Origin: an uncultured Bacteroidales bacterium
Lineage (GTDB): Bacteria; Bacteroidota; Bacteroidia; Bacteroidales; VadinHA17
DNA: 64,000 nucleotides
NCBI GenBank assembly: GCA_963849615.1
Contig: CAWKIC010000010.1
Span: 13,396-77,395 of the forward strand
Direction of reading: 5' to 3'
Shown: positions 1 through 64,000 of the stretch, piece by piece
Layout of the letters: the number at the start of each line of letters is the position of its first letter
How positions within the stretch are numbered: the first letter of the stretch is position 1
The notes under the pieces: generated by a model
What the model was told of the DNA's origin: nothing
The model's input: only the letters and a program-made list of their open reading frames with translations
Database searches by the model: none
Program-made: the position numbers and the translations under genes

Positions 1-437
1 TTCAATACGTGATTCCGGAATACGGCAGTCAGGGATATTTTGTCGGCGGGAAAGTATACAGACCAATAGTTGACACACTTATATCGAGGTTTGTTATTAC
101 ATATGATGAGAAAGGCAATTATACCAGGTTGGAATATTTCAATTTCAAAAATCAAAAGGGCAGCTACCAGGTTTTTAGATTAAATGAGCCTGGGAAAGTT
201 ATTGAAACAAAATTCTTCACTAAAGATGATACGTTAGTTCAAACTTTTGTGAATACTTTTAGTGATAAGGGTTTTTTAACAACTCAGAAGGTCTATATTG
301 AAAAACCCAGCAGTACTACTTCGTGGGATGTGCAGGATCTGGAGTTTGATGACCATGGCAATGTTTTACTGATATTTAGCAGTATAGATGAAGGGAAATT
401 CAAGCTGGTTGCTGAAAGGACTTATCTTTATTATTAA
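1..437 (+). CDS. hypothetical protein, C-terminal fragment (5' end outside window)
   Basis: The frame is open from the window edge (phase of nt 3) to the stop at 435-437. I recognised no family motif. Confidence 0.45.
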   Translation, partial: QYVIPEYGSQGYFVGGKVYRPIVDTLISRFVITYDEKGNYTRLEYFNFKNQKGSYQVFRLNEPGKVIETKFFTKDDTLVQTFVNTFSDKGFLTTQKVYIEKPSSTTSWDVQDLEFDDHGNVLLIFSSIDEGKFKLVAERTYLYY

Positions 438-788
438 AATCTGATTTCCGACATATAAGCCAGAATGAAGATTAGAATCTTTCCTATATTTTGATACTGA
501 CGGCATTTCCTTCTTTAAGCCCACACAAAAGATCTCATCTTTGAGGATCACATGATCGTGGTGGTAGCATATTCAATTTCTGTTACTTCACTAATATTTC
601 TAATGGGGGATTCAAAAGCTTTAATAAGGGTCAACTGATTCAGTCTACTCTTAAGTTCAGAAATGATCTGATCTACAGATATCATTTCAGAGTCCTGAAT
701 TAGGAGTTCTTGCTTAAATTTTGAGTACCCATAATAAAAGAAACCGCCTGAGCGCTATTCGCTCCCGCTCTCACTCCCGCTCTTTTTA

Positions 789-1687
789 TGCTCCCCAGGT
801 AAGACTCGAACTTACGACCCACGGATTAATCCCGAGTCCTCGGGATTGCTCTAACCAGAATGTTATCCAATAAGTCCTTAATAAACTCCTTATTATTCTT
901 TTCATTAACTATCCTCCAAAGAAACTCAATACTTTTTTGGGCCTTTAAGAACCGCTCAACTCTCATGGCATCTCCCCGTCTTTCTGAAATCTCAATTGAT
1001 ATCAGGAGTTTCCAGGGCCTGAATTTTGAAGTATATTTCATTTCGGGAGAAGTATTGTGTTCAATTAAACGCCTGTCCGGGTCATTGGAATGACCAACAT
1101 AGAATTTATCAAATCGCTCTGAGAAAAGAATATATACGTAAAACACGGCAGCGAAAAAAGTAGATAAAAATAATTATCTTCTGTTGGTGCTCCCCAGGTA
1201 AGACTCGAACTTACGACCCACGGATTAATCCCGAGTCCTCGGGATTGCTCTAACCAGAATGTTATCCAACAAGTCCTTTCTAACCAGAAATACGGCAGCG
1301 AAAAAAAGTAGATAAAATAATTATCTCCGTTAGTGCTCCCCAGGTAAGACTCGAACTTACGACCCACGGATTAATCCCGAGTCCTCGGGATTGCTCTAAC
1401 CAAAATAAATTATCTCCGTTGGTGCTCCCCAGGTAAGACTCGAACTTACGACCCACGGATTAATCCCGAGTCCTCGGGATTGCTCTAACCAAAATAAATT
1501 ATCTCCGTTGGTGCTCCCCAGGTAAGACTCGAACTTACGACCCACGGATTAATCCCGAGTCCTCGGGATTGCTCTAACCAAAATAAATTATCTCCGTTGG
1601 TGCTCCCCAGGTAAGACTCGAACTTACGACCCACGGATTAATCCCGAGTCCTCGGGATTGCTCTAACCAAAATAAATTATCTCCTTT
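789..1687 (-). repeat. tandem array of tRNA-Asn 3'-portion pseudo-copies (6 units)
   Basis: The core gctccccaggtaagactcgaacttacgacccacggattaatcccgagtcctcgggattgctctaacca recurs at 789-857 and 1186-1256. It then recurs as four 89-bp units starting at 1332, 1421, 1510 and 1599. The units share the T-arm, acceptor 3' strand and D-loop segment with the true tRNA at 1692-1765 but lack its 5' end. Confidence 0.9.
826..1146 (-). CDS. GIY-YIG nuclease family protein (small, UPF0213-like)
   Basis: 106-aa ORF. The N-terminus FYVYILFS..FYVGHSNDPDRRLIEHN fits the GIY-YIG motif pair plus the conserved R/E/N. It has a GTG start with no in-frame ATG upstream. The last 10 codons (LVRAIPRTRD) and the stop lie inside the tRNA-like repeat. 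Confidence 0.8.
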   Translation of the reverse strand: MFYVYILFSERFDKFYVGHSNDPDRRLIEHNTSPEMKYTSKFRPWKLLISIEISERRGDAMRVERFLKAQKSIEFLWRIVNEKNNKEFIKDLLDNILVRAIPRTRD

Positions 1688-1691
1688 GGTG

Positions 1692-1765
1692 CTCCCCAGG
1701 TAAGACTCGAACTTACGACCCACGGATTAACAGTCCGTTGCTCTAACCAACTGAGCTACTGAGGA
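1692..1765 (-). tRNA. tRNA-Asn (anticodon GTT)
   Basis: The reverse complement TCCTCAGTAGCTCAGTTGGTTAGAGCAACGGACTGTTAATCCGTGGGTCGTAAGTTCGAGTCTTACCTGGGGAG folds as a cloverleaf. Acceptor stem is TCCTCAG/CTGGGGA, D arm GCTC..GAGC, anticodon stem ACGGA/TCCGT with loop CTGTTAA, and T arm GTAAG-TTCGAGT-CTTAC. The discriminator is G, and CCA is not encoded in register. Confidence 0.9.
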
Positions 1766-1860
1766 ATTTATCTGTTCCTACTCTAATTTGCTTTATTTAA
1801 GCGTGCCAAAAGTAAGGGCTTTTAGTGAATTAAGCAATATCTTTAAAGAAATTTTTTGAA

Positions 1861-2851
1861 ATGAAAAGGATCCTGGGAATCGGTAATGCCCTGGTTGATA
1901 TTCTGACACTTATTGAGGATGATAATGCTGCTGAGGAATTTTGAGCTTCCTAAAGGGAGCATGCAACTTGTTGACAGCGAAAAATCGCGGCTGGTAAATG
2001 AAGGTACAAATCATTTCACCAGAACATGGTCATCAGGCGGATCAGCAGCCAATACGATCCATGGGCTGGCGATGCTTGAAGCGGATACCGGATTTATTGG
2101 TTCGATTGGCAGAGATGAAACCGGAGATTTTTTTGAAAGAGATATGAAAAGCGCCGGAGTTAATACTTTACTGTTCCGGAGAAATTCGGCCACCGGAACA
2201 GCAATTGCCCTTATTACTCCTGATTCTGAAAGAACATTTGCAACTCATCTTGGCGCGGCCGTGGAACTTGGAGGCTGAAGAGCTTAATCCGATGCTCTTT
2301 GACGGTTATGATATCCTTTACCTTGAAGGATATCTAATAAGCAACTTTCCGCTGATTGAAGCTGCATGCCAGATTGCAAAGGGAATAGGGATGCTTGTTG
2401 TCCTTGACCTGGCAAGTTATAATGTGGTTGAATCAAATCTGGGTTCCTTTAAAAATATAGTAAACAACTACGTCGATATACTATTTTGCAAACGAACAGG
2501 AAGCAAGGGCTTATACCGGGCTTTGATCCGGATCAGGCTTTTCCTGTCCTTTCAGAAGCTTGTGAAGTTGTAATCCTGAAATTAGGGGCTGAAGGCTCAT
2601 GGATCAGGAAGGGAGAGGAGATGATTAAAATAAGTGCTTTACCTGTTAAATGCAATGATACCACGGGAGCGGGAGACCTTTATGCTGCAGGATTTCCTGT
2701 ATGGCTTTGCAAGGGACTCAACCTGGAAACATGCGGAATTATTGGCTCATTTATGGCAGGAAAAGTAATTGAGATTATAGGTGCACGAATGAACAGGGAG
2801 CAATTTGCCGAAATTAAAAAATATATAATAAATCTGGCAGACGATCATTAG
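1861..2851 (+). pseudogene. PfkB-family carbohydrate/adenosine kinase, at least 3 frame disruptions
   Basis: The homologous reading passes through four frames: MKRILGIGNALVDIL.., ..GGSAANTIHGLA.., ..YDILYLEGYL.., and ..NDTTGAGDLYAAGF (the PfkB signature). The first break near 1927 fits a single extra base. Confidence 0.8.
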
Positions 2852-2854
2852 ACC

Positions 2855-4111
2855 TCAAATAACTGCTTTCCTTACCTTATACCCGCTTATTCCGTAATAT
2901 ACGATAAAGGCAAAGCAGACAAGCGGCACTATAAATCCGAGCGCCATTGAGGAAACATCAGCGATCCGTCCCATAAGTACCGGAATAAGCGCCCCACCCA
3001 CTATCGACATCACAAGGATCGAAGATCCCTTCTTGGTAAGCGGACCCAGTCCTTTTATCCCGAGGGCAAAGATCGTCGGGAACATAACAGACATGAAGAA
3101 ATAGGTTGAGAACAGGGAAACCACCGAAGTCCAGCCCAATCCAGCCACCACAAGGGACATCGTTACGACATTTACTATTGCATAGAAGGCAAGAAGCCTG
3201 TTGGGACGCACTATCCTCATAAAAACAGTGCTGCCCGTAAACCTTCCTAGCCAGAATAGTCCCATTCCTCCGAATCCGAGTATCTGTGCAGCCTGCTGGT
3301 TGGTCAATGTGGGTATTTCTTCAGTTACGTAGTTTATGAAAAAGCTGTTTACCCCTGTCTGTGCCGCAACATAAAGGAACTGGGCAACGACCGCAAGAAC
3401 AAAATGAGGGTACTTTAAAAGATCCCTTAGCCTGCCTGCTGATTCATCCTCCTTCTCATGCTCCTCTTCCTTTATCGCAGGAAATTTTATCCGCCAGAAT
3501 AAGAGGGCAACAATAAGAACAAGCGTCCCAATCAGCATATACGGGAGAGCTATTGAAGCAAACCTGTTGGTATTGACGTTTTCAGAAAAAATCAGCATGC
3601 CTCCTACAAGAGGCCCAGCAATCCATCCCAGGCCATTAAACGATTGTGAAAAGTTAATTCTTCTTTCTCCGAATTCAGGGGGACCGAGAACGGTTGTGTA
3701 CGGATTGGCAGCTGTTTCAAGGCAGGTGAGCCCGCAGGCAATAACAAAAAGGCAGAACAGAAAACTACCGAAAGTCTGTACAAGTGTTGCAGGCAGCATA
3801 AGAAATGCCCCCCCGGCAAAAACAAGCAATCCAAAAATAATTCCTTTCTTGTAACCAAACTTTTGCATCAGCAATCCGGCCGGAATTGCCATAAAGAAAT
3901 AACCGCCGTAAAATACAAACTGGACAAATGCTGATTTCGCCTTTGACATGTTAAGCAGTTCCTGGAAATGTTTATTCAGAACATCAAGGCATCCATGAGC
4001 AAATCCCCATAGGAAGAATAGGCTTGTAATAAGTATAAAGGGTACAAGAAATCCCTCGTAAACAAGCTTTTGCCTGTTACCGTTGGCGGTCAGGTTATTA
4101 TTCATAATCAA
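2855..4111 (-). CDS. MFS sugar transporter, L-fucose:H+ symporter (FucP) / glucose-galactose transporter family
   Basis: Intact 418-aa ORF. CLETAANPYTTVLGP and FPTIFALGIKGLGPLTKKGSS..VGGALIPVLMG closely parallel E. coli FucP motifs. Confidence 0.85.
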   Translation of the reverse strand: MIMNNNLTANGNRQKLVYEGFLVPFILITSLFFLWGFAHGCLDVLNKHFQELLNMSKAKSAFVQFVFYGGYFFMAIPAGLLMQKFGYKKGIIFGLLVFAGGAFLMLPATLVQTFGSFLFCLFVIACGLTCLETAANPYTTVLGPPEFGERRINFSQSFNGLGWIAGPLVGGMLIFSENVNTNRFASIALPYMLIGTLVLIVALLFWRIKFPAIKEEEHEKEDESAGRLRDLLKYPHFVLAVVAQFLYVAAQTGVNSFFINYVTEEIPTLTNQQAAQILGFGGMGLFWLGRFTGSTVFMRIVRPNRLLAFYAIVNVVTMSLVVAGLGWTSVVSLFSTYFFMSVMFPTIFALGIKGLGPLTKKGSSILVMSIVGGALIPVLMGRIADVSSMALGFIVPLVCFAFIVYYGISGYKVRKAVI

Positions 4112-4228
4112 TCTGGTTTAGAAATTACAAGATTGTTATGATTTAGGACTTTTCCAAGCTTTTTTCTGAAATTAAATCCTCAGTGTACATCTTTGTACCA
4201 ATAGGAAAAAAGCCGAAATCCATGATGA

Positions 4229-4393
4229 CCTGCTGGCGCCGATTTGCAATCGGGGCCCATAAAAAAGGCACGAATTACAACCGAGCAAAAGGCACGGATT
4301 GCAACCGAGCAAAAGGCACGGATTGCAAATCCGCGCCAGCGGTTTAGAGGGTCATCTTTTGCGAGCTTGCCGAAGGCAAATCCGTGCCAGCGG
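4229..4393. repeat. intergenic repeat cluster, family GGCACGGATTGCAA / GCAAATCCGYGCCAGCGG
   Basis: There are 2.5 tandem 24-bp copies (ggcacgRattRcaaccgagcaaaa at 4267, 4291 and 4315). They are flanked by inverted ctgctggcgccgatttgc and gcaaatccgcgccagcgg. Related copies lie at 25147-25196 and 59249-59350. Confidence 0.8.
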
Positions 4394-4467
4394 TGAGTTC
4401 CACGGAGGATTGACTGAGATCCACAGAGAATAATTCTAAACGAATGATTCCACAACGGGGAACCTTC

Positions 4468-5248
4468 CTAAAGCTTGTGAATATTAAGCCCGCCGCTGAT
4501 CTCGAATACCATTCCGGTTGAGAAATCCCAGTCACCGCGGGCGATTGATGCAACTGCTTTCCCGATGTCTTCAGGTAATCCCCATCTGTTTTGGGGAACG
4601 AATCCTTGTGAAATCATCCTGTCATATTTGTCTCTGACCTTGATTGTCATGTCGGTCTGGACAATGCCGGGACGAACTTCAAAAACAAGGATGTCTTCGC
4701 CTTGAGAGCCTGTCGGCAAAGACTGTGGAGACCATGCTCAACCCGGCCTTTGAAACACAGTATTCCAACCTGTTAGTTGAGCTTAAAACTGCCGATACAG
4801 ATGATACGAAAATAATAACAGGTTTATATTGGGATATCTGGTCTTTCATCCAGATCATCTCCTTTGCTATTTTCTGGGCAAAGAACATAGGACCCTTAAG
4901 ATTTATGTTCATCACCCTGTCGTAGCTTTCTTCCGTCATCTCAAGCACATCGCGTCGCTGAAGCGGAGCAACGCCGGCATTATTGACAAGAAAATCAATC
5001 CGGCCGTATCTGTCCAGGATGTTTGAGACTACCTCTTTATGACATGCGGTGCAGGAAATATCAAGACCCACCGGAAAAAACTGGGCGCCTCTTTTTCGAT
5101 CTTCAGGACCAAGGATTTCCATTCCCTCACTATCGACCGACCGTGCAATAGCAGCTATATCATATCCTTCACCTGCAAGGGCTATTGTTATTGCCCTGCC
5201 AATTCCTCTGCTGGCCCCTGTGATAACGGCAACAGGTTTCCCGTTCAT
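4468..5248 (-). CDS. SDR-family oxidoreductase (one frame disruption near 4700)
   Basis: The N-terminal part has VITGASRGIG and YCVSKAG (YxxxK). The C-terminal part (..VRPGIVQTDM..) continues in another frame. Confidence 0.8.
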
Positions 5249-5311
5249 TCCGAAAAGCTTTTATCAGGTTTATAGAAGTCGGGGTAAAGGTAGTAATTTG
5301 TGCTGACTTCT

Positions 5312-7307
5312 TCAAATCTGCAGGTATTTATCTTCCAGATAATCTTTCCATACCTTCTCAAACCAGAGATCCTGATCAGGTATCTCCCTTACTTTTACAA
5401 GATTATGAACGAATTTCCCGTTTAGAAATCTGAGCTCCAATATGTCCGATTCAACACTTCTGTCATAGCTGCACAAGTTGATTAGCTGAACCCGGAGAAT
5501 CAGCATCTATTCTAAAATTTTCGCCGTCAGCAACCAGGTAAGAGCCCCTGCTTCTTCCTCCTTTTTCAATATACGTTTTTATTGCTTCAAGATAGGCTGT
5601 ATGAGCCAGACAGTTATCATAGATCCTGAAGCACCCGGCAAGATCCTGGACAGATGATGCCCCGAGATCTGGAAAGCTGTTTAAAAGGGAATGCGCTTCC
5701 TCAAGCGCTTTTCCAGACTCTGTCTCCGGAACGAATAATGCCCGCATTGTCTGTCATTCGCTTCCTGATCTCTCCGGTGATTTTTTTATTCATTTGCGAT
5801 TTACCCCGTGCAAAAAACTGGAAGCAATCTGAATAACATTTTCAGTTTCCTCATGCGCCAGGGCCAGGAATTCTTTTTTCCCGGAAGGAGGGTCTGTATA
5901 TCTCCGGGAAATAAACTGAGCTGCCCTGTAACTTCCCACCTGTCCGGAGTTCAGTGCTGCTCCGCCTGGTCTGTAGACTCCGTGTGATCCATTCACTTCA
6001 CCGACGGGGAAAAGATGCCTGAGATCAGATTCCCACCAGATGTTACCTTTAAGACCTCCGTTATTATGCTGTGCACAAATCCCTATCTCTACGGGTTGAG
6101 TGGCTAGGTCAATACCATGTTCCATGTAAAGATCAACAGCAGGAGCATTCATTGCTCTAAGTCTTTCAAAGGGTGTATCAAGCAGTGCACCTGACTTTGC
6201 AAGATACTTGTAAACTTCTTCCTCAAGATTTAAAGTTGAAAATGTGTCTTCACCGTCCCATGATACATTTCGTGTAAAATCGAGGAACACTCTTCGTCCT
6301 TTTTCTTCCTTCTCCCTGTAAACAAGCAGATCGATAAGGGAAGAACCATGATCCCGAAATTTTTTCAGTATCAAATGGCCATTGGTAACCCTTTAAAAAT
6401 ATTGCCCTGGAAAGCCTTTTATAATCGGGGAAATATTCATTCAGAAATTCTTTTTCGTCTTTTCCGTTCTTATCAGTCGAAAAATACCTTGGGATTGCCT
6501 GCTGATAGCTTCCTGAAAGGTTCCATCTGAACTTCAGCGATGCAATTCCGAATTGCGATTCCGTCAGGTTCTGTCCGGACGCTCCTGCCCTGAATGCCAT
6601 GCCAATCGAACATCGCTGCGAAAGCGGATAGACACTTGAAGAATACAGGTCTCCCGGGCCGCCGGTGCCAAGAACAATGTTTGTCGCATTAAACAGGACA
6701 AAGGCCTTTTGAGGAACCTTTTCCCTGGTGTCCAGCGCAACTGCCCCAATAACGCGGGACCGTGTATTATCTGTCAGGAGGGCAATGACACTGATGATGA
6801 TCGAGGACTCTTATCTTTTGTCTTTTTACTTCTCCGGAAAGAGCCCTGAACATCATTCTCTGAAGTCCATGGACCCGATGAAGTTGCTCTTGCATGTGGA
6901 TCATTGTCGGTCTTATATCCGACCCAGACCCGTATTTATCATGTGGAAACGGAACTCCAAGATTAACCAGCTTCATGAAAGCCTGACACCGAACCCTGTG
7001 CTTCGCATAGTGCAATGTCGCCATGCATGCACCTGCCGTTAAAGAGGTCCCTTGCCATCATTCTTGCTGAATCGGGCTCATCGCCGCTGAGTGAAAGCTT
7101 GTAATATGTCTGTTTATCCGATCCGGCATTGTTTGAGGTACCTGCACCCCATCCTGAGGTAGCGATCAGGATATTATCCTGTCCCAATGCCCTGAGACTG
7201 ACTGCAGCATTAAGCGAGGCTGCACCGCTGCCTATTACCAGCGTATTTATGCTGTAGTACCTGACCAGGAAATCATCGATCTGTATTAAATCACTTTCCA
7301 TCTGCAA
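5312..7307 (-). pseudogene. FAD-binding flavoprotein (fumarate reductase / succinate dehydrogenase / L-aspartate oxidase-like), at least 6 frame disruptions
   Basis: The N-terminus has VIGSGAASLNAAV..GAGTSNNAGSDKQ (dinucleotide fold). Colinear pieces occur in ORFs 6963-7307, 6767-7024, 6564-6749, 6250-6600, 5790-6374, 5463-5747 and 5312-5506. Confidence 0.65.
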
Positions 7308-8599
7308 TGAGTTTTTTCAGTTCCTTCCCGTAGATTTCCCTGTCACGGATCACACATCCTCCGGGACGCAGATTCCTTATCAATCTGGTACACCCTGAAC
7401 ATGTGATGCAGATCTTCGACGGATCGGCCTTCCCTGTCCTGATCAGATCCAGCGGCATCGACGGATATGCAAAGGAATTCCTCCCGAATCCTATAAATGA
7501 TGCATCCCCGTTGGCAATGACCGCAGCCCCCACATTGGGGGCATACTGCCGAAGGTAGGAATAGGCAGAACCTACTGTCAGAATTTCCGGGAACTTTTTC
7601 TGAAACAATGATGTGCTTTTTATCATCCTCATAATTCCCTGAAGGGGATGTTCATCCGGAACTACTGAGACCGGGCAGCGGATTATCATATGGGCGGGCA
7701 ACATGCGGATTATAGTAGGGGCTGCCCATGCTTATATTCAGTAATTCCAGTCCCCTTGAGCTTAATTGTTCAACAAGCAACTGCGGCTCGGTGAAATCAG
7801 GCTGACCATTTGCATCGACACCAAAACCACCGGTATAAAGATCCGAAATATTCAGCCGTGCAGTAATTTTTATCCCCACCTCATCTTTTATCCTGTCAAA
7901 AGTTTCGAGTAAAAACCTGAACCTTGATGCAGTGTCTTCACCTCCATAAATGCTTTTCTCCCTGGATTTTGCTGCCAGAAGATCAATCATAAGGTATCCG
8001 TGACATGCTTTAAGGTCAACGGCATTAAATCCTGATCTGAATGCCAGCTTTGAAGCCGAGACAAACTGGTCCTGTATCCTCTTCAGGTCATCGTCAGTCA
8101 GCACATATGGTTGTATCGTGTCAAGTAGCGGATTGGAGCAGGCGACCTGAGGTAAGGCTTTCCCATCCGGTTTGCTGTATCGTCCGGAATGAGTCAGCTG
8201 GACAACAAACATTGGTTCACCATACAATCCTGCTGCAGATTTTCTCAGTTCATCAATAAGATAAGAATACTTTGAGGCATTTTTCCTGTGTATCCAAAGC
8301 TGATGCGGGTTTGACCGTCCTTCGCGGGTTACGGATACCGCTTCAAACCAGATCATACCGCTGCATCCTGCAATATACCTGTGATAACGTCTTGCGGTAA
8401 GTTCTGACGGCGATCCGTCACCTTCTGAATCATAACCCTCCATAGGCTGAACTACCAGACGGTTACTAATTGTTAAACCCGACAACGACGCCGGCTTCAG
8501 CAATGGAGTTATGTCATCAGAGTAAGGCAGGTCAAAACCCAGATCTCCTGCCTTCTGAAGCAGATCATATTTGGATTTATATTTAAACCGTTCGTGCAT
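7291..8599 (-). CDS. NADH:flavin oxidoreductase (OYE / 2,4-dienoyl-CoA reductase-like) with C-terminal Cys cluster (one frame disruption near 7680)
   Basis: TIM-barrel OYE motifs are present (..GFNAVDLKACHGYLMIDLL..). The downstream piece carries CITCSGCTRLIRNLRPGGC. Confidence 0.75.
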
Positions 8600-8633
8600 T
8601 AGCAGTCGAAAAACATTGTCAGAACTGTAAAAA

Positions 8634-8676
8634 GGTCCTTTGTGAACCTTTGTGAGAACCTTTGGGTCCTTAGTGG
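8634..8676. repeat. heptamer repeat (CTTTGTG / CTTAGTG family), partial
   Basis: The sequence ggtcctttgtgaacctttgtgagaacctttgggtccttagtgg uses the same heptamer vocabulary as the repeats at 34989, 35624, 50461, 51982 and 53597. Confidence 0.7.
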
Positions 8677-8762
8677 CTTAAAAATAAATCCTTTTAAACA
8701 AAAATGATCAAAAGGCCAAACACAAAGGCAAATAAAAGGTTTTATGCCTCATGCTACATTTG

Positions 8763-10052
8763 TCAGAAATGAAAATCGTTTGAACTGAACCTTGGATTTA
8801 CAATGTTGTTGTAAATTGATCCGAAGGTGTATGTAATTTCAATCCCCCCTTCAATCCGGTATTTCGTTGCAAGCTCCCTTAACTGCAATAATCTTTCTGC
8901 TTCTGATATGCCACCCCGTCTTAAGATTCAGCTGATCATTGAGATGAGCCACTCCTCCGTTGAGCTGAAGTGATAATCCCTTAAATATTCTGATATTGAC
9001 TGAAGCGTTAAGTTCAATCCTGTTTTTCGAGAAATCATGAAAATAGTTCGACCCTATCAGCAGGAGATTTATCGATCCCCATTTCTTCTGGACCTGAAAA
9101 GCCACATTAAGCATTTGAAGGTAAAGATTCTCCTTTCGACTTATTGTAAATTGTCGAATCAATATAATTATTGAACTGATAACCGGCGCTGTACAAAATT
9201 CTTAACTGCCTGTGCGTGGCTTCAGAATAAGGGTAAATATCATACTCAACCGATGGCAGTATCTCCGTTAAAAATCCGTAGTTTTCGCGGGTTGAAGAGC
9301 CGATCCTCCATTTCGCACCAACGGACCAGTGTTCGCCAATGCTTTTCACAAAAAGATTGTCAATTGATGTGGCACTTGTAATGTAGGTACTGGAGATGAC
9401 TGAATCAGTATTTACATTTTCAATGAATTTCTCACGGTTATAAAACTGGTCAATTTCTATTTCCAGCTTTATATCGGGAGTGATCTTCGTAATATTAAGG
9501 GAATTTCTTAATTCAAGTTGTCTCTGGGTTTCTTCTGCTTCAAATTGAGGTTCTGTAGAAATTTCAAAGACCCAGTTGTTCCATCTGTCTATCACTTCTT
9601 CTTCTTCCAGGTCAATATTATGGGTAATATCAATAACGTTGAACAAAGGGGTTCTGGCTACAAAACGCATTAAGCCAATCTTCAGCATATTGGTACTCTT
9701 TTCCCTTACGATGGTGTTTGTCTGGTCAGGACTGCTGGTATAAGTAAGAGTATCATTCATACCTTTGAACCTCCCCAGTCCCTGAAATGTAAAGGTTAAT
9801 TGTTCACCTCCACTTCCGGCATCCTGTTGGGTAACAAGTATATAGACTTCAGCTTCGCGGGTATCCCTTACATAATTAATATAGGGATCTCCTGCCTTAT
9901 GTAGTTCATATCGCAGTCTTCCCAGTCGAGAAAGATCTTTACAGCATCTTTTCTTAAGGTATCACTTTGAATAATCTTCTCTGGGAGAGCAAGACCCGTG
10001 GAGATATGATAGGCAAGAAGAGGAAAAAAAATCTGATAATATATCTATCCAT
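8763..10052 (-). pseudogene. outer-membrane beta-barrel protein, decayed paralog of 16378-17658 (at least 4 frame disruptions)
   Basis: It is colinear with the intact paralog: signal peptide, YINYVRDT.., GLMRFVARTPL, EYDIYPYSEATHRQLRILY, IDSTIYNK, and C-terminal TFGSIYNNIVNPRF. These segments are spread over several frames. Confidence 0.75.
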
Positions 10053-10299
10053 AAAGGGTTTGCTTTAAAATTTAATAAGTCCTTCTTCGGGATGAGGGAA
10101 TGAAGGTTTCAATAAACCTCCGGCAGGTAACAAATATCTGAATTTAATCCGTAAGAAAATAATTGCTAAAAAAGATCCAAAGTAAATTAATGTTTTTTAA
10201 CACCTCCCGATGCCATAGTAGCCGATCTCGGACTTATCCACGACGCTCTGTAAAGTGCGCCCGCATAATATTCCAACATCCGAAAAAAGATAACTGACC

Positions 10300-11171
10300 T
10301 TACAAAAACCTGGGGAACAAAGAAGAAAGCAATCCAATGAGGGCCATTACCGCTCCTGAAATTATGTTATTTAAAACAAGAAACAGCTGACCCAGAATCC
10401 TTTGAGACCCTGTCAGATGCCGTGAAACATAAAGATGAAGGGAAATTTTAACTTCCGTTTTGGTAATTGAGGTTGTATTGATGTTAACCCTTGAACTGCC
10501 TCCATGGTTGTGCTCTATTGTTATATCCCGGGCAAATGCAATCTTTCCACCTCTTTCCGCCACTCTTTTACAAAGGTCTACATCCTCATAATACATCCAG
10601 AAGCCTTCATAAAAACCTTCAAGCTGCAGGAACAATTTGTTGCTGATCAATATCACTGATCCTGAAATCCAGTCAGGGAAAGTTACATTTACTGCAGTAG
10701 CGCTGTTCCCTTCTTTCTTCTTTAAGAGTTGCATTACACTTCTCTGAAATCCCGTGAGACTCAGGATTGTGGGAAAATCGCCGGTAGCCCTGGATTCTCT
10801 TCCATTTTCAGTTACCTGTCTGCATGAGATAAGGCTGTATCCGGGATTTGAACGGGCGAGGACCAAAAGTTTTTCAATTTCAGCTTCAATCACAACAGTA
10901 TCCGGATTCAGGAACAGGATGTACTCACCTTTTGCCGATTTGCTTCCAAGATTATTTCCGTTTGCAAATCCTCCGTTAACCACATTATGAATAAACTGAA
11001 AACCAGTATACTTTTTCTCAATTACGGAAATATATCCGTCCCCTGGTTATTGTCAACCACAATAATCTCAAATTTGAACCTGTTTCCCGTAAACCGGTTC
11101 AGCGAGTCAAGGCATTTATCAAGTCTGTCCCAGCCTTTATAGCAAACGATAATTATTGAGATATCTGTCAT
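10300..11171 (-). CDS. family 2 glycosyltransferase (one frame disruption near 11040)
   Basis: MTDISIIIVCYKGWD..IIVVDNNQ is followed in another frame by GFANGNN..ILFLNPDT..YYEDVDLCKR. Confidence 0.8.
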
Positions 11172-11182
11172 AATAATATCCC

Positions 11183-11912
11183 TTAACTTCTAATGTGATC
11201 CCCCTCTCTCCCTCTCCCCGCTTCCCCCTCTCTCCCCCTCTCTCTTACCCACCTTCTCCATTCTCCCCCTCCCCCTTTCTCTTCCTCAAAACTCTCCTCC
11301 ATCCACTCATAAACCGGTTCCTGAGGCCCTTCCTTCCTGTACCATATTGCAAGGATGATCCCTGAAGCGAATCCCAGCATATGCGATTCCCACGAAACAT
11401 TCTTATAGATATCCGGGAAGATACCCCAAACCATTGACCCGTAAAGAAACACAATCAATAGTGACAATGCAATAAGTCTGAAGTACCTCCTTATGATTCC
11501 GCTGAAGAAGAGAAATGATGCCAGTCCGTAAACAAGGCCGCTTGCCCCGATATGCCATGCATCCCTCCCGGCCAGCCAGACGAATAATCCGGTCAGGAAC
11601 CAGGTCCATGCTGTTATCTTCATGGCAATTTCAGAATAGAAATAAAATAGCGCTGTCGCAAGGAAAAATAGCGGGATTGAATTGTTGAACAGATGCCTGA
11701 AATCCGAATGGATGAAGGGAGAAAATAATATTCCCGGGAACCCCCTTCGCCGTTAAAGGATAAATTCCAAATCCGGTGAGGTTAAGATCAAACAGCACTT
11801 CAATGATTCTGACAAGCCACATCAGGACTAGAAGCATCGCAGGAATAAATATACTCAGCAGTAATTTCTTACGGTAGAAGGCACCTTCGTCCATTATATC
11901 AGCATTAGCCAT
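11183..11912 (-). CDS. rhomboid-family intramembrane serine protease (one frame disruption near 11760)
   Basis: Catalytic GASGLVYGL and a downstream His (SWESHMLGFASG) are present, with multiple TM segments. The C-terminal tail (EEKGGGGEWRRW..) is translated from a CT-rich low-complexity tract. Confidence 0.75.
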
Positions 11913-11923
11913 TTTTTTACCAG

Positions 11924-12011
11924 TCTCTCCCTCTCTTTCTCGCTCCCCGCTCCCACTCTCGCTCTCTCTCCCTCTCCCACTCCCGCCCTTCTCTCGCTCT
12001 CACTCTCGCTC
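11924..12011 (+). repeat. polypyrimidine (CTCTCN) low-complexity tract
   Basis: About 88 nt are almost entirely C/T on the + strand (ctctccctctctttctcgctccccgctcccactctcgctctc...). Similar tracts occur at 757-786, 11199-11310 and 54347-54392. Confidence 0.85.
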
Positions 12012-13022
12012 TCACTTCCTGCCGTCCTGCGGGAAAACTATCCCTGCCTCACTTCTTATCCTGTCAAGAGTGTTTATAAGGTCACGGCTGAATGAGAGAG
12101 GAACAACGGGGCTTTCCGTTTTTCCTTCATTGAGGCATTTCATAACCTCTTCAGCTTCCCAGTGATAACCCAACGCAGGAGGGCTGAAAACTAAAGTTTC
12201 CGGTTCCCTGCCATTCACGCTGCAAATTACCCGCTGGTTCATATCCCGTCCGCGTGAGACAGTCAAAGTTCCCTTTTCGCAGATTATATCGCATCCGATG
12301 CCGGTGTTGGTAATGAACGAACTATAAATGGTAGCCATTTGTCCGCCGTTATACTTGAGAATGGCATTTATTGACTCTTCGGAGCCTGTTTCACAAAATG
12401 TGGCAATTGCCTTAACTTCTACGGGTACACCCAGAAAGGTAAGCGCATCGATCACGGGATATATGCCTATATCAAGCAGCGAGCCACCTCCGAGTGCGAT
12501 ATTGAATTTACGGTCGTGGGGGTCAAAAGGTGGGATGAAAGAGAAATAAGCGTGCAGATGTACAATTCTCCCCAGCTCTCCTGATTCAAGGATTTCTGAT
12601 GCCTTTTTATAATAAGGTTGGAAAGGAGGCCATAGAGCTTCCATAAGAAATACTTTTTGCCGCTTCGATTCGGCGATCATATCTTCAACCTGTTGACTGT
12701 TCAGGGCGAAAGCTTTTTCGCAGATAACAGCCTTCCTGTTCTGCAGACATAATAATGTCTGATCATGGTGATGTGAATGGGGCGAGGCAATGTAAATTAT
12801 GTCAACTTCCGGGTCAGCAGCAAGCTCGTTGTAGCTGCCATAATACCTGATGAAGCCGAAATCGCCTGCGAATTTTTCAGCCTTTTTAATGTCACTCGAT
12901 CCGACAGCATAAAGCTCAGCATCATCCACGAGTTTTAAGCCTGCGGCAAATTTGGCGGCGATCCTGCCCGGGGCAAGGATGCCCCATTTATATCGTTTTT
13001 TCATAGCTGGAATTGTTTGCAT
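12012..13022 (-). CDS. Gfo/Idh/MocA-family oxidoreductase
   Basis: Intact 336-aa ORF with an N-terminal Rossmann segment (WGILAPGRIAAKF) and the CEKAF (EKP-like) motif. Confidence 0.85.
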   Translation of the reverse strand: MQTIPAMKKRYKWGILAPGRIAAKFAAGLKLVDDAELYAVGSSDIKKAEKFAGDFGFIRYYGSYNELAADPEVDIIYIASPHSHHHDQTLLCLQNRKAVICEKAFALNSQQVEDMIAESKRQKVFLMEALWPPFQPYYKKASEILESGELGRIVHLHAYFSFIPPFDPHDRKFNIALGGGSLLDIGIYPVIDALTFLGVPVEVKAIATFCETGSEESINAILKYNGGQMATIYSSFITNTGIGCDIICEKGTLTVSRGRDMNQRVICSVNGREPETLVFSPPALGYHWEAEEVMKCLNEGKTESPVVPLSFSRDLINTLDRIRSEAGIVFPQDGRK

Positions 13023-13534
13023 AAATATAGATAATCACTTCGCGATGGAAAACCCTTAGAAGGAATTGGTAATGGTGAAAACGGAATGCAATGATCTTCC
13101 TTACCATAAGGTTCTGATTCCGAGTATTTTCGCAATATTTTATGCGAAATATATCGCAACAGATCGACCGAAGGAAAGGGGCTCTGATCCATCCTGGTGT
13201 CCGGAGGCCAGAAGCTGACTTTATGTTCTGCCTCTGAAAGAGGCCTTTGTCCCTTGACTGTCCCGGAACGGGACAAAATTGAATAACCCCCGGCGAAACC
13301 GGGGGTCGAGGTCTCCTCTTGTTTTGTAAGCTCTGAAGGAGCTTAATATGAGGCTTGGGGAGGGACCAGGTTGGAGATCCTGATGGCTTAATTCCGTATT
13401 CATCTATTCTGGCAATGTTGTCAATCTGTTTAATTTATATTAAACATTATAAAAAATTGCAATTATATATACCGTTAATATTCAGCCTTTTACAATTTAT
13501 TTTTAAAAATACTGAAATTATTTTGGTACTAGGT

Positions 13535-13567
13535 ATTGCATAGTATAAATATTTTTATATATCTTTG
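13535..13567 (+). promoter_or_regulatory. candidate Bacteroidota sigma-A promoter (TTG .. TATCTTTG)
   Basis: TATCTTTG at 13560-13567 matches the -7 consensus TAnnTTTG. It sits about 50 nt upstream of the 13616 start in an AT-rich region, with a weak -33 (TTGC near 13535). Confidence 0.3.
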
Positions 13568-13615
13568 CAATGTAATGATGTATATATTTTATAGTAGTAA
13601 ATAATTTATGGTTCT

Positions 13616-14208
13616 ATGAAAATAACAGTAAGCATTAATCTCGGAGGTTATTCCTTCAACATCGACGAAGATGCCTATGCCGAACTTAAAAGGTACCTGA
13701 AGAATCTTGAGATCCATTTTGCAGGAGAAGAGAGCTCTTCTGAAATACTTTCGGATATTGAGGCAAGGATGTCGGAGCTCCTTCGTGGCAAGGCTGAGCG
13801 GCTACAAGCAGGTCATAACAATTGAAGATGTTCGTGAAGTCATTCCCATCATGGGAAATCCCGAAGACATTTCCGACAATGAAGGGACCTTCACCCAAAG
13901 AAAAGTTTTCAACTCCCGGTACCCACCGTATGTACCGCGATCCCGACAAGAGGATCATCGGTGGTGTTTGTTCAGGTATGGGTGCTTACTGGGACCTCGA
14001 ACCCTGGATAGTACGTGTGATCTTCGTGGCGCTGGCGTTAGCAGGCGGACTCGGTATCCTGGTCTATCTCATTCTATATGTAGTTCTTCCCGAAGCTAAA
14101 ACCACTGCCCAGAAGATTGAGATGAAAGGTGATCCGGTAAATATTCACAATATCACTCAATCGGTTAAAAAGGAATTTGACACCGTCAGAAAGAATATGA
14201 AACTGTAG
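13616..14208 (+). CDS. PspC-domain membrane protein, short paralog (2 frame disruptions)
   Basis: The N-terminus MKITVSINLGGYSFNIDEDAYAELKRYL parallels 14614-16209. The PspC core IIGGVCSGMGAYWDLEPWIVRVIF lies in a third frame. Confidence 0.75.
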
Positions 14209-14256
14209 GTTTAAAACAAACATTGAATTACGTAAAAACTTTAAAAATCAAAAGAT

Positions 14257-14583
14257 ATGGATTTGGAAAATACAAAAGCACAGATGCGTAAGGGGATTCT
14301 TGAATACTGTATTCTATCGGTACTATCGAGGAATTCCTGCTATGCAAGCGATATTATAAAGGAACTAAAGGAAGCAAAGGTCATTGTGGTTGAAGGAACC
14401 CTTTATCCTCTGCTTACAAGGCAGAAAAATGCAGGGCTTCTAAGCTACCGCTGGGAAGAGTCACAGCAGGGTCCGCCCAGAAAATACTATGAACTGACAC
14501 CTGATGGGCAAACCTATCTTACCGATCTTGATAAATCGTGGGATGAACTTGTAGAGTCAGTTAACCTCATCAGAACTAAGTAA
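14257..14583 (+). CDS. PadR-family transcriptional regulator
   Basis: 108 aa with the winged-helix segment GTLYPLLTRQKNAGLLSYRWEE typical of PadR. It sits between two PspC genes. Confidence 0.85.
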   Translation: MDLENTKAQMRKGILEYCILSVLSRNSCYASDIIKELKEAKVIVVEGTLYPLLTRQKNAGLLSYRWEESQQGPPRKYYELTPDGQTYLTDLDKSWDELVESVNLIRTK

Positions 14584-14613
14584 CAGTAATCTAACCATTA
14601 AATCTTTTAAAAG

Positions 14614-16209
14614 ATGGACAAAACAATAAAAATAAATCTTGGCGGCACACTGTTCCAGATTGATGAGGAAGCATATAAACTGTTGCGCAAGTATTTACAC
14701 GAAATCGATGCAAGGTTAAAGTACACCCAGGGCGGAGCTGAAACAATCGAGGACATAGAATCGCGCATTGCTGAAATATTCCAGTCTCAAAAGGGGCTTG
14801 CCGGGGTAATAACGCGGGATAACGTTGAGGCTATGATCTCATTGATCGGAAAGCCTGAAGATTTCGATGTATCGGGTGAAGGCGGGGAGGAGAGAGAACC
14901 TTCATATCACGCATCGATACCCAAAAAGCTGTACAGGAATCCGGATGATACAATAGTAAGCGGGGTATGCGGAGGCATAGGTGCTTATCTGAATGTTGAA
15001 TCTGTCTGGATCAGGATATTGTTCATCCTGTTCACCTGCTTTTTTGGCATCGGCATTTTAGTTTATATTGCTCTGTGGATAGCACTTCCGTTTGCCCATT
15101 CAGATGCCCAGAAAAGGGAGATGTACGGCACAAGCAATATAAATACGATATCACGGAGAAAGAACCATTACGCAAATTACAGCGGTGCTTCCGGCTCTGT
15201 CCCGGCCGGTTCGCCTGCCGGAAACGCTTTTAACGAGGTTTTCAGGGCCATTGGAAAGGTCTTTTATATCATCTTAAGGATCTTCCTGATAATTATCGGG
15301 GTAACCTTTGTCGTAACCGGATTTATTACGCTGTTTTCCTTCATAATGGTCATCTTCTTTAAATACCCTGGTTACTTTTCAACAGACTCCTTCGGTGTCA
15401 GCATCTTTTATCTGCCTGATTTTCTGAATTATGTCGTTAATCCCGGTATTGCACCATGGATTCTCATCCTTACATTTTTAGTCGTTCTGATGCCGCTCCT
15501 CGCACTTATCTACTGGGGTGTCAAGATGATATTCTGGTTTAAGGCAAGAGACGGTGTCGTTGCACTTATCGGCCTGGTGATATGGGTCATCAGTGTCGCC
15601 GCCCTTTCATTGATACTCGTTAATGAAGGCATCAGCTTTGCTGAGAGTGCAAAAACCGTCTCAGGCGAAGTAATTGAAAAGGCGCCTGTCGAGCTTTATA
15701 TCTACAGCGGCAAAAAAGTCTCGGATCTAAACTTTGACAAGGAGATTTCAACACCTGAAGATGGATATAACATCTACTTCATTGATGGAAATAAAGGTCT
15801 TTACATCACCACCAATCTGTCTGTCAATAATGCAGACGACAATTCGCTGAAGTTAAATGTAAGAAAACGTTCTGCCGGACGGAGCAGACCTGATGCCACA
15901 AGAAAGGCTGAAGGGCTGGCATACAACTATAAGATCTCGGGAGATACTATTTACCTTGATGAATACTTTACTGTTCCTGCGGGTAATAAATGGTCATTTG
16001 ATAACGTGGGGGTTAACCTTTATATTCCTGATGGTACCATTGTACATTTTGATGAAACAACTTTTGATATGTTGCATCGCCATCATGACGGGAACAGGAA
16101 TTGGGATTGGAATTGGGATTCGGATTCAGAAAATGTCACCCGACATGATGCCGGAGAACAATGGGAAATGACTGAGAACGGGTTAAAACCCGTCGGCCAG
16201 GATAACTAA
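14614..16209 (+). CDS. PspC-domain membrane protein (long form)
   Basis: Intact 531 aa. The PspC core IVSGVCGGIGAYLNVESVWIRILF is followed by several TM helices and a soluble C-terminal domain. Confidence 0.85.
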   Translation: MDKTIKINLGGTLFQIDEEAYKLLRKYLHEIDARLKYTQGGAETIEDIESRIAEIFQSQKGLAGVITRDNVEAMISLIGKPEDFDVSGEGGEEREPSYHASIPKKLYRNPDDTIVSGVCGGIGAYLNVESVWIRILFILFTCFFGIGILVYIALWIALPFAHSDAQKREMYGTSNINTISRRKNHYANYSGASGSVPAGSPAGNAFNEVFRAIGKVFYIILRIFLIIIGVTFVVTGFITLFSFIMVIFFKYPGYFSTDSFGVSIFYLPDFLNYVVNPGIAPWILILTFLVVLMPLLALIYWGVKMIFWFKARDGVVALIGLVIWVISVAALSLILVNEGISFAESAKTVSGEVIEKAPVELYIYSGKKVSDLNFDKEISTPEDGYNIYFIDGNKGLYITTNLSVNNADDNSLKLNVRKRSAGRSRPDATRKAEGLAYNYKISGDTIYLDEYFTVPAGNKWSFDNVGVNLYIPDGTIVHFDETTFDMLHRHHDGNRNWDWNWDSDSENVTRHDAGEQWEMTENGLKPVGQDN

Positions 16210-16248
16210 ATAATTGCTTGTTTTTCATTCCTTGTATTTTCATGACTT

Positions 16249-16281
16249 CCGGCACCGGGGAAACCCGGTGCCGGCTTTTTT
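16249..16281 (+). terminator. rho-independent terminator
   Basis: The GC hairpin ccggcaccgggg-aaa-ccccggtgccgg is followed by cttttttt, 40 nt after the 16209 stop. Confidence 0.8.
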
Positions 16282-16377
16282 AAAAGTTAATGATTTGTTA
16301 AACCCATAAAATCCGGCTCCCGGATTAATTTGTTTGTCTAATTTGGCAGTCGTTTTTAGCAACCGATTAACCAGCAC

Positions 16378-17658
16378 ATGAAAAGATTTTTACTTCCAGT
16401 TTTCTTATTGTTCTCCATACCGGTTTTTTCCCAGGAAACAACTAACCAATCAGATACCCTCAGAAAAGATGCACTGAACATCTTCATGCAGGAGGCAAGC
16501 GATTATATCCGTAAAGAGATCCCGTATGTCAACTATGTCCGTGATATACACGATGCGGATGTATATATTATCCGTGCCTCTCAAAGGACAGGTTCAGGGG
16601 GAGACGAAACTACCTACTTCCTGATCGGGCAGCATGAATATGACGGTATGCTGGATACCTTAACATTTGTTACAACTCCTGATGAGACCACTGAAGGAAG
16701 AAGGGAAAAGGAAGTAGCAACACTCAAAATGGGATTAACACGGTATGTTGCCAGGACACCTCTTGCAAAATACCTGAAAATAACTTTCAGTGAACCCCTA
16801 TCGGAAACTGTTTCAACCGATAAATGGGACAGCTGGGTATTCAAGGGCTCTTTCAACGGTTTTCTCGATGGTCAGAAAACTTATAAATCGAGTTACCTCT
16901 CGGGTAACTTTTCAGGAAACAGGATCACAAAGGACTGGAAAATAAATTTAAGTGCGCGTTACAGTTACAGTCAGGATAAAATCACTATTGAAGACACTAC
17001 AGGTATTACGGAAATATTCAGCTATAATTCTTCAAAGTCATTTAACGGATTGATAGTTAAGAGCATATCTGACCACTGGTCAGTTGGGAGTTCGGTTTTG
17101 ATGGGAGCTTCAAGCTTTAGCAATGAAAAGATCATGACAGGCATCATGCCCGCGGTTGAGTATGATCTGTTTCCCTATTCAGAATCAACCCGGCGGCAGT
17201 TAAGGCTGCTATACAGGATTGGCTTCAACCATGTAAATTATATCGACTCCACTATCTACAATAAGTTAAATGACAATCTCTGGCAACATTCTGTTTCAGC
17301 GGCATATGAGGTAATCCAGAAATGGGGTTCGATCGATCTTAACATGGATTTCAGCAATTACTTCCACGACTGGTCCAAAAACAATCTCTCACTCAGCGGA
17401 TTCATCAACCTGAGGATTACAAAAGGCCTGAATGTAAACTTCGGAGGAGGAGCATCACTTATCCACGACCAGATCGGCCTTGTTAAAGGTGATGTGGCCA
17501 CGGAGGAGATCCTTCTCCGAAGGAAGGAGCTTGCAACACAATACCAGTATTTTACCAGCTTCGGATTAACTTATACTTTCGGTTCAATTTACAACAACGT
17601 CGTTAACCCGCGGTTTGGAAACAGCGGTGGAGGTGGCATGACTATAATTATGAACTGA
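16378..17658 (+). CDS. outer-membrane beta-barrel protein (uncharacterised family)
   Basis: Intact 426 aa with a signal peptide (MKRFLLPVFLLFSIPVFSQ) and alternating amphipathic strands. It is a paralog of 8763-10052. Confidence 0.7.
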   Translation: MKRFLLPVFLLFSIPVFSQETTNQSDTLRKDALNIFMQEASDYIRKEIPYVNYVRDIHDADVYIIRASQRTGSGGDETTYFLIGQHEYDGMLDTLTFVTTPDETTEGRREKEVATLKMGLTRYVARTPLAKYLKITFSEPLSETVSTDKWDSWVFKGSFNGFLDGQKTYKSSYLSGNFSGNRITKDWKINLSARYSYSQDKITIEDTTGITEIFSYNSSKSFNGLIVKSISDHWSVGSSVLMGASSFSNEKIMTGIMPAVEYDLFPYSESTRRQLRLLYRIGFNHVNYIDSTIYNKLNDNLWQHSVSAAYEVIQKWGSIDLNMDFSNYFHDWSKNNLSLSGFINLRITKGLNVNFGGGASLIHDQIGLVKGDVATEEILLRRKELATQYQYFTSFGLTYTFGSIYNNVVNPRFGNSGGGGMTIIMN

Positions 17659-17674
17659 AAAACAGGGAGCCGGT

Positions 17675-18154
17675 TTACTGCATAATAAGCTGACCCCTTA
17701 TTTCTCCTCCGGGATAGGCAGCTGAATGGATGTTCACATAGTACAGGTTTGCATTAAGATCAGCTTCCTGTGCAGCATCAAGAGCAACAGAAGTATAATT
17801 TATCGGTGAAGTTATTGGTGCGGTAAATCCAAAAACCGGATCACCTGAAACACCAACGGCACCTTTATGAATATGTGCGATTGTTGCAGTAACCCCGTTA
17901 AAATATACAACAATGGTGAATATTTTTGTGTTTTTGTTGTAGGTGAGGGTTGCTGTTCCCGTAGCCGTTGAAGCATTTGGAGGAGTTTCACTGGCACCGT
18001 TAAGTGTTGCCTGGAATATTACAGTAGGATCTTCCGATTTCGAGCAGGATTCTGTCGTAAACAATATACCGGACAGCAATAGGATCACTCCGGTCAAATA
18101 ACTCGTTCCCTTTAAATTTAATGGGAACCTGAATTTGTCTATCAGTGTTTTCAT
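17675..18154 (-). CDS. CHRD domain-containing lipoprotein/secreted protein
   Basis: 159 aa. The pattern LNGASETPPN..TGTATLTY..AHIHKGAVGVSG..YVNIHSAAYPGGEIRGQL matches the CHRD domain. Confidence 0.8.
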   Translation of the reverse strand: MKTLIDKFRFPLNLKGTSYLTGVILLLSGILFTTESCSKSEDPTVIFQATLNGASETPPNASTATGTATLTYNKNTKIFTIVVYFNGVTATIAHIHKGAVGVSGDPVFGFTAPITSPINYTSVALDAAQEADLNANLYYVNIHSAAYPGGEIRGQLIMQ

Positions 18155-18417
18155 GGCTTAATTTTTATTAATAATAAAACTTATTAAAACAGGCACCAGA
18201 AACAGAACTTGCTTGTCAACACAATAGATAAACTGAATTAGAAACAGAAAGTAAGATGAATTGTTTCCAAACGTTGAGATTTTATTTTGGAATGATGAAT
18301 TGACTTTATTCTGGAAAACCGATATGCCATGGGAAACCTTAGTATCATTATTTAAGGTTTCCGCTACTTTAAATTCATTTTGTCGTAATTTTATTGTACT
18401 AACTGGTAACGGCTGAT

Positions 18418-19491
18418 ATGACTCTTTCAGACTTAGGATTTACAGATGAGATAACACTCTACCTGAAAGAGAATAACCTTTCAGAGTTTGTAGTTGGAAG
18501 AGTAACCCGTGAACACCGTGAAAGATATCTGGTCTCGACAGGGGATAAGGAATATGATGCGGAAATAACCGGAAATCTTCGTTTCTCCGCCTCATCAAGG
18601 GCTGATTACCCTGCTGTGGGCGATTGGGTTGCCATGATTATCTATGATCAGGACCAGGCAATTATTCACAAAGTCCTTCCGCGTAAATCAGTGCTTGAAC
18701 GACAGGCCGTAGGGAAATACGGTGAAATACAGATTATCTCCGCAAATGTTGATTTTGCCCTGATTGTCCAGTCGATCGATAATAATTTCAGCATCAATCG
18801 TCTGGAAAGATACCTGACAATTTGCTATTCTGCCGGAATTGAGCCAGTGCTGGTGGTCAGCAAAATAGACCTTGTTTCAGAAGCCAAGGTTGGAAATGCC
18901 ATTGAGGAACTCGGGACAAGGGACAGAAAGGTCAGATACATCCTCCTCAGTAATACAACTCAGAAGGGGATGGACCAGGTACATGAGCTTCTTCAGAAAG
19001 GCAAAACCTATTGTGTTGTGGGATCCTCAGGCGTCGGCAAATCTTCACTTATCAATAATCTCCTGAAGAAAAATATCTTAAAAACTGGACACATCAGTCA
19101 AAGCACAAACAAGGGAAGACATATCACCGGACACCGGGAATTATTCATATTGGAGGAAGGTGCAATAGTAATTGACAATCCGGGAATGAGAGAACTCGGC
19201 GTGACTGATGACACCGAAGGGCTTAAAACAACTTATGAAGAGATCTTCAACCTGTCTCTGCAGTGCAAATTCCCCGATTGCAAACATATTAATGAAACAG
19301 GATGCGCAGTTATTGATGCTATTGAAAAGGGGATAATTGACAATAATTCGCTCGAGAATTTCAGGAGAATAAGGCGGGAGCAGCAGCTTTTTCAATCCAC
19401 GATCGCCGAAAGGCGGGAGAAAGACAGAAAATTAGGCAGGATGTACAAAAACATCATGAAGGAGAAGAAAAAGAACAAGTTCGGATCATAA
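18418..19491 (+). CDS. rsgA: ribosome small-subunit-dependent GTPase A
   Basis: 357 aa with circularly permuted GTPase features, P-loop GSSGVGKSSLIN, and the zinc knuckle CKFPDCKHINETGC. Confidence 0.9.
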   Translation: MTLSDLGFTDEITLYLKENNLSEFVVGRVTREHRERYLVSTGDKEYDAEITGNLRFSASSRADYPAVGDWVAMIIYDQDQAIIHKVLPRKSVLERQAVGKYGEIQIISANVDFALIVQSIDNNFSINRLERYLTICYSAGIEPVLVVSKIDLVSEAKVGNAIEELGTRDRKVRYILLSNTTQKGMDQVHELLQKGKTYCVVGSSGVGKSSLINNLLKKNILKTGHISQSTNKGRHITGHRELFILEEGAIVIDNPGMRELGVTDDTEGLKTTYEEIFNLSLQCKFPDCKHINETGCAVIDAIEKGIIDNNSLENFRRIRREQQLFQSTIAERREKDRKLGRMYKNIMKEKKKNKFGS

Positions 19492-19598
19492 TCGAACCGT
19501 TTCAAAATCACGGGGTGGGAACAATCTCAGTCAAATTTTGTTTCTAAGAACAATGAATGAATTTTATCAGTTAAGTTTAAACCTGCAGCGACTAACAG

Positions 19599-20081
19599 AT
19601 GGAGAATGAAATGAATCCTGTCCGGATTGGCGATATGATTCCGCACTTTGCCCTTCCGGATCAGGATGGTAACATATTTGATATAAACAGTGTTCTTGGA
19701 AAGAAAAAGCTTGTCATCTTTTTTTATCCACAGGATGGAAGCCTGTATTGCACAAGAGAAGCTTGTTATTTCCGCGATTTTGCTGACGCATTTGATCAGG
19801 CGGATGCCATTATAATTGGAATTAGTGGGCAGTCTGTTGAAAGCCATAAGGAATTCGCAGAAAAAAACAGACTTACATATACCTTGTTAAGCGACAGTGA
19901 AAATACTGTAAGGAAGCTGTTCGGCGTTTCGGACAAAGTTTTCGGGTTGTTTCGGGGACGCGTCACCTTCGTGGCGGACAGATCGGGCAGGGTAGTCTTT
20001 ATCTTTGATTCTCAAACTGATGTTCAGCGTCATGTGGATGAGGCTCTTAAAATAGTCCTGGTCCTTAAAAAAGCCGTCTGA
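19599..20081 (+). CDS. bcp: thioredoxin-dependent thiol peroxidase (Bcp-type peroxiredoxin)
   Basis: FALPDQDG..KLVIFFYPQD...CTREAC..GISGQSVESHKEFAEKNRLTYTLLSD is colinear with Bcp. Confidence 0.8.
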   Translation: MENEMNPVRIGDMIPHFALPDQDGNIFDINSVLGKKKLVIFFYPQDGSLYCTREACYFRDFADAFDQADAIIIGISGQSVESHKEFAEKNRLTYTLLSDSENTVRKLFGVSDKVFGLFRGRVTFVADRSGRVVFIFDSQTDVQRHVDEALKIVLVLKKAV

Positions 20082-20147
20082 CAGAGTTGCAAAACAAATA
20101 GACTTTTGATATGTTTAATGTGAACAAATAAATTAAACAGAGTCCCG

Positions 20148-20729
20148 ATGGCATTTACATTACAGATTGGAGAAGAAGCTCCCTGGTTCAATCTACAGTC
20201 AACTGACGGGAAAACCTATTCATTGAAGGATTTCAGCAGCGAAAAATATCTTGTTGTCTTCTTCACATGCAATCACTGTCCATATGTCCTGGGTTCCGAT
20301 GAGGTAACCAGGGCTTCTGCCGAAAAATTCAGACCTGCCGGAGTAAGGTTTGTCGGAATAAACTCAAACAGTGAGCGGACTTATCCCGAGGACAGTTTTC
20401 CGAATATGGTCAAAAGGATGGAGGAGCAAAGGTTCCCGTGGCTCTACCTTTACGATAGTGATCAAAGTGTTGCCACAAAATACGGAGCATTGCGTACACC
20501 TCACTTTTATGTTTTCGACGAAAAACGGCAGCTTGTCTATACAGGCCGGGGACTTGACTATCCGAGAGATCCCGCGAGGGCCACAATCAACGATCTTGAC
20601 AGAACGCTTAAAGAATTGACTTCAGGACATCCGGTTTCAATACCTGTCACCAATCCTATCGGCTGCAACGTAAAATGGGATGGAAAAGATGCTCACTGGA
20701 TGCCGCCTGATGCCTGCGATCTGGTTTAA
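20148..20729 (+). CDS. thioredoxin-fold (PRX-like / redoxin) protein
   Basis: 193 aa with [10 protein letters not shown] (a CxxC-type motif in a thioredoxin fold) and RTPHFYVFD. Confidence 0.75.
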
Positions 20730-21355
20730 TCATTTGCTGCTTCGGGGCTCCCGTTTTGAGGCTTGCCCACGCAATACATAGTTTATGATTCGAACTGTAT
20801 ACAACTGAACTGCAATAATTTACATTTCCCCTCCTTTTTTTCAAGGAGGGGTGGCCGGGACTATAGATTTTGAGATGTTTACAATTTGTTTTCCCGGCCG
20901 GGGTGGTTACTCTATGTTTCAAGAGTCTGAGTTTTGTTTATTTTTTGCTAGCCCAAAGTTATTATTTTACTTTCTTTTAACCGTAAAAGAAAGTAACAAA
21001 GAAAAGCGGCCGGAAATGATAACTTAAGCCATGCCCTGCGCCCGCTACACATGCCATATTGGCGCTACGGGCATTGCTTAAGTTCGCGCCATTTCCGGGT
21101 TGCCCTCACGCCCTCATCGACATAGTCTATTCCTTAAGATCGGCTATGCCCCATGGGGTCGGGATAAACGAAGAACCGACAACACGAAGGGGAGGAGCTC
21201 GACGAAGTCAAAACTAATGAATTCATATACCTGATTCCCGGTAGTCATTTTAAATTAAACACAAAGCCTTCTTTTTTGTTATATAATTAATATGAAAGCA
21301 TTAATCAATTTCCCGGGCCTTAAATGAGGATAGGAAAGTTGCTTACCTAATTACA

Positions 21356-21799
21356 ATGGACTCCAATAAAAGATTTACAATCTTAATTCTGAATACAGTT
21401 AACGATAACAAAATAATCCTGGTCAGGCTGGTCGTAGGTTTAATATTTTTGTCAGAGGGAATTCAAAAATATTTGTTCCCGGAATTGCTGGGGACGGGCA
21501 GGTTTTTAAAAATAGGATTTACACACGCTGAATTCTGGGCGTATTTCACTGCCACCTTTGAAATAATATGCGGCATATCTGTGCTTATTGGCCTCTTAAC
21601 CAGACTGGCATCGATCCCTCTTTTTATTATTATGATGACCGCCTTTGTCACAACCAAATGGCCAATACTGATTGATAAGGGATTCTGGTCTATGGCTCAT
21701 GAATACCGTACTGATTTTGCGGTTACAGTTCTTCTTGTCTATTTATTTATTGCAGGAAGCGGCAAATGGTCGGTAGATTCAGGTTTTTCACCTCATTAA
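21356..21799 (+). CDS. DoxX-family membrane protein
   Basis: 147 aa with four predicted TM helices. LVRLVVGLIFLSEGIQK is typical of DoxX. Confidence 0.7.
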   Translation: MDSNKRFTILILNTVNDNKIILVRLVVGLIFLSEGIQKYLFPELLGTGRFLKIGFTHAEFWAYFTATFEIICGISVLIGLLTRLASIPLFIIMMTAFVTTKWPILIDKGFWSMAHEYRTDFAVTVLLVYLFIAGSGKWSVDSGFSPH

Positions 21800-21810
21800 A
21801 TAGTTAACCA

Positions 21811-22545
21811 ATGGAAGCAAAAAATCCAAGGGGCAAAAATCAGCCGGAAGAAAACTCTAATAAAAGACGGGAGTTTCTTAAAAAGAGTATGATGATCGGT
21901 GCCCTCACAGGTATCTCTGGTGCAAGCCTGTTTTCAGGGTGCAAAGAAGAGACCGGAGAGGAAGTAACTCCGGCTGAAGACCTGATGAGGGAGCATGGTG
22001 TCCTGAACAGGGTTATGTTAGTATATGATACTCTGAGAATGCAGATACTAAAAAATGAAAAAATCCCATTGGATATCCTGAACAGTTCAGCCCTGATAAT
22101 AAAGAACTTTATCGAAGCTTACCATGAAAAGCTGGAAGAAGACTATTTATTCCCAATGTTCGAAAAAGCCGAAATGCTGACAGACCTGGTCAGTGTCCTA
22201 CGTTCACAGCATCAGGCCGGGCGAAAAATAACGGGCCGGATAATCCAGTTTGCCGGAATGAAAAGCCTTGACAGCCCTGAAGATATTCAAATGCTGGCAG
22301 GGCTGCTTGGAAGTTTTAATTCAATGTATCGTCCTCATGAAGCAAGGGAAGATACCGTTTTGTTTCCGGCAATAAGAAAAGTAATTCCGGGAGATGAATA
22401 TTTTACCCTTGGTGAAAATTTTGAAGATAAGGAACATGAATTGTTTGGTGAAGAGGGTTTTGAAGGTATTGTTGAAAAAGTAGGCAATATCGAAAGAGAG
22501 CTGGGAATTTATGATCTGAACCTGTTTACCCCTTCAGGCCAATAA
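21811..22545 (+). CDS. hemerythrin (HHE cation-binding) domain protein with Tat signal and lipobox
   Basis: It has a twin-arginine motif (NKRREFLKKS), a lipobox (LFSGC), and His/Glu-rich helices (REHGVLNRV, YHEKLEEDYLFP, HEAREDTVLFP). Confidence 0.75.
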   Translation: MEAKNPRGKNQPEENSNKRREFLKKSMMIGALTGISGASLFSGCKEETGEEVTPAEDLMREHGVLNRVMLVYDTLRMQILKNEKIPLDILNSSALIIKNFIEAYHEKLEEDYLFPMFEKAEMLTDLVSVLRSQHQAGRKITGRIIQFAGMKSLDSPEDIQMLAGLLGSFNSMYRPHEAREDTVLFPAIRKVIPGDEYFTLGENFEDKEHELFGEEGFEGIVEKVGNIERELGIYDLNLFTPSGQ

Positions 22546-22610
22546 CGACGTTCACAGGACCCTGTCTGCCGACAGACGGGAACCTGACGTTAAAATTAAA
22601 TTATATCCGG

Positions 22611-23717
22611 ATGAAAAAATTGTTAATTCCTGCCATTTGTCTTTTTATGGTTTCATGTAACCTCTCAAAAGATGTTAAAGTTCCATGCTATGCGTGGATG
22701 AGTGGTCCCGGCAAAGCAACGGATGCCGAACTTAAATCCCAATTTACCGATCTGAAAAAGAAAGGAATAATTGGTGTGATGTATTCCGCTGGTCAGGATC
22801 CTGAGACCTATAAACGCATAGGGAAAATCGTTGAAAAAGCTGATATAGAATTCCATGCCTGGATCCCAACCATGATTCAAAATAATAATCCAGCTATCAA
22901 GCCGGAGTGGTATGCGGTGAACGGACTGGGAGAATCCTCCCTTGATAAACCGGCTTATGTCAGTTATTACAAATTCGTCTGCCCGAACCACGAGGAATTT
23001 CGCCGATACCTTGAGGAAATGTATGGAAGGATTGCAGATATACCTGAAGTTGATGGCATCCATCTTGATTATATACGATATCCGGATGTCATCCTGGCTC
23101 GAGGTTTATGGGAGAAATACGGACTTGTCATGGACAGGGAGTATCCCCGGTTTGACTATTGTTATTGTGACAAATGCGTTTCTGACTTTAAAGCAAAAAC
23201 CGGAATTGATATCAAGTCGGTGGAAGATCCTTCCCAGATAGAAGAATGGAAACAATTCCGTTATGATCTGATCACTGATCTTGTAAATCGTTTGGCATTG
23301 ATGGTTCACTCTAAAAATAAGCAGATTAATGCGGCAGTGTTCCCGGGTCCAAATTCCATTGCAAAGAAAATTGTCAGACAGGAATGGGATAAATGGAATA
23401 TTGATGCTTTTTTCCCAATGAATTATAATGATTTTTATCTGGAGGATACAAAGTGGATTGGAGAAATGTGCAAAGAATCCGTAACAACATTAAATAATAC
23501 TAAGCCGGTCTATAGTGGGCTTTTCATCTGCCCTGACCCTGAAAAAAAGGCAAAAGAGCCTGACCCGGAAAATCACGGATTATTACCGGGAGAGCTTGGA
23601 GAGGCAATAAGACAATCCATGGAAAACGGGGCAGCAGGAATTTGTCTGTTCACACCCGGAAGGATGACTGAGGAAGACTGGGTAGTTTTTAAAAAAGCAA
23701 TCCGTATTGATTATTGA
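22611..23717 (+). CDS. glycoside-hydrolase-like family 10 (GHL10/DUF187-type) lipoprotein
   Basis: 368 aa with a lipoprotein signal (FMVSC) and the motif VDGIHLDYIRYPD. Confidence 0.6.
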   Translation: MKKLLIPAICLFMVSCNLSKDVKVPCYAWMSGPGKATDAELKSQFTDLKKKGIIGVMYSAGQDPETYKRIGKIVEKADIEFHAWIPTMIQNNNPAIKPEWYAVNGLGESSLDKPAYVSYYKFVCPNHEEFRRYLEEMYGRIADIPEVDGIHLDYIRYPDVILARGLWEKYGLVMDREYPRFDYCYCDKCVSDFKAKTGIDIKSVEDPSQIEEWKQFRYDLITDLVNRLALMVHSKNKQINAAVFPGPNSIAKKIVRQEWDKWNIDAFFPMNYNDFYLEDTKWIGEMCKESVTTLNNTKPVYSGLFICPDPEKKAKEPDPENHGLLPGELGEAIRQSMENGAAGICLFTPGRMTEEDWVVFKKAIRIDY

Positions 23718-23816
23718 CCCGGGCAACTTTTATGAAAAGGAATGGAACTTCTTCCGGACAGACCTATTCTTACCTTGCTCAGTCTTAAAATCCGGAGCAA
23801 TTGAACAGTTGATAAC

Positions 23817-25052
23817 TCAGTAGAGCATTCTTACCCTGATAGTTCCTTCAATAGCCTTTAATTCTTTAAGAATATTGCTTTTGAGACGGCTTTCAGTGTC
23901 AATAATTACATAACCGATATCGGGATCAGTTTGCAGATATTCAGCTGCAATGTTTATGCCTTTTGATGTAAAAACGTAGTTCACCTCTTTCAGGATACCG
24001 GGTTCATTCTTGTGAATATGAAGAAACCGCTGAGCGTTATTGTTTGGCTGAAGGGATATCTGCACAAAATTAGTCGCGCCGATAGTTGCCCCGGTATCAC
24101 TGTATTTAACAAGCTTTTCAGAGACTTCTGTGCCAATGTTCTCCTGGGCTTCCATTGTGCTGCCACCTACATGCGGCGATAGAATAACATTGTCAAATTG
24201 CTGCAGATTCGGAAATAAAGGGATCATTCTCTGATGCAGGTTCTTCGGGAAATACATCCATTGCAGCTCCAAGAATGTTTCCTGATCCCAGTGCCCTGGT
24301 CAATGCCTTGATATTCACAACCGAGCCCCTTGACGCATTTACAAGGCAAACTCCCCTCCTCATAAGCTTCAGTTCCTTTTCACTGATCATATTTTGTGTC
24401 AGGGGTGTTTCAGGGACGTGGAGTGTGACAATATGAGAGACAGAAAGGAGTTCTTCAAGTGATGAGCAGGCAATTGCCTTACCAAGACTGAGCTTTTTAG
24501 CTATATCATAGTAGTACACATTCATACCAAGGGCCTCAGCGAGTATTGAGACCTGCGAACCGATGTGACCATAACCGATTATTCCAATGTTTTTATCACG
24601 GACTTCAAAACAATTGGTTGCGGATTTAAGCCATTTGCCATTATGTGCGGCTGCATTTTTTACAGGAATATTCCTCATCAGGAGGATCGATTCTGCGATT
24701 ACAAGCTCAGCTACTGAGCGGGTATTTGAAAAAGGCGCATTGAATACAGGTATTCCGAGCAGCTTGGCAGCCTGGCCATCTACCTGGTTTGTACCGATAC
24801 TGTAACATCCGATTGCCAGCAGCTTCCTGGCTTCATTTAAGACGCCTTTCGTAAGCTGAGTCCTGGAGCGGATACCTATTATATTGGCGTTTTGGATTTT
24901 AGTTCCTGAGGACGCTGTCATCAAGAGCACCAGGAAGCAATTCAACATTGCTGTATCCGTTTCCCCTGAAATACTCAACAGCGCTCCTGTGTATTCCTTC
25001 AAGAAGTACTACTTTAATCTTCTCTTTATCGAGAGAGTATTTTTTAACCATG
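23817..25052 (-). CDS. serA: D-3-phosphoglycerate dehydrogenase with ACT domain (2 frame disruptions, near 24230 and 24900)
   Basis: The N-terminus is MVKKYSLDKEKIKVVLLEGIH. The NAD fold GIIGYGHIGSQV and the catalytic region SPHVGGST are present, with a C-terminal ACT-like domain. The three pieces are colinear. Confidence 0.8.
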
Positions 25053-25146
25053 ATTCAATACAAATCTTAAGCAAGTTTCAAATTGGGGTTGAAATTATAA
25101 AATAAATTGCGAAAAATTACTTCAATTTATAATAATCGGGTCAGAT

Positions 25147-25196
25147 GGTCGCCGCTGACCTTTTGCGAGTCCGGCGAAGCCAAATCCGCGCTGGCA
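25147..25196. repeat. intergenic repeat, family GCAAATCCGYGCCAGCGG (fragment)
   Basis: ggtcgccgctgaccttttgcgagtccggcgaagccaaatccgcgctggc parallels gggtcatcttttgcgagcttgccgaaggcaaatccgtgccagcgg at 4349-4393. Confidence 0.7.
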
Positions 25197-25403
25197 TAGT
25201 CAGGTTCTTTCTGCGTAAATCTGCGTGCTGGATACTTTTAATACCTTTTTAAATAACCGATGGAATCAATAAAACTTTTTGTGCCAACTCAATGTTTAAT
25301 TCCAGAGACCTTCGGTTTGACAGGAAGGTGCATCTTTTTCCGGATAAAGGAAGAAGTTCAATTCAAAAAATTAACTGAGAAATTCAGCTTATTTCAACAA
25401 CAA

Positions 25404-26230
25404 ATGAAACTTGATAATCTAAAGATATTTACAGGACCCTCTGACAGCACCTTGAAAATGCCGGTGCTGTTCCTTGGTCATGGCAATCCGATGAATGCCA
25501 TTGAAGAAAATGAATTCACGCTAGGCTGGAGTAACATTGCCAAAACCCTGCCCGGGCCCGTTGCAATTCTATGTATTTCGGCTCATTGGGAAACACGCGG
25601 CACTCTTGTAACTGCAATGGCAAAGCCAAAGACGATCCACGATTTCGGGGGCTTTCCTGAAGAATTGTACAGGGTGCAGTATCCTGCCCCGGGAAACCCG
25701 GAGCTCGCTGAGGAAATAAAAAACCTGGTAGCGGAAAACCCAAAGTTGGGCTCGATGAAAGATGGGGACTCGATCATGGGTGCTGGAGCGTACTGAAACA
25801 TCTTTATCCCGGTGCAGATATCCCGGTATTGCAGATGAGCCTTGACTTAAATCTGAACGCACAACAGCATTATGATCTTGCAGGTGAACTTAAAGCCTTG
25901 CGGACTAAAGGAGTTTTAATTGTGGGAAGCGGAAATATGGTTCACAACCTGAGGATGGTTGCATGGAGTAAACTAAATGACAATTATGGCTATGACTGGG
26001 CAATCGAAGCCGGTGAAACAATGAAAAAATTTATTCTTGCCGGCGACCATGACCGGTTAATCAATTATGAAAACCAGGGAAAGGCGTTTGATCTCGCTAT
26101 ACCTACTCCCGATCATTACCTGCCGTTGCTTTATGCACTGGCATTAAAGGATGAAGGCGACACAGTCTCCATCTTCAATGATAAACCTGTCGGCGGTTCG
26201 CTTACAATGACATCATTGAAAATCGAATAG
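25404..26230 (+). CDS. ygiD: 4,5-DOPA dioxygenase extradiol-like protein (YgiD family) (one frame disruption near 25780)
   Basis: [35 protein letters not shown], then (next frame) LDHG-like..[28 protein letters not shown] are colinear with E. coli YgiD. Confidence 0.8.
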
Positions 26231-26316
26231 TTGATAAGGTAACATATCCTCTGTCCTGGCTGCATGTTTCCATAAATGTTTTTTGTAACTTTGGTATCCT
26301 GTAAAACCTACTTCCA

Positions 26317-27423
26317 ATGAAACAGGTACTTAAGTATGTCGGATATCTTGCGTTTATCGCCCTGGTATGCTTTCTGATCTGGCGGTTCTGGTTTATGATA
26401 GCCTGGGTGCTTGTTGCGGCAGTGATCTCGTTCCTGGGACATCCGCTTGTCAGGTTCTTTGACAGGCTGCACTTTAAAGAAATGGACGATGCCATCATGC
26501 ATTAAGCACATTAATTGCATTGCTTGGTATTGTATTGATTTTGCTGTCGTTTCTGGCCATATTTGTTCCCATGATCCTTGAACAGGCCCAGACCATTTCC
26601 AGGATCGATGTCAACCTGCTGGCTCAAAACCTTTACGATCCTCTCCACTGGCTCGAGGATAAAATGCAGGGACTAGGCGTTATCCCTGATGGGCAGACGA
26701 TTCAGGATTTCATAGTTGAAAAAGCAAAATCAGTTGTTAATCTGGGAAGTGTAGGCTCTATGATCGGTGGATTTTTCAGTGCGGCCGGGAGCATTTTTGT
26801 CGGATTGTTTTCCATCCTCTTCATTGCCTTCTTCTTTCTGAAAGACGAAGATTTGTTTGAAAGCAGCCTGCTGCTCCTGGTCCCTGAAAAACACCATACG
26901 GCAACACGCAAGGTAATTGTTGAATCCAAAAACCTGCTGATGCGCTATTTTAGCGGTGTTCTCCTCGAGGTTCTCGGCGTGATGTCGATCATTACAATAT
27001 TCCTATGGATATTTGGCGTCAAAAATGCTCTGCTTATAGGATTTTTCGGGGGAATCATGAATATCATACCGTACCTCGGCCCGGTAATCGGAACATCAAT
27101 AGGAATAATCCTTGGAATGACATCAACCCTGTGCATCCGGTTCATATCCTGATCTTGTCCCTGAATTTCTGAAATTGCTGGGTGTATTCTCGGAGCCAAT
27201 TTTATCGATAATAATTTCCTGGTGCCAATGATTTATTCAAGCAGCGTGAAGGCCCATCCCCTGGAGATCTTTTTCGTAATCATAATGGGAGGAAGCCTTG
27301 CAGGAATCCTGGGTATGCTGCTCGCTGTTCCCGGTATATACTGTGATGAGGGTCATTGCAAAAGAGTTTTTTCAGCAATACAGGATTGTTAAAAAGCTTA
27401 CCGAAAAAATTGATAAGGAGTAG
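26317..27423 (+). CDS. AI-2E family transporter (PerM/UPF0118) (2 frame disruptions)
   Basis: A multi-TM protein spread over three frames. The C-terminal piece ..HPLEIFFVIIMGGSLAGILGMLLAVP is typical of the family. Confidence 0.65.
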
Positions 27424-27438
27424 ACTAATCTCAAAACT

Positions 27439-28246
27439 ATGAGCAGGGAACGATCTGAATTCAAAAGTAAGGTCCGGCTCAAAAAAGGATAATTCCGGCC
27501 AGAGTACCCTGAATTTATTGCCAGGTTTTATGATCTGATCTACCACCAGGTGCGTGATGGAGTTGACAATCATTTCTACCTCGACAGGATTAAGGAAACA
27601 AATGGGAAAATCCTTGAGGCAGGTGTCGGAACCGGAAGGCTCTTTACTGAAGCGCTTGAAAACCGGTGCAGATATTTATGGAATTGATTTCAGCCCGTCC
27701 ATGCTTACGGTGTTAAATTCAAAACTCAGTGCTGAGCAAAAGAAACGGGTAAGCCTTCAGAATATCGTGGATTTTAAATCGAAATAAGGTTCGACCTGAT
27801 AATTGCTCCTTTCCGGGTATTTATGCATCTTACCACCAAGGAGGAACAATTGAAGGCTCTTAATAATGTCCATGCTTCATCTCAGTCACGGAGGAAAATT
27901 TATTTTTGATGCATTTGTTCCTGACCTTAAAATGCTGATAAACGGATTGGATAATGTATCAGATTTTGAAGGTGAATTTGAACCCGGCAACCGGGTTAAA
28001 AGAATTATTTCGACAAAACCTGATTTGATAAATCAGCTCATCAATATCACTTTCAGAATTGAATGGAATGAAGGAAATTCAAATTACACCAGGGAATGGA
28101 AAAGTCCAATGCATTATTTCTTCAGGTTTGAACTTGAGCATCTGATAGAGCGCTCACATTTTTCGCAGTATAGAATAATCGGAGATTTTATGGGTAACGA
28201 ACTCAACCCTGATTCGAAGGAATTTATAATTTTATGTCAGAAATAA
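27439..28246 (+). pseudogene. class I SAM-dependent methyltransferase, at least 4 frame disruptions
   Basis: Motif I is ILEAGVGTGR, followed by GIDFSPSML, FDLIIAPF and GGKFIFD. These occur in successive different frames. Confidence 0.7.
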
Positions 28247-30487
28247 ACACAATCAAATCAAGGATGACAGCCATTAACAAACAACTTGCTGCTACGGTTT
28301 CAATAATCGTACTGATACTTTCCTCATGTACGCAAAACAGCGTTGACCCGGTCGGTTATGTAAATCCATACATCGGAAATATAAGTCACCTGCTCGTACC
28401 TACATACCCTACTGTTCATATTCCGAACAGCATGGTTCGCTTTTATCCGGAAAGGGACAATTTTACATCAAATAAAATGCAGGGTTTTCCTCTGAATGTT
28501 GTATCGCATCGCGACGGTAAAGCCTTTTCACTTGTTCCTTTCACGGGAAACGGGGAAGATTTAACCGGTATGTCATTTACATTTGATAATGAAACAATTA
28601 CACCATATAGTTATAGTGTAACTCTTGATGAATCTGATATTGATGTAAAATTCGCTCCGGCCGAAAAATCAGGTTTCTTTTCTTTCCGGTTCAATGGCAA
28701 TGAAAACAACGGAATAATTCTCAGGACAACCGGACTGGGCGAACTGACTTTTGAGAACGGCTCGGTAACCGGTCACGACACCAATAACGGTGTGAAATCC
28801 TGTCTCTGCCTTGAGTTTGACAAAATGCCCGACAAAATAAGTACCCGTAAAAACGATACTATATCTCAGGAGTCATCGGTTAATGGAAGAAGGGTAGCAA
28901 TTATTGCATCATTTAAGTCCGTGGCATCGGAATTGAATATCCGCTACGGCCTCTCATATATCAGTTCTGACCAGGCGAGAAAGAACCTTCATGACAATAT
29001 CGGGAACCGGAGCTTTGGTGAGATATCGGATAATGCCAGAAATAAATGGAATGCCCTGCTTTCAAAGATTGAAGTTGAAGGAGGAACACCAAAACCAGCG
29101 GACTGTATTTTACACGTCACTTTACAGGTGCAGTGAAAGGATGGTCGACATAACCGAAGACGGACAATATTTCAGCATCTGGAGTAATAGGGTTGAACCA
29201 GCAAATGATACCAGCTTTTTTACTGACGACTGGGTATGGGATACCCATCTGGCACTGCATCCGTTGCAGGTCATCCTTAATCCTTCAGCCCAGGATGAAA
29301 AGATCTCATCGTATATCAGAATGGCCAGACAGTCGGGCTGGATGCCGACATTCCCGACAATATCAGGAGATAACCATGCAATGAACGGAAATCATTCAGT
29401 GGCGGTAGTCCTCGATGCCTGGAATAAAGGTATCCGTAACTTCGATCTTGAAGAAGCATATAATCATTTAAAACATACAATACTCTTCGAGACAAAGCTT
29501 CCCTGGGTTAAGGGAGATGCTACACCCCTCGATGACTTTTATGACAGGAAGGGCTACTTCCCTGCACTCAGGAAGGGAGAAGCGGAAACTTATCCGCAGG
29601 TTCATTCTTTCGAAAAAAGACAGGCCGTGGCAATTACCCTTGCCTCAAGCTATGACGACTGGTGCATGGCCCAGATCGCCAGGGAACTTGGAAACCAGGA
29701 CGATTATGATTTCTTCATTAAAAGGAGCCTCAACTACAAAAATCTTTTTAATACCGAAACCGGATTTTATCATCCTAAAGACAGCACTGGCAACTGGATT
29801 GAGCCATTTGACTACCGTTACGATGGCGGAATGGGAGCACGTGACTATTACGACGAAAATAACGGCTGGACATATATCTGGCAGCCATTCCATGCCTTTG
29901 ATGACCTTATTGAAATGATGGGTGGCATAGAGAAATTCGATAACAAGCTTGACCAGCTCTTTACCGAAAGTCTGGGAAGGTCAAAGTGGGTTTATTATTC
30001 AACCCTGCCGGATGCCACAGGTAATGTAGGCCAGTTTGTTATGGGAAATGAGCCTTCAATGCACATAGCTTATCTTTACAACCTTGCCGGGAAACCCTGG
30101 AAGACGCAGAAACGGGTCCGCATGCTGATGGACACATGGTTCAGAAATGACCTGATGGGCATCCCCGGTGACGAGGACGGTGGCGGATTATCGGCATTCT
30201 ATGTTTTTTCTGCAATGGGTTTTTATCCTGTTACACCAGGTATTCCCGAATATCAGATCGGAAGCCCCCTGTTCAGCAGGGTAAAAATTCACCTTCAAAA
30301 TGGCAAGACTTTTACCGTTGTGGCCAAAAATAACAGCCAGGTTAACAAGTATATCCAGTCAGCGAATCTGAATGGTACCGAACTCACAAAAACAACAATC
30401 ACCCACAGTGATATTGTGGAAGGAGGTACACTTGTCCTGGAAATGGGGGGAAAGCCTGATAAAGAGTGGGGTACCGGATACCGATAA
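28234..30487 (+). CDS. GH92-family alpha-mannosidase (one frame disruption near 29090)
   Basis: VNPYIGN, FYTSLYR, DWVWDTH and GNEPSMHIAYLYNLAGKPWKTQ are classic GH92 blocks. The break fits one extra base. Confidence 0.85.
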
Positions 30488-31635
30488 TGTCAGACCAGTA
30501 TGATGTAATAATTTGCGGAGCCGGTCCTGCCGGATGTACTGCAGCCCTGGCTCTGGGATCATCAGGACTTAAGATAGGACTTATCGATAAAGAAGCTTCT
30601 CCCGGTGGAAAAGTCTGTGGTGATGCGATCCCCGCTTATGTCCCTAAAGTCTTAAATACAATAGATCCGGCATATTCAAGGGCATATGCGGATCTTAATC
30701 CAAAAGTTAATGTGGATACCTGCCGGTTGGTTGCTCCCAACGAAAAAGTCCTTGACCTGAAGTATCACGAGTTCGGAAGCATTTGTCAGCGATCCGTATT
30801 TGACAATTTCCTGTTCGACCTTGTTTGCCGCCTGCCAAACATCTCAATCCTCAGGGATACCAGAATCAAGGCTGCAGAAATAAAAGAGGATGAAGCAGTT
30901 TTAGTAAGTCTGAAAAACGAGGTGCTGAAAGCCCGCCTGGTAATCGGCTGTGATGGCGCTCACAGTATTATCAGAAGAAAACTGACATCCGGAAGAAATG
31001 ACCTTCGCCATTGTTCCTCTGCAGTCAGGGCTTACTTTAAAAATGTAAGGGATATCCCTGAAAATACCTTTGAGATGCATTTCATAAAAGAATACCTTCC
31101 GGGCTATTTCTGGATATTTCCCTTGCCTGACAACCGGGCAAATGTCGGACTCGGGATGCCCTCGGATGTTGTTACCGGCAAAAAGATAAACCTGAGGAAT
31201 GAGTTGCTGAGGATAACTGAATCAGTTCCGTACCTGAAACAACGTTTTTCAGGTGCGGAGGTATCAGGGGAAATGAAAGGATATCTTTTGCCTCTCGGAT
31301 CACAAAAAGTTACGATCTCAGGAAACCGGTTCATGCTTTGCGGTGATGCTGCTTCCCTCATTGACCCTGTCACAGGTGCAGGAATTGGTCAGGCTATGGT
31401 ATCAGGAAGATATGCAGGCTGGCATGCACTGAAATGTTTTGAAAACAATGATTTCTCATCCGGTTTTATGAAAGGATATGATAAAGCCGTCTATTTAAAA
31501 CTCGGTAAAGAAAACAGGATGCGCCTTATTATCCGCGAAATGTTCTTAAACAAGCCGTTTTTTTTCAATTCCGGAATAGGCCTCGCACTAAGGAGTAAAT
31601 TCTTTAAGAAAGTGATCCTGAGGGTATTAAAATAG
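30487..31635 (+). CDS. geranylgeranyl reductase-family FAD-dependent oxidoreductase
   Basis: YDVIICGAGPAGC, GCDGAHS and LCGDAASLIDPVTGAGI are present. I prefer the ATG at 30487, which overlaps the GH92 stop, over the upstream ORF-track start at 30466. Confidence 0.8.
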   Translation: MSDQYDVIICGAGPAGCTAALALGSSGLKIGLIDKEASPGGKVCGDAIPAYVPKVLNTIDPAYSRAYADLNPKVNVDTCRLVAPNEKVLDLKYHEFGSICQRSVFDNFLFDLVCRLPNISILRDTRIKAAEIKEDEAVLVSLKNEVLKARLVIGCDGAHSIIRRKLTSGRNDLRHCSSAVRAYFKNVRDIPENTFEMHFIKEYLPGYFWIFPLPDNRANVGLGMPSDVVTGKKINLRNELLRITESVPYLKQRFSGAEVSGEMKGYLLPLGSQKVTISGNRFMLCGDAASLIDPVTGAGIGQAMVSGRYAGWHALKCFENNDFSSGFMKGYDKAVYLKLGKENRMRLIIREMFLNKPFFFNSGIGLALRSKFFKKVILRVLK

Positions 31636-31745
31636 GATTTTAATACACGGCTTTTATTTATCATTATATCTTTTTTCTTATCTTCATAATTCATTTCTTA
31701 ATATCCTTTTAACTCAGGAATGTTGGACCTCAAATAATCAAAATC

Positions 31746-31898
31746 ATGAACACACGGACTGTCATCTATTTCGGATCAGGCTTAATCGCAGCGGTTATTG
31801 CATTAATTATCTTCTTCAGGGGACTTGACATTAAAGCACTGCTGTTCCTTATTTTTGGAGTTGCAGCTGTATTACTCTTCAGGCAGGCGGTTCGCTGA
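31746..31898 (+). CDS. small membrane protein (50 aa, two TM helices), hypothetical
   Basis: The ATG-to-TGA ORF reads MNTRTVIYFGSGLIAAVIALIIFFRGLDIKALLFLIFGVAAVLLFRQAVR. It is below the ORF-track size cut-off and rests on hydrophobicity only. Confidence 0.35.
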   Translation: MNTRTVIYFGSGLIAAVIALIIFFRGLDIKALLFLIFGVAAVLLFRQAVR

Positions 31899-31993
31899 GA
31901 TGAACAAAAAAAAGGAGTAACATGACACTTATTATAATACTGAACAAATTCTGACAAAATCCGGTTTATTATTAAACCATATATCTGCAATTC

Positions 31994-33064
31994 ATGAAAA
32001 AATCACTATTGGTTTTAGCAGCTCTCTTCTTGATTGTGGTTTTTCCTCTTGAATTCGCAGGGTTTTTTAAATAAGGTAGGAAGCTCTGTAGCAAAGGAAG
32101 TACTCGGAACAAACAAAGACGAAAGTAGCAGCAATTCGACAGAAACCCGGACCTGAGCCTGACTGTGCCCGCGATGATGCCAGTCTCATTATAGATCTTG
32201 AGAGATTTAAAATTGATTACAGGGAAACAACGATATGTGAAAAAGCGGACGGCAGCATCCTTTTAAAGGACAGGATTACCGGAAAATACTACCTGGCTAA
32301 GGATGGTAAGTCAGAAGGACCGTTGGAAGAGGATGATCCTCGTGTTAAGGAGTGCATCAACGTTAGTGAAGAGACTCCGGACAATCAGAACACCGATACC
32401 TGGGTAGCGAAATATCCTGAATACATTATGAAATCAGGAGATAAATTCATGATAAAATTCAATGGAAAGAACTTTGGAACTTATGCCATTATTACTGATT
32501 TTGCAGTCTCGCAATCCAAAGATAAATTTGCTGGCCTTGTAACTGAAAATGTACTTATTACTCAGGATCAGAGCAAGAAGATGAAGGATGAAATGGATAA
32601 AGCAACAACTGATCAGGAACGCATGGACATCGGAATGAAATACAGCCAGCAGATATCGAACCAGATGGTGATAACAGGCGGGACAGAATCTCTCCAGCCT
32701 AAATTGGTTTCAAATGTAGCCGGCTGCAAAATACGATGCCATGGTATGGATGGGAGGCAGATTAAACAGTAAAGTGAAATTGGATGATATACTTGTAATT
32801 TCCCAGGACAAAATTATTGATTTACAGGGGAATGTTGTTATGAATCTTGATCAGAACAGTTACAGTAACAAAGATCTGTTTGTCAATTCATCCAATACCA
32901 GATATGCAAGTTATAAATACGGGACTCTAACTTTCAATGATAACACAACTCTTAGCGGGCTTTTTAATCCATCTCTGAAAAAAACTAACGGAAAAGTATA
33001 TCTTACCTACATGTATTACTCTCCGGGAAAGAATGCCATTATGCAAGGTGCCTTGCCTTTCTAG
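31994..33064 (+). pseudogene. hypothetical secreted protein, at least 3 frame disruptions
   Basis: The signal peptide MKKSLLVLAALFLIVVF is followed by colinear pieces in other frames (32323-32772, 32741-33064). No family was recognised. Confidence 0.5.
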
Positions 33065-33067
33065 AAT

Positions 33068-33829
33068 ATGAGTTTCAATCAGATTATCTGCAAATATTTC
33101 AGTTACTATGCCGGGAAAATTAAATCTGAGGAGATTCATGGTATGTTGATTCTGATCTGCTTAAAAGGAGCAGCATCTTCGCAACAACAGATTACAAAAG
33201 AATCTTCAGCAGCGACTGGGAGAAAGGCTGAAGCCTTTGTTCTGAAAATGAGGGTTGGTTGAAAACTGTTTGTGAAAAAAATAATATCCCAGTTTCCGTT
33301 TGCAGTTGCACTTGTTTTTCCTGAATTGGTACGTTATTCAGCCCTGCGGGACAGAATTGAAATTTCGTCTTCTTAAAACACTTTATGTAAATCTCGGGGA
33401 AGAATATGCTGATTTTTCAATAGGTCCTTTTCAGATGAAACCATCCTTTGCCGAACAGGTAAATGAAAAAGTAGGTCAATAAATAACAGGAAGATCAGAA
33501 ATCAGTTCCGGGACAGAGCCTCGTTTAATAGTTCAAGGCTATTCAGGACGACGGTTGTTGAAGATCTTGAAGATCTGAGGACGCCAGTTTGATTACCTGG
33601 TAGCCTTTATCAAAATATGTGAATTCAGCTACCCGGAGAACTGGAAGGATGAGACCGTGAAGCTGAGGTTTTTTGCCACTGTTTATAATTGCGGACTGGA
33701 TAAAAGCAGGGAGTTTATTGAGATGATGTCGGATAAAAAGTTTTTCAGCACTAAGCTTGTTAAGTCAGAAACCTATTCTTATTCAGATATTTCGGTTTAC
33801 TGGTATAATACAAATCAAAAGGGTTTCTG
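33068..33829 (+). pseudogene. hypothetical protein, at least 4 frame disruptions
   Basis: Fragments (..FPELVRYSALRDRIE.., ..FSIGPFQMKPSFAEQ.., ..FFATVYNCGLDKSREFIE..) read through several frames and end at 33829. Confidence 0.4.
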
Positions 33830-33840
33830 AGACTCTTTGC

Positions 33841-33912
33841 GGCCTTTGTGCCTGCCCTGCCGGATAGGCAGGGTAGGCAGGGTTAAAGGATTTCGACTTT
33901 TTCAACAGCCCC
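33841..33912. repeat. half-copy of the ~170-bp MITE-like element (right arm)
   Basis: cctgccctgccggataggcagggtaggcaggg...gactttttcaacagcccc matches the inner palindrome plus the right terminal repeat of the elements at 34989 and 50461. Confidence 0.65.
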
Positions 33913-33918
33913 TACAAT

Positions 33919-34597
33919 TTAAAACCTGTAACCGGCAGAAAGACCGAATCCAATGTTCTTTTTTGAGGTTTTATCATCTGAGAGTTCAAAATCCGGGTTT
34001 ATTTTATAGAGCCCCATTTGGGTATTCATCTGACAGAATATTCCATTGTAAAATTCATATCCAAAAAAGATGTTTCCGCCGAAATCGAGAGGTTTATAGT
34101 ATGTATAATCTGTATCAGTGCTGTTTTTAAACCTGATTGTTCGTTTGCGCTGTGCTTCACGTCTAATTTTTCTGTCTGGATACCAGCAATTCCACAGGCA
34201 ACATATGGTCCGGCACCCAGTAGAATGTGTCCATCGCCAAGTTGTGGACGAAAAGGATATTCAAAGGCAATCTCAAATAAGAGAGCTTTGTTGTTCTTGT
34301 AGTATTTGAAAGGATTTCCTGTTTTGCCCCTTTTGTCGAAAATATTACTCCCGGCTGAAAGAATATATCAGTACCAACGGGTAATATGGCATTTACTCCT
34401 GCATGAAATCCAATGATCAATTTATAGCCAAGCTCTCCGCCATCATATCTGGTACCATACAGGTCCTGAAGGTTTACACCTCCTATAAGACCAATACGTA
34501 TTCTATCATTGCTTCCTTGTTTTTGCTGGGCGGAAGTCTGGGCAAGAGGAAGAACCAGAAAGAGAACAAGCGCCATTCCGAACATTCTTGTTTTCAT
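33919..34597 (-). CDS. small outer-membrane beta-barrel (OmpA-N / porin-type) protein (at least 2 frame disruptions)
   Basis: Signal peptide MKTRMFGMALVLFLVLPLAQTSAQ, then strand pattern IRIGLIGGVNL..YKLIIGFHAGV. The C-terminus ..FGLSAGYRF is in another frame. Confidence 0.65.
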
Positions 34598-34779
34598 AGC
34601 GAATCTTTCTATTGTTAAAGTTCCGGTAAATGTAAGAAACTAAATAAAACTATAACCATTTTATGAAATCGTTTATTCAATAAAAAGACTTAAATTACTA
34701 ACAATTTAAATACCGTTTTCAGCCGGGAGTCTAACATTAAATAAATATTTCATACAGTATTAACTAAATTTTTAAGAAC

Positions 34780-34983
34780 ATGGCCGTATTAAAAGTTATT
34801 GAAATCCTGGCTGACTCAGAAAAAAGCTGGGAAGATGCCACTGCTGTTGCCATAAAAAATGCCAGCAAGACAGTTAAAGAGATCCGTTCCGCCTATGTCA
34901 AGGACATGAGCGTTGTCGTAAAGAATAACAAGATCACGGAATACCGTGTCAATTTGAAGATCACCTTCGAAGTACTGAATTAA
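34780..34983 (+). CDS. dodecin-family flavin-binding protein
   Basis: 67 aa. VLKVIEILADSEKSWEDA..A...A.KTV..I....V.....V.......EYRVNLKITFEV matches the dodecin (DUF1458) pattern. Confidence 0.8.
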   Translation: MAVLKVIEILADSEKSWEDATAVAIKNASKTVKEIRSAYVKDMSVVVKNNKITEYRVNLKITFEVLN

Positions 34984-34988
34984 ATAGA

Positions 34989-35156
34989 GGCTGTTGAAAA
35001 AGTTGATTTTTTGGACTTTTTCCCTTTGTGTTCCTTAGTGCTATACTTTGTGATCCTTTGTGGTATTAAATTATGTTTTACCACAAAGTACTCAAACCTG
35101 CCTACCGGCAGGCAGGGGTTATCACGAAGGTTCACAAAGGACTTTTTCAACAGCTC
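34989..35156. mobile_element. MITE-like palindromic element, copy A (~170 bp)
   Basis: Terminal inverted repeats are ggctgttgaaaaagt and actttttcaacagc. Internal features are heptamer arms (ctttgtg/cttagtg vs cacaaag) and the inner palindrome cctgcctaccggcaggcagg. It is about 95% identical to 50461-50630. Confidence 0.75.
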
Positions 35157-35190
35157 CCGCAATTTTAAAATACAACTTTAGACAGGTAAA

Positions 35191-35574
35191 TCAAGCCTCT
35201 TCGGGCTTATCGTCGCTTGTTTTCTTTTTGATATTCTCTGCAATATCTTCAAGTTTATCGGCAGTTTTATCAGCAACCTTTTTGCCGAACTCCTTCAGTT
35301 TTGATAAGGTTTCTTCAGCCTTGTCTTCGGTTTTATCTGCAAAAGATTCCAGTTTTTCCTTCAACCCGCTTTGTTTTAAGTCCTCAACCTTATCCTCAAC
35401 GAAGTCGCCTGCTTTGTCAAGTGAATCGGCAACTTTCTTAAATGCTTCGGTCTTCTTGATCTCGTCTACTTTCTCGTCAATAAAATCATCAGCCTTGTCC
35501 ATCAGCTTTTTGGCTTTGTCCAGTAAACTCTCATTTTCGGGTTCAACTGGTTCTTTTTTTGTATTTTCTTCCAT
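35191..35574 (-). CDS. hypothetical charged helical-repeat protein (YtxH/LEA-like composition)
   Basis: 127 aa with repeated DKA.DFVEDKVEDLK-type heptads and an ATG start. I prefer it over the antisense Ser-rich ORF. Confidence 0.55.
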   Translation of the reverse strand: MEENTKKEPVEPENESLLDKAKKLMDKADDFIDEKVDEIKKTEAFKKVADSLDKAGDFVEDKVEDLKQSGLKEKLESFADKTEDKAEETLSKLKEFGKKVADKTADKLEDIAENIKKKTSDDKPEEA

Positions 35575-35623
35575 TTTACTAAATTTTTAAGTTTATTAAC
35601 TTGATAAAACCATAAAGAAAGTC

Positions 35624-35715
35624 TTCCTTAGTGTAACTTTGTACTTTACTTTATGATGTATTGATTTAAAATTAACCACTAAGGTACACAAAGGTTTTCA
35701 CTAAGGTACACAAAG
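35624..35715. repeat. heptamer palindrome repeat (CTTAGTG/CACTAAG, CACAAAG)
   Basis: cttccttagtgtaactttgtac ... accactaaggtacacaaaggttttcactaaggtacacaaag forms inverted arms around an AT-rich loop. Confidence 0.7.
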
Positions 35716-35798
35716 CGATTTTTTAGACTCTTTCAGGAGTAATCATTGACCAGCCAGCTGGCAGGAGAACAAGATAGCCTAACTTAAAAAATGATCAG

Positions 35799-36221
35799 AT
35801 GAGCTCAGAAACCACTTATTCAAAATCCTCGAAATGGACAGGAGTTGTCAAAAAAACAAAAAGAATATTAAGATGGGTATTGATATTAATAATTGTCTTT
35901 CTTGGCACTTTTATCTATTGGAAGTATTTCTATACCTACAGCGAAGGTTACCGTGCAGGGCTATTGCAGAAATTCTCAAACAAGGGTACATTTTTCAAAA
36001 CATATGAAGGGGAGTTGATACTCAGCAGTATATCAAGCACGTCAAATGTGGCAATTGCCTCTGAAAAATTCCTTTTCTCAGTTCGTAATAAGGATCTCGC
36101 CCACCAGTTTGATACCCTTCAGGGAAGAAATGTTATTATCCATTACGTGCAAAAGAATGGCGTTGTGTTCTGGAGAGGCGATACGATGTATCTTGTCGAC
36201 AGCATAAAAGTCAGGAATTAG
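35799..36221 (+). CDS. hypothetical membrane-anchored protein
   Basis: 140 aa with one N-terminal TM (WVLILIIVFLGTFIYW). No family was recognised. Confidence 0.5.
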   Translation: MSSETTYSKSSKWTGVVKKTKRILRWVLILIIVFLGTFIYWKYFYTYSEGYRAGLLQKFSNKGTFFKTYEGELILSSISSTSNVAIASEKFLFSVRNKDLAHQFDTLQGRNVIIHYVQKNGVVFWRGDTMYLVDSIKVRN

Positions 36222-36260
36222 GCTTGCTTAATACTGTAAATGATCAATAAACCCTGAATT

Positions 36261-37796
36261 CTATTTCATTACTTTTTTCATAATTCCGAGAACCCCCCGT
36301 ATGAAAGTGGCGCTGGTAAGCACTTTCACAACAGGGCTTACTGATCGCCTTGCTGAAGTTCCTGATGTCCTTCTCCCCCATGGCCCCCCTCTACCCTTCT
36401 CCCACTCTTTCCTTGCTTCCTGATCTTCAGCTTCTTTCCTTATGTCATCAACCTTTCTTGTCAGCACCTCAAAAGCACTTTCACGATCAACAGTTTCGTT
36501 GTATTTCCTGACAAGATCTGAATACCTGTTTATTGAATCTATTTCATCCTTGGATAAAATATCCATCCTGCTCATGGGGGCTCTCATCATAGTTGCAGCA
36601 AGCGGGGTTGGGATCCCTTTCTCATTCAGGGCTGTTACAAGCGCTTCGCCGATCCCAAGTTCCGTAAGAGCTTCATCTGTTTTATAATAATCGGATACAG
36701 GGAAGTTTTCGGCAGTAAGCTTTATGGCTTTTCTGTCAATTGCCGTAAAAGCTCTCAGGGCATGTTGTACTTTCAGTCCGAGCTGGGCAAGAACGCCATT
36801 GGGAACATCCATGGGGTTCTGGGTGACAAAAAACACACCTACCCCTTTCGAGCGGATCAGCTTAACAATATTTTCAATCTGGTCAAGCAAAGTTTTGCTT
36901 GCCTGGTTAAATATAAGATGCGCTTCATCAACGAATATTACAAGCTCCGGTTTCTCCACATCTCCCTTTTCGGGCATCAGATCATACACTTCTGCCAGCA
37001 GGCATAATATGAAGGTTGAAAACAGCTTCGGCTTATCCTGAATATCTGTAAGCCTGATAATACTGACATAACCGTTACCATCCCTGTCGTGCCTCATCAG
37101 GTCGCGGATGTCGAACGAAGGTTCACCGAAAAAAAGATCAGCATCCTGCTGTTCCAGCTCCATTACCTTGCGAAGTATGATTCCGGTTGTGGCAGGGGAT
37201 ATTTTACCGTAATCATGTTCAAGCTCTTCCTTTCCTTCTTCGGTAACATATTGAATTACTTTTTTCAGATCTTTAAGATCGAGTAAATGCATCTGCTTAT
37301 CGTCGCAATACTGGAATATTATGGAAAGAACCCCTCCCTGGGTATCGTTAAGATCAAGTATTCGTGACAATAATACAGGGCCGAACTCGGAAACAGTAGC
37401 ACGCATTCTGACACCATCCTGTTGTGAAATTGTTAACAATTCAACCGGGCAGCCTTTTACAGAATACGGCAGACCTATTTTGGCATGCCTCTCGGTTATA
37501 AAAGGTTTCTCTTCGCCGGGTTTGGCTATTCCGCTGAGATCGCCCTTAACATCCATCAGGAGTACAGGAACACCTTTTTCAGACAGCTGTTCTGAAATTA
37601 CCTGCAGTGTTTTGGTTTTACCCGTTCCGGTGGCACCAGCTATAAGGCCATGCCTGTTCATGGTTCTGAGGGGCACTCTGATCAGGGCATTTGTAAGTGG
37701 CAACCCATCAAGTATTCCACCTCCAAGAATGATTGAATCACCCTTACAGGCGTAGCCATCATTTATTATCGCTGTAAATGCATCTTTCTTATCCAT
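36261..37796 (-). CDS. DUF853 / HerA-like P-loop ATPase (YjgR family)
   Basis: Intact 511 aa with Walker A GATGTGKTKT and Walker B LVIFVDEAHL. Length and layout resemble E. coli YjgR. Confidence 0.8.
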   Translation of the reverse strand: MDKKDAFTAIINDGYACKGDSIILGGGILDGLPLTNALIRVPLRTMNRHGLIAGATGTGKTKTLQVISEQLSEKGVPVLLMDVKGDLSGIAKPGEEKPFITERHAKIGLPYSVKGCPVELLTISQQDGVRMRATVSEFGPVLLSRILDLNDTQGGVLSIIFQYCDDKQMHLLDLKDLKKVIQYVTEEGKEELEHDYGKISPATTGIILRKVMELEQQDADLFFGEPSFDIRDLMRHDRDGNGYVSIIRLTDIQDKPKLFSTFILCLLAEVYDLMPEKGDVEKPELVIFVDEAHLIFNQASKTLLDQIENIVKLIRSKGVGVFFVTQNPMDVPNGVLAQLGLKVQHALRAFTAIDRKAIKLTAENFPVSDYYKTDEALTELGIGEALVTALNEKGIPTPLAATMMRAPMSRMDILSKDEIDSINRYSDLVRKYNETVDRESAFEVLTRKVDDIRKEAEDQEARKEWEKGRGGPWGRRTSGTSARRSVSPVVKVLTSATFIRGVLGIMKKVMK

Positions 37797-38214
37797 ATTT
37801 TGAAATATTATTCTGTAAAAATCAGAAGATGCAATTTAATTGTTTAGCCTCAATATTCAAAGGATTGAAATGCGAAGATCTGCGGATTCCCTCTATTTAT
37901 AAAGTTGAAAGACCGAAGACCGAAGACAGGGCCGACCGTAAGATCCCGCCGGTGGCGGGATTTAGGGAGGAGCCAGGCTGCAGGGAGACAGAAGTACGCG
38001 AAGGCAAGGCTGACCTTTAAGAACTAGCCCGGTGGGCCGGTTCAGTGAGAAGAAAAAAGTTATAGATCAAATCTGAAATTTTGTATATTTGGTACAGAAT
38101 AACTGGCTGTTACCATTTCAGTCGTTGAAAATCAAAATTGTGTCAAAAAAATTATTTAGTTTCCTGATATTTTTATAATTTCAGACATTATTTATTCACC
38201 TAAATCTCATAAAG

Positions 38215-38550
38215 ATGGCAAAGTTTGAAGTTTATCAGAGTGGTACAAAAAATGAATTCCGCTTTCGCCTTAAAGCCGACAATGGACAGATTATCCTGAG
38301 CAGCGAAGGCTACAACACCAAAGCATCATGTCTGAACGGAATCGAATCAGTAAAGAAAAATTCTGCTGATCCAAAACGTTTCGCCAAGGCAAAAACTCCT
38401 TCAAATATGTTCCGGTTCTCAATTACCGCTGCAAACAACCAGGTCATTGGGACAAGTCAGAATTACAAGAGCGAAAGCGGTCGTGACAATGGCGTTGAAT
38501 CTGTAAAGAGAAACGCTCCCAAAGCACAAATCAAGGAAGTTGTAAAATAA
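38215..38550 (+). CDS. YegP-family protein (two DUF1508 repeats)
   Basis: 111 aa with tandem motifs FRFRLKADNGQIILSSEGY and FRFSITAANNQVIGTSQNY. Confidence 0.85.
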   Translation: MAKFEVYQSGTKNEFRFRLKADNGQIILSSEGYNTKASCLNGIESVKKNSADPKRFAKAKTPSNMFRFSITAANNQVIGTSQNYKSESGRDNGVESVKRNAPKAQIKEVVK

Positions 38551-38622
38551 AAGCATCTATCTTTTCGGGGACTCCTCCATTTCAGCCATGCCATGCGTGG
38601 CTACTAACTAAACCCTTACAAA

Positions 38623-39022
38623 ATGAAAATTTTAGACGAATTCAAAAAGTTTGCAATGAAAGGTAATGTGGTCGATATGGCCGTAGGTATCATCATTGGT
38701 GCAGCATTTGGCAAGATTGTATCATCAATCGTAAATGATATAATAATGCCGCCAATCGGATTGCTTCTCGGAGGCGTCAATTTTACAGATCTCAAAGTTG
38801 TTATGAAAGCAGCAACTGAGGCCACACCTGCCGTTACATGGAATTATGGTAACTTTATTCAGGTTTCAATTGATTTTTTAATTGTGGCAGTTGCTGTCTT
38901 CATGCTTGTTAAGGCAATTAATGCAGCAAAGAAAAAAGAAGAAGCAGCTCCTGCAGCCTCCTCCTGCCCCGACCAGGGATCAGACACTGCTTACTGAAAT
39001 CCGCGATCTGCTTAAGAAATAA
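38623..39022 (+). CDS. mscL: large-conductance mechanosensitive channel (one frame disruption near 38950)
   Basis: [39 protein letters not shown] is the canonical MscL N-terminus. The expected C-terminus ..[12 protein letters not shown] is in the next frame and ends at 39022. Confidence 0.85.
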
Positions 39023-39133
39023 TCATACGGTTTATATATTTAATTAAGTATGTGGGGCGTTGCATGCAACGTCTCTACATAGTTTATTGCCTCTGTCGGA
39101 TTATTCATAGCTTTATAATAAATCATTGTTCCC

Positions 39134-41465
39134 ATGAGACCAAAACCTACTATTCTGCCTGGTTTAGTCCTGATGCTTACATTTTGTTCTGTCATATATT
39201 GTCAGGATGCTCCATCGGGGATGAAGATCTGGTTCAACAAGCCTGCAGGATCATGGAATGAGGCACTTCCTGTCGGGAACGGTCGCCTAGGTGCAATGGT
39301 ATTCGGTGGAGTTGAAAATGAACGCCTGCAGCTCAATGAAGAATCAGTATGGACCGGGGAATCCCGATGGGATGCCAATCCGGAAGCACTAAAAGCTCTT
39401 CCTGATGTCAGGACACTTCTGTTCAACGGGAAATACAGGGAAGCTGAAAAACTGGCACAGGAAAGAATAATGGGAACCATCAGGCGCGATGAAAAATCGA
39501 GCTATCAGACCCTGGGTGACCTTACCCTAAATTTTGGCGCAAACCGGGGAATTTCAGGCTACCGCCGCGAACTTGACATCGAAGATGCAATAGCACGAAT
39601 TTACTATACAACTAATCAGGTAAAATATTCCCGCGAAATTTTCTCAAGTTTTCCCTCTCAGGTACTTGTGATAAGGCTGACAGCTGACAAACCCGGAGCT
39701 TTAACTTTTACGGTAAGGCTTTCAAGACCAGGGAATAATGCTTCAATAAATGCACATGACAATGAAATCCGGATGAGCGAACATATCGGAAACGGGCTTG
39801 GTGTTAAAATTGAATCACGGCTCAGGGTCATGGCTGAAATGGGAACCCTGATTTCAGATGGCGACAGTATCAGAATTGAAAAAGCTGACGCAGTTTTAAT
39901 TTTGCTGGCTGCCGCAACTGATTATTCCGGAGATGATCCCGGACCATTATGTGCCAACAGGTTGGATTCTGTCACCAGACGCTCATATTCAGATATTAAG
40001 GAGGCTCACATTGCTGATTACCAGTCATTTTTCAAACGGGTCACAATCGAACTTGGCGGAAGTGACGGAAATTACTTTACCACTGATGCCAGGATCACAG
40101 CAATGCAGAACGGCTACACTGATACGGATCTGATTGAACTATACTATCAGTTTGGCAGGTATCTGCTTATCAGCAGTTCCCGTCCCGGAGACCTTCCTGC
40201 CAACCTTCAGGGGATCTGGGCCGATGGACTGCAGCCGCCATGGAGCGCCGACTATCACATTAATATAAATATCCAGATGAACTACTGGCCCTCTGAGATC
40301 ACAAACCTCGGGGAGCTTCAATTGCCGTTAGTTGATTTCATAGATGCCATGAGACCCAATGCCAGACGTACAGCTAAAGAGGTTTATGGATTGAAGGGTA
40401 TTGTAGCCCATTATACCACTGATGTTTGGCATTACACTGAGCCCATGGGCGCACTGGTATATGGAATGTGGCCAATGGGAATAGCCTGGAGCTGCCAGAA
40501 TATCTGGGACCATTACCAGTTTGGCGGTGATATTGATTACCTCAGGAATAAAGCATACCCGATAATGAAAGAGACTGCTGAGTTTTGTGTCGGATGGCTG
40601 GTTGTAAATCCTGAGACAGGATTGCTTGTCTCCGGACCTTCAATTTCTCCTGAGAACCGGTTTAAAATACCGGGAGAAGAAGGCACCGCCAGCCTGGTAA
40701 TGGGACCGACGATGGATCATATGATAATACGGGATCTTCTACAGAATACGATAAAGGCAAGCACTGTACTGGATGCCGATAAAGCATTCCGGATAACTAT
40801 GGAAAAAACTCTTGAACGGCTGACTCCTGTAAAGGTTAGCAGCGACGGACGCATCATGGAATGGTCGCGAGGAATTCGAAGAACCGGAACCGGGTCATCG
40901 CCACATATCACATCTTTACGGCCTTCATCCCGGAAACCAGATAACACAGAAAAATCCCGAATTGATGGAAGCCGCACGCAAGACAATCGATTACCGTCTT
41001 GCAAACGGTGGCGGACATACAGGCTGGAGCAGGGCATGGATAATTAACTTCTACGCCAGGCTGAGGGATGGAGAAAAAGCATGGGAGAGTGTGTTGGCGT
41101 TGCTTACAAAATCAACTCTGAATAATCTTTTCGACACTCATCCGCCATTCCAGATAGATGGTAATTTCGGAGGCACCGCAGGTATTACCGAGATGCTTCT
41201 TCAGAGTCACGCAGGGGAGGTCGAACTGCTGCCCGCCATTCCCTCAGAGTGGCAATTGGGAAATGTACATGGATTAATGGCACGGGGAGGTTTCGAGGTA
41301 GATATCGACTGGGAGAACGGGAAGCTGAAGCAGGCAAAGATCACATCTAAAACAGGGAATCCATTGAAAGTAAGCTACCAGGGAAAAACATCAGAAATTC
41401 AAGCTACCGAAAAAGGCAAATCGTATATTTTTACTTTAGGATCAACAGGATTGGCCGTTAATTAA
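39134..41465 (+). CDS. GH95-family alpha-L-fucosidase (one frame disruption near 40868)
   Basis: The N-terminal block [37 protein letters not shown] is present. Removing one base after tggtcg restores ..[25 protein letters not shown]... Confidence 0.85.
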
Positions 41466-41523
41466 AACCAGCATGAGCTGCCCGAACAGATTATTTGTTC
41501 TACCCGATTACCTTTGTCTTCTT

Positions 41524-44289
41524 ATGAAAAAGTCTATCCCCATCCTCCTTTGCCTGATGCTTTTCCAGTTTTGTGGTCAGGATGATTTTGCTCCGACTCA
41601 GCTCAAATGTGATAACCTTGAAAATCCAACCGGCACAGGAAAAAATCCTGAATTCAACTGGTTAATCTCTTCCTCTGAAAAAGGTCTTAACCAATCGGCT
41701 TATCAGATACTCCTTGATGACGATCCGCGAAATCTTATATCTGAAAACACGTGCTCATGGAATTCGGGTAAAGTAACCTCAATTTCAACCAGTTGGAATC
41801 CGTACTCCGGAAATGATTTAAAGTCTGCCACAAAATATTTTTGGAAAGTGCGGATCTGGGACGACAAAGATAAACCCTCAGAATGGAGTGAGAGCTCATC
41901 CTTTATAACCGGTTTGATTAATGTAAAAGATTGGGACGGAGCAAAATGGATAGGATATGAGGAGTTACCCGATTCCCTTATTCTTGTCCCCGGAGTACAC
42001 GGAAACGGCAACAGCCTCGGCGAAGTTGCCAAAAAAAGGACAGTCATCCCTTATTTCCGGAAAGAATTTCTTCTTGAAAAAAAGATCCTTAATGCTTATG
42101 TTTTTGTTAGCGGACTTGGTCACTATGAGCTCTACGTAAACGGGAAGAAGATGGGAAACCGCTTTCTATCACCCGGCTGGACAAATTACCGGAAAACATG
42201 TTATTATAACACTTTTGATGTTACAGAAGAGCTTAAGAAAGGTAAAAACGCGATCGGCGCTTTAGCGGGAAACGGATTTTACAACATTAACAGGGAAAGG
42301 TACAGGAAGCTTGTTATTGCCAGCGGTGCTCCTGAAATGATTTTAAAGCTTTTGGTGCGGTACACGGATGGTACAGAGAAGATAATAATAAGTGATGAAT
42401 CGTGGAAAACCTCTCCCTCCCCTGTTACTTTTACAAGTATCTATGGCGGAGAGGATTATGACGCCCGGCTTGAAGAGAATGACTGGTGCAAAACAAGTTT
42501 TGACGACACTGAATGGAAACAGGCACTCCCTGTCAGAAACCCCGGAGGGATTTTGCAGCCTGAAAAAGATTATCCGGTAATGCCGGCACAGGTTTTTGAG
42601 CCTCAGACAGTAATCACCATAAATGACACCCTCTATCTTTATGACTATGGTCAGAATGCTTCAGGGATAATCAGGCTGAAAGTAAAAGGTAAAAAAGGAC
42701 AGGAGGTTCGTCTTTTCCCCGGAGAGCTTATTGATGAAGATTCCCTTGTAGACCAGCGTGCAACAGGATCTCCATATTACTTTTCATATATTCTGGGAGG
42801 AGAAAATGAAGAGATCTGGACTCCCCGTTTTACGTATTACGGGTTCAGGTATGTTCAGGTCGGAGGGGCTGTCCCTGCCGGAAAACCCAACCCCGGTAAT
42901 TTGCCGGAGATCACGGATATGCAGTTGGTTCATACAAGGAACTCTTCTCCTGTCATTGGAAGCTTCAGATGTTCCAATGACCTCTTCAACTCAGTCTATG
43001 AGCTTATTAACTGGTCAATAAAAAGCAATCTCGCCAGCGTTGCCACTGATTGTCCGCACAGGGAAAAGCTTGGCTGGCTTGAGCAAACCCATCTTATGGG
43101 CAATTCCATAAAGTTCATTTATGACATTCACAACCTTTACGACAAGATCATAAATGATATGATTGAAGCTCAGCTTGACAACGGGCTTGTCCCTGACATT
43201 GCACCTGAATATGTTCCATTTGTTGCCGGATTCAGAGACTCACCTGAATGGGGAAGTGCGTGCATCATCCTCCCATGGGATATGTATGAATGGTATGGCG
43301 ATTTAAATGCTGTCAGAAAAGCCTATCCTATGATGAAAGGATACCTGGGTTACCTCGAAAGCATGTCCGATAATTATATCCTGTCGCATGGACTGGGGGA
43401 CTGGTATGACCTGGGTCCGGAATTCCCCGGCGAAGCCCAGTTGACCCCAAAAGCGGTTACGGCAACTTCAATATTTTTCTATGATGCCCGACTATTATCG
43501 GAGATGGCGGTTCTGATCGGTAAAGATGAAGATGCCGTTACATTTAAAAACCTGGCTAAAAATATCAGGTCAGCATTCAACAGGGAATTTTTTAATGCCG
43601 CAACCAAAGTCTATTCCACAGGAAGCCAGACTGCCTATTCAATGCCCTTGTTTTTCGGGATGGTCGACGACTCCTTAAAAAAGGAAGTGGTGTCCAATCT
43701 GGTCAAGTCAATAAATGAGAATAATAAAGCGCTCACTGCAGGAGATATCGGATACCGTTACCTTCTGAGAGTACTTGAGCAGGAAGGATATTCAGGACTT
43801 ATTTTTGAAATGAATTCCAGGACTGATGTCCCGGGCTACGGCTACCAGCTTTCGAAAGGAGCCACATCCCTTACAGAGTCCTGGGCAGGACTGAAGGAGG
43901 TTTCGAATAACCACATGATGCTTGGACATCTGATGGAATGGTTCTTCAGCGGCATCGGTGGTATCCGCCAGATGCCCGGTTCAAAAGCTTATGACCATAT
44001 TCTGATTTCTCCCGGAATAATCGGAGACCTTACCTGGGCTGAAACTTCATTTCAGTCTGTTCACGGAGAAATTTCAAGTTCCTGGCAAATAAATGATAAG
44101 AATTATACACTAACTGTAAGGATACCTGCAAATTGCACAGCAACCGTTGAATTACAGCAGACCAATCCTGAAAAGATTGAGATAAACGGAACTCCGCTGA
44201 AATCATCCGGATCTGTCAGATATAATGTCGGAACCAAAACTCTATGTGTGGTTCAATCGGGAGAATATATTTTCAAAATTTTCCGTTAA
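41524..44289 (+). CDS. GH78-family alpha-L-rhamnosidase
   Basis: The gene is intact. Blocks include YQILLDDD.., FWKVRIWD, GLGHYELYVNGKKMGNRFLSPGWTNY, and a six-hairpin catalytic region. I prefer the start at MKKSIPILL (signal peptide) over the ORF-track start at 41473. Confidence 0.85.
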   Translation: MKKSIPILLCLMLFQFCGQDDFAPTQLKCDNLENPTGTGKNPEFNWLISSSEKGLNQSAYQILLDDDPRNLISENTCSWNSGKVTSISTSWNPYSGNDLKSATKYFWKVRIWDDKDKPSEWSESSSFITGLINVKDWDGAKWIGYEELPDSLILVPGVHGNGNSLGEVAKKRTVIPYFRKEFLLEKKILNAYVFVSGLGHYELYVNGKKMGNRFLSPGWTNYRKTCYYNTFDVTEELKKGKNAIGALAGNGFYNINRERYRKLVIASGAPEMILKLLVRYTDGTEKIIISDESWKTSPSPVTFTSIYGGEDYDARLEENDWCKTSFDDTEWKQALPVRNPGGILQPEKDYPVMPAQVFEPQTVITINDTLYLYDYGQNASGIIRLKVKGKKGQEVRLFPGELIDEDSLVDQRATGSPYYFSYILGGENEEIWTPRFTYYGFRYVQVGGAVPAGKPNPGNLPEITDMQLVHTRNSSPVIGSFRCSNDLFNSVYELINWSIKSNLASVATDCPHREKLGWLEQTHLMGNSIKFIYDIHNLYDKIINDMIEAQLDNGLVPDIAPEYVPFVAGFRDSPEWGSACIILPWDMYEWYGDLNAVRKAYPMMKGYLGYLESMSDNYILSHGLGDWYDLGPEFPGEAQLTPKAVTATSIFFYDARLLSEMAVLIGKDEDAVTFKNLAKNIRSAFNREFFNAATKVYSTGSQTAYSMPLFFGMVDDSLKKEVVSNLVKSINENNKALTAGDIGYRYLLRVLEQEGYSGLIFEMNSRTDVPGYGYQLSKGATSLTESWAGLKEVSNNHMMLGHLMEWFFSGIGGIRQMPGSKAYDHILISPGIIGDLTWAETSFQSVHGEISSSWQINDKNYTLTVRIPANCTATVELQQTNPEKIEINGTPLKSSGSVRYNVGTKTLCVVQSGEYIFKIFR

Positions 44290-44305
44290 AATCAGAAGAA
44301 GAGCC

Positions 44306-44710
44306 ATGATGAAAGCCATTTTACTGGTTCTTGCGATCTTTCTGGTTCCGGATATTGTATCTTCACAAAACACCCTTGACATTGAGATAACCAATCTACG
44401 GAATGATAAAGGACTAATAATGTTGCAGTTATTCAATGAAACCGAGGTCGTTATCCGGCAAGAAAAGGGAATCATTAAAGAGAAAAAATGCAGTATCATA
44501 TTTGAGAATCTTAGTCCGGGGAAATATGCCATCCGTTTTTTCCATGATGAAAATGTGAACGGTATACTTGAAAAAAATAAAATGGGAATCCCAACCGAGG
44601 GATACGGATTTTCAAACAATGCCTATGGGATGTTTGGACCTAAGCCTTTTAAGGATTGGCTTTTTGAATTTAAGGAAGACGAAAGACTGGCACTTAAGAC
44701 CAGATATTGA
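44306..44710 (+). CDS. DUF2141 domain-containing secreted protein
   Basis: Signal peptide, then NLRNDKGLIMLQLFN..YAIRFFHDEN.NG.L..N..GIP.EGYGFSNN is typical of DUF2141. Confidence 0.75.
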   Translation: MMKAILLVLAIFLVPDIVSSQNTLDIEITNLRNDKGLIMLQLFNETEVVIRQEKGIIKEKKCSIIFENLSPGKYAIRFFHDENVNGILEKNKMGIPTEGYGFSNNAYGMFGPKPFKDWLFEFKEDERLALKTRY

Positions 44711-44863
44711 TAATTTAATGATCGGATGCATCAGGGCGGCAAAATAAACAAAATCAATTTAAAAGTTAATCCAGTCTATTATTATGAGATTGATCTAACT
44801 ATATTTACGTACTGATAAATTCTTTCGGGTGATTAATATTGAAACGGTTGAAGCAAAGATCTC

Positions 44864-45289
44864 ATGAATAATATGTCAAACCTTAAAGAGGCAATAATTT
44901 ATCTTTCCGACCTGATAGAGAAAATACTTGAGGAGACCATTGACCAGGCTGATTTCAGCGACCTGACCCAGCAGCAATTGCATTATCTGAAGATTATAGT
45001 TAAACTGAAGAATCCGACTCTTACAGAGCTTGCCGGGGAAGTCGGCCTGACCAAACCCACTGTAACGGTGCTTGTCGACAAGCTGACAGAAAAGGGTTAT
45101 GTGAAAAGGGTTCATTCGGATGAGGACCGAAGAGTTATGCATCTGCATATTGACAAAAAAGGTGCTAAAATAAATGCTCTCCGTGAAATTGCACATGAAC
45201 GTCTGGCAGAAAAGATCCGGTCAGGTCTGAACGAGACAGAAACTGCTATTCTGACTGAGTTGCTTAAGAAAATTGTAAGACACTCCTGA
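44864..45289 (+). CDS. MarR-family transcriptional regulator
   Basis: 141 aa with the winged HTH LTELAGEVGLTKPTVTVLVDKLTEKGYVKRVHSDEDRRV. Confidence 0.85.
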   Translation: MNNMSNLKEAIIYLSDLIEKILEETIDQADFSDLTQQQLHYLKIIVKLKNPTLTELAGEVGLTKPTVTVLVDKLTEKGYVKRVHSDEDRRVMHLHIDKKGAKINALREIAHERLAEKIRSGLNETETAILTELLKKIVRHS

Positions 45290-45417
45290 AGATCTTTCAG
45301 CAATTTCCAACAAGGCTGCCGGCGAAACAAAAGAAAAACTATTTTTGCTCTTAAAACTCCCGTTCAATCGTGGTTTTTATTTGTCTATAGGGAAATTTAA
45401 GCTGAGAGTGATCGCAT

Positions 45418-46910
45418 ATGACTGAACCCATGAAAGTAGTAATCATAGGAGCCGGTATCGGAGGAATAACCACTGCAGTTTACCTTGCTAAAAACGGATA
45501 TTCTGTTAATGTATATGAAAAGAATTCTGAGCCTGGTGGCCGGTGCAGCCGGCTGATCCGGAACGGGCACAGGTTTGACCTGGGTGCAACAATGCTCCTG
45601 ATGCCCGGAATATATCAGGAGGTTTTTAGCTCTCTTGGCATCAGCCTTGAGCCAAACCGCGATATAATCTCTCTTGAAAACCTTTATAAAATATATTTCG
45701 ATGATGGCAGCAGCCTGGCATTTACTTCCGATAAAGATAAAATGGCAATGCAGCTTGAAAGGATCGAGACCGGGAGTTCTGAGAAATCCCGGGACTATGT
45801 CAGAAAAGGTTACACGATTTTCAAACTGGCCATGGACAGACTTATCGGCAGGAATTTTTATAATATCTTCCAGATGATAAATCTGAAGAACATTCCTCTG
45901 TTGTTTAAAATCAAGGCCTTTACACCCCATTTTAAATATGCCACGAGGTTTTTTAAGCACCCTCACCTTCTTATGGCGTACACCTTCCAGAATATTTACG
46001 TTGGACAAAGTCCGTTCAACTCTCCGGCATTGTTCTCGATGGTGCCTGCGGCAGAATTGACTGAAGGTTCATATTTCCCTGCCTCGGGGGTATGTTCTGC
46101 ATTGTTGAAAAACTGATTAAAGCAGCTGTTGAGAATGGCGTTAAGTTCTACTATGACAGTCCGGTAAAAAAGATAGTGGTAAAAGGAAAAAGAACAGAAG
46201 GAATTATCCTTGGCAACAATACTGAAATAAGTGCAGATCTGTTGATCGCGAATGCTGATCTCCCCTATGTTTACCGTGAATTGCTGCCCGGCAGACGGGC
46301 CTCATCACGTCTTGAAAAACTTAAATATTCCTGTTCTGCAATTTGTTTTCACTGGGGCCTTGATAAAATTTACCCCCAGCTAGGTAACCATAGTGTCATC
46401 TTATCCGACGGTTTCAAGGCCGGTCTGGACAGAATTTTCAGGGAAAAGTCTGTAAGCGACACCCCGAGTTTTTATGTGCATGCTCCGGCAAGAACGGATC
46501 CCACCTCAGCACCTCCGGGTCATGACACTCTTTCCGTAGTTGTTGCAGCCGGCCATCTCGACAGGAAATTCAGGCAGGATTGGGAGGGAACGAGGGCAAG
46601 AACCAGGGTATCAGTTATAAAGCGGCTCAGGGAGCTTGGCCTCGAAGACTTTGATGATCATATTAAGTTCGAGATCTGCTATTCGCCTGAAGACTGGGAG
46701 AAAGCATGCAATATTTCAAGAGGTTCCGTCTTCGGTAGCCTTGCCCATAATATTTTTCAGATGGGTTATTTTCGTCCGCATAACAGGCATAATAAATACA
46801 AAAACCTTTATTTTGTAGGTGGAAGCACTCATCCCGGGAACGGAATTCCAAATGTCCTGATCTCCGCAAAGCTGGTATCCGAAAGGATATTGAAAGAAAA
46901 CAAGATTTAA
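45418..46910 (+). CDS. crtI: phytoene desaturase (one frame disruption near 46085)
   Basis: VVIIGAGIGGITTA..YEKN.EPGGR is followed by ..GGM..IVEKL.. in the next frame. The C-terminus has FVGGSTHPGNGIP. Confidence 0.8.
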
Positions 46911-46928
46911 TTATAACCTGACTTTTAA

Positions 46929-47843
46929 GTGTTAATAAACTCACAAAGGGAACAATTCATTAAGATATTCAACTCGATTGATTTCAATAAGATAATCGAT
47001 CATCCCAATATTCTCATTGCTGCCAATTTCTGGGAAGAGGACAGGTATTGTGCTGCCAGGACATGCTATAATTTCATGAGGACAATTGACGATATGATTG
47101 ATAATCATAAAGCCAACAAGAGGTTTATAGCATCAGAGGAAAGAGCTGGATTGGTCAGGGATGTCAACGACTGGCTTAAAATGATTATCGTAACCAACAA
47201 TTGCGGGCCGGAACATTCAGATATTGTCAAAATCATTCAAAAATTCAGGATCCCTGTCTGGCCAATTGAAGAATTTGCAAAATCGATGATCTACGACATC
47301 AATAATGAAGGATTTCCGACTCTTGAAGCATTTCTTAAATATTCCAGAGGCGCTTCGGTAGCACCGGCTTCAATTTTTGTACACCTGAGCGGTTTGACAA
47401 GAAAAAACGGTGACTATATTGAACCTTCATTTGATGTACGGGAAGCTGCCGTCCCATGTGCGATTTTCAGTTACCTTGTCCATATAATCCGTGATTTTCA
47501 GAAGGATCAGTTCAATAACCTGAACTATTTCGCTGATGACCTGGCAACAAAATACGGCCTGACGAGAAGGGATTTAAGCGACATCGCTCATGGAAGCCCT
47601 GTAACTGCCGGCTTTCGTTCAATGATAAAGGAATACTATGATCTTGCCGATGAATACCGGATCAAAACCCGTGACATAATTGGTAAGATAAGGCCGTTGA
47701 TGGATCCGCGATACCAGTTGAGCCTTGAGATCATTTTTGATCTTTATCTTCTGGTCTTCGAAAGAATTAATGTCGAAAAGGGCAGCTTTACGTCCTTCGA
47801 GCTTAACCCGCGGCCTGAAGAAACACGTGAAAGAGTATTATGA
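46929..47843 (+). CDS. crtB: phytoene/squalene synthase-family protein
   Basis: 304 aa with a GTG start. Asp-rich motifs are MRTIDDMID and an IIRDFQKD region. It lies immediately downstream of crtI. Confidence 0.75.
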   Translation: MLINSQREQFIKIFNSIDFNKIIDHPNILIAANFWEEDRYCAARTCYNFMRTIDDMIDNHKANKRFIASEERAGLVRDVNDWLKMIIVTNNCGPEHSDIVKIIQKFRIPVWPIEEFAKSMIYDINNEGFPTLEAFLKYSRGASVAPASIFVHLSGLTRKNGDYIEPSFDVREAAVPCAIFSYLVHIIRDFQKDQFNNLNYFADDLATKYGLTRRDLSDIAHGSPVTAGFRSMIKEYYDLADEYRIKTRDIIGKIRPLMDPRYQLSLEIIFDLYLLVFERINVEKGSFTSFELNPRPEETRERVL

Positions 47844-47953
47844 AACTATTCTTAAATTCCCCTTTTAAATGAGGCCGACCTTAGTATTCTCTGCCCTGAA
47901 AAGCATTCCGGAAGTCATATTGAAAGTTCCTAAACCAAATATCTATCAACAAA

Positions 47954-48650
47954 ATGATTAACAAATTAAGTCTGATACTATTCTTATCCACTTTTTCAGC
48001 AATTTCGTTTGCCCAGATGGCAGGCACGGAAAATACCGATAAAAATATCTCCTTCACAAGCCTTAAAAACACTGATATCGGGAAGCTGACTAAAACCGGA
48101 TCATCGAGGATTAATAACAATGAGCTGGAGATCGTTGCCGGGGGCTCCGACATCTGGGGAAAACATGATGAGTTTCATTTCAGTTACAAAAAATTAAAGG
48201 GTGATTTTGAAATGAGTGTTCAGATAATGAGCCTCAGCAAAGCCCATTTGTACACAAAAGCCGGGATCATGGCACGAACCGGCCTGAGCGATAGCAGTCA
48301 GCATGTTTTTTTCCAGGTTTTTCCGGACAATAGTCCGCGGAATAATAACAACGGGGGTTGTGAATTCCAATATCGGAACAGTGCCAGGAGCTGAAATGAA
48401 GGCGATCTACCCTGACCTGAAAACGGCAGGTAACAGGTTTGATGTTGATTTCCCCAATACATGGATCCGGCTTAAGCGCCAGGGAGATGTTTTTGAATCA
48501 TACATTAGCAATGATAATAAAGCCTGGAGCCTCTATTCTTCATTTACCCTTATAATGCCACAAAAATTGCTTGTTGGACTGGCAGTCACGGCACACAATT
48601 CAAACGACCAAACAAAATCAGAGTTTGGAGCGATCCGGTTGAAAAAGTAG
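47954..48650 (+). CDS. secreted ConA-like lectin/glucanase-fold protein (DUF1349-like) (one frame disruption near 48380)
   Basis: There is a signal peptide. GGSDIWGKHDEFHFSYKKLKGDF..KAGIMAR pattern is present. The C-terminal half continues in ORF 48303-48650. Confidence 0.5.
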
Positions 48651-48909
48651 TGGCTTCAGTTCCTTTCCGGGGTCTTCCATATCTTCAAAGTATCTTTTAA
48701 TCCCGGCTCCGGCATTAAAATGATCAGATTCCCCGAGTGATTTAAATGCCAGTTATCCTGCAATTATAGAAACTCTGTTGATATAAGGCGGAATATAAAC
48801 CTGGAAGTTTTAGTAAATTGAAATATCAATTACTTCGGCCCGTTTTAAAAATGTGGCATAAGTTTTGTCATTGATTGGTTGTAACAATGTTCTTCTAATA
48901 ACAAACGTC

Positions 48910-50395
48910 ATGAAAAAGTTCTTAATCACCTCGATTCTCGCAACACTGGTTGCAGCCGGGACCACAATTATGGCTCAGGAGTATCCGGATGAATATCTGG
49001 GTTTGCCTGGAGATAACCTTAACCTTTACGCCGTAATGAAGTTGTTCCAGGAATCAGAAACCATCGAAGGTTTTGAAAGAAGCCTGAACGATGAAAATTC
49101 ACGGATAAACAACCTCGATCTTAACGGCGACAATTACATTGATTACCTCAAGGTAATCGATTACGTCGATGGCGATGTCCATACCATAGTTCTGCAGGCA
49201 GTCCTTGACCGGAACGAAACCCAGGATGCTGCTGTCTTTACAGTCCAGCGGTTACGCGACGGATCAGTACAGATACAGCTCACAGGTGATGAGGCTTTGT
49301 ACGGCAGAAATTACATCATCGAACCTATATTGACCAGACGCCGAATCCCGGCTACCTCGGAAGGCAAAACGCAAACGTTGTCAGGACCACAACAATTCAA
49401 ATTGCGTCCTGGCCGCTGGTACGATACATTTATATGCCTGAATCTACGACGTATGGCGCTCGTCGTGGTACTGGGGGCTACTACCCGTCATATCTGGCAC
49501 CCCGGCGTCCATTCTACTGGCATTACTACTACGGTTATCACTATCACTGGTATCCGAGATGACAGTCATTACCGTCACTGGGACAACGACCGGTATTTAC
49601 GCTGGAACGATTTTTACTACAACGGCACAAAAGTTATTCAACAACGTCAGCATAAGGATTAACTCAGGTAATTACAGGACAACCTATTCACATCCTGAGT
49701 ACCGGAGGGATGGGGAAGCCCTCTATACGAAGGTACATCCTGACAGGGGCACCAGGTCATCAACAGTATCCTCAGGAAATGATAACGGCAGGAGATCCGC
49801 TACACAGTCAACGACCTCCGGACGGTCAACAGGAACCTCAGCCGGATCAAGGAGATCAACTTCCTCCGTAACGAACAGATCCGATGGGGCCAGGTCATCA
49901 GCCCAGTCTTCAGGAACTTCAAGAAGGTCGACCTCCACGGTTACCAACAGATCTGAATCCACGACATCCGGCGGTAGAACCACTGTCCGTCAGTCTTCCT
50001 CAACCGGGAATGACAGGGCAAGGACAAACACCCCTGCCGGACAAAGTACAAGTTCCACCAGAAGGTCGTCTTCTACTGCCTCTTCATCCGGCCAGAGCAC
50101 CAGCCCGAGCCGTCAGTCGTCTACTACAGTGAATGCTAGCGCAAGGACTAATTCCTCTGCCGGTCAGGTTGCCAGTTCTTCAAGGAGGTCATCTTCCTCC
50201 GGTTCAGAACAGTCAGTTTCAAGACCTGCCCCGAGTCAAAGGACTGAAAGTGCAAGATCATCAAAACCCTCAAGCTCCAGCGCGGGTACATCAGCACGCA
50301 GGAGCAGCAGCGGCAGCAGCAAGTCCTCAGGCGCTTCCAAGTCGACCAGCAAGTCTAAAGATTCAGAAGGCAAAAGCACTTCCCGCCGGAAATAA
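48910..50395 (+). pseudogene. secreted protein with Ser/Thr/Arg-rich low-complexity tail (at least 3 frame disruptions between 49320 and 49560)
   Basis: A signal peptide (MKKFLITSILATLVAAG) and a globular N-terminal domain are followed by a Y/W/H-rich segment in shifting frames. The last ~230 aa are an S/T/R-rich tail. Confidence 0.55.
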
Positions 50396-50419
50396 ATTCC
50401 GGGTTTTACTCGTAGTTCA

Positions 50420-50450
50420 GCCCTCCGCCAAAAAGCGGAGGGCTTTTTTA
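50420..50450 (+). terminator. rho-independent terminator
   Basis: The hairpin gccctccgc-caaaaa-gcggagggc is followed by a T-run, 25 nt after the 50395 stop. Confidence 0.8.
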
Positions 50451-50460
50451 TTTTAAAAAG

Positions 50461-50630
50461 GGGTTGTTGAAAAAGTTGATTTTTTGGACTTTTTCCCTTT
50501 GCGTTCCTTAGTGTCATACTTTGCGATCCTTTGTGGTATTAAATTATGTTTAACCACAAAGTACTAAAACCTGCCTGCCGGCAGGCAGGGGTTATCACGA
50601 AGGTTCACAAAGGACTTTTTCAACAGCCCC
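50461..50630. mobile_element. MITE-like palindromic element, copy B (~170 bp)
   Basis: It is colinear with 34989-35156, with only scattered substitutions (e.g. ctttgcg vs ctttgtg). The terminal inverted repeats are the same. Confidence 0.75.
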
Positions 50631-50708
50631 TTATCAGATGGTTAAGTGAATAATTCGAAAATAGCGAACACCGTGCAAATTCACATCTGTGAGTCCGTGG
50701 GTTTGAAT

Positions 50709-51905
50709 TTAAAATGCAGTTATCACCCCCACATTCACTTTGCCATACGATGTCCCGGTAAACTGCTGTGTATATTCCCCGACCACCCTCATATTGCGCC
50801 TGAGAAGGTATCCTGCGTGCAGGGTTGCCGAAGAGTAATCGAGGGGATCATAATGGGATTCCACCCAGTTAAAAAGGCCTGTAAGATACCATTTGCTCAT
50901 ATCACCTTTTGGTGCATAGATGATTTCTGCAAAAGCCCCGGAAGTCACCACATCTTTTTCAACCTGGTAAGGAAATCCCAAAAGGATCACATCTGAATCA
51001 GTCCTTCTTACATACTGTGCATTAATAATGAATTTTTCATTAAAGTCGATTGTAAGATCCGGTCCGAACATTTTTATCTCGCTAACAAGCAAAACCAGGG
51101 GGTCACGAACAACCTCCTTCCCAGTATACCCGAACACCCCTATGGAAAGGTATTTACCGATTGACTGGTTAATCCTGAGCATGAAGTTTTTATACTTGTC
51201 CTTATCGAACAGGAACCCTTCCCCGGCCTCACCGATGCCGTTTCCGTTCAATATTTCTCCGACCAGTGTAGTACCAGTTTTGAAACTCCTGTCAAAGATA
51301 ATGCCCCTGTCATATTTCAGGTCAGCGCTTGATGAGCCTGGTCTGGACTCGTATATCCTGTAAGGTTCAAGAGTATACCGCAACTCTCCCTTGAATAAAG
51401 GATCAGATACCTGGAACTGTCCGGCAAACAGGTTAATCCCCGATCCGAGAAAATCGTGGTACATGACAAAAGCATCTTCCAGCCCGGCGACTGATCCTCT
51501 TTCATTGAAAAGAAAATAAAAATAATATGATAATTTGTCCGAGAGCTCACCCCCTGAAAGTATCTTCACAACAAACGGGGCGGCAAAATCTGTCGTTCCT
51601 TCATTACCGAAATTATAAGAAGCAAAACCATCCATCCTGATTGCAAGCGGAAGTTCCCTGAAAAGGGAAAGTTTGTCGTCGCCTGTCTGGATAAAATATC
51701 TTGGTGATTCATATTCAGTCAGCCTGAAACCATTCCCGGCAAAAGTGTCGCCAAAGGGCTTAAGCCTTGGTATTGCCGGAGAATGGCATACCTGGCAGCT
51801 TATCTGGTATTTCCTCGCAAAGGCAGGAATCGAATATAGATTATCTGAAACCAAAATGGAAATAATTGCAAAAAAAACAATCTTCAGAGTGACTTGTCTT
51901 TTCAT
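50709..51905 (-). CDS. outer-membrane beta-barrel protein with N-terminal CxxCH heme-binding motif
   Basis: Intact 398 aa. A signal peptide ending AFA is followed by RKYQISCQVCHSPAIPRLKPFGDTF. The remainder shows an alternating amphipathic strand pattern, and the C-terminal residue is Phe (..GVITAF), as in OM barrels. Confidence 0.7.
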   Translation of the reverse strand: MKRQVTLKIVFFAIISILVSDNLYSIPAFARKYQISCQVCHSPAIPRLKPFGDTFAGNGFRLTEYESPRYFIQTGDDKLSLFRELPLAIRMDGFASYNFGNEGTTDFAAPFVVKILSGGELSDKLSYYFYFLFNERGSVAGLEDAFVMYHDFLGSGINLFAGQFQVSDPLFKGELRYTLEPYRIYESRPGSSSADLKYDRGIIFDRSFKTGTTLVGEILNGNGIGEAGEGFLFDKDKYKNFMLRINQSIGKYLSIGVFGYTGKEVVRDPLVLLVSEIKMFGPDLTIDFNEKFIINAQYVRRTDSDVILLGFPYQVEKDVVTSGAFAEIIYAPKGDMSKWYLTGLFNWVESHYDPLDYSSATLHAGYLLRRNMRVVGEYTQQFTGTSYGKVNVGVITAF

Positions 51906-51981
51906 TGTGATGTATTATGATGGTTTTTATATTCAGTCTGATCCTTTCAGGGGCTGGATAAAAGGTTTCTTTTAAAGTTCT

Positions 51982-52090
51982 TACCCTTTGATAACCTTTG
52001 TGTTAACCTTTGTGACCTTTGTGGTATAAATTTATTTTTTACCACAAAGGACTCTAAGGTTCTCACTAAGGTACACTAAGGACTTTTTGA
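51982..52090. repeat. heptamer palindrome repeat between cytochrome and barrel genes
   Basis: ccctttgataacctttgtgttaacctttgtgacctttgtggta - AT loop - taccacaaaggactctaaggttctcactaaggtacactaagg. Confidence 0.75.
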
Positions 52091-52109
52091 TCTATCATAT
52101 ACCGAAATA

Positions 52110-53492
52110 CTAAGGCAAAATATTGACTTTTGTTGAATGTTCATTGACCATCAGTATTTGAGACTCTTCAGCCGGAACTTTAAGCAGATCTGCTACCGGT
52201 TTAACGAGAAGCTGATAGTTAAGCACTGCCCTTACCTTCATTTCACCGGGTGCAACATCAAAAGGCAACCTGAAAGTGAATTTTTCAACTTTGGCTTCCC
52301 TTGGTCCAATACGATAATCTGTTCCAAGTTTTGCAGTGTTCCATTGCATGATCGTCATTCTTCCTTCCGGATCGAAATAAGCCATCCTGAAGATCCTGTT
52401 TCCGGCTGGTATACCATCCCGTAAAACCCCCTTAAAATCCGGCTGTCCAAGAGGTACGCCCAGATCCTGGTACGCCAGATCATTGCCTGAAATTGTATAT
52501 TCTTCTCCCTCAAAACCTTTCTTATCAACATTTATATGATATATCTTCCCCTTTGCATCGGTGGCTTCAACCTGTAACCATACTATCCGGTCCTCCACTG
52601 ATCCTGTTGGGAATTTATGACCCGTTTTCTGGTTGAACAAAGCAACGTTAAAAACTATTATTTCTCCCGGTTCCGCCTCCCTGATATCGGGTTCAATCCT
52701 CAGTTCAATGGTCCCCCGTACTTTTCCGGGATCGTGGGCTCCATGGAAAAGATGAAGCCTCGCATCATCATACGGTTTTGTCATCAGGGCATTCAGAAAA
52801 GGTCCACCTTTCGGCATGTGGCAATCCTGGCAGCGCACTCCCTCCTTTGAATAGGGCCCCTCCTTCCATTCCAGCTGCGTACTTTTAACCCAGATGCCGA
52901 AGGGATTCTTTTCATTGTGGCAGTTCCCGCAGAATTCGGTTGTGCGGAAGAAATCACTTGTTACGATCTTGTGAGCCGGCGATTCAACGGTAGGTGTCCG
53001 TCCTGCATATTTTGTCATCCCGGGCTTTATAAGGTAACTGTAGTTAAACGGCGGATCCGACTGTGCAGCTTGTACAAGGTGACAAACTTCACATGAAACC
53101 GATTCGTTTGCCATGCTTTTTGCATCAGGCCTCGGAGGCGGAAATTCCTTCCCACCCATAAAAGCAAGCGGTGTATGACACCCATTGCATCCGTCAACTG
53201 CATCTTTCAGTTCAGGTTTCGCAACTGAATGAGCAACTGCAAGGTCAAAATACTCAATTTCGTCCCAGTGATGTGTGTAGGCTTGCGACATCATTGCCTG
53301 TGACCACTGTTCATAGGTACCGGGGTGGCACGAACGGCATTTTTTAGATGATTCAAAATCTTTATAGGAATACTTGCTTTTCAGATCCTCCTGTGGCCCT
53401 CTTAAACTGTTGGTAAAAGCTGTAAGTAAGAATACGATTAGAGCGACCGGAATCAGAAGGAATAAAAGAGCAGAATAATTTCTTCTGTTCAT
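52110..53492 (-). CDS. pentaheme c-type cytochrome, membrane-anchored/secreted
   Basis: Intact 460 aa with an N-terminal hydrophobic anchor. Five CxxCH motifs are present (CRSCH, CNGCH, CEVCH, CGNCH, CQDCH) in the first ~230 aa, followed by a ~200-aa beta-rich C-terminal domain. Confidence 0.85.
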   Translation of the reverse strand: MNRRNYSALLFLLIPVALIVFLLTAFTNSLRGPQEDLKSKYSYKDFESSKKCRSCHPGTYEQWSQAMMSQAYTHHWDEIEYFDLAVAHSVAKPELKDAVDGCNGCHTPLAFMGGKEFPPPRPDAKSMANESVSCEVCHLVQAAQSDPPFNYSYLIKPGMTKYAGRTPTVESPAHKIVTSDFFRTTEFCGNCHNEKNPFGIWVKSTQLEWKEGPYSKEGVRCQDCHMPKGGPFLNALMTKPYDDARLHLFHGAHDPGKVRGTIELRIEPDIREAEPGEIIVFNVALFNQKTGHKFPTGSVEDRIVWLQVEATDAKGKIYHINVDKKGFEGEEYTISGNDLAYQDLGVPLGQPDFKGVLRDGIPAGNRIFRMAYFDPEGRMTIMQWNTAKLGTDYRIGPREAKVEKFTFRLPFDVAPGEMKVRAVLNYQLLVKPVADLLKVPAEESQILMVNEHSTKVNILP

Positions 53493-53596
53493 AGGGATCA
53501 GGGTTTTAATTTAATCTTAAATTTAAGAGATTTTTTATTATTATGTTAATAAATTAACATCAAATTATGCTGTAATATATAGTGCTAAATTTTTTT

Positions 53597-53640
53597 TACC
53601 ACTAAGGAACACAAAGGATATCACTAAGTAACACAAGGGG
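53597..53640. repeat. heptamer repeat (CACTAAG/CACAAAG), half-site
   Basis: taccactaaggaacacaaaggatatcactaagtaacacaagggg lies in the divergent region between the cytochrome and GH16 starts. Confidence 0.65.
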
Positions 53641-53645
53641 AAACC

Positions 53646-54339
53646 ATGAGATACATTACAAGTTCGATTGTACCGTCGCTAATCCTTTCCGTCAATCTGC
53701 TCGTTGCCCAGAAAAGTGATCCCTATATTCCGGATTTCAGCCAGCCTGCAACCATAGTCGGAATGAAGCTTGTCTGGAATGATGAGTTCAATGCTGAAGG
53801 GAAACCCGATCCTTCCTCATGGAGATATGAGAATGGATTTGTGAGGAACAATGAACTTCAATGGTACCAGGCAGCTAACGTCAACTGTAAAGGAGGGGTT
53901 CTTCTTATTGAAGGGAAACGGGAGTTGCTGAGGAACCCGGGGTATGTAGCAGGCAGTGCCAGCTGGCGGACGGCCAGGGAATATGCAGAATATACATCTG
54001 CAAGTATTCAAACCCGGGGATTCAGGGAGTGGCAGTTCGGCCGTTTCGAGATACGGGCCAGGATTGATACTGCAAAAGGTTCATGGCCTGCAATCTGGAC
54101 CCTTGGAATCTCCCATGGATGGCCTTCAGGCGGGGAGATTGATATTATGGAGTTCTACAGGGTTAAAGGAGTCCCAACGATCCTTGCAAATTTTGCCTGG
54201 GGAACCGAAAAACGGGGCGTGGCAAAATGGGATGACCTCAGAAAACCCCTTTCTGGGAGCAGCGGGAGGTGATCCCTCAAAATCGCCATCACCCATAAAA
54301 TATGAAGTAGACTGGGTAAGGATTTACCAGGAAGAGTGA
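53646..54339 (+). CDS. GH16-family beta-glucanase (laminarinase/licheninase-like) (one frame disruption near 54230)
   Basis: WNDEFN, GRFEIRARI, WPAIWTL and the catalytic block GGEIDIMEF are present. The C-terminus ..YEVDWVRIYQEE is in the next frame. Confidence 0.85.
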
Positions 54340-54346
54340 ATTCGCA

Positions 54347-54392
54347 CTTTCCCCCCCCTCTCCCCTTCTCCCACTCTCCCCCTCACTCTTCA
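54347..54392 (+). repeat. polypyrimidine low-complexity tract
   Basis: ctttcccccccctctccccttctcccactctccccctcactcttc lies directly after the GH16 stop. Confidence 0.8.
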
Positions 54393-54473
54393 GATTATAC
54401 CCCGGTATCTGAACTTTTCAGAAAATCCCGTGTTATTAAATTTGTTACATTTGCATTTCTTAAACCCCGGAAG

Positions 54474-56279
54474 ATGACACTTGCTGCCCCCGCACCCCTT
54501 ATTGTAATGGATGGCCGTAATCTGTATTATACCTTTATTGCGGGAGCAAAAAAGATTATCGAACATCAGGTTGAACTAAATAAGATAAATGTTTTCCCGG
54601 TAAATGACGGTGATACAGGGACCAACCTTGCATCCACAATCAGGTCTGTTATCGAATCCCTTCACCCCCACCGTTCATATAAAATTACTGCTGACAGGAT
54701 AGCCGAATCAACTCTTATGAACGCCAGGGGAAATTCCGGAATTATCTTTGCGCAGTTTTTCTATGGTTTAAGCAATGAGACAGGCGAATTCAAATCAGTC
54801 ACCCTCAAACAGTTTGCCGAAACCATTCAAAAGTCGGTAAGATATATTTATGAGGCCGTTTCCAATCCGGTTGAAGGAACAATGCTTACCGTCATAAAAG
54901 AATGGGCAGATTACATCTATAAAAGCCATAATAAATTTGGGGATTTCAATAATCTCCTCCTGAGCTCGTATGAAACCCTCAAAACATCGCTCCTCGAGAC
55001 CAGGTACAAACTTGAGATACTTGCTAAAAACAATGTTGTCGATGCCGGGGCTAAAGGATTTGTTCTATTTGTTGAAGGTATAATTGAGTTTATAGTCAAA
55101 AGAAATATAAAGGAGCTTATCCTGTCCAAAACCGAAGCTCCTTCCTTTCAGAAAATCGAAGAGGTCATCTCCGAAAAAATCGATTTCAGATACTGCACCG
55201 AGGCAATTATTAAGAACTGCCTGAAGGAAAACAAGTCTGTAATCCGTACCCTTGAAAACTATGGAAACTCAATAGTCATTGCCGGTTCAGATAAAATAAG
55301 GCGTTTGCATGTTCACACAAATATCCCGTCAGACTTGTTCAGTGAACTTAGGAATTACGGAACAATTACTTTTCAGAAAGCTGATGACATGATTCGCCAG
55401 AGTCAGGCTGTCTATAACAGAAAATGGAATATCGCACTGGTAACGGACTCAACCTGTGATCTCTCGCAGGAATTGATTGATAATTACCAGATAAACATGC
55501 TGCCCATAAATATTAATTTTGGGGAGAATCATTACCTCGATAAGGTTACAATTCAACCGGAGCAGTTTTACAGGCTCCTTGATGAAAGTCCTGATTATCC
55601 GAAATCAGCACAGGTTAACGAAACGGCATTTGTAAATCTCTATTCACACCTCGCCTCACATTATGATTCAGTAATAGCCGTTAATCTGAGCGATAAGCTC
55701 AGCGGCACATACAACAGCAGTGTAAAAGCAGCAAAAACCGTTAGCCGTGAGTTTAACAAACCGGTATCTGTTGTTAATTCAAGGAATCTTTCCGGCGCAC
55801 TTGGGTTAATAGTTCTGCGGACAGCACAAGCCATAGAATCAGGACTCCCTCATGACCAGATTGTCGGAATGGCTGAAAAGTGGGCAGGCCAGACAAGGAT
55901 CCTCGTAAGTGTGAAAACTCTTAAATATTTGGTCAGGGGAGGACGACTCTCGACAGTACACGGATTGATTGGTCGAATCCTGAACATTAATCCTATTGTA
56001 TCGATCGACGAGTCTGGAAAAGCTGTCGCATCCGGCAAGTCTTTTAATCAGAGAACAAACATGGAAAAAGTGATGAAGATTATCAGGTCCGGCTTGCCGG
56101 GAAAGAAAATATGGAATTATGTCATACTTCATGCAAACAATGTCGAAGCAGCTGACTGGTATACCGAAAAGATGAAAATGCTTACAGGCAAAGGTCCGGT
56201 ATCCGTATGTAATATTTCCCCGGTGATTGGAGCCAATGTCGGAATAGGAGCTGCATCTGTTGCCTTTCAATTTGAGTAA
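54474..56279 (+). CDS. DAK2 (DhaL-like) domain fused to DegV fatty-acid-binding domain
   Basis: The N-terminal half has NVFPVNDGDTGTN (DAK2). The C-terminal half starts at IALVTDSTCDL.., typical of DegV. I prefer the start at MTLAAP; the upstream part of the ORF is translated from the CT tract. Confidence 0.8.
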   Translation: MTLAAPAPLIVMDGRNLYYTFIAGAKKIIEHQVELNKINVFPVNDGDTGTNLASTIRSVIESLHPHRSYKITADRIAESTLMNARGNSGIIFAQFFYGLSNETGEFKSVTLKQFAETIQKSVRYIYEAVSNPVEGTMLTVIKEWADYIYKSHNKFGDFNNLLLSSYETLKTSLLETRYKLEILAKNNVVDAGAKGFVLFVEGIIEFIVKRNIKELILSKTEAPSFQKIEEVISEKIDFRYCTEAIIKNCLKENKSVIRTLENYGNSIVIAGSDKIRRLHVHTNIPSDLFSELRNYGTITFQKADDMIRQSQAVYNRKWNIALVTDSTCDLSQELIDNYQINMLPININFGENHYLDKVTIQPEQFYRLLDESPDYPKSAQVNETAFVNLYSHLASHYDSVIAVNLSDKLSGTYNSSVKAAKTVSREFNKPVSVVNSRNLSGALGLIVLRTAQAIESGLPHDQIVGMAEKWAGQTRILVSVKTLKYLVRGGRLSTVHGLIGRILNINPIVSIDESGKAVASGKSFNQRTNMEKVMKIIRSGLPGKKIWNYVILHANNVEAADWYTEKMKMLTGKGPVSVCNISPVIGANVGIGAASVAFQFE

Positions 56280-56475
56280 TTTTTTTACTCATGCCATTTC
56301 TTAGCATCTATATCAATCACCTGCAATTATCCTGATAATGATGACTGTCTAATATAGAATACATTAGGAAGACCATTCATTTATCCCCTGGTTCCCAAAA
56401 AAATAGAATTCCCGAAAACTGCTTCTAATATTTCTCTTTTTACTAACTTAGTGGAAGATAAGTTTGTAGTAATAC

Positions 56476-57009
56476 ATGCCAGAAATGAATGAAAAACCGG
56501 ATAAGCCATCACTGCATTTCATATTCCCGCTGATTTCCCTGATGCTTTTTATATTTGTATCATGTGAAAATCAGAAACATCCCTTGTATGCCGGAACATG
56601 GCAGTTTACAGAAACAATTACCGCTGATAACCTGGTAATAAATACTGTCCGTACATTGACGCTTACGAAGAGAACTTATGAAGAAACCTTTCTGGTGGAG
56701 CGCGAAAATTCAACTTCCATTTCGGAAATAATCGGAACCAGGGGCGACATGTCCCCGACCCATTCCGGAATTGTTTTCCAGCTGAAAGAACTTGGAACAT
56801 GCATAAGGGATGCATCGGATGCCTGTACCGGAAATGTACAATGGAACGGCCAGGGGAGTCAATACTGGGACGATAATATTCCGTTTTTCAGACTTCTTGT
56901 TCCCGGGAAGTTTGAGGCTGACGAATCAACCTTGTGGCTTACAAGGGACCTCAACAGCGATGGCGATACGGACGATGCCGGTGAAGATATTTTATTCGAA
57001 CGGATCTGA
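56476..57009 (+). CDS. hypothetical lipoprotein
   Basis: 177 aa with a lipobox (IFVSC). No family was recognised. Confidence 0.5.
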   Translation: MPEMNEKPDKPSLHFIFPLISLMLFIFVSCENQKHPLYAGTWQFTETITADNLVINTVRTLTLTKRTYEETFLVERENSTSISEIIGTRGDMSPTHSGIVFQLKELGTCIRDASDACTGNVQWNGQGSQYWDDNIPFFRLLVPGKFEADESTLWLTRDLNSDGDTDDAGEDILFERI

Positions 57010-57028
57010 ACCGTAGATCCATTTTATC

Positions 57029-59238
57029 ATGAACAGAAAATATAATGCGGTTAAAGCTGTCCGGCTGCTTTCTTTTTTAGCGTTCCTTATTCCGCAGTGC
57101 CAAAATCAGGCTGTTAAATCTCCTCATGGACTGATGGTGGAATTTATCAGGGAGGCTGATCAGACAAAAATTCTCGATGCAAAACCTGAATTCAGCTGGA
57201 TAGTACCTGAAAAAGCGGTTTATCAGACAGCATATCAGGTACTTGTTTCCTCATCAAAAGGATCTTTAGCAAGAAGCGAAGCTGACGTCTGGGATAGCGG
57301 CAGAACTACCGGATCTTTGTCGTCTGAAGTTGAATTTGCAGGAGCAGGGCTTCCGGATAATTCTTCCTTCTTCTGGAAGGTCAGGATCTGGGATAAAAGG
57401 GGAAAGCCTTCTCCCTGGTCTGAAATTAAATCATTTAAAACAGGTTCTACTGGCAGCTATGCAACTTCCGGAAACAACTTCATGGAAACATTATCCAGGC
57501 CGGAAAAGCTGATAAAAACAGGGAAAAATCGCTTTTTCGCCGATTTTGGAAAGGATGCATTCGGTAAATTAATCCTTGAAATAACACCTGTTTCACATGA
57601 CACCCTTATCATCCACCTTGGGGAAAAAGCTAAGGGCACGAATGAAATTGACAGCAATCCGGGTGGTACGGTCAGGTACCAGAAAGTTCTTCTTCCAGTT
57701 GGTCCGGAACAGACAAAGTATACTGTGAATCTTCTCCGGGATGAAAGAAATACAGGTCCTGCAGCAATTCAGCTCCCTGATTCATTTGGTATTATAACTC
57801 CGTTTCGTTACCGCCTTATCGAAAACTGCGACTGGAGTTAAAGCCTGAAATATTACCGCAAGGCATATTGGTATTACTTCTGACGATGAAATCTGAGTTC
57901 ATTTGAATCTTCCGATACAATACTCAACAGTATCTGGGAATTATGCAAATACAGCATGAAAGCTACTTCCTCGCAGGAATTTATGGTCGATGGTGACCGT
58001 GAACGATTCCATATGAGGTCGACGCTGATATATTAACCAGCTCGGCCATTACTGCACCGACAGGGTAGTATTCACTTGCGAGGCGTACAAATGAATACTT
58101 TATCTACGACCCCACCTGGGCCGATCTAAAAATGGGATTCTCATACAGAAATTCCGTCCGTTTTTCAATGATGTGATGTAGCAGGAATTTACGAGTCTGT
58201 CAGTAGTGTTTTACAGCGATACTTCAGCATAAGACTCTCATCATCCTTTCAAGGGAGGATGGCCTTATCAGTTCAACGGGCGTAACCGGAGAAGTTATGA
58301 AGGAACTGGGATTTTCAGATGCGAAGGAAAGGATAAGGGATATTATCGACTGGCCTCCTTCGCAGAAGGATACAGGGTGGAAGCTGGCAACGGCAGAAGG
58401 CGAACGGGACGGCTATGAGATGGTTGACGTAAATACTGTTGTTAATGCCTTTCATTACAAAAACCTTCTTTTGATGGCAGAACTGGCTGGATTACTCGGA
58501 AAAGATGCTGATTCAATATTCTACGGGCATCGCGCAGAAACAGTAAAATCAACTTTTAACAAGGTTTTCCTCGAAAAGAACAGTGGTTACTATGTTGACG
58601 GGGAAAATTCATCTCACTCATCGCTGCATGCGAACATGATGGCCCTGACATTTGGGCTGGTCCCGCAAGAAAATCAAAAAGCTGTTGTGGAATTTATTAA
58701 GTCGAGAGGCATGGCCTGCAGTGTTTATGGTGCACAATACCTGCTTGAAGGCCTTTACAAAGCCGGAGAAGCTGATTACGCATTCAGTCTGCTGACAGCA
58801 ATCCACGACAGGAGCTGGTGGAACATGATAAAATCAGGGACAACTATTACAATGGAAGCCTGGGACCTTAAGTACAAGCCCAACTCAGACTGGAATCACG
58901 CCTGGGGAGCTGCTCCGGCAAATATAATCCCGACCTGTTTATGGGGAATTTCACCTGTCCGTCCCGGATTTGCAAAAGCGGTCATCAGGCCTCAGTTAAG
59001 TGGGCTTACTTACAGCAAAATACGGGTTCCAACAATTCGCGGGCAGATAGAAGCTGAGTTTAAAAATAAAGGAGGAAAAAGAGAATATCTTGTCAACATC
59101 CCTGCAAATATGGAATGCGATTTTGTTTTGAGCAGTGTTAATAATTTAACAATTTCAGTAAACGGTAAAAAGCTGAAAACAGAAACAGGGATAATAAAAT
59201 TAAAACCCGGAGCTAATACGATAGCTTTTCATCCGTAA
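57029..59238 (+). pseudogene. GH78-like alpha-L-rhamnosidase paralog, central segment heavily disrupted
   Basis: The N-terminal ORF (57029-57841: FSWIVPE..YQVLVSSS..FFWKVRIWD) and the C-terminal ORF (58297-59238, six-hairpin region) are intact. The 57841-58297 segment still reads SSDTILNSIWELCKYSMKAT..VDGDRER.. but with many shifts and stops. Confidence 0.75.
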
Positions 59239-59248
59239 GGAATCTTCC

Positions 59249-59350
59249 CCTGCTGGCGCGGATTTAACGAACCGAAGCGAAGTGTAATCCGTGCCAAACC
59301 AAAGCTACTTAAGGTATGGATTGCAACTGAGTAAAAGGCACGGATTGCAA
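59249..59350. repeat. intergenic repeat, family GGCACGGATTGCAA / CTGCTGGCGCGGATTT
   Basis: The segment contains cctgctggcgcggattt, taatccgtgcc and ggattgcaactgagtaaaaggcacggattgcaa. It uses the same vocabulary as 4229-4393. Confidence 0.75.
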
Positions 59351-59409
59351 TCAGGCGGAAGACCTTTTATCAATAACGTAATGTAACAACCTGTAACCAA
59401 ATAAATATC

Positions 59410-61060
59410 ATGAAAAAGATCCTGCTCATCACCTTACTAACCGGATTTACCCTCTTTTGTTCCCAGTGCAGCAATGAATCAAAAAACAATGTCTTCGAAG
59501 CTGATGTAATTGTCTACGGGGGAACGTCGGCCGCTGTAACAACAGCCGTACAGGTACACAGGATGGGACTGTCAGTGATCGTCATATCGCCTGACAGGCA
59601 CCTGGGAGGCATGTCTTCATCGGGTCTTGGTTTCACGGATACAGGCAACAAGGAAGTTATCGGAGGCATTGCCAGGGAGTTCTATCAGCTTTTATACCAG
59701 CACTATCAGAAACCTGAGAGCTGGAGATGGCAGAAACAATCTGAGTACGGCAATGTGGGTCAGGGTAATCCTGCACTTGATGGCGAAAACCGGACAATGT
59801 GGATCTTTGAACCCCACGTTGCGGAAGCAGCTTTTGAAACTTTGGTAAATCAGAATAGCCTGATGGTTTACCGTGATGAATGGCTCGACAGGAACAGCGG
59901 CCTGATTAAGAAAGATGGTAAAATAACATCTATCAGAACTCTAAGCGGGAAAGTATACAGGGGGAAAATCTTTGTTGACGCAACTTACGAAGGCGACCTG
60001 ATGGCGTCAGCCGGTGTCGCCTATACCGTAGGCAGGGAAGATAATTCGCTTTACGGCGAAACCTGGAACGGTGTGCAGGCGGGGGTGTTCCATCATGGCC
60101 ATTATTTCAAGGATAAAATTGATCCCTATAAGATTCCCGGAGATCCTTCAAGCGGGCTCCTGCCAGGGATATCCTCCGGAGTTATCGGGGAGAACGGAAC
60201 AGGGGACAATAAAATACAGGCCTACTGCTACAGGCTTTGTCTTACAAAGATTCCGGGAAACCGGGTGGCCATTACAAAGCCTGAGGGCTATGACAGTACA
60301 CAGTATGAACTTCTTGTGAGGCTGTCAGCAACAAGATGGAATGAATTTTTTGCAAAATATGACCCCATCCCCAACCTTAAAACCGATGTTAATAATCACG
60401 GTCCGTTCAGCTATGATAATATCGGAATGAACTGGGATTACCCTGAAGCATCCTATGAACGAAGAAAAGAAATACTTGCGGAACACATACTGTACCAGAA
60501 GGGATTGCTTTACTTTACTGCCACCGACAGGCGCTTGCCTTCATGGGTAAGGGATACGATGAGCAAATGGGGTTATGCCAGGGATGAATTTGCAGATAAC
60601 GGTCACTGGCCCTATAATATTTATGTCAGGGAAGCCCGCAGGATGCTTGGAGAATATATTATGACCGAAAATGATGTTCTCGGTAAACGGGAAGTTCCGG
60701 CTTCAATCGGTATGGGGTCATATACTATGGATTCACACAATGTTCAGAGGTATGTAACACCGGAAGGGTTTGTACAGAACGAGGGTGATATCGGAGTTAG
60801 AGCACCTGAACCGTACCGGATTGATCTCGGGTCGATCTTGCCCCGAAATGATGACTGCAAGAACCTTCTGGTTCCTGTCTGTGTCTCATGCTCACACATT
60901 GCTTATGGTTCAATACGGATGGAACCGGTATTCATGATCCTTGGCCAGAGTGCGGGAACCATAGCATCTCTGTCTGTTATCAGCCGGAAAGAGTATTCAT
61001 GATCTGCAGTATGGTGAAATAAGACAAAGACTGACTTCTGACGGACAAATTCTTGAATAA
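59410..61060 (+). CDS. FAD-dependent oxidoreductase (PUL-associated, PF12831-like) (one frame disruption near 60980)
   Basis: A lipoprotein/signal peptide is followed by the dinucleotide fold ADVIVYGGTSAAVTTAV. The expected C-terminus ..DLQYGEIRQRLTSDGQILE is in the next frame and ends at 61060. Confidence 0.7.
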
Positions 61061-61180
61061 AGGACTAAAATCCTGTCATTTACTGACAATTTTCAATGGA
61101 TCAATACAATAATTAACATCACAACTTCGTTCGATGTTGATAACTTCATTTTTATGTTAAATAATTCTGATATTATAAAT

Positions 61181-61209
61181 TTTGTAAAATATATAAGTTC
61201 CTAATTTTG
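61181..61209 (+). promoter_or_regulatory. candidate Bacteroidota sigma-A promoter (TTTG-17 nt-TAATTTTG)
   Basis: TTTG at 61181-61184 and TAATTTTG at 61202-61209 match the -33 TTTG and -7 TAnnTTTG consensus. They lie about 120 nt upstream of the first DUF4402 gene. Confidence 0.35.
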
Positions 61210-61329
61210 AATGGATTTAAAAAAATCCTTTAATCCTTATTGTTAAGGCCGGGAAGGATTATCTACAGGATCACCCTTAAACCTGAATAGAGAATTAAAC
61301 TTAATATCTACTAACTCAAAAACAAAAAA

Positions 61330-61841
61330 ATGAAACACATGAAGAAGTTAATTTCCTTTGCAGTTATCCTTGTTGCTTTTACAGCAGCTGGTTTTGCCCA
61401 GGCATCAGCAACATCTACTGCGACAGCTACTATTGTAGGTCCCATTGGAATCACGAACACGACGGTTATGAATTTCGGTAATGTCGCGGTCAGTGCCACC
61501 GTTGCGGGAACTGCAGTTCTTCTCCTGCAGGTGCCCGGACTCCATCAGGAGGGGTCACACTTCCTGCAACAACCGGAACAGTTGCAGCAGCGGTTTTTAA
61601 TGTAACCGGTGCAGATGGTTATACATATGCGATCACTCTGCCCTCAACTCCTACAACTATCAGTTTCGGTGCAATTAACATGACGGTTGATACATTTACA
61701 AGCACTCCAAGCGGAACAGGTTCGCTTGCCGGCGGCAGTCAGACACTGTCGGTCGGAGCAACACTTCATGTGGCGGCTGCTCAGGCTGCCGGAACTTATA
61801 CATCAGCCACTCCATTTACCGTGACAGTTAATTATAACTAG
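61330..61841 (+). CDS. DUF4402 (SCPU-like) fimbrial-type subunit (one frame disruption near 61520)
   Basis: The signal peptide is followed by ATATIVGPIGITNTTVMNFGNV. The second frame gives ..AAVFNVTGADGYTYAITLP..GTYTSATPFTVTVNYN. Confidence 0.7.
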
Positions 61842-61871
61842 AGCTGCAGCGAGGCGAGTACACTTTTTAAA

Positions 61872-62405
61872 ATGAGAAGGATTAAGATCCTCTTTTTCAG
61901 CCTGCTTTGTTTATTGCAAATAACCGGCATAAAAGTCTCTGCACAGCCAGGGCCACCGGTATCTGCAACAGGGCATATTTATGCTGAAATAATTCCTATC
62001 TTCTCTGCCAGCGAAACTGCACAACTGAACTTCGGAAGGTTTTCCCCCGGACCACTGGGAGGGAAGATCATACTTACACCCCAGAGTACAATCTCCGTGC
62101 TCGGAAGCGTTTTTAAAGGAACCGGCTCATATAATGCTGCCAGCTTTTATTTATCGGGTGATGCGGATGCAGCTTATTCCATCACCCTTCCGGAAGCTCC
62201 TGTGGTACTCAGACATATCTCAAGTGCAAAAACCATGACCGTTGAAGACTGGAATTCAGTGCCGGCACCCGGAACCGGAACAGGAATGCTCAGGGACGGA
62301 TCTCAGATTGTGAGTGTCGGAGCCACCCTTAACATTGGAACCATCCACGACAATCCAGTGGGTATCTATACCGGATCCTATTCTATAACTTTTGACTTTA
62401 ACTAA
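61872..62405 (+). CDS. DUF4402 (SCPU-like) fimbrial-type subunit
   Basis: Intact 177 aa. LNFGRFSPG..AASFYLSGDADAAYSITLP..GIYTGSYSITFDFN shows the same architecture as the upstream gene. Confidence 0.7.
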   Translation: MRRIKILFFSLLCLLQITGIKVSAQPGPPVSATGHIYAEIIPIFSASETAQLNFGRFSPGPLGGKIILTPQSTISVLGSVFKGTGSYNAASFYLSGDADAAYSITLPEAPVVLRHISSAKTMTVEDWNSVPAPGTGTGMLRDGSQIVSVGATLNIGTIHDNPVGIYTGSYSITFDFN

Positions 62406-62426
62406 CGGGCTTCAAATAAATCAAAA

Positions 62427-63317
62427 TTGATGCACAAACTCAGACAGATACTTAACAGAAAGCCCGGTAATTATTGCAGGTTGAAGCCTGTCCTGATTTT
62501 GTCTGCAGGATTCCTTGGAATTCTTTTAATGCTGCCTTCTAACGCTTCAGCACAAGGGGATCTGTTGATTACCCCGAGAAGAGTTGTTTTTGAAGGTTCG
62601 AAGAGATCAATGGACCTTAACCTGGCAAATACGGGAAAGGATACTGCAACCTATGCAATATCGCTTGTGCAGATCAGAATGATGGAGGATGGCGAATTCA
62701 AAACCATTACAGAACCCGATCCTGATCAGAGGTTTGCAGACCGTTTTATAAGGTTCTTTCCGAGAAGCGTTACCCTCGGACCCAATGAAGCCCAGACAGT
62801 GAAGATCCAGGTGATAAGGTCAAATGAACTTGAAAACGGAGAGTACAGGTCACATTTCTATTTCCGGTCAATCCCTGAAATTTCCCCGTTGGGTGAAAAA
62901 GAAAAAGCAAAGGATACCACAACTATATCTGTCATGCTGACACCTGTATTTGGCATTACAATACCAGTTATAATCAGGGTTGGAGAATCGACAGCCAGAG
63001 TTACCATTTCAGATCTTGGTTTTGAGATGGAAAATGACACTATTCCCAAGTTCAGTATGGTCTTTACCAGATCAGGCAACATGTCAGTGTTTGGAGATCT
63101 TACGGTTGACCATATTTCAACTCAGGGGAAAATAACCCGGGTCGGTATTGCCAACGGGGTTGCAGTTTATACTCCCAATACAAAACGCCGGTTTCAGTTT
63201 AACCTGAACAAGGTTCCGGGAGTCGACTTCAGAACCGGTACATTACGCGTTATTTATTCAGCCTCATCAGATGTAAAACCGGTCAGGCTGGCTGAAGCCG
63301 AACTACCGCTTAACTGA
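62427..63317 (+). CDS. PapD-like periplasmic pilus chaperone
   Basis: 296 aa with a signal peptide. LLITPRRVVFEG..RSMDLNLANTGKDTATY is typical of the chaperone N-domain, and a second Ig-like domain follows. Confidence 0.65.
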   Translation: MMHKLRQILNRKPGNYCRLKPVLILSAGFLGILLMLPSNASAQGDLLITPRRVVFEGSKRSMDLNLANTGKDTATYAISLVQIRMMEDGEFKTITEPDPDQRFADRFIRFFPRSVTLGPNEAQTVKIQVIRSNELENGEYRSHFYFRSIPEISPLGEKEKAKDTTTISVMLTPVFGITIPVIIRVGESTARVTISDLGFEMENDTIPKFSMVFTRSGNMSVFGDLTVDHISTQGKITRVGIANGVAVYTPNTKRRFQFNLNKVPGVDFRTGTLRVIYSASSDVKPVRLAEAELPLN

Positions 63318-63362
63318 AATTCACTCCGATGATGCATTTTTTGCATTTAGACAATTGAAATT

Positions 63363-64000
63363 ATGATAAGACCAAGCCTTACCTGCAAGAAATTTTTCCT
63401 GGCAGTGGCTTTGTCATTATCAGTAATCCAGCTTATTGCAGCAGACCGTTATTCAGTTGCAACAGGCAACTGGAACCTGAATTCAACATGGTCTGCTACT
63501 TCCGGCGGAGCAGCGGGTGCATCGTTCCCTGTTGCCGGAGATAATGTCTTTATAGAAGGAGGCTTTACAGTAACTACAGCAGCAAGTACAGCTTGTGCAA
63601 ATTTAAGTATAGCCAATGGCTCGACTTTAGCAGTCGGAGGATTTGATATTACAGTAAGCGGAACAACAACGCTAAATGGGACCATCAATCATACAAGTAC
63701 AACAGGAACAAAAACCTTTACCGGATTAATTACTATTAATGCCACCGGTATATGGAATAACAATACTGTTAATGAACAAATTAATTTCAGAGGGGGTGTT
63801 TCAAACAGTGGTACATTTAACGCAGGTACAGGCACTTATACTTTCAACACGAACAATCAGGCATTAACAGGAACATTATCAATACCAAATGTAACGGTAA
63901 CTGGTATTACTCTTACCAATAACAGTACTTTGACAATCGGAACCGCCCTCGCTGGAACCGGAGGATTGACTCAGGCAGTGAATTCTGTACTAAACCTGGG
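63363..64000 (+). CDS. large secreted beta-helix/adhesin-like protein, N-terminal fragment (3' end outside window)
   Basis: An ATG at 63363 is followed by a signal peptide. The frame stays open to the window end, with repetitive G/T/N-rich motifs (GNWN..STWS, TTLNGTINH, GTGTYTFNTNNQALTG). It is not in the ORF track because it has no stop. Confidence 0.6.
   Translation, partial: MIRPSLTCKKFFLAVALSLSVIQLIAADRYSVATGNWNLNSTWSATSGGAAGASFPVAGDNVFIEGGFTVTTAASTACANLSIANGSTLAVGGFDITVSGTTTLNGTINHTSTTGTKTFTGLITINATGIWNNNTVNEQINFRGGVSNSGTFNAGTGTYTFNTNNQALTGTLSIPNVTVTGITLTNNSTLTIGTALAGTGGLTQAVNSVLNL

What the first reader, a model, noticed from the sequence alone, without database searches (positions are those of the whole stretch)
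50709..53492. Two-gene module: pentaheme cytochrome plus outer-membrane barrel, a possible porin-cytochrome electron conduit
**Seen directly.**
- Gene 52110-53492 (minus strand) has an N-terminal hydrophobic anchor and five CxxCH motifs in its first half. A ~200-aa beta-rich domain follows.
- About 200 bp downstream on the same strand, gene 50709-51905 encodes a signal-peptide protein with OM-barrel features: an amphipathic strand pattern and a C-terminal Phe.
- Both genes are intact even though many neighbouring genes have broken frames.

**Established knowledge.** Multiheme cytochromes paired with OM barrels form trans-outer-membrane electron conduits. MtrAB and Pcc in Proteobacteria are the known examples.

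**Inference.** This pair could be a compact conduit of that kind in a Bacteroidota-like organism, where such systems are poorly described. No ccm or heme-lyase genes or other respiratory genes are visible nearby, so the physiological partner is unknown.
Basis: partly seen in the sequence, partly recalled or inferred. Interest (0 to 1): 0.7.

Follow-up and report, generated by a model that had tools for sequence, protein, structure and literature searches.

The report
Cyc2-type porin-cytochrome with pentaheme partner
The "barrel" gene carries its own heme site and belongs to the Cyc2 family of outer-membrane iron-oxidising porin-cytochromes, and in at least 80 uncultured Bacteroidales species it sits directly after the same five-heme cytochrome gene, which suggests a compact, untested route for moving electrons across the outer membrane.

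Summary
Both genes are real, intact and under strong purifying selection (dN/dS 0.05 and 0.09).

The 398-aa "barrel" has its own heme site just after the signal peptide (IPAFARKYQISCQVCHSPAIPRL). It fits the published Cyc2 definition: PXFAR[Q/K][T/Y], a single CXXCH, PXL, at least 365 aa, and a 16-strand porin whose best fold match is OprP. It is 36% identical to a Gallionellaceae homolog.

The 460-aa protein belongs to the pentaheme family of Thermochromatium tepidum c552 and Geobacter ExtKL/MccSep. It has a five-heme cap and an Ig-like stalk. It lacks the Cys and Sec/Cys residues that define the MccSep polysulfide reductase.

The pentaheme gene lies directly upstream of the barrel gene, on the same strand, in 80 of 80 Bacteroidales species-level genomes. 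No third gene is conserved.

So this is a porin-cytochrome module of the Cyc2 type, not the MtrAB/Pcc type. Most likely the pentaheme is the dedicated periplasmic partner of the outer-membrane heme, which reacts with a small soluble substrate such as Fe2+/Fe3+. The direction of flow and the physiological role are not shown. I rate it a new variant of a known kind, of moderate interest.

The parts
52110..53492 (-). Gene for a 460-aa pentaheme c-type cytochrome of the PHC family (T. tepidum c552 / ExtKL-like).
   Evidence: ORF. Generic multiheme Pfam hits. Best NCBIfam hit is ExtKL, E=1e-16 but 60 bits against a cut-off of 250. Best PDB match by sequence and by fold is 5ZE8. More than 2600 homologs found.
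53403..53492 (-). N-terminal signal sequence of the pentaheme (residues 1-30). It is either a cleaved signal peptide or an uncleaved membrane anchor.
   Evidence: About 20 hydrophobic residues ending in a conserved LTAF, with no AXA-type cleavage site in close homologs. Modelled as a helix over residues 2-30. Distant homologs have ordinary signal peptides ending in AQ. No signal-peptide predictor was available.
52722..53360 (-). Five-heme domain (residues 45-257). CxxCH motifs lie at 53325-53339, 53175-53189, 53079-53093, 52917-52931 and 52818-52832.
   Evidence: Read directly from the sequence. The motifs are invariant in 34 homologs. All five align in register with the five motifs of 5ZE8.
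52113..52721 (-). C-terminal Ig-like beta-sandwich domain (residues 258-460). It contains the invariant loop NQKTGHKFPTGSVEDR (residues 287-302).
   Evidence: Predicted strands over residues 262-458, some with pLDDT of 80-95. Foldseek hits are 5ZE8 followed by Ig-like domains. Loop invariance. MccSep has the same cap-plus-Ig-stalk architecture.
50709..51905 (-). Gene for a 398-aa Cyc2-family fused monoheme cytochrome-porin.
   Evidence: ORF. Motif and length criteria are met. 16 predicted strands. OprP is the top fold hit. 36% identity and E=8e-49 to a Gallionellaceae homolog. No Pfam or NCBIfam hit.
51645..51830 (-). Cytochrome domain of the Cyc2-like protein (residues 26-87). The PAFARKY-QIS-CQVCH-SPAI-PRL motif lies at 51762-51827, and the heme site C37-H41 at 51783-51797.
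   Evidence: Residues 28-41 are invariant in 34 homologs. All 42 full-length distant representatives have a single CxxCH in the same place.
50712..51644 (-). 16-strand beta-barrel porin domain (residues 88-398) ending in an aromatic residue (...ITAF).
   Evidence: DSSP on the AF2 model gives 16 strands, with pLDDT 74-86 over much of the C-terminal half. The leading Foldseek hits are outer-membrane porins, most of them classical 16-strand trimeric porins, with OprP (2o4v) first.
51985..52081 (.). Palindromic repeat element in the intergenic spacer between the two genes. It is specific to this lineage.
   Evidence: 46-nt arms, 76% complementary. RNA fold of -38.4 kcal/mol, z = -6.1. Related copies lie at 50497-50620 and 53594-53643. 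Its core hairpin motif (CCTTTGTGGTA...TACCACAAAGG) is absent from 89 related loci, where the spacer is usually 20-60 bp.
50570..50589 (-). Terminator-like GC hairpin followed by a T run, about 120 bp after the Cyc2-like stop codon. It is the likely end of the transcription unit.
   Evidence: Consensus scan only.

Best explanation
**What it is.** A two-gene operon encodes a Cyc2-type outer-membrane redox protein and a dedicated pentaheme partner.
- The Cyc2-like protein has one c-type heme fused to a 16-strand porin.
- The partner has a five-heme cap on an Ig-like stalk, and is either periplasmic or anchored in the inner membrane.

**How it most likely works (inferred).**
- A small soluble redox substrate, most likely Fe2+/Fe3+, reacts with the single heme in or at the pore.
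- Electrons pass between that heme and the five hemes of the partner. I infer these hemes are all bis-His.
- The partner then connects to the rest of the respiratory chain.
- It works like the Cyc2-Cyc1 pair of iron oxidisers, with a pentaheme in place of the dihaem Cyc1.

**Direction.** This is not shown. I slightly favour Fe(II) oxidation (electrons flowing in), because it is the only activity demonstrated for the family. Electron export to soluble acceptors is nearly as likely.

**Shown versus inferred.** Shown: family memberships, motifs, synteny and purifying selection. Inferred: physical interaction of the two proteins, the substrate, the direction, and the link to the quinone pool.
For: **Cyc2 identity.**
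- The published criteria are met.
- The model has 16 strands and its best fold match is OprP.
- A profile search links it to 1585 clusters. These include a group about 65% identical to Gallionellaceae and Acidiferrobacterales proteins.
- Direct comparison with a Gallionellaceae homolog gives 36% identity, E=8e-49.

**Pentaheme identity.**
- 5ZE8 is the best hit by sequence and by fold, with all five heme motifs in register.
- ExtKL is the best NCBIfam model.
- The cap-plus-Ig-stalk architecture matches MccSep.
- There is no Cys outside the heme motifs in 117 of 118 homologs, and nine invariant extra His residues. This fits an electron-transfer role rather than MccSep-type catalysis.

**Functional pairing.**
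- In 80 of 80 species-level loci the pentaheme gene lies directly upstream on the same strand.
- No third gene is conserved.
- The pair is kept at 62%/47% and 50%/42% identity in unrelated contexts and in a closed 4.57-Mb genome.
- dN/dS is 0.046 and 0.085.
Against: - No experiment, and no confident structure for either heme domain: pLDDT is below 50 over residues 30-260 of the pentaheme and 15-89 of the Cyc2-like protein.
- The Gallionellaceae bridge protein is itself unannotated.
- The FeGenie Cyc2 HMMs and the published Cyc2 tree could not be used, so the cluster assignment is unknown.
- Functions of divergent Cyc2 homologs are considered uncertain even by the family's authors.
- The hosts look like anaerobic sugar degraders: glycoside hydrolases in the window and HydF nearby in relatives. 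This is an odd setting for iron oxidation.
- The closest solved relative of the pentaheme is described as low-potential (title cited), which fits electron export better than uptake.
- More distant Cyc2-like genes stand alone. The partner is therefore not a general requirement of the family.
Confidence: 0.6

Rival explanations
1. The architecture is the same, but electrons flow outward. The pentaheme is fed from the menaquinone pool or from periplasmic donors. It reduces the Cyc2-like heme, which in turn reduces soluble extracellular acceptors such as Fe(III) chelates or small quinones. This would give fermenting Bacteroidales an electron sink.
For: - The hosts appear anaerobic and saccharolytic.
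- Relatives of the pentaheme are a low-potential cytochrome and a reductase.
- The N-terminus looks like an uncleaved anchor with a conserved LTAF. This would place the protein at the inner membrane, like quinol dehydrogenases.
- Some members are annotated as NapC/NirT-like.
Against: - Every Cyc2 member tested so far oxidises Fe(II).
- NapC/NirT, NrfH and TorC models score far below their cut-offs.
- Distant homologs have ordinary cleavable signal peptides.
- A plugged 16-strand pore can only reach small soluble acceptors.
Confidence: 0.25
2. One reading: an MtrAB/Pcc-type complex, in which the multiheme cytochrome is inserted into the barrel lumen and wires electrons through the outer membrane to solid acceptors.
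For: - A multiheme gene lies next to an outer-membrane barrel gene, and the arrangement is conserved.
- There are weak hits to MtrC/MtrF domain and DmsE/MtrA family models.
Against: - The barrel has 16 strands, against 26 in MtrB.
- The barrel has its own heme and the Cyc2 motif.
- The DmsE/MtrA model scores 20.8 bits against a cut-off of 192.
- The cytochrome has a 200-aa Ig-like domain and a globular cap.
- No extracellular cytochrome gene is conserved nearby.
Confidence: 0.04
3. The pentaheme is an enzyme: a reductase of a small sulfur or nitrogen compound, related to the MccSep polysulfide reductase. The Cyc2-like porin supplies its substrate or its electrons.
For: - ExtKL/MccSep is the best NCBIfam match.
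- ExtKL is also encoded beside a porin gene, extI.
- The MccSep authors note that the outer-membrane route for polysulfide is unknown.
- One distant homolog (L084) has a Cys next to the conserved GH loop.
Against: - The heme-ligating Cys and the Sec/Cys that define MccSep are absent in 117 of 118 homologs, and there is no in-frame UGA.
- The score is 60 bits against a cut-off of 250.
- There is no CxxCK motif, and NrfA models score about 14 bits against 595.
Confidence: 0.1

Closest known systems
Cyc2 fused cytochrome-porin (Acidithiobacillus ferrooxidans Cyc2, Mariprofundus Cyc2PV-1, Leptospirillum Cyt572; Keffer et al. 2021, PMC8406198)
   Same: - Signal peptide, then a single CXXCH preceded by PXFAR[K]Y and followed by PXL.
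- About 400 aa.
- 16-strand porin with OprP-like fold, ending in an aromatic residue.
- Clear sequence homology: 36% identity to a Gallionellaceae homolog.
   Different: - PXL lies one residue further from the heme site (+5 instead of +4).
- The hosts are uncultured, apparently anaerobic Bacteroidales.
- It is always paired with a pentaheme. The known systems use the dihaem Cyc1 or Cyt579 (from my own knowledge), and the distant homologs checked here stand alone.
- Cluster assignment and activity are untested.
PHC pentaheme family: Thermochromatium tepidum cytochrome c552 (PDB 5ZE8), Geobacter ExtKL/MccSep, cable-bacteria sPHC (PMC11976967; bioRxiv 10.1101/2025.11.18.688581)
   Same: - Five CxxCH motifs in register.
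- A helical heme cap plus a C-terminal Ig-like beta-sandwich.
- Like ExtKL, it is encoded next to an outer-membrane barrel gene.
   Different: - No heme-ligating Cys and no Sec/Cys.
- Only about 21% identity to 5ZE8.
- The N-terminus looks like an anchor.
- The partner barrel is Cyc2-type with its own heme, not ExtI.
MtrCAB / MtoAB / PioAB and Geobacter Pcc porin-cytochrome complexes
   Same: c-type hemes combined with an outer-membrane barrel, presumably to move electrons across the outer membrane.
   Different: - Those systems have barrels of 20-26 strands without heme, enclosing an 8-10-heme wire, often with a surface lipoprotein cytochrome.
- Here a 16-strand barrel carries one heme, the pentaheme partner is globular, and there is no third component.

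Membership tests
Cyc2 fused cytochrome-porin | N-terminal signal peptide followed by a single CXXCH heme site | tested here: met
   The N-terminus reads MKRQVTLKIVFFAIISILVSDNLYS, then IPAF...CQVCH. There is one CxxCH in the protein. It is invariant in 34 close homologs and present in 42 of 42 distant full-length homologs. No signal-peptide predictor was run.
Cyc2 fused cytochrome-porin | PXFAR[Q/K][T/Y] motif upstream of the CXXCH (stated to be unique to Cyc2) | tested here: met
   PAFARKY lies 3 residues before C37. The spacing is the same as in Gallionellaceae-type relatives. The leading A of AXPXFAR is S in this protein and A in most homologs.
Cyc2 fused cytochrome-porin | PXL motif 4 residues after the CXXCH | tested here: inconclusive
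   PRL is present but at +5 (CH-SPAI-PRL). The Bacteroidales clade has a one-residue insertion relative to CH-AAF-PRL in other relatives.
Cyc2 fused cytochrome-porin | Length of at least 365 aa with a 16-strand porin domain structurally similar to OprO/OprP | tested here: met
   The protein is 398 aa. The AF2 model has 16 strands (mean pLDDT 57, barrel half 74-86). The top Foldseek hit is OprP 2o4v, E=2.8e-9.
Cyc2 fused cytochrome-porin | Sequence homology to Cyc2 of recognised iron oxidisers, and FeGenie HMM cluster assignment | tested here: inconclusive
   36% identity and E=8e-49 to a Gallionellaceae MAG protein that carries the motif. That protein is unannotated. The FeGenie HMMs and the reference tree were not available.
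Cyc2 fused cytochrome-porin | Fe(II) oxidase activity and outer-membrane location | not testable with these tools
   Needs biochemistry.
MtrAB / Pcc porin-cytochrome complex | Large heme-free barrel (26 strands in MtrB) that encloses the cytochrome | tested here: not met
   The barrel has 16 strands and its own heme.
MtrAB / Pcc porin-cytochrome complex | MtrA/DmsE-type decaheme (or 8-12-heme) periplasmic wire, plus a surface cytochrome | tested here: not met
   The protein has five hemes. TIGR03508 scores 20.8 bits against a cut-off of 192. No third conserved gene is present.
MccSep / ExtKL polysulfide reductase | Five CxxCH motifs plus a C-terminal Ig-like domain | tested here: met
MccSep / ExtKL polysulfide reductase | Conserved heme-ligating Cys (C239) and catalytic Sec/Cys (U325) | tested here: not met
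   There is no Cys outside the five heme motifs and no in-frame UGA. The same holds in 117 of 118 homologs. NF040886 scores 60.5 bits against a cut-off of 250.
PHC family (T. tepidum c552-like pentaheme) | Homology to 5ZE8 over the heme cap and the Ig-like domain | tested here: met
   The profile E-value is 1.7e-7, with all five motifs aligned. It is the top Foldseek hit at E=1.9e-9 even with a poor model.
NapC/NirT/NrfH/TorC quinol dehydrogenases | Match to the family models, including the N-terminal anchor with tetraheme core | tested here: not met
   NrfH scores 27 bits against 134, NapC/NirT 9.9 against 311, and TorC 14 against 478. The Pfam NNT hit covers only residues 183-239.
NrfA pentaheme nitrite reductase | CxxCK active-site heme and a match to the family model | tested here: not met
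   There is no CxxCK. The model scores 13.9 bits against 595.

The most novel reading that the evidence does not exclude
The two proteins alone form a complete envelope-spanning electron pathway. The pentaheme stays anchored in the inner membrane by its uncleaved N-terminal helix (conserved LTAF), exchanges electrons with menaquinone, and reaches the Cyc2-like heme in the outer membrane. With six hemes in two proteins, this would be the smallest known Gram-negative extracellular electron-transfer route. It would be present in hundreds of uncultured anaerobic Bacteroidales species from sediments, soils and digesters. It might be switched on with the neighbouring photolyase, CarH-like and carotenoid genes under light or oxygen stress.
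Probability: 0.2. Interest if true: 0.8.

Novelty: new variant of a known kind. Interest (0 to 1): 0.55.

Why it matters
- **Cyc2 as a marker gene.** Cyc2 is widely used as the marker for microbial iron oxidation, yet the role of its many homologs in organisms that are not iron oxidisers is an open question.
- **What is new here.** A Cyc2-type gene is strictly coupled to one particular pentaheme in at least 80 Bacteroidales species, and probably in hundreds. These are abundant organic-matter degraders of anoxic habitats.
- **If the pair is an electron path.** These fermenters would take part directly in iron redox cycling or extracellular electron exchange. Metagenomic counts of "cyc2" would then need re-reading.
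- **For the pentaheme family.** The pair also gives the c552/ExtKL pentaheme family a defined, testable partner.

Tried and rejected
- **Barrel, sequence-level searches.** Pfam and NCBIfam gave no hit. The PDB sequence search gave nothing meaningful.
- **Structure models.** AF2 models from 34-sequence alignments of close homologs were only partly confident. The heme domains were poor, so axial ligands and docking could not be read.
- **Reverse co-occurrence test.** It was replaced by one look-up of a pentaheme homolog in a closed genome, which has the Cyc2-like gene 24 bp downstream.
- **Exact look-ups.** Look-ups of the window's own barrel protein found no record.
- **Literature.** Searches found only passing metagenomic mentions of Bacteroidetes cyc2 and nothing on this pairing. 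The T. tepidum c552 paper is not held.
- **Rejected families.** NrfA, NrfH/NapC, TorC, MtrA/DmsE and MccSep were rejected on scores or missing residues.
- **Broken neighbouring frames.** I considered treating them as evidence for selection on the pair. Their cause (assembly error or decay) is unresolved, so I rely on dN/dS and synteny instead.
Full report
**1. Observation**

Both ORFs exist as described, on the minus strand. One runs 52110-53492 (460 aa) and the other 50709-51905 (398 aa), with a 204-bp spacer between them.

The 460-aa protein has these features:
- a basic and hydrophobic N-terminus;
- five CxxCH motifs, at C52, C102, C134, C188 and C221;
- no other cysteine;
- a C-terminal half predicted as beta strands.

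The motifs are invariant in 34 homologs. 117 of 118 homologs have exactly five.

The 398-aa protein has a signal peptide and ends in ...VITAF. Residues 28-41 are invariant in 34 homologs.

**2. The barrel is a Cyc2-type fused cytochrome-porin**

Keffer et al. (PMC8406198) define the Cyc2 family by:
- a signal peptide;
- a single CXXCH;
- an upstream AXPXFAR[Q/K][T/Y] motif, which they describe as unique to Cyc2;
- a PXL motif after the heme site;
- a length of at least 365 aa;
- a 16-strand porin structurally like OprO/OprP.

The window protein has PAFARKY, CQVCH and PRL, and is 398 aa long. The only deviation is that PXL lies at +5 rather than +4. This is a one-residue insertion shared by the Bacteroidales clade.

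Structural evidence agrees:
- The AF2 model is of moderate quality (mean pLDDT 57, with much of the barrel at 74-86) and has exactly 16 strands.
- Its best PDB fold match is OprP 2o4v, followed mainly by other 16-strand porins.

Pfam, NCBIfam and PDB sequence searches see nothing. This is expected for a family with no curated model in those libraries.

A profile search finds 1585 clusters at 50% identity. All 42 full-length representatives that I read have one N-terminal CxxCH in the same motif context, and nearly all end in an aromatic residue.

One distant representative (P0337/P0418, 143 bits) belongs to a tight group about 65% identical across Gallionellaceae, Acidiferrobacterales, Chromatiales, Burkholderiales and Nitrospinota MAGs. 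This is the taxonomic pattern described for Cyc2 Cluster 1. The window protein aligns directly to the Gallionellaceae member at 36% identity over 288 residues, E=8e-49.

I could not run the FeGenie HMMs, so the cluster assignment is open.

**3. The pentaheme belongs to the c552/ExtKL (PHC) family but is not a MccSep-type enzyme**

Evidence for family membership:
- Pfam gives only generic multiheme hits.
- The best NCBIfam model is ExtKL (E=1e-16), but at 60 bits against a cut-off of 250.
- The only solved relative is the Thermochromatium tepidum pentaheme c552 (5ZE8). All five heme motifs align in register.
- 5ZE8 is also the top fold hit despite a poor model.
- The remaining fold hits are Ig-like sandwiches. 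This matches the "cap plus Ig-like stem" structure reported for MccSep/ExtKL and the PHC family proposed for cable bacteria and Geobacter.

MccSep is defined by a heme-ligating Cys and a catalytic Sec/Cys. Both are absent here and in 117 of 118 homologs, and there is no in-frame UGA.

Nine extra invariant histidines are present, including H292 in the invariant GHKFPTG loop of the Ig-like domain. These could make all five hemes bis-His. That is an inference, not an observation.

Models for NrfA, NrfH, NapC/NirT, TorC and MtrA/DmsE all score far below their cut-offs.

Close homologs share an N-terminus of about 20 hydrophobic residues ending in LTAF, with no AXA-type cleavage site. This looks like an uncleaved anchor. 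Two distant homologs have ordinary signal peptides, so the topology is unresolved.

**4. The pair is a unit**

- The best 80 are all Bacteroidales MAGs. Several are labelled Rikenellaceae by their depositors.
- In 80 of 80 the pentaheme gene lies directly upstream on the same strand, mostly 15-180 bp away. A few larger apparent gaps reflect frameshifted or partial matches.
- Clustering all flanking ORFs shows no third universally conserved gene. The next most common real (non-antisense) families occur in at most 30 loci.
- The pair persists at 62%/47% and 50%/42% identity in unrelated contexts (L081, L084).
- It is also present in a closed 4.57-Mb genome, with the Cyc2-like gene 24 bp downstream of the pentaheme gene.
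- More distant Cyc2-like genes (about 33-42% identity to the window barrel) from Gemmatimonadales, a gammaproteobacterial-type MAG and other sources stand alone.
- Against the nearest relative, dN/dS is 0.046 for the pentaheme and 0.085 for the Cyc2-like gene.

A terminator-like hairpin follows the Cyc2-like gene.

In this lineage the spacer is enlarged by a palindromic repeat element. Its RNA fold is -38.4 kcal/mol, z = -6.1. Its core hairpin motif was not found in any related locus.

**5. Mechanism**

Shown:
- a Cyc2-family outer-membrane cytochrome-porin;
- a PHC-family pentaheme lacking the known catalytic residues;
- obligate operon pairing;
- purifying selection.

Inferred: the pentaheme is the dedicated periplasmic-side redox partner of the single outer-membrane heme. 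That heme, sitting in or at a narrow 16-strand pore, can only react with small soluble species such as Fe2+/Fe3+ (reasoning).

The module therefore works like Cyc2-Cyc1 with a different partner. It does not work like MtrAB, where a heme wire fills a 26-strand barrel.

The direction of flow is open.
- For Fe(II) oxidation: the three experimentally tested Cyc2 members described (A. ferrooxidans Cyc2, Leptospirillum Cyt572 and Cyc2PV-1) all oxidise Fe(II).
- For electron export: the hosts look like anaerobic sugar degraders, and relatives of the partner are low-potential or reductive.

I give the conduit model 0.6 overall, slightly favouring inward flow.

**6. Context**

The window holds glycoside hydrolases (GH16, GH78, GH92, GH95), a DegV/Dak2 protein and carotenoid-type genes. 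No cytochrome-maturation or respiratory genes were found, and no other multiheme ORF.

Several neighbours are frameshifted relative to intact orthologs in the closest relative. The flanks carry 10 and 21 frame-breaking indels, and the two cytochrome genes carry none. I cannot tell assembly error from decay.

One observation remains unexplained. In 54 of 80 related loci the pair lies within 10 kb of at least one of these: a photolyase, a MerR/B12-binding (CarH-like) regulator, or phytoene synthase/desaturase genes. This holds across two different synteny types. It may be inherited gene order or a shared light or oxidative-stress regulon. The window itself has only the carotenoid-type genes.

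**7. Novelty**

Both families are known. Metagenome surveys have occasionally assigned cyc2 genes to Bacteroidetes. In the held literature I found no description of this Cyc2-plus-pentaheme operon or of its spread in Bacteroidales. The library is incomplete, so this is absence of evidence only.

I rate it a new variant of a known kind, with interest 0.55.

Noticed in passing
window 51985-52081, 50497-50620, 53594-53643; also 8637-8654 and 35055-35089: A dispersed palindromic repeat of about 100 nt, built from CCTTTGTG/CCTTAGTG octamers. It flanks both cytochrome genes and sits between them. It forms a strong hairpin (-38.4 kcal/mol, z = -6.1). Its core hairpin motif is absent from all 89 related loci, so it looks like a lineage-specific REP/MITE-like element.
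   Followed up: partly
L001-L080 (flanks of the pair); window 45418-47843: In 54 of 80 related loci the pair lies within 10 kb of a DNA photolyase, a MerR/B12-binding CarH-like regulator, or phytoene synthase/desaturase-like genes, across two synteny types. The window has only the SQS_PSY and split desaturase genes. This may be a light or oxidative-stress regulon, or just inherited synteny.
   Followed up: partly
window 47954-48650, 48865-50395, 53646-54339, 45418-46910, 57029-59238: Neighbouring genes (DUF1349, a 499-aa secreted protein, GH16, a phytoene-desaturase-like gene, a rhamnosidase) are split by frameshifts. Most have intact orthologs in the closest relative (L088). Single-base indels cluster in the flanks (10 and 21), and the two cytochrome genes have none. 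The cause could be long-read assembly error or real decay.
   Followed up: partly
window 48865-50395 (ortholog L001:11501-13000): A conserved secreted protein of about 499 aa with no Pfam hit and a very long Ser/Thr/Arg-rich low-complexity tail. It lies convergent to, and directly downstream of, the Cyc2-like gene in 22 related loci.
   Followed up: no
L084:3599-4957: A distant pentaheme homolog (50% identity) has a cysteine next to the conserved loop: NQKCGHKVPSG instead of NQKTGHKFPTG. This loop may correspond to the Sec/Cys loop of MccSep. If so, it hints at a transition between catalytic and electron-transfer forms.
   Followed up: no
L081:17-3402: In one distant locus the pair is preceded by a sigma-54-dependent two-component system (a histidine kinase and a response regulator with an AAA+ activator domain). 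This is a possible dedicated regulator that is absent from the window.
   Followed up: no
L041-L075 (type B loci, +1 to +3 kb from the pair): The [FeFe]-hydrogenase maturase gene HydF lies just downstream of the pair in 19 loci, and an aromatic amino acid ammonia-lyase gene lies just upstream in 20. This fits an anaerobic, pigment-making host.
   Followed up: no
window 1692-1765 (-): The only Rfam match in the 64-kb window is a single tRNA gene.
   Followed up: no

Follow-up and report, generated by a model that had tools for sequence, protein, structure and literature searches.

A Cyc2-type protein encoded beside a five-heme cytochrome in a Bacteroidales genome

Introduction

In a 64,000-nucleotide stretch of DNA from an uncultured Bacteroidales bacterium (hereafter the window), a reverse-strand gene encodes an outer-membrane barrel protein with a CxxCH motif directly behind its signal peptide, which raises the question of whether this is a porin with a heme of its own and, if so, what such a protein does in this organism. 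The original prediction started from the premise that the porins of described porin-cytochrome systems carry no heme, which is correct for complexes of the MtrCAB, MtoAB and PioAB type but overlooks Cyc2 and Cyt572. Fused monoheme cytochrome-porins of the Cyc2/Cyt572 kind are known in Acidithiobacillus, Leptospirillum, Zetaproteobacteria, and Gallionellaceae. The implied novelty of a heme-carrying porin therefore disappears, since this family has already been described and Bacteroidetes and Ignavibacteriaceae metagenome-assembled genomes (MAGs) were already known to hold Cyc2 homologs (He et al. 2019, PMC6344600). The protein examined here is a Cyc2-type protein in a Bacteroidales genome, a member of a known family, and it is paired with a five-heme cytochrome.

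Results and Discussion

The N-terminal CxxCH motif and its conservation

The open reading frame at 50709..51905 on the minus strand, here called the cyc2-like gene, encodes a 398-residue protein whose translation begins MKRQVTLKIVFFAIISILVSDNLYSIPAFARKYQISCQVCHSPAIPRLKPFGDTFAGNGFRL, identical to the version in the original prediction. The codons TGC CAG GTA TGC CAT, the reverse complement of plus-strand positions 51783-51797, specify C37-Q-V-C40-H41, a putative heme c attachment motif (51783..51797, minus strand) within the interval 51780-51830 that corresponds to residues 26-42. Only two cysteines occur among the 398 residues, both within CQVCH, and there is no other CxxCH; from the composition of the protein itself, approximately 1e-4 such motifs would be expected by chance per protein. 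A predicted Sec signal peptide occupies residues 1-30 (51816..51905, minus strand) and was recognized by inspection from the initial MKR, a hydrophobic core and A28-F-A30, with cleavage at the AxA site (AFA|R) judged by eye from the sequence. Because the predicted cleavage follows A28-F29-A30, C37 would be the seventh residue of the mature protein. Translation and reverse complement thus bear out the prediction of a single CxxCH just past the signal peptide, and the motif does lie close to the IPAFA site, although six residues rather than "about 8" separate it from the cleavage point. The AlphaFold2 model has a helix at residues 2-18 of this signal region, and residues 1-30 are weakly conserved among homologs (13% identity to the query protein).

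More than 4200 homologs were found by protein similarity search, and these were gathered by whole-protein similarity and not by means of the motif. Of 118 close homologs whose N-terminus is complete, 117 have exactly one CxxCH together with P.FAR[QK][TY] (two further close homologs, truncated at the N-terminus, were left out of this count), and the sole exception has AITAFARKY in place of the PxFAR motif while retaining CQVCH. All 43 full-length representatives of 50%-identity clusters likewise have a single CxxCH, located at residues 28-60. In a 44-sequence alignment, where these representatives are 24-66% identical to the query, P27, C37, C40, H41, P46 and G52 are invariant, and F29, R31, L48 and F55 are each at least 90% conserved. 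The motif is followed by P46-R-L48 and then by K-P-F-G52-D-T-F55-A-G-N-G59 (51729..51770, minus strand), which contain the P..L..FG pattern singled out in the original prediction; this pattern is conserved, as P46, L48, G52 and F55 are retained in the 44-sequence alignment, and 93 family-wide sequences give a similar picture (P46 95%, L48 98%, G52 100%, F55 97%). Residues 25-60, the cytochrome segment, are the best-conserved part of the protein, with a mean identity to the query of 58% compared to 36% for the barrel. No second conserved His or Met that could be a candidate distal heme ligand was identified in the 93 family-wide sequences.

The homolog alignment therefore answers the question of motif conservation raised in the original prediction, as CxxCH is invariant down to 24% identity. 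It is extremely improbable that the motif is something other than a heme site, that is, a disulfide-forming or metal-binding cysteine pair or a chance occurrence in an ordinary porin. Although the barrel does resemble general porins, both cysteines and the histidine are invariant while the barrel drifts to approximately 36% identity, the flanking Cyc2-specific motifs are present, and those family members that have been characterised are c-type cytochromes. In addition, the adjoining gene encodes five CxxCH motifs, and the organism therefore makes c-type cytochromes. A chance motif was rejected given its expected frequency and its invariance. The non-heme cysteine pair offered as an alternative in the original prediction was also rejected as very unlikely, because the histidine is as invariant as the two cysteines and the characterised members are c-type cytochromes.

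Assignment to the Cyc2 family

The Cyc2 family has been defined (Keffer et al. 2021, PMC8406198; McAllister et al. 2020) by a signal peptide, a single CXXCH, a PXFAR[Q/K][T/Y] motif upstream of it and a PXL motif four residues downstream, together with a length of at least 365 residues and a 16-strand porin (PMC8406198), and PXFAR[Q/K][T/Y] was the family-specific screen of the definers (PMC8406198). Each of the published motif, length and strand features is found in the protein studied here, the strand number by prediction. The Cyc2-defining motif (PMC8406198) reads P27-A-F-A-R-K-Y33 (51807..51827, minus strand); it overlaps the predicted cleavage site and ends three residues before C37, a spacing common to the homologs from Zetaproteobacteria, Gallionellaceae, and Acidithiobacillus. 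The PXL motif (PMC8406198) lies four residues past CXXCH (H41-S-P-A-I-P46-R-L48), and the 398 residues exceed the minimum length. As a side observation, PMC8406198 places the FAR motif "5 amino acids upstream", which was taken to reflect a different counting convention.

The AlphaFold2 model of the whole protein has a pLDDT of 90.4 and a pTM of 0.88, with pLDDT values of 85-91 over the heme segment (residues 31-60). DSSP assigns 16 strands to the model between residues 87 and 397, corresponding to a predicted 16-strand beta-barrel at 50715..51647 (minus strand). The best Foldseek matches in the PDB are the 16-strand general porins VhChiP, OmpT/OmpU, PorB, OmpF and Omp32 (E-values down to 7e-12; query- and target-normalised TM-scores of 0.43-0.69), and a profile search of the PDB with the barrel family gave no sequence-level match. 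Pfam and NCBIfam scans of the protein also gave no match, so genome annotation reads "hypothetical protein".

Species-representative genomes were scanned with the degenerate DNA pattern P-x-F-A-R-[QK]-[TY]-x3-C-x2-C-H, which returned Cyc2-like open reading frames from Zetaproteobacteria, Sideroxydans, Gallionellaceae, Acidithiobacillus, and Mariprofundus, and also from Bacteroidales, Marinilabilia salmonicolor, and Ignavibacterium album. Conservation of the motif residues within this locus set is circular and was therefore not counted as evidence of invariance. The Cyc2 reference sequences used for comparison are MAG homologs from iron-oxidizer lineages that stand in for the characterised proteins. 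Profile-profile alignment (hhalign) of the query clade matched both the Zetaproteobacteria/Gallionellaceae group (probability 97.6%, E = 3e-12) and the Acidithiobacillus-type group (probability 98.1%, E = 7e-14). Within a database of 120 sequences, phmmer E-values lay between 6e-11 for Mariprofundus (L007) and 1e-5 for Acidithiobacillus (L029), with alignments mostly over the N-terminal domain; the definers' own similarity test was a blastp E-value of 1e-5 or lower against one query per cluster (PMC8406198). A second-iteration HMM, built solely from sequences matching the query, gave alignments over the full length to Mariprofundus L007 (E = 3e-68), to Nitrospira defluvii (E = 3e-92) and, at positions 5-379, to the Zetaproteobacterial Cluster-1-type sequence L032 (E = 7e-15). 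Together, these comparisons with the stand-ins strongly suggest similarity to recognised Cyc2. Pairwise and profile-profile similarity to the Cluster 1 and Cluster 2 types is limited to the N-terminal 100-140 residues, and transitive profile searching together with the fold suggests that the barrel may also be homologous to that of characterised Cluster 1/2 Cyc2.

Taken together, the gene at 50709..51905 (minus strand) very probably encodes a Cyc2-family fused cytochrome-porin. In a rough tree, the protein falls in a Bacteroidota/Ignavibacteria clade outside the Zetaproteobacteria/Gallionellaceae (Cluster 1-like) and Acidithiobacillus (Cluster 2-like) groups. This clade sits in the "Cluster 3-like" part of the family, which is heterogeneous and little characterised, and function in Cluster 3 was termed "most uncertain" by the definers (PMC8406198). 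Weighing against the assignment are this placement, the restricted direct similarity to Clusters 1 and 2, the lack of a second conserved His or Met, and, as described below, the saccharolytic look of the host and the lack of cytochrome c maturation genes in the window.

The upstream pentaheme cytochrome and the surrounding region

Directly upstream of the cyc2-like gene and on the same strand, a gene at 52110..53492 (minus strand) encodes a 460-residue pentaheme c-type cytochrome with five CxxCH motifs, a hydrophobic helix at the N-terminus, and a C-terminal half that is partly beta and contains no heme. This partner protein matches the Pfam families Cytochrome_C7 and C554, the NCBIfam model ExtKL (E = 1.1e-16; 60.5 bits against a curated cut-off of 250 bits) and the pentaheme cytochrome c552 of Thermochromatium tepidum (PDB 5ZE8; E = 2.4e-7). 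Its AlphaFold2 model is unreliable (pLDDT 45.5), with mainly strands at residues 262-458, probably because the alignment is shallow (77-92% identity) and the hemes are absent from the model.

The pairing is a constant feature of the clade. In all 21 clade loci whose upstream sequence was long enough for assessment, a homologous multiheme cytochrome of approximately 450 residues is encoded immediately upstream of the cyc2-like gene, on the same strand and 9-470 bp away, with five CxxCH motifs here and four in the versions from Ignavibacteria and Kapabacteria. An ExtKL-like upstream neighbour was absent from all other Cyc2 loci sampled; for the more distant representatives P0126, P0157, P0202 and P0173, contigs were too short or no cytochrome neighbour was present. 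A literature search for a multiheme-cytochrome-Cyc2 pairing in Bacteroidota or Ignavibacteria returned just reports of Cyc2 homologs in these groups, and no earlier description of the pairing in this clade was found.

The 204-nt spacer between the two genes (51906..52109, minus strand) contains nested inverted repeats predicted to fold as RNA into a long hairpin (-50.1 kcal/mol, z = -4.86 versus shuffles). Locus L004, which is 91% identical, has only part of this hairpin, L001 and L037 lack it, and all Rfam matches of the hairpin were far below gathering scores. Approximately 120 nt past the cyc2 stop, a consensus scan found, by pattern match only, a terminator-like GC-rich hairpin with a T-run (50570..50589, minus strand). 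The gene pair is surrounded by carbohydrate-utilisation and carotenoid genes, and GH95, GH78, GH92 and GH16 genes lie near the cyc2-like gene, such that the host looks like a saccharolytic member of the Bacteroidales and not an obvious lithotrophic iron oxidizer. Neither cytochrome c maturation genes nor respiratory genes were found within the 64-kb window, and no regulator or TonB-type uptake genes adjoin the gene pair.

Proposed mechanism and direction of electron flow

Following Sec export and cleavage near A30|R31, a periplasmic cytochrome c maturation system would link one heme c to C37/C40, with H41 as the proximal axial ligand. The C-terminal approximately 310 residues would enter the outer membrane as a 16-strand barrel, while the heme domain of approximately 55 residues would remain attached at the periplasmic mouth of the barrel or within it. 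The suggestion in the original prediction that a heme-bearing N-terminal segment could act as a plug or relay agrees with the published model for the Cyc2 family (PMC8406198). The single heme would convey electrons across the outer membrane, exchanging them on the outer side with a small redox species that enters the pore, most plausibly Fe2+/Fe3+, and on the inner side with a periplasmic carrier, which in this lineage is most likely the ExtKL-like pentaheme cytochrome encoded directly upstream. Covalent heme binding at C37/C40, the location of the heme domain with respect to the barrel, and a physical interaction between the two proteins are inferred, and electrons may flow either inward, with Fe(II) being oxidized as by the characterised Cyc2 proteins, or outward in a reductive role.

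It is quite possible, though a tentative reading, that the protein works as an Fe(II) oxidase of the outer membrane in which Fe2+ in the pore reduces the heme and electrons pass inward via the pentaheme cytochrome to the respiratory chain, serving either energy or Fe(II) detoxification at oxic-anoxic interfaces. Every biochemically tested member of the family, namely A. ferrooxidans Cyc2, Leptospirillum Cyt572 and Cyc2PV-1, takes electrons from Fe(II), and the motifs of the cytochrome domain are fully conserved here. Iron-oxidizing activity has been verified for A. ferrooxidans Cyc2 and Cyt572, and Cyc2PV-1, with a redox potential of 208 mV, displays reduced-heme spectra when it reacts with Fe(II) (PMC8406198). 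A 2026 study again reads a Cluster 3-type Cyc2 as an iron oxidase (PMC13647500). However, the known cultured relatives of the clade are organotrophs, and published accounts present Ignavibacteria such as Melioribacter as reducers of Fe(III) and not as iron oxidizers; the neighbouring partner is an ExtKL-like protein with five hemes instead of the downstream diheme Cyc1-type cytochrome of Acidithiobacillus-type loci; and Cyc2 may act in other forms of extracellular electron transfer in organisms that do not oxidize iron (He et al. 2017).

Electron flow in the opposite direction is also possible, if held somewhat less firmly. The pentaheme cytochrome, anchored or soluble in the periplasm, would then feed electrons from respiration or fermentation to the Cyc2 heme, which would reduce Fe(III) in soluble or chelated form, humic quinones or comparable acceptors at the pore, making the pair a minimal outward conduit and a hybrid of a fused cytochrome-porin and a porin-multiheme-cytochrome complex. 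The confinement of the strict multiheme cytochrome-to-cyc2 gene order to the query clade is consistent with outward flow, as are the resemblance of the partner to Geobacter ExtKL (NCBIfam, 1.1e-16), its match to c552 of T. tepidum (5ZE8), a low-potential pentaheme cytochrome, the presence of Cyc2 homologs in Ignavibacteriaceae and other taxa that reduce Fe(III), and the anaerobic, saccharolytic context of the host. On the other hand, no Cyc2 is known to work outward, the ExtKL match, at 60 bits, lies far under the family cut-off of 250 bits, the partner model is unreliable, the partner may be either membrane-anchored or cleaved, and adjoining genes do not prove a complex.

Additionally, the protein could bind heme without taking part in respiration, as an iron or redox sensor, a porin gated by a heme plug, or part of a system that acquires iron or heme. 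Cyc2 homologs are widespread outside known iron redox metabolism, and this pair lies amid carbohydrate-utilisation and carotenoid genes in a window with no respiratory genes. Nevertheless, such a role is judged decidedly improbable, as obligatory pairing with a five-heme electron-transfer protein points to electron flow and regulator or TonB-type uptake genes do not adjoin the pair.

Implications

A more specific and rather doubtful proposal is that Cyc2 was recruited in this Bacteroidota/Ignavibacteria clade to join an ExtKL-like pentaheme cytochrome in a fixed two-gene module, forming a previously undescribed minimal trans-periplasmic/outer-membrane conduit. If this were true, six hemes, two proteins and one 16-strand barrel would allow fermentative or anaerobically respiring organotrophs to dump electrons on soluble Fe(III) or humics, and the module could equally serve electron uptake. 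A "cyc2" match in these abundant sediment, digester and soil bacteria would then not be a marker of iron oxidation. The cyc2 gene is widely taken (e.g., by FeGenie) as a marker gene for neutrophilic iron oxidation. A well-conserved homolog here sits in a carbohydrate-degrading member of the Bacteroidales, and surveys that rely on such markers may report too much iron oxidation in Bacteroidota and Ignavibacteria. Recognising the membership of this protein in the Cyc2 family keeps "a porin with its own heme" from being wrongly announced as new, while the constant pairing with a pentaheme cytochrome offers a concrete hypothesis for how a single-heme porin is linked to the periplasm, one that is testable in the cultured carriers Marinilabilia salmonicolor and Ignavibacterium album.

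Comparison with known systems

The general porins (OmpF, PorB, Omp32, VhChiP) and the phosphate porins OprP and OprO, the last two of which were templates for modelling Cyc2PV-1 (PMC8406198), share the predicted barrel fold of the Cyc2-like protein. However, sequence identity to it is just 9-15%, and unlike it they have no N-terminal cytochrome domain.

In the MtrCAB, MtoAB and PioAB complexes, a barrel and c-type hemes carry electrons over the outer membrane, as is proposed for the protein studied here, and the genes for barrel and multiheme cytochrome adjoin one another, as they do at this locus. The porins of these complexes (MtrB/MtoB/PioB-type) are heme-free, have approximately 26 strands and sheath a separate decaheme protein (PMC8406198), whereas the present barrel, with 16 predicted strands, is too narrow to sheath a cytochrome, carries its own CXXCH, and adjoins a cytochrome with five hemes. 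Pfam and NCBIfam scans gave nothing to relate the two in sequence. An MtrB-like identity was rejected on the predicted strand number, the CXXCH within the barrel protein, the five instead of ten hemes of the adjoining cytochrome and the lack of a match to the family models.

Parallels to the partner protein are provided by the T. tepidum cytochrome c552 (5ZE8) and by Geobacter ExtHIJKL, in which ExtKL is encoded beside an outer-membrane porin and has a proposed role in extracellular electron transfer (PMC11976967). The partner, with its five CxxCH motifs and a C-terminal half free of heme, matches the ExtKL model below the curated cut-off, and its gene adjoins the cyc2-like gene as that of ExtKL adjoins a porin gene, but ExtI, the porin of Geobacter, carries no heme and bears no relation to Cyc2. 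The ExtKL/PHC family is marked by five heme motifs, a sequence and fold like those of ExtKL, and an Ig-like domain at the C-terminus; the partner differs from ExtKL and 5ZE8 in its N-terminal hydrophobic helix, which could be a membrane anchor.

Acidithiobacillus ferrooxidans Cyc2, Cyc2PV-1 of Mariprofundus ferrooxydans PV-1, and Leptospirillum Cyt572 share with the query protein a signal peptide, one N-terminal CXXCH, the FAR and PXL motifs, a length of approximately 400 residues, a predicted 16-strand barrel, and a cytochrome segment that is the most conserved part of the sequence, and homology to the MAG relatives that stand in for them is detectable with profile methods. Gene order differs, with a diheme Cyc1-like gene downstream at canonical Acidithiobacillus-type loci and a multiheme cytochrome gene upstream in the query clade. 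Finally, unlike the hosts of Cyc2, Cyc2PV-1 and Cyt572, the host of the present gene pair is probably an organotroph.

Identification as a probable Cyc2-type cytochrome-porin

The 398-aa cyc2-like protein (50709..51905, minus strand; N-terminal sequence MKRQVTLKIVFFAIISILVSDNLYSIPAFARKYQISCQVCHSPAIPRLKPFGDTFAGNGFRL) is very probably a member of the already described Cyc2 family of fused cytochrome-porins. Proteins of this kind, such as Cyc2 of Acidithiobacillus ferrooxidans, Cyt572 of Leptospirillum and Cyc2PV-1 of Mariprofundus ferrooxydans, combine a signal peptide, one CXXCH and a 16-strand barrel (Keffer et al., PMC8406198). The family-specific motif AXPXFAR[Q/K][T/Y] lies just upstream of CXXCH and PXL follows four residues after it, and candidates have been screened by a length of at least 365 aa together with CXXCH and PXFAR[Q/K][T/Y] (Keffer et al., PMC8406198). 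All of these features are found in the window protein (signal and barrel as predicted), which matches no Pfam or NCBIfam model.

Translation of the open reading frame and the reverse complement of bases 51783-51797 (TGC CAG GTA TGC CAT, encoding C37-Q-V-C40-H41) bear out the original reading of a CxxCH directly after the signal peptide. By inspection, the sequence contains a predicted Sec-like signal (MKR, a hydrophobic core and A28-F-A30), and predicted cleavage after A28-F-A30 would therefore make the first Cys residue 7 of the mature protein. The motif stands in the context S-I-P-A-F-A-R-K-Y / Q-I-S / C-Q-V-C-H / S-P-A-I / P-R-L and includes both of the protein's two Cys residues; from the protein's own composition, approximately 1e-4 CxxCH per protein would be expected by chance.

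The accompanying premise that the porin of such systems lacks heme is true for MtrCAB-type complexes, in which a 26-strand porin without heme is joined by a separate decaheme protein (PMC8406198), but it overlooked Cyc2; the porin with its heme motif is therefore a further member of a known family rather than a novelty. Among MAGs, Ignavibacteriaceae and "members of the Bacteroidetes" had earlier been reported to carry Cyc2 homologs (He et al. 2019, PMC6344600), and a role of Cyc2 in other kinds of extracellular electron transfer has been suggested for organisms that do not oxidize iron (He et al. 2017). The proposal of a heme plug or relay agrees with the known Cyc2 model, although the assumption of novelty was wrong.

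Conservation and predicted structure

A search of 5.8 billion proteins returned more than 4200 homologs, the best 120 of which were 69-100% identical to the window protein, with the named ones annotated as "hypothetical protein" from Bacteroidales MAGs. Among these 120, one CxxCH together with P.FAR[QK][TY] was present in 117 of the 118 close homologs with a complete N-terminus, the sole exception having P replaced by T with CQVCH kept. When 1.84 billion cluster representatives were searched exhaustively with HMMER, 1046 matched; the best 150 included 43 full-length sequences, every one of which has exactly one CxxCH, located within residues 28-60 and in unchanged context. Conservation in homologs had been set beforehand as one check capable of refuting the heme reading; since the motif is kept throughout, that refutation fails. 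P27, C37, C40, H41, P46 and G52 were invariant in a 44-sequence alignment (24-66% identity to the query), where L48 and F55 were at least 90% conserved. Compared to the barrel (mean identity to the query 36%), the cytochrome segment (residues 25-60) is more conserved (58%). No second His or Met conserved family-wide as a distal heme ligand was found among the Cyc2 sequences compared.

A confident AlphaFold2 model built from a diverse alignment (pLDDT 90.4, pTM 0.88) contains 16 strands over residues 87-397, preceded by a short helical segment bearing the heme motif (pLDDT 85-91 for residues 31-60). The best Foldseek matches of the predicted barrel are general porins with 16 strands, namely VhChiP, OmpT/OmpU, PorB, OmpF and Omp32 (E-values down to 7e-12, TM-scores 0.43-0.69); by sequence, no PDB entry matches the protein.

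Relation to the Cyc2 lineages of iron oxidizers

Scanning one genome per species with a degenerate DNA pattern of the motif identified at least 120 loci; those listed include Zetaproteobacteria, Mariprofundus, Sideroxydans, Gallionellaceae, Acidithiobacillus and Nitrospira defluvii, as well as several Bacteroidales MAGs, cultured Marinilabilia salmonicolor and Ignavibacterium album. Homologs from iron-oxidizer lineages stood in for the characterised Cyc2 proteins. With phmmer, sequences from Bacteroidales, Marinilabilia, Ignavibacteria, Kapabacteria and Gemmatimonadota matched over their full length (E 1e-77 to 1e-197), and similarity to the Zetaproteobacterial, Gallionellaceae and Acidithiobacillus types lay mainly in the N-terminal ~60-150 residues. 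Profile-profile comparison matched residues 25-126 to the Zeta/Gallionellaceae group (probability 97.6%, E 3e-12) and residues 25-164 to the Acidithiobacillus-type group (probability 98.1%, E 7e-14). A second HMM, its input limited to sequences directly matching the query, aligned over the full length with Mariprofundus (L007, E 3e-68), Nitrospira defluvii (E 3e-92) and a Cluster-1-type Zetaproteobacterial sequence (L032, positions 5-379, E 7e-15).

A rough neighbour-joining tree of our sequence set contained a Zeta/Gallionellaceae group, a proteobacterial group with Acidithiobacillus, and a heterogeneous remainder comprising a second Zetaproteobacterial type, Nitrospirales, Acidobacteria and the query's clade. 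These groups appear to mirror the published Clusters 1, 2 and 3, and this quick distance tree suggests a place for the query in the "Cluster 3-like" part of the family, where its authors consider function "most uncertain" (PMC8406198).

The scan also revealed two tandem cyc2 copies on one Zetaproteobacterial contig (L078, 13-57 and 3293-3337, plus strand). In several MAG loci (L046, 5993-6367; L069; L044), the N-terminal cytochrome motif is complete but stands in ORFs of just 93-124 aa. Such ORFs could result from frameshifts, or could be Cyc2-type cytochrome domains that exist on their own with no barrel attached.

Genomic context

Directly upstream of the cyc2-like gene, on the same strand, lies a gene (52110..53492, minus strand) for a 460-aa protein that carries five CxxCH, none of them in its C-terminal half, and a hydrophobic helix at its N-terminus. 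This pentaheme protein matches NCBIfam ExtKL at 1.1e-16, well under the curated cut-off, and the solved cytochrome c552 5ZE8 at 2.4e-7; the latter, a T. tepidum pentaheme protein, and ExtKL have been placed in one family of pentaheme cytochromes (PMC11976967). Source annotations read "multiheme c-type cytochrome" or "NapC/NirT family", and AlphaFold2 gave no usable model of it (pLDDT 45.5).

The pentaheme and cyc2-like genes are separated by a 204-nt spacer (51906-52109, minus strand) containing short direct repeats (CCTTAGTG-like and CACAAAGGT-like, three each). Together these make up nested inverted repeats, which fold as one long hairpin (-50.1 kcal/mol, z = -4.86). Only part of the spacer recurs in L004, a locus with 91% identity; it is missing in other relatives (spacers of 9-150 nt) and matches no Rfam family. 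A terminator-like hairpin of consensus pattern follows the cyc2-like gene.

Elsewhere the window contains genes for glycoside hydrolases, carotenoid synthesis and housekeeping functions, and none for respiration or cytochrome maturation. A phytoene-desaturase-like gene, a ~500-aa protein without a Pfam match and GH16 correspond to single genes in relatives but appear here as two overlapping ORFs each (45418-46910, 48865-50395 and 53646-54339), and the GH95 and GH92 regions are possibly split likewise (39134-41465 and 28234-30487), a pattern suggestive of pseudogenes or of frameshifts introduced during assembly; unlike these neighbours, the cyc2-like and pentaheme genes are intact. The protein without a Pfam match (~500-528 aa) is convergent with, and just downstream of, cyc2 in the window (48865-50395, plus strand) and two relatives (L001, 7314-8900; L004, 7501-9000; both minus strand), where other flanks differ, and may be a third conserved neighbour of the cytochrome module. 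The C-terminal half of the window copy is extremely Ser/Thr/Arg-rich and of low complexity. Genes for carotenoid and squalene-type synthesis, of the SQS_PSY, amine-oxidase/CrtI-like and lycopene cyclase kinds, also lie within a few kb of the pair in the window (45418-47843) and in 69-91%-identical relatives (L001, 1632-4408; L004, 9923-12374), whether by coincidence or through loose conservation of the neighbourhood.

A conserved multiheme partner and possible directions of electron flow

All clade loci whose upstream sequence is long enough to judge (21 of 21) encode a partner homolog 9-470 bp upstream of cyc2 and in the same orientation, the clade being counted as Bacteroidales, Marinilabilia, Kapabacteria, Melioribacteraceae and Ignavibacteria (plus a few others). 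Loci with the partner directly upstream are the window, L001-L004, L016, L019, L036, L037, L040, L042, L046 and L061, and further L062, L075, L076, L081, L085, L089, L098, L099, L112 and L119. The partner is ExtKL-like, ~450 aa long, and has five CxxCH in Bacteroidales compared to four in Ignavibacteria and Kapabacteria. Genes flanking the pair vary from locus to locus, and the partner is missing from the Gemmatimonadota sister branch and every other sampled Cyc2 locus.

In the favoured reading, heme c would be attached at C37 and C40, with H41 as proximal ligand. With the barrel placed in the outer membrane, the heme domain would sit at or in its periplasmic mouth. From there it would pass electrons between the co-encoded pentaheme cytochrome and a redox species with access to the pore, for which iron is the most plausible candidate. 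By analogy, precedent from the Cyc2 family favours inward flow, that is, Fe(II) oxidation; outward transfer via the Cyc2-pentaheme pair is kept alive by Fe(III) reducers among the clade's relatives, by a host that is probably organotrophic and by the resemblance of the partner to ExtKL.

The conserved pentaheme partner is the single aspect that we judge worth pursuing, and no description of a multiheme-cytochrome-Cyc2 module was found in the literature searched, the coverage of which was incomplete. In Acidithiobacillus-type loci, unlike the query's clade with its upstream partner, a ~200-290-aa diheme gene lies directly downstream of cyc2, which is the classical cyc2-cyc1 order.
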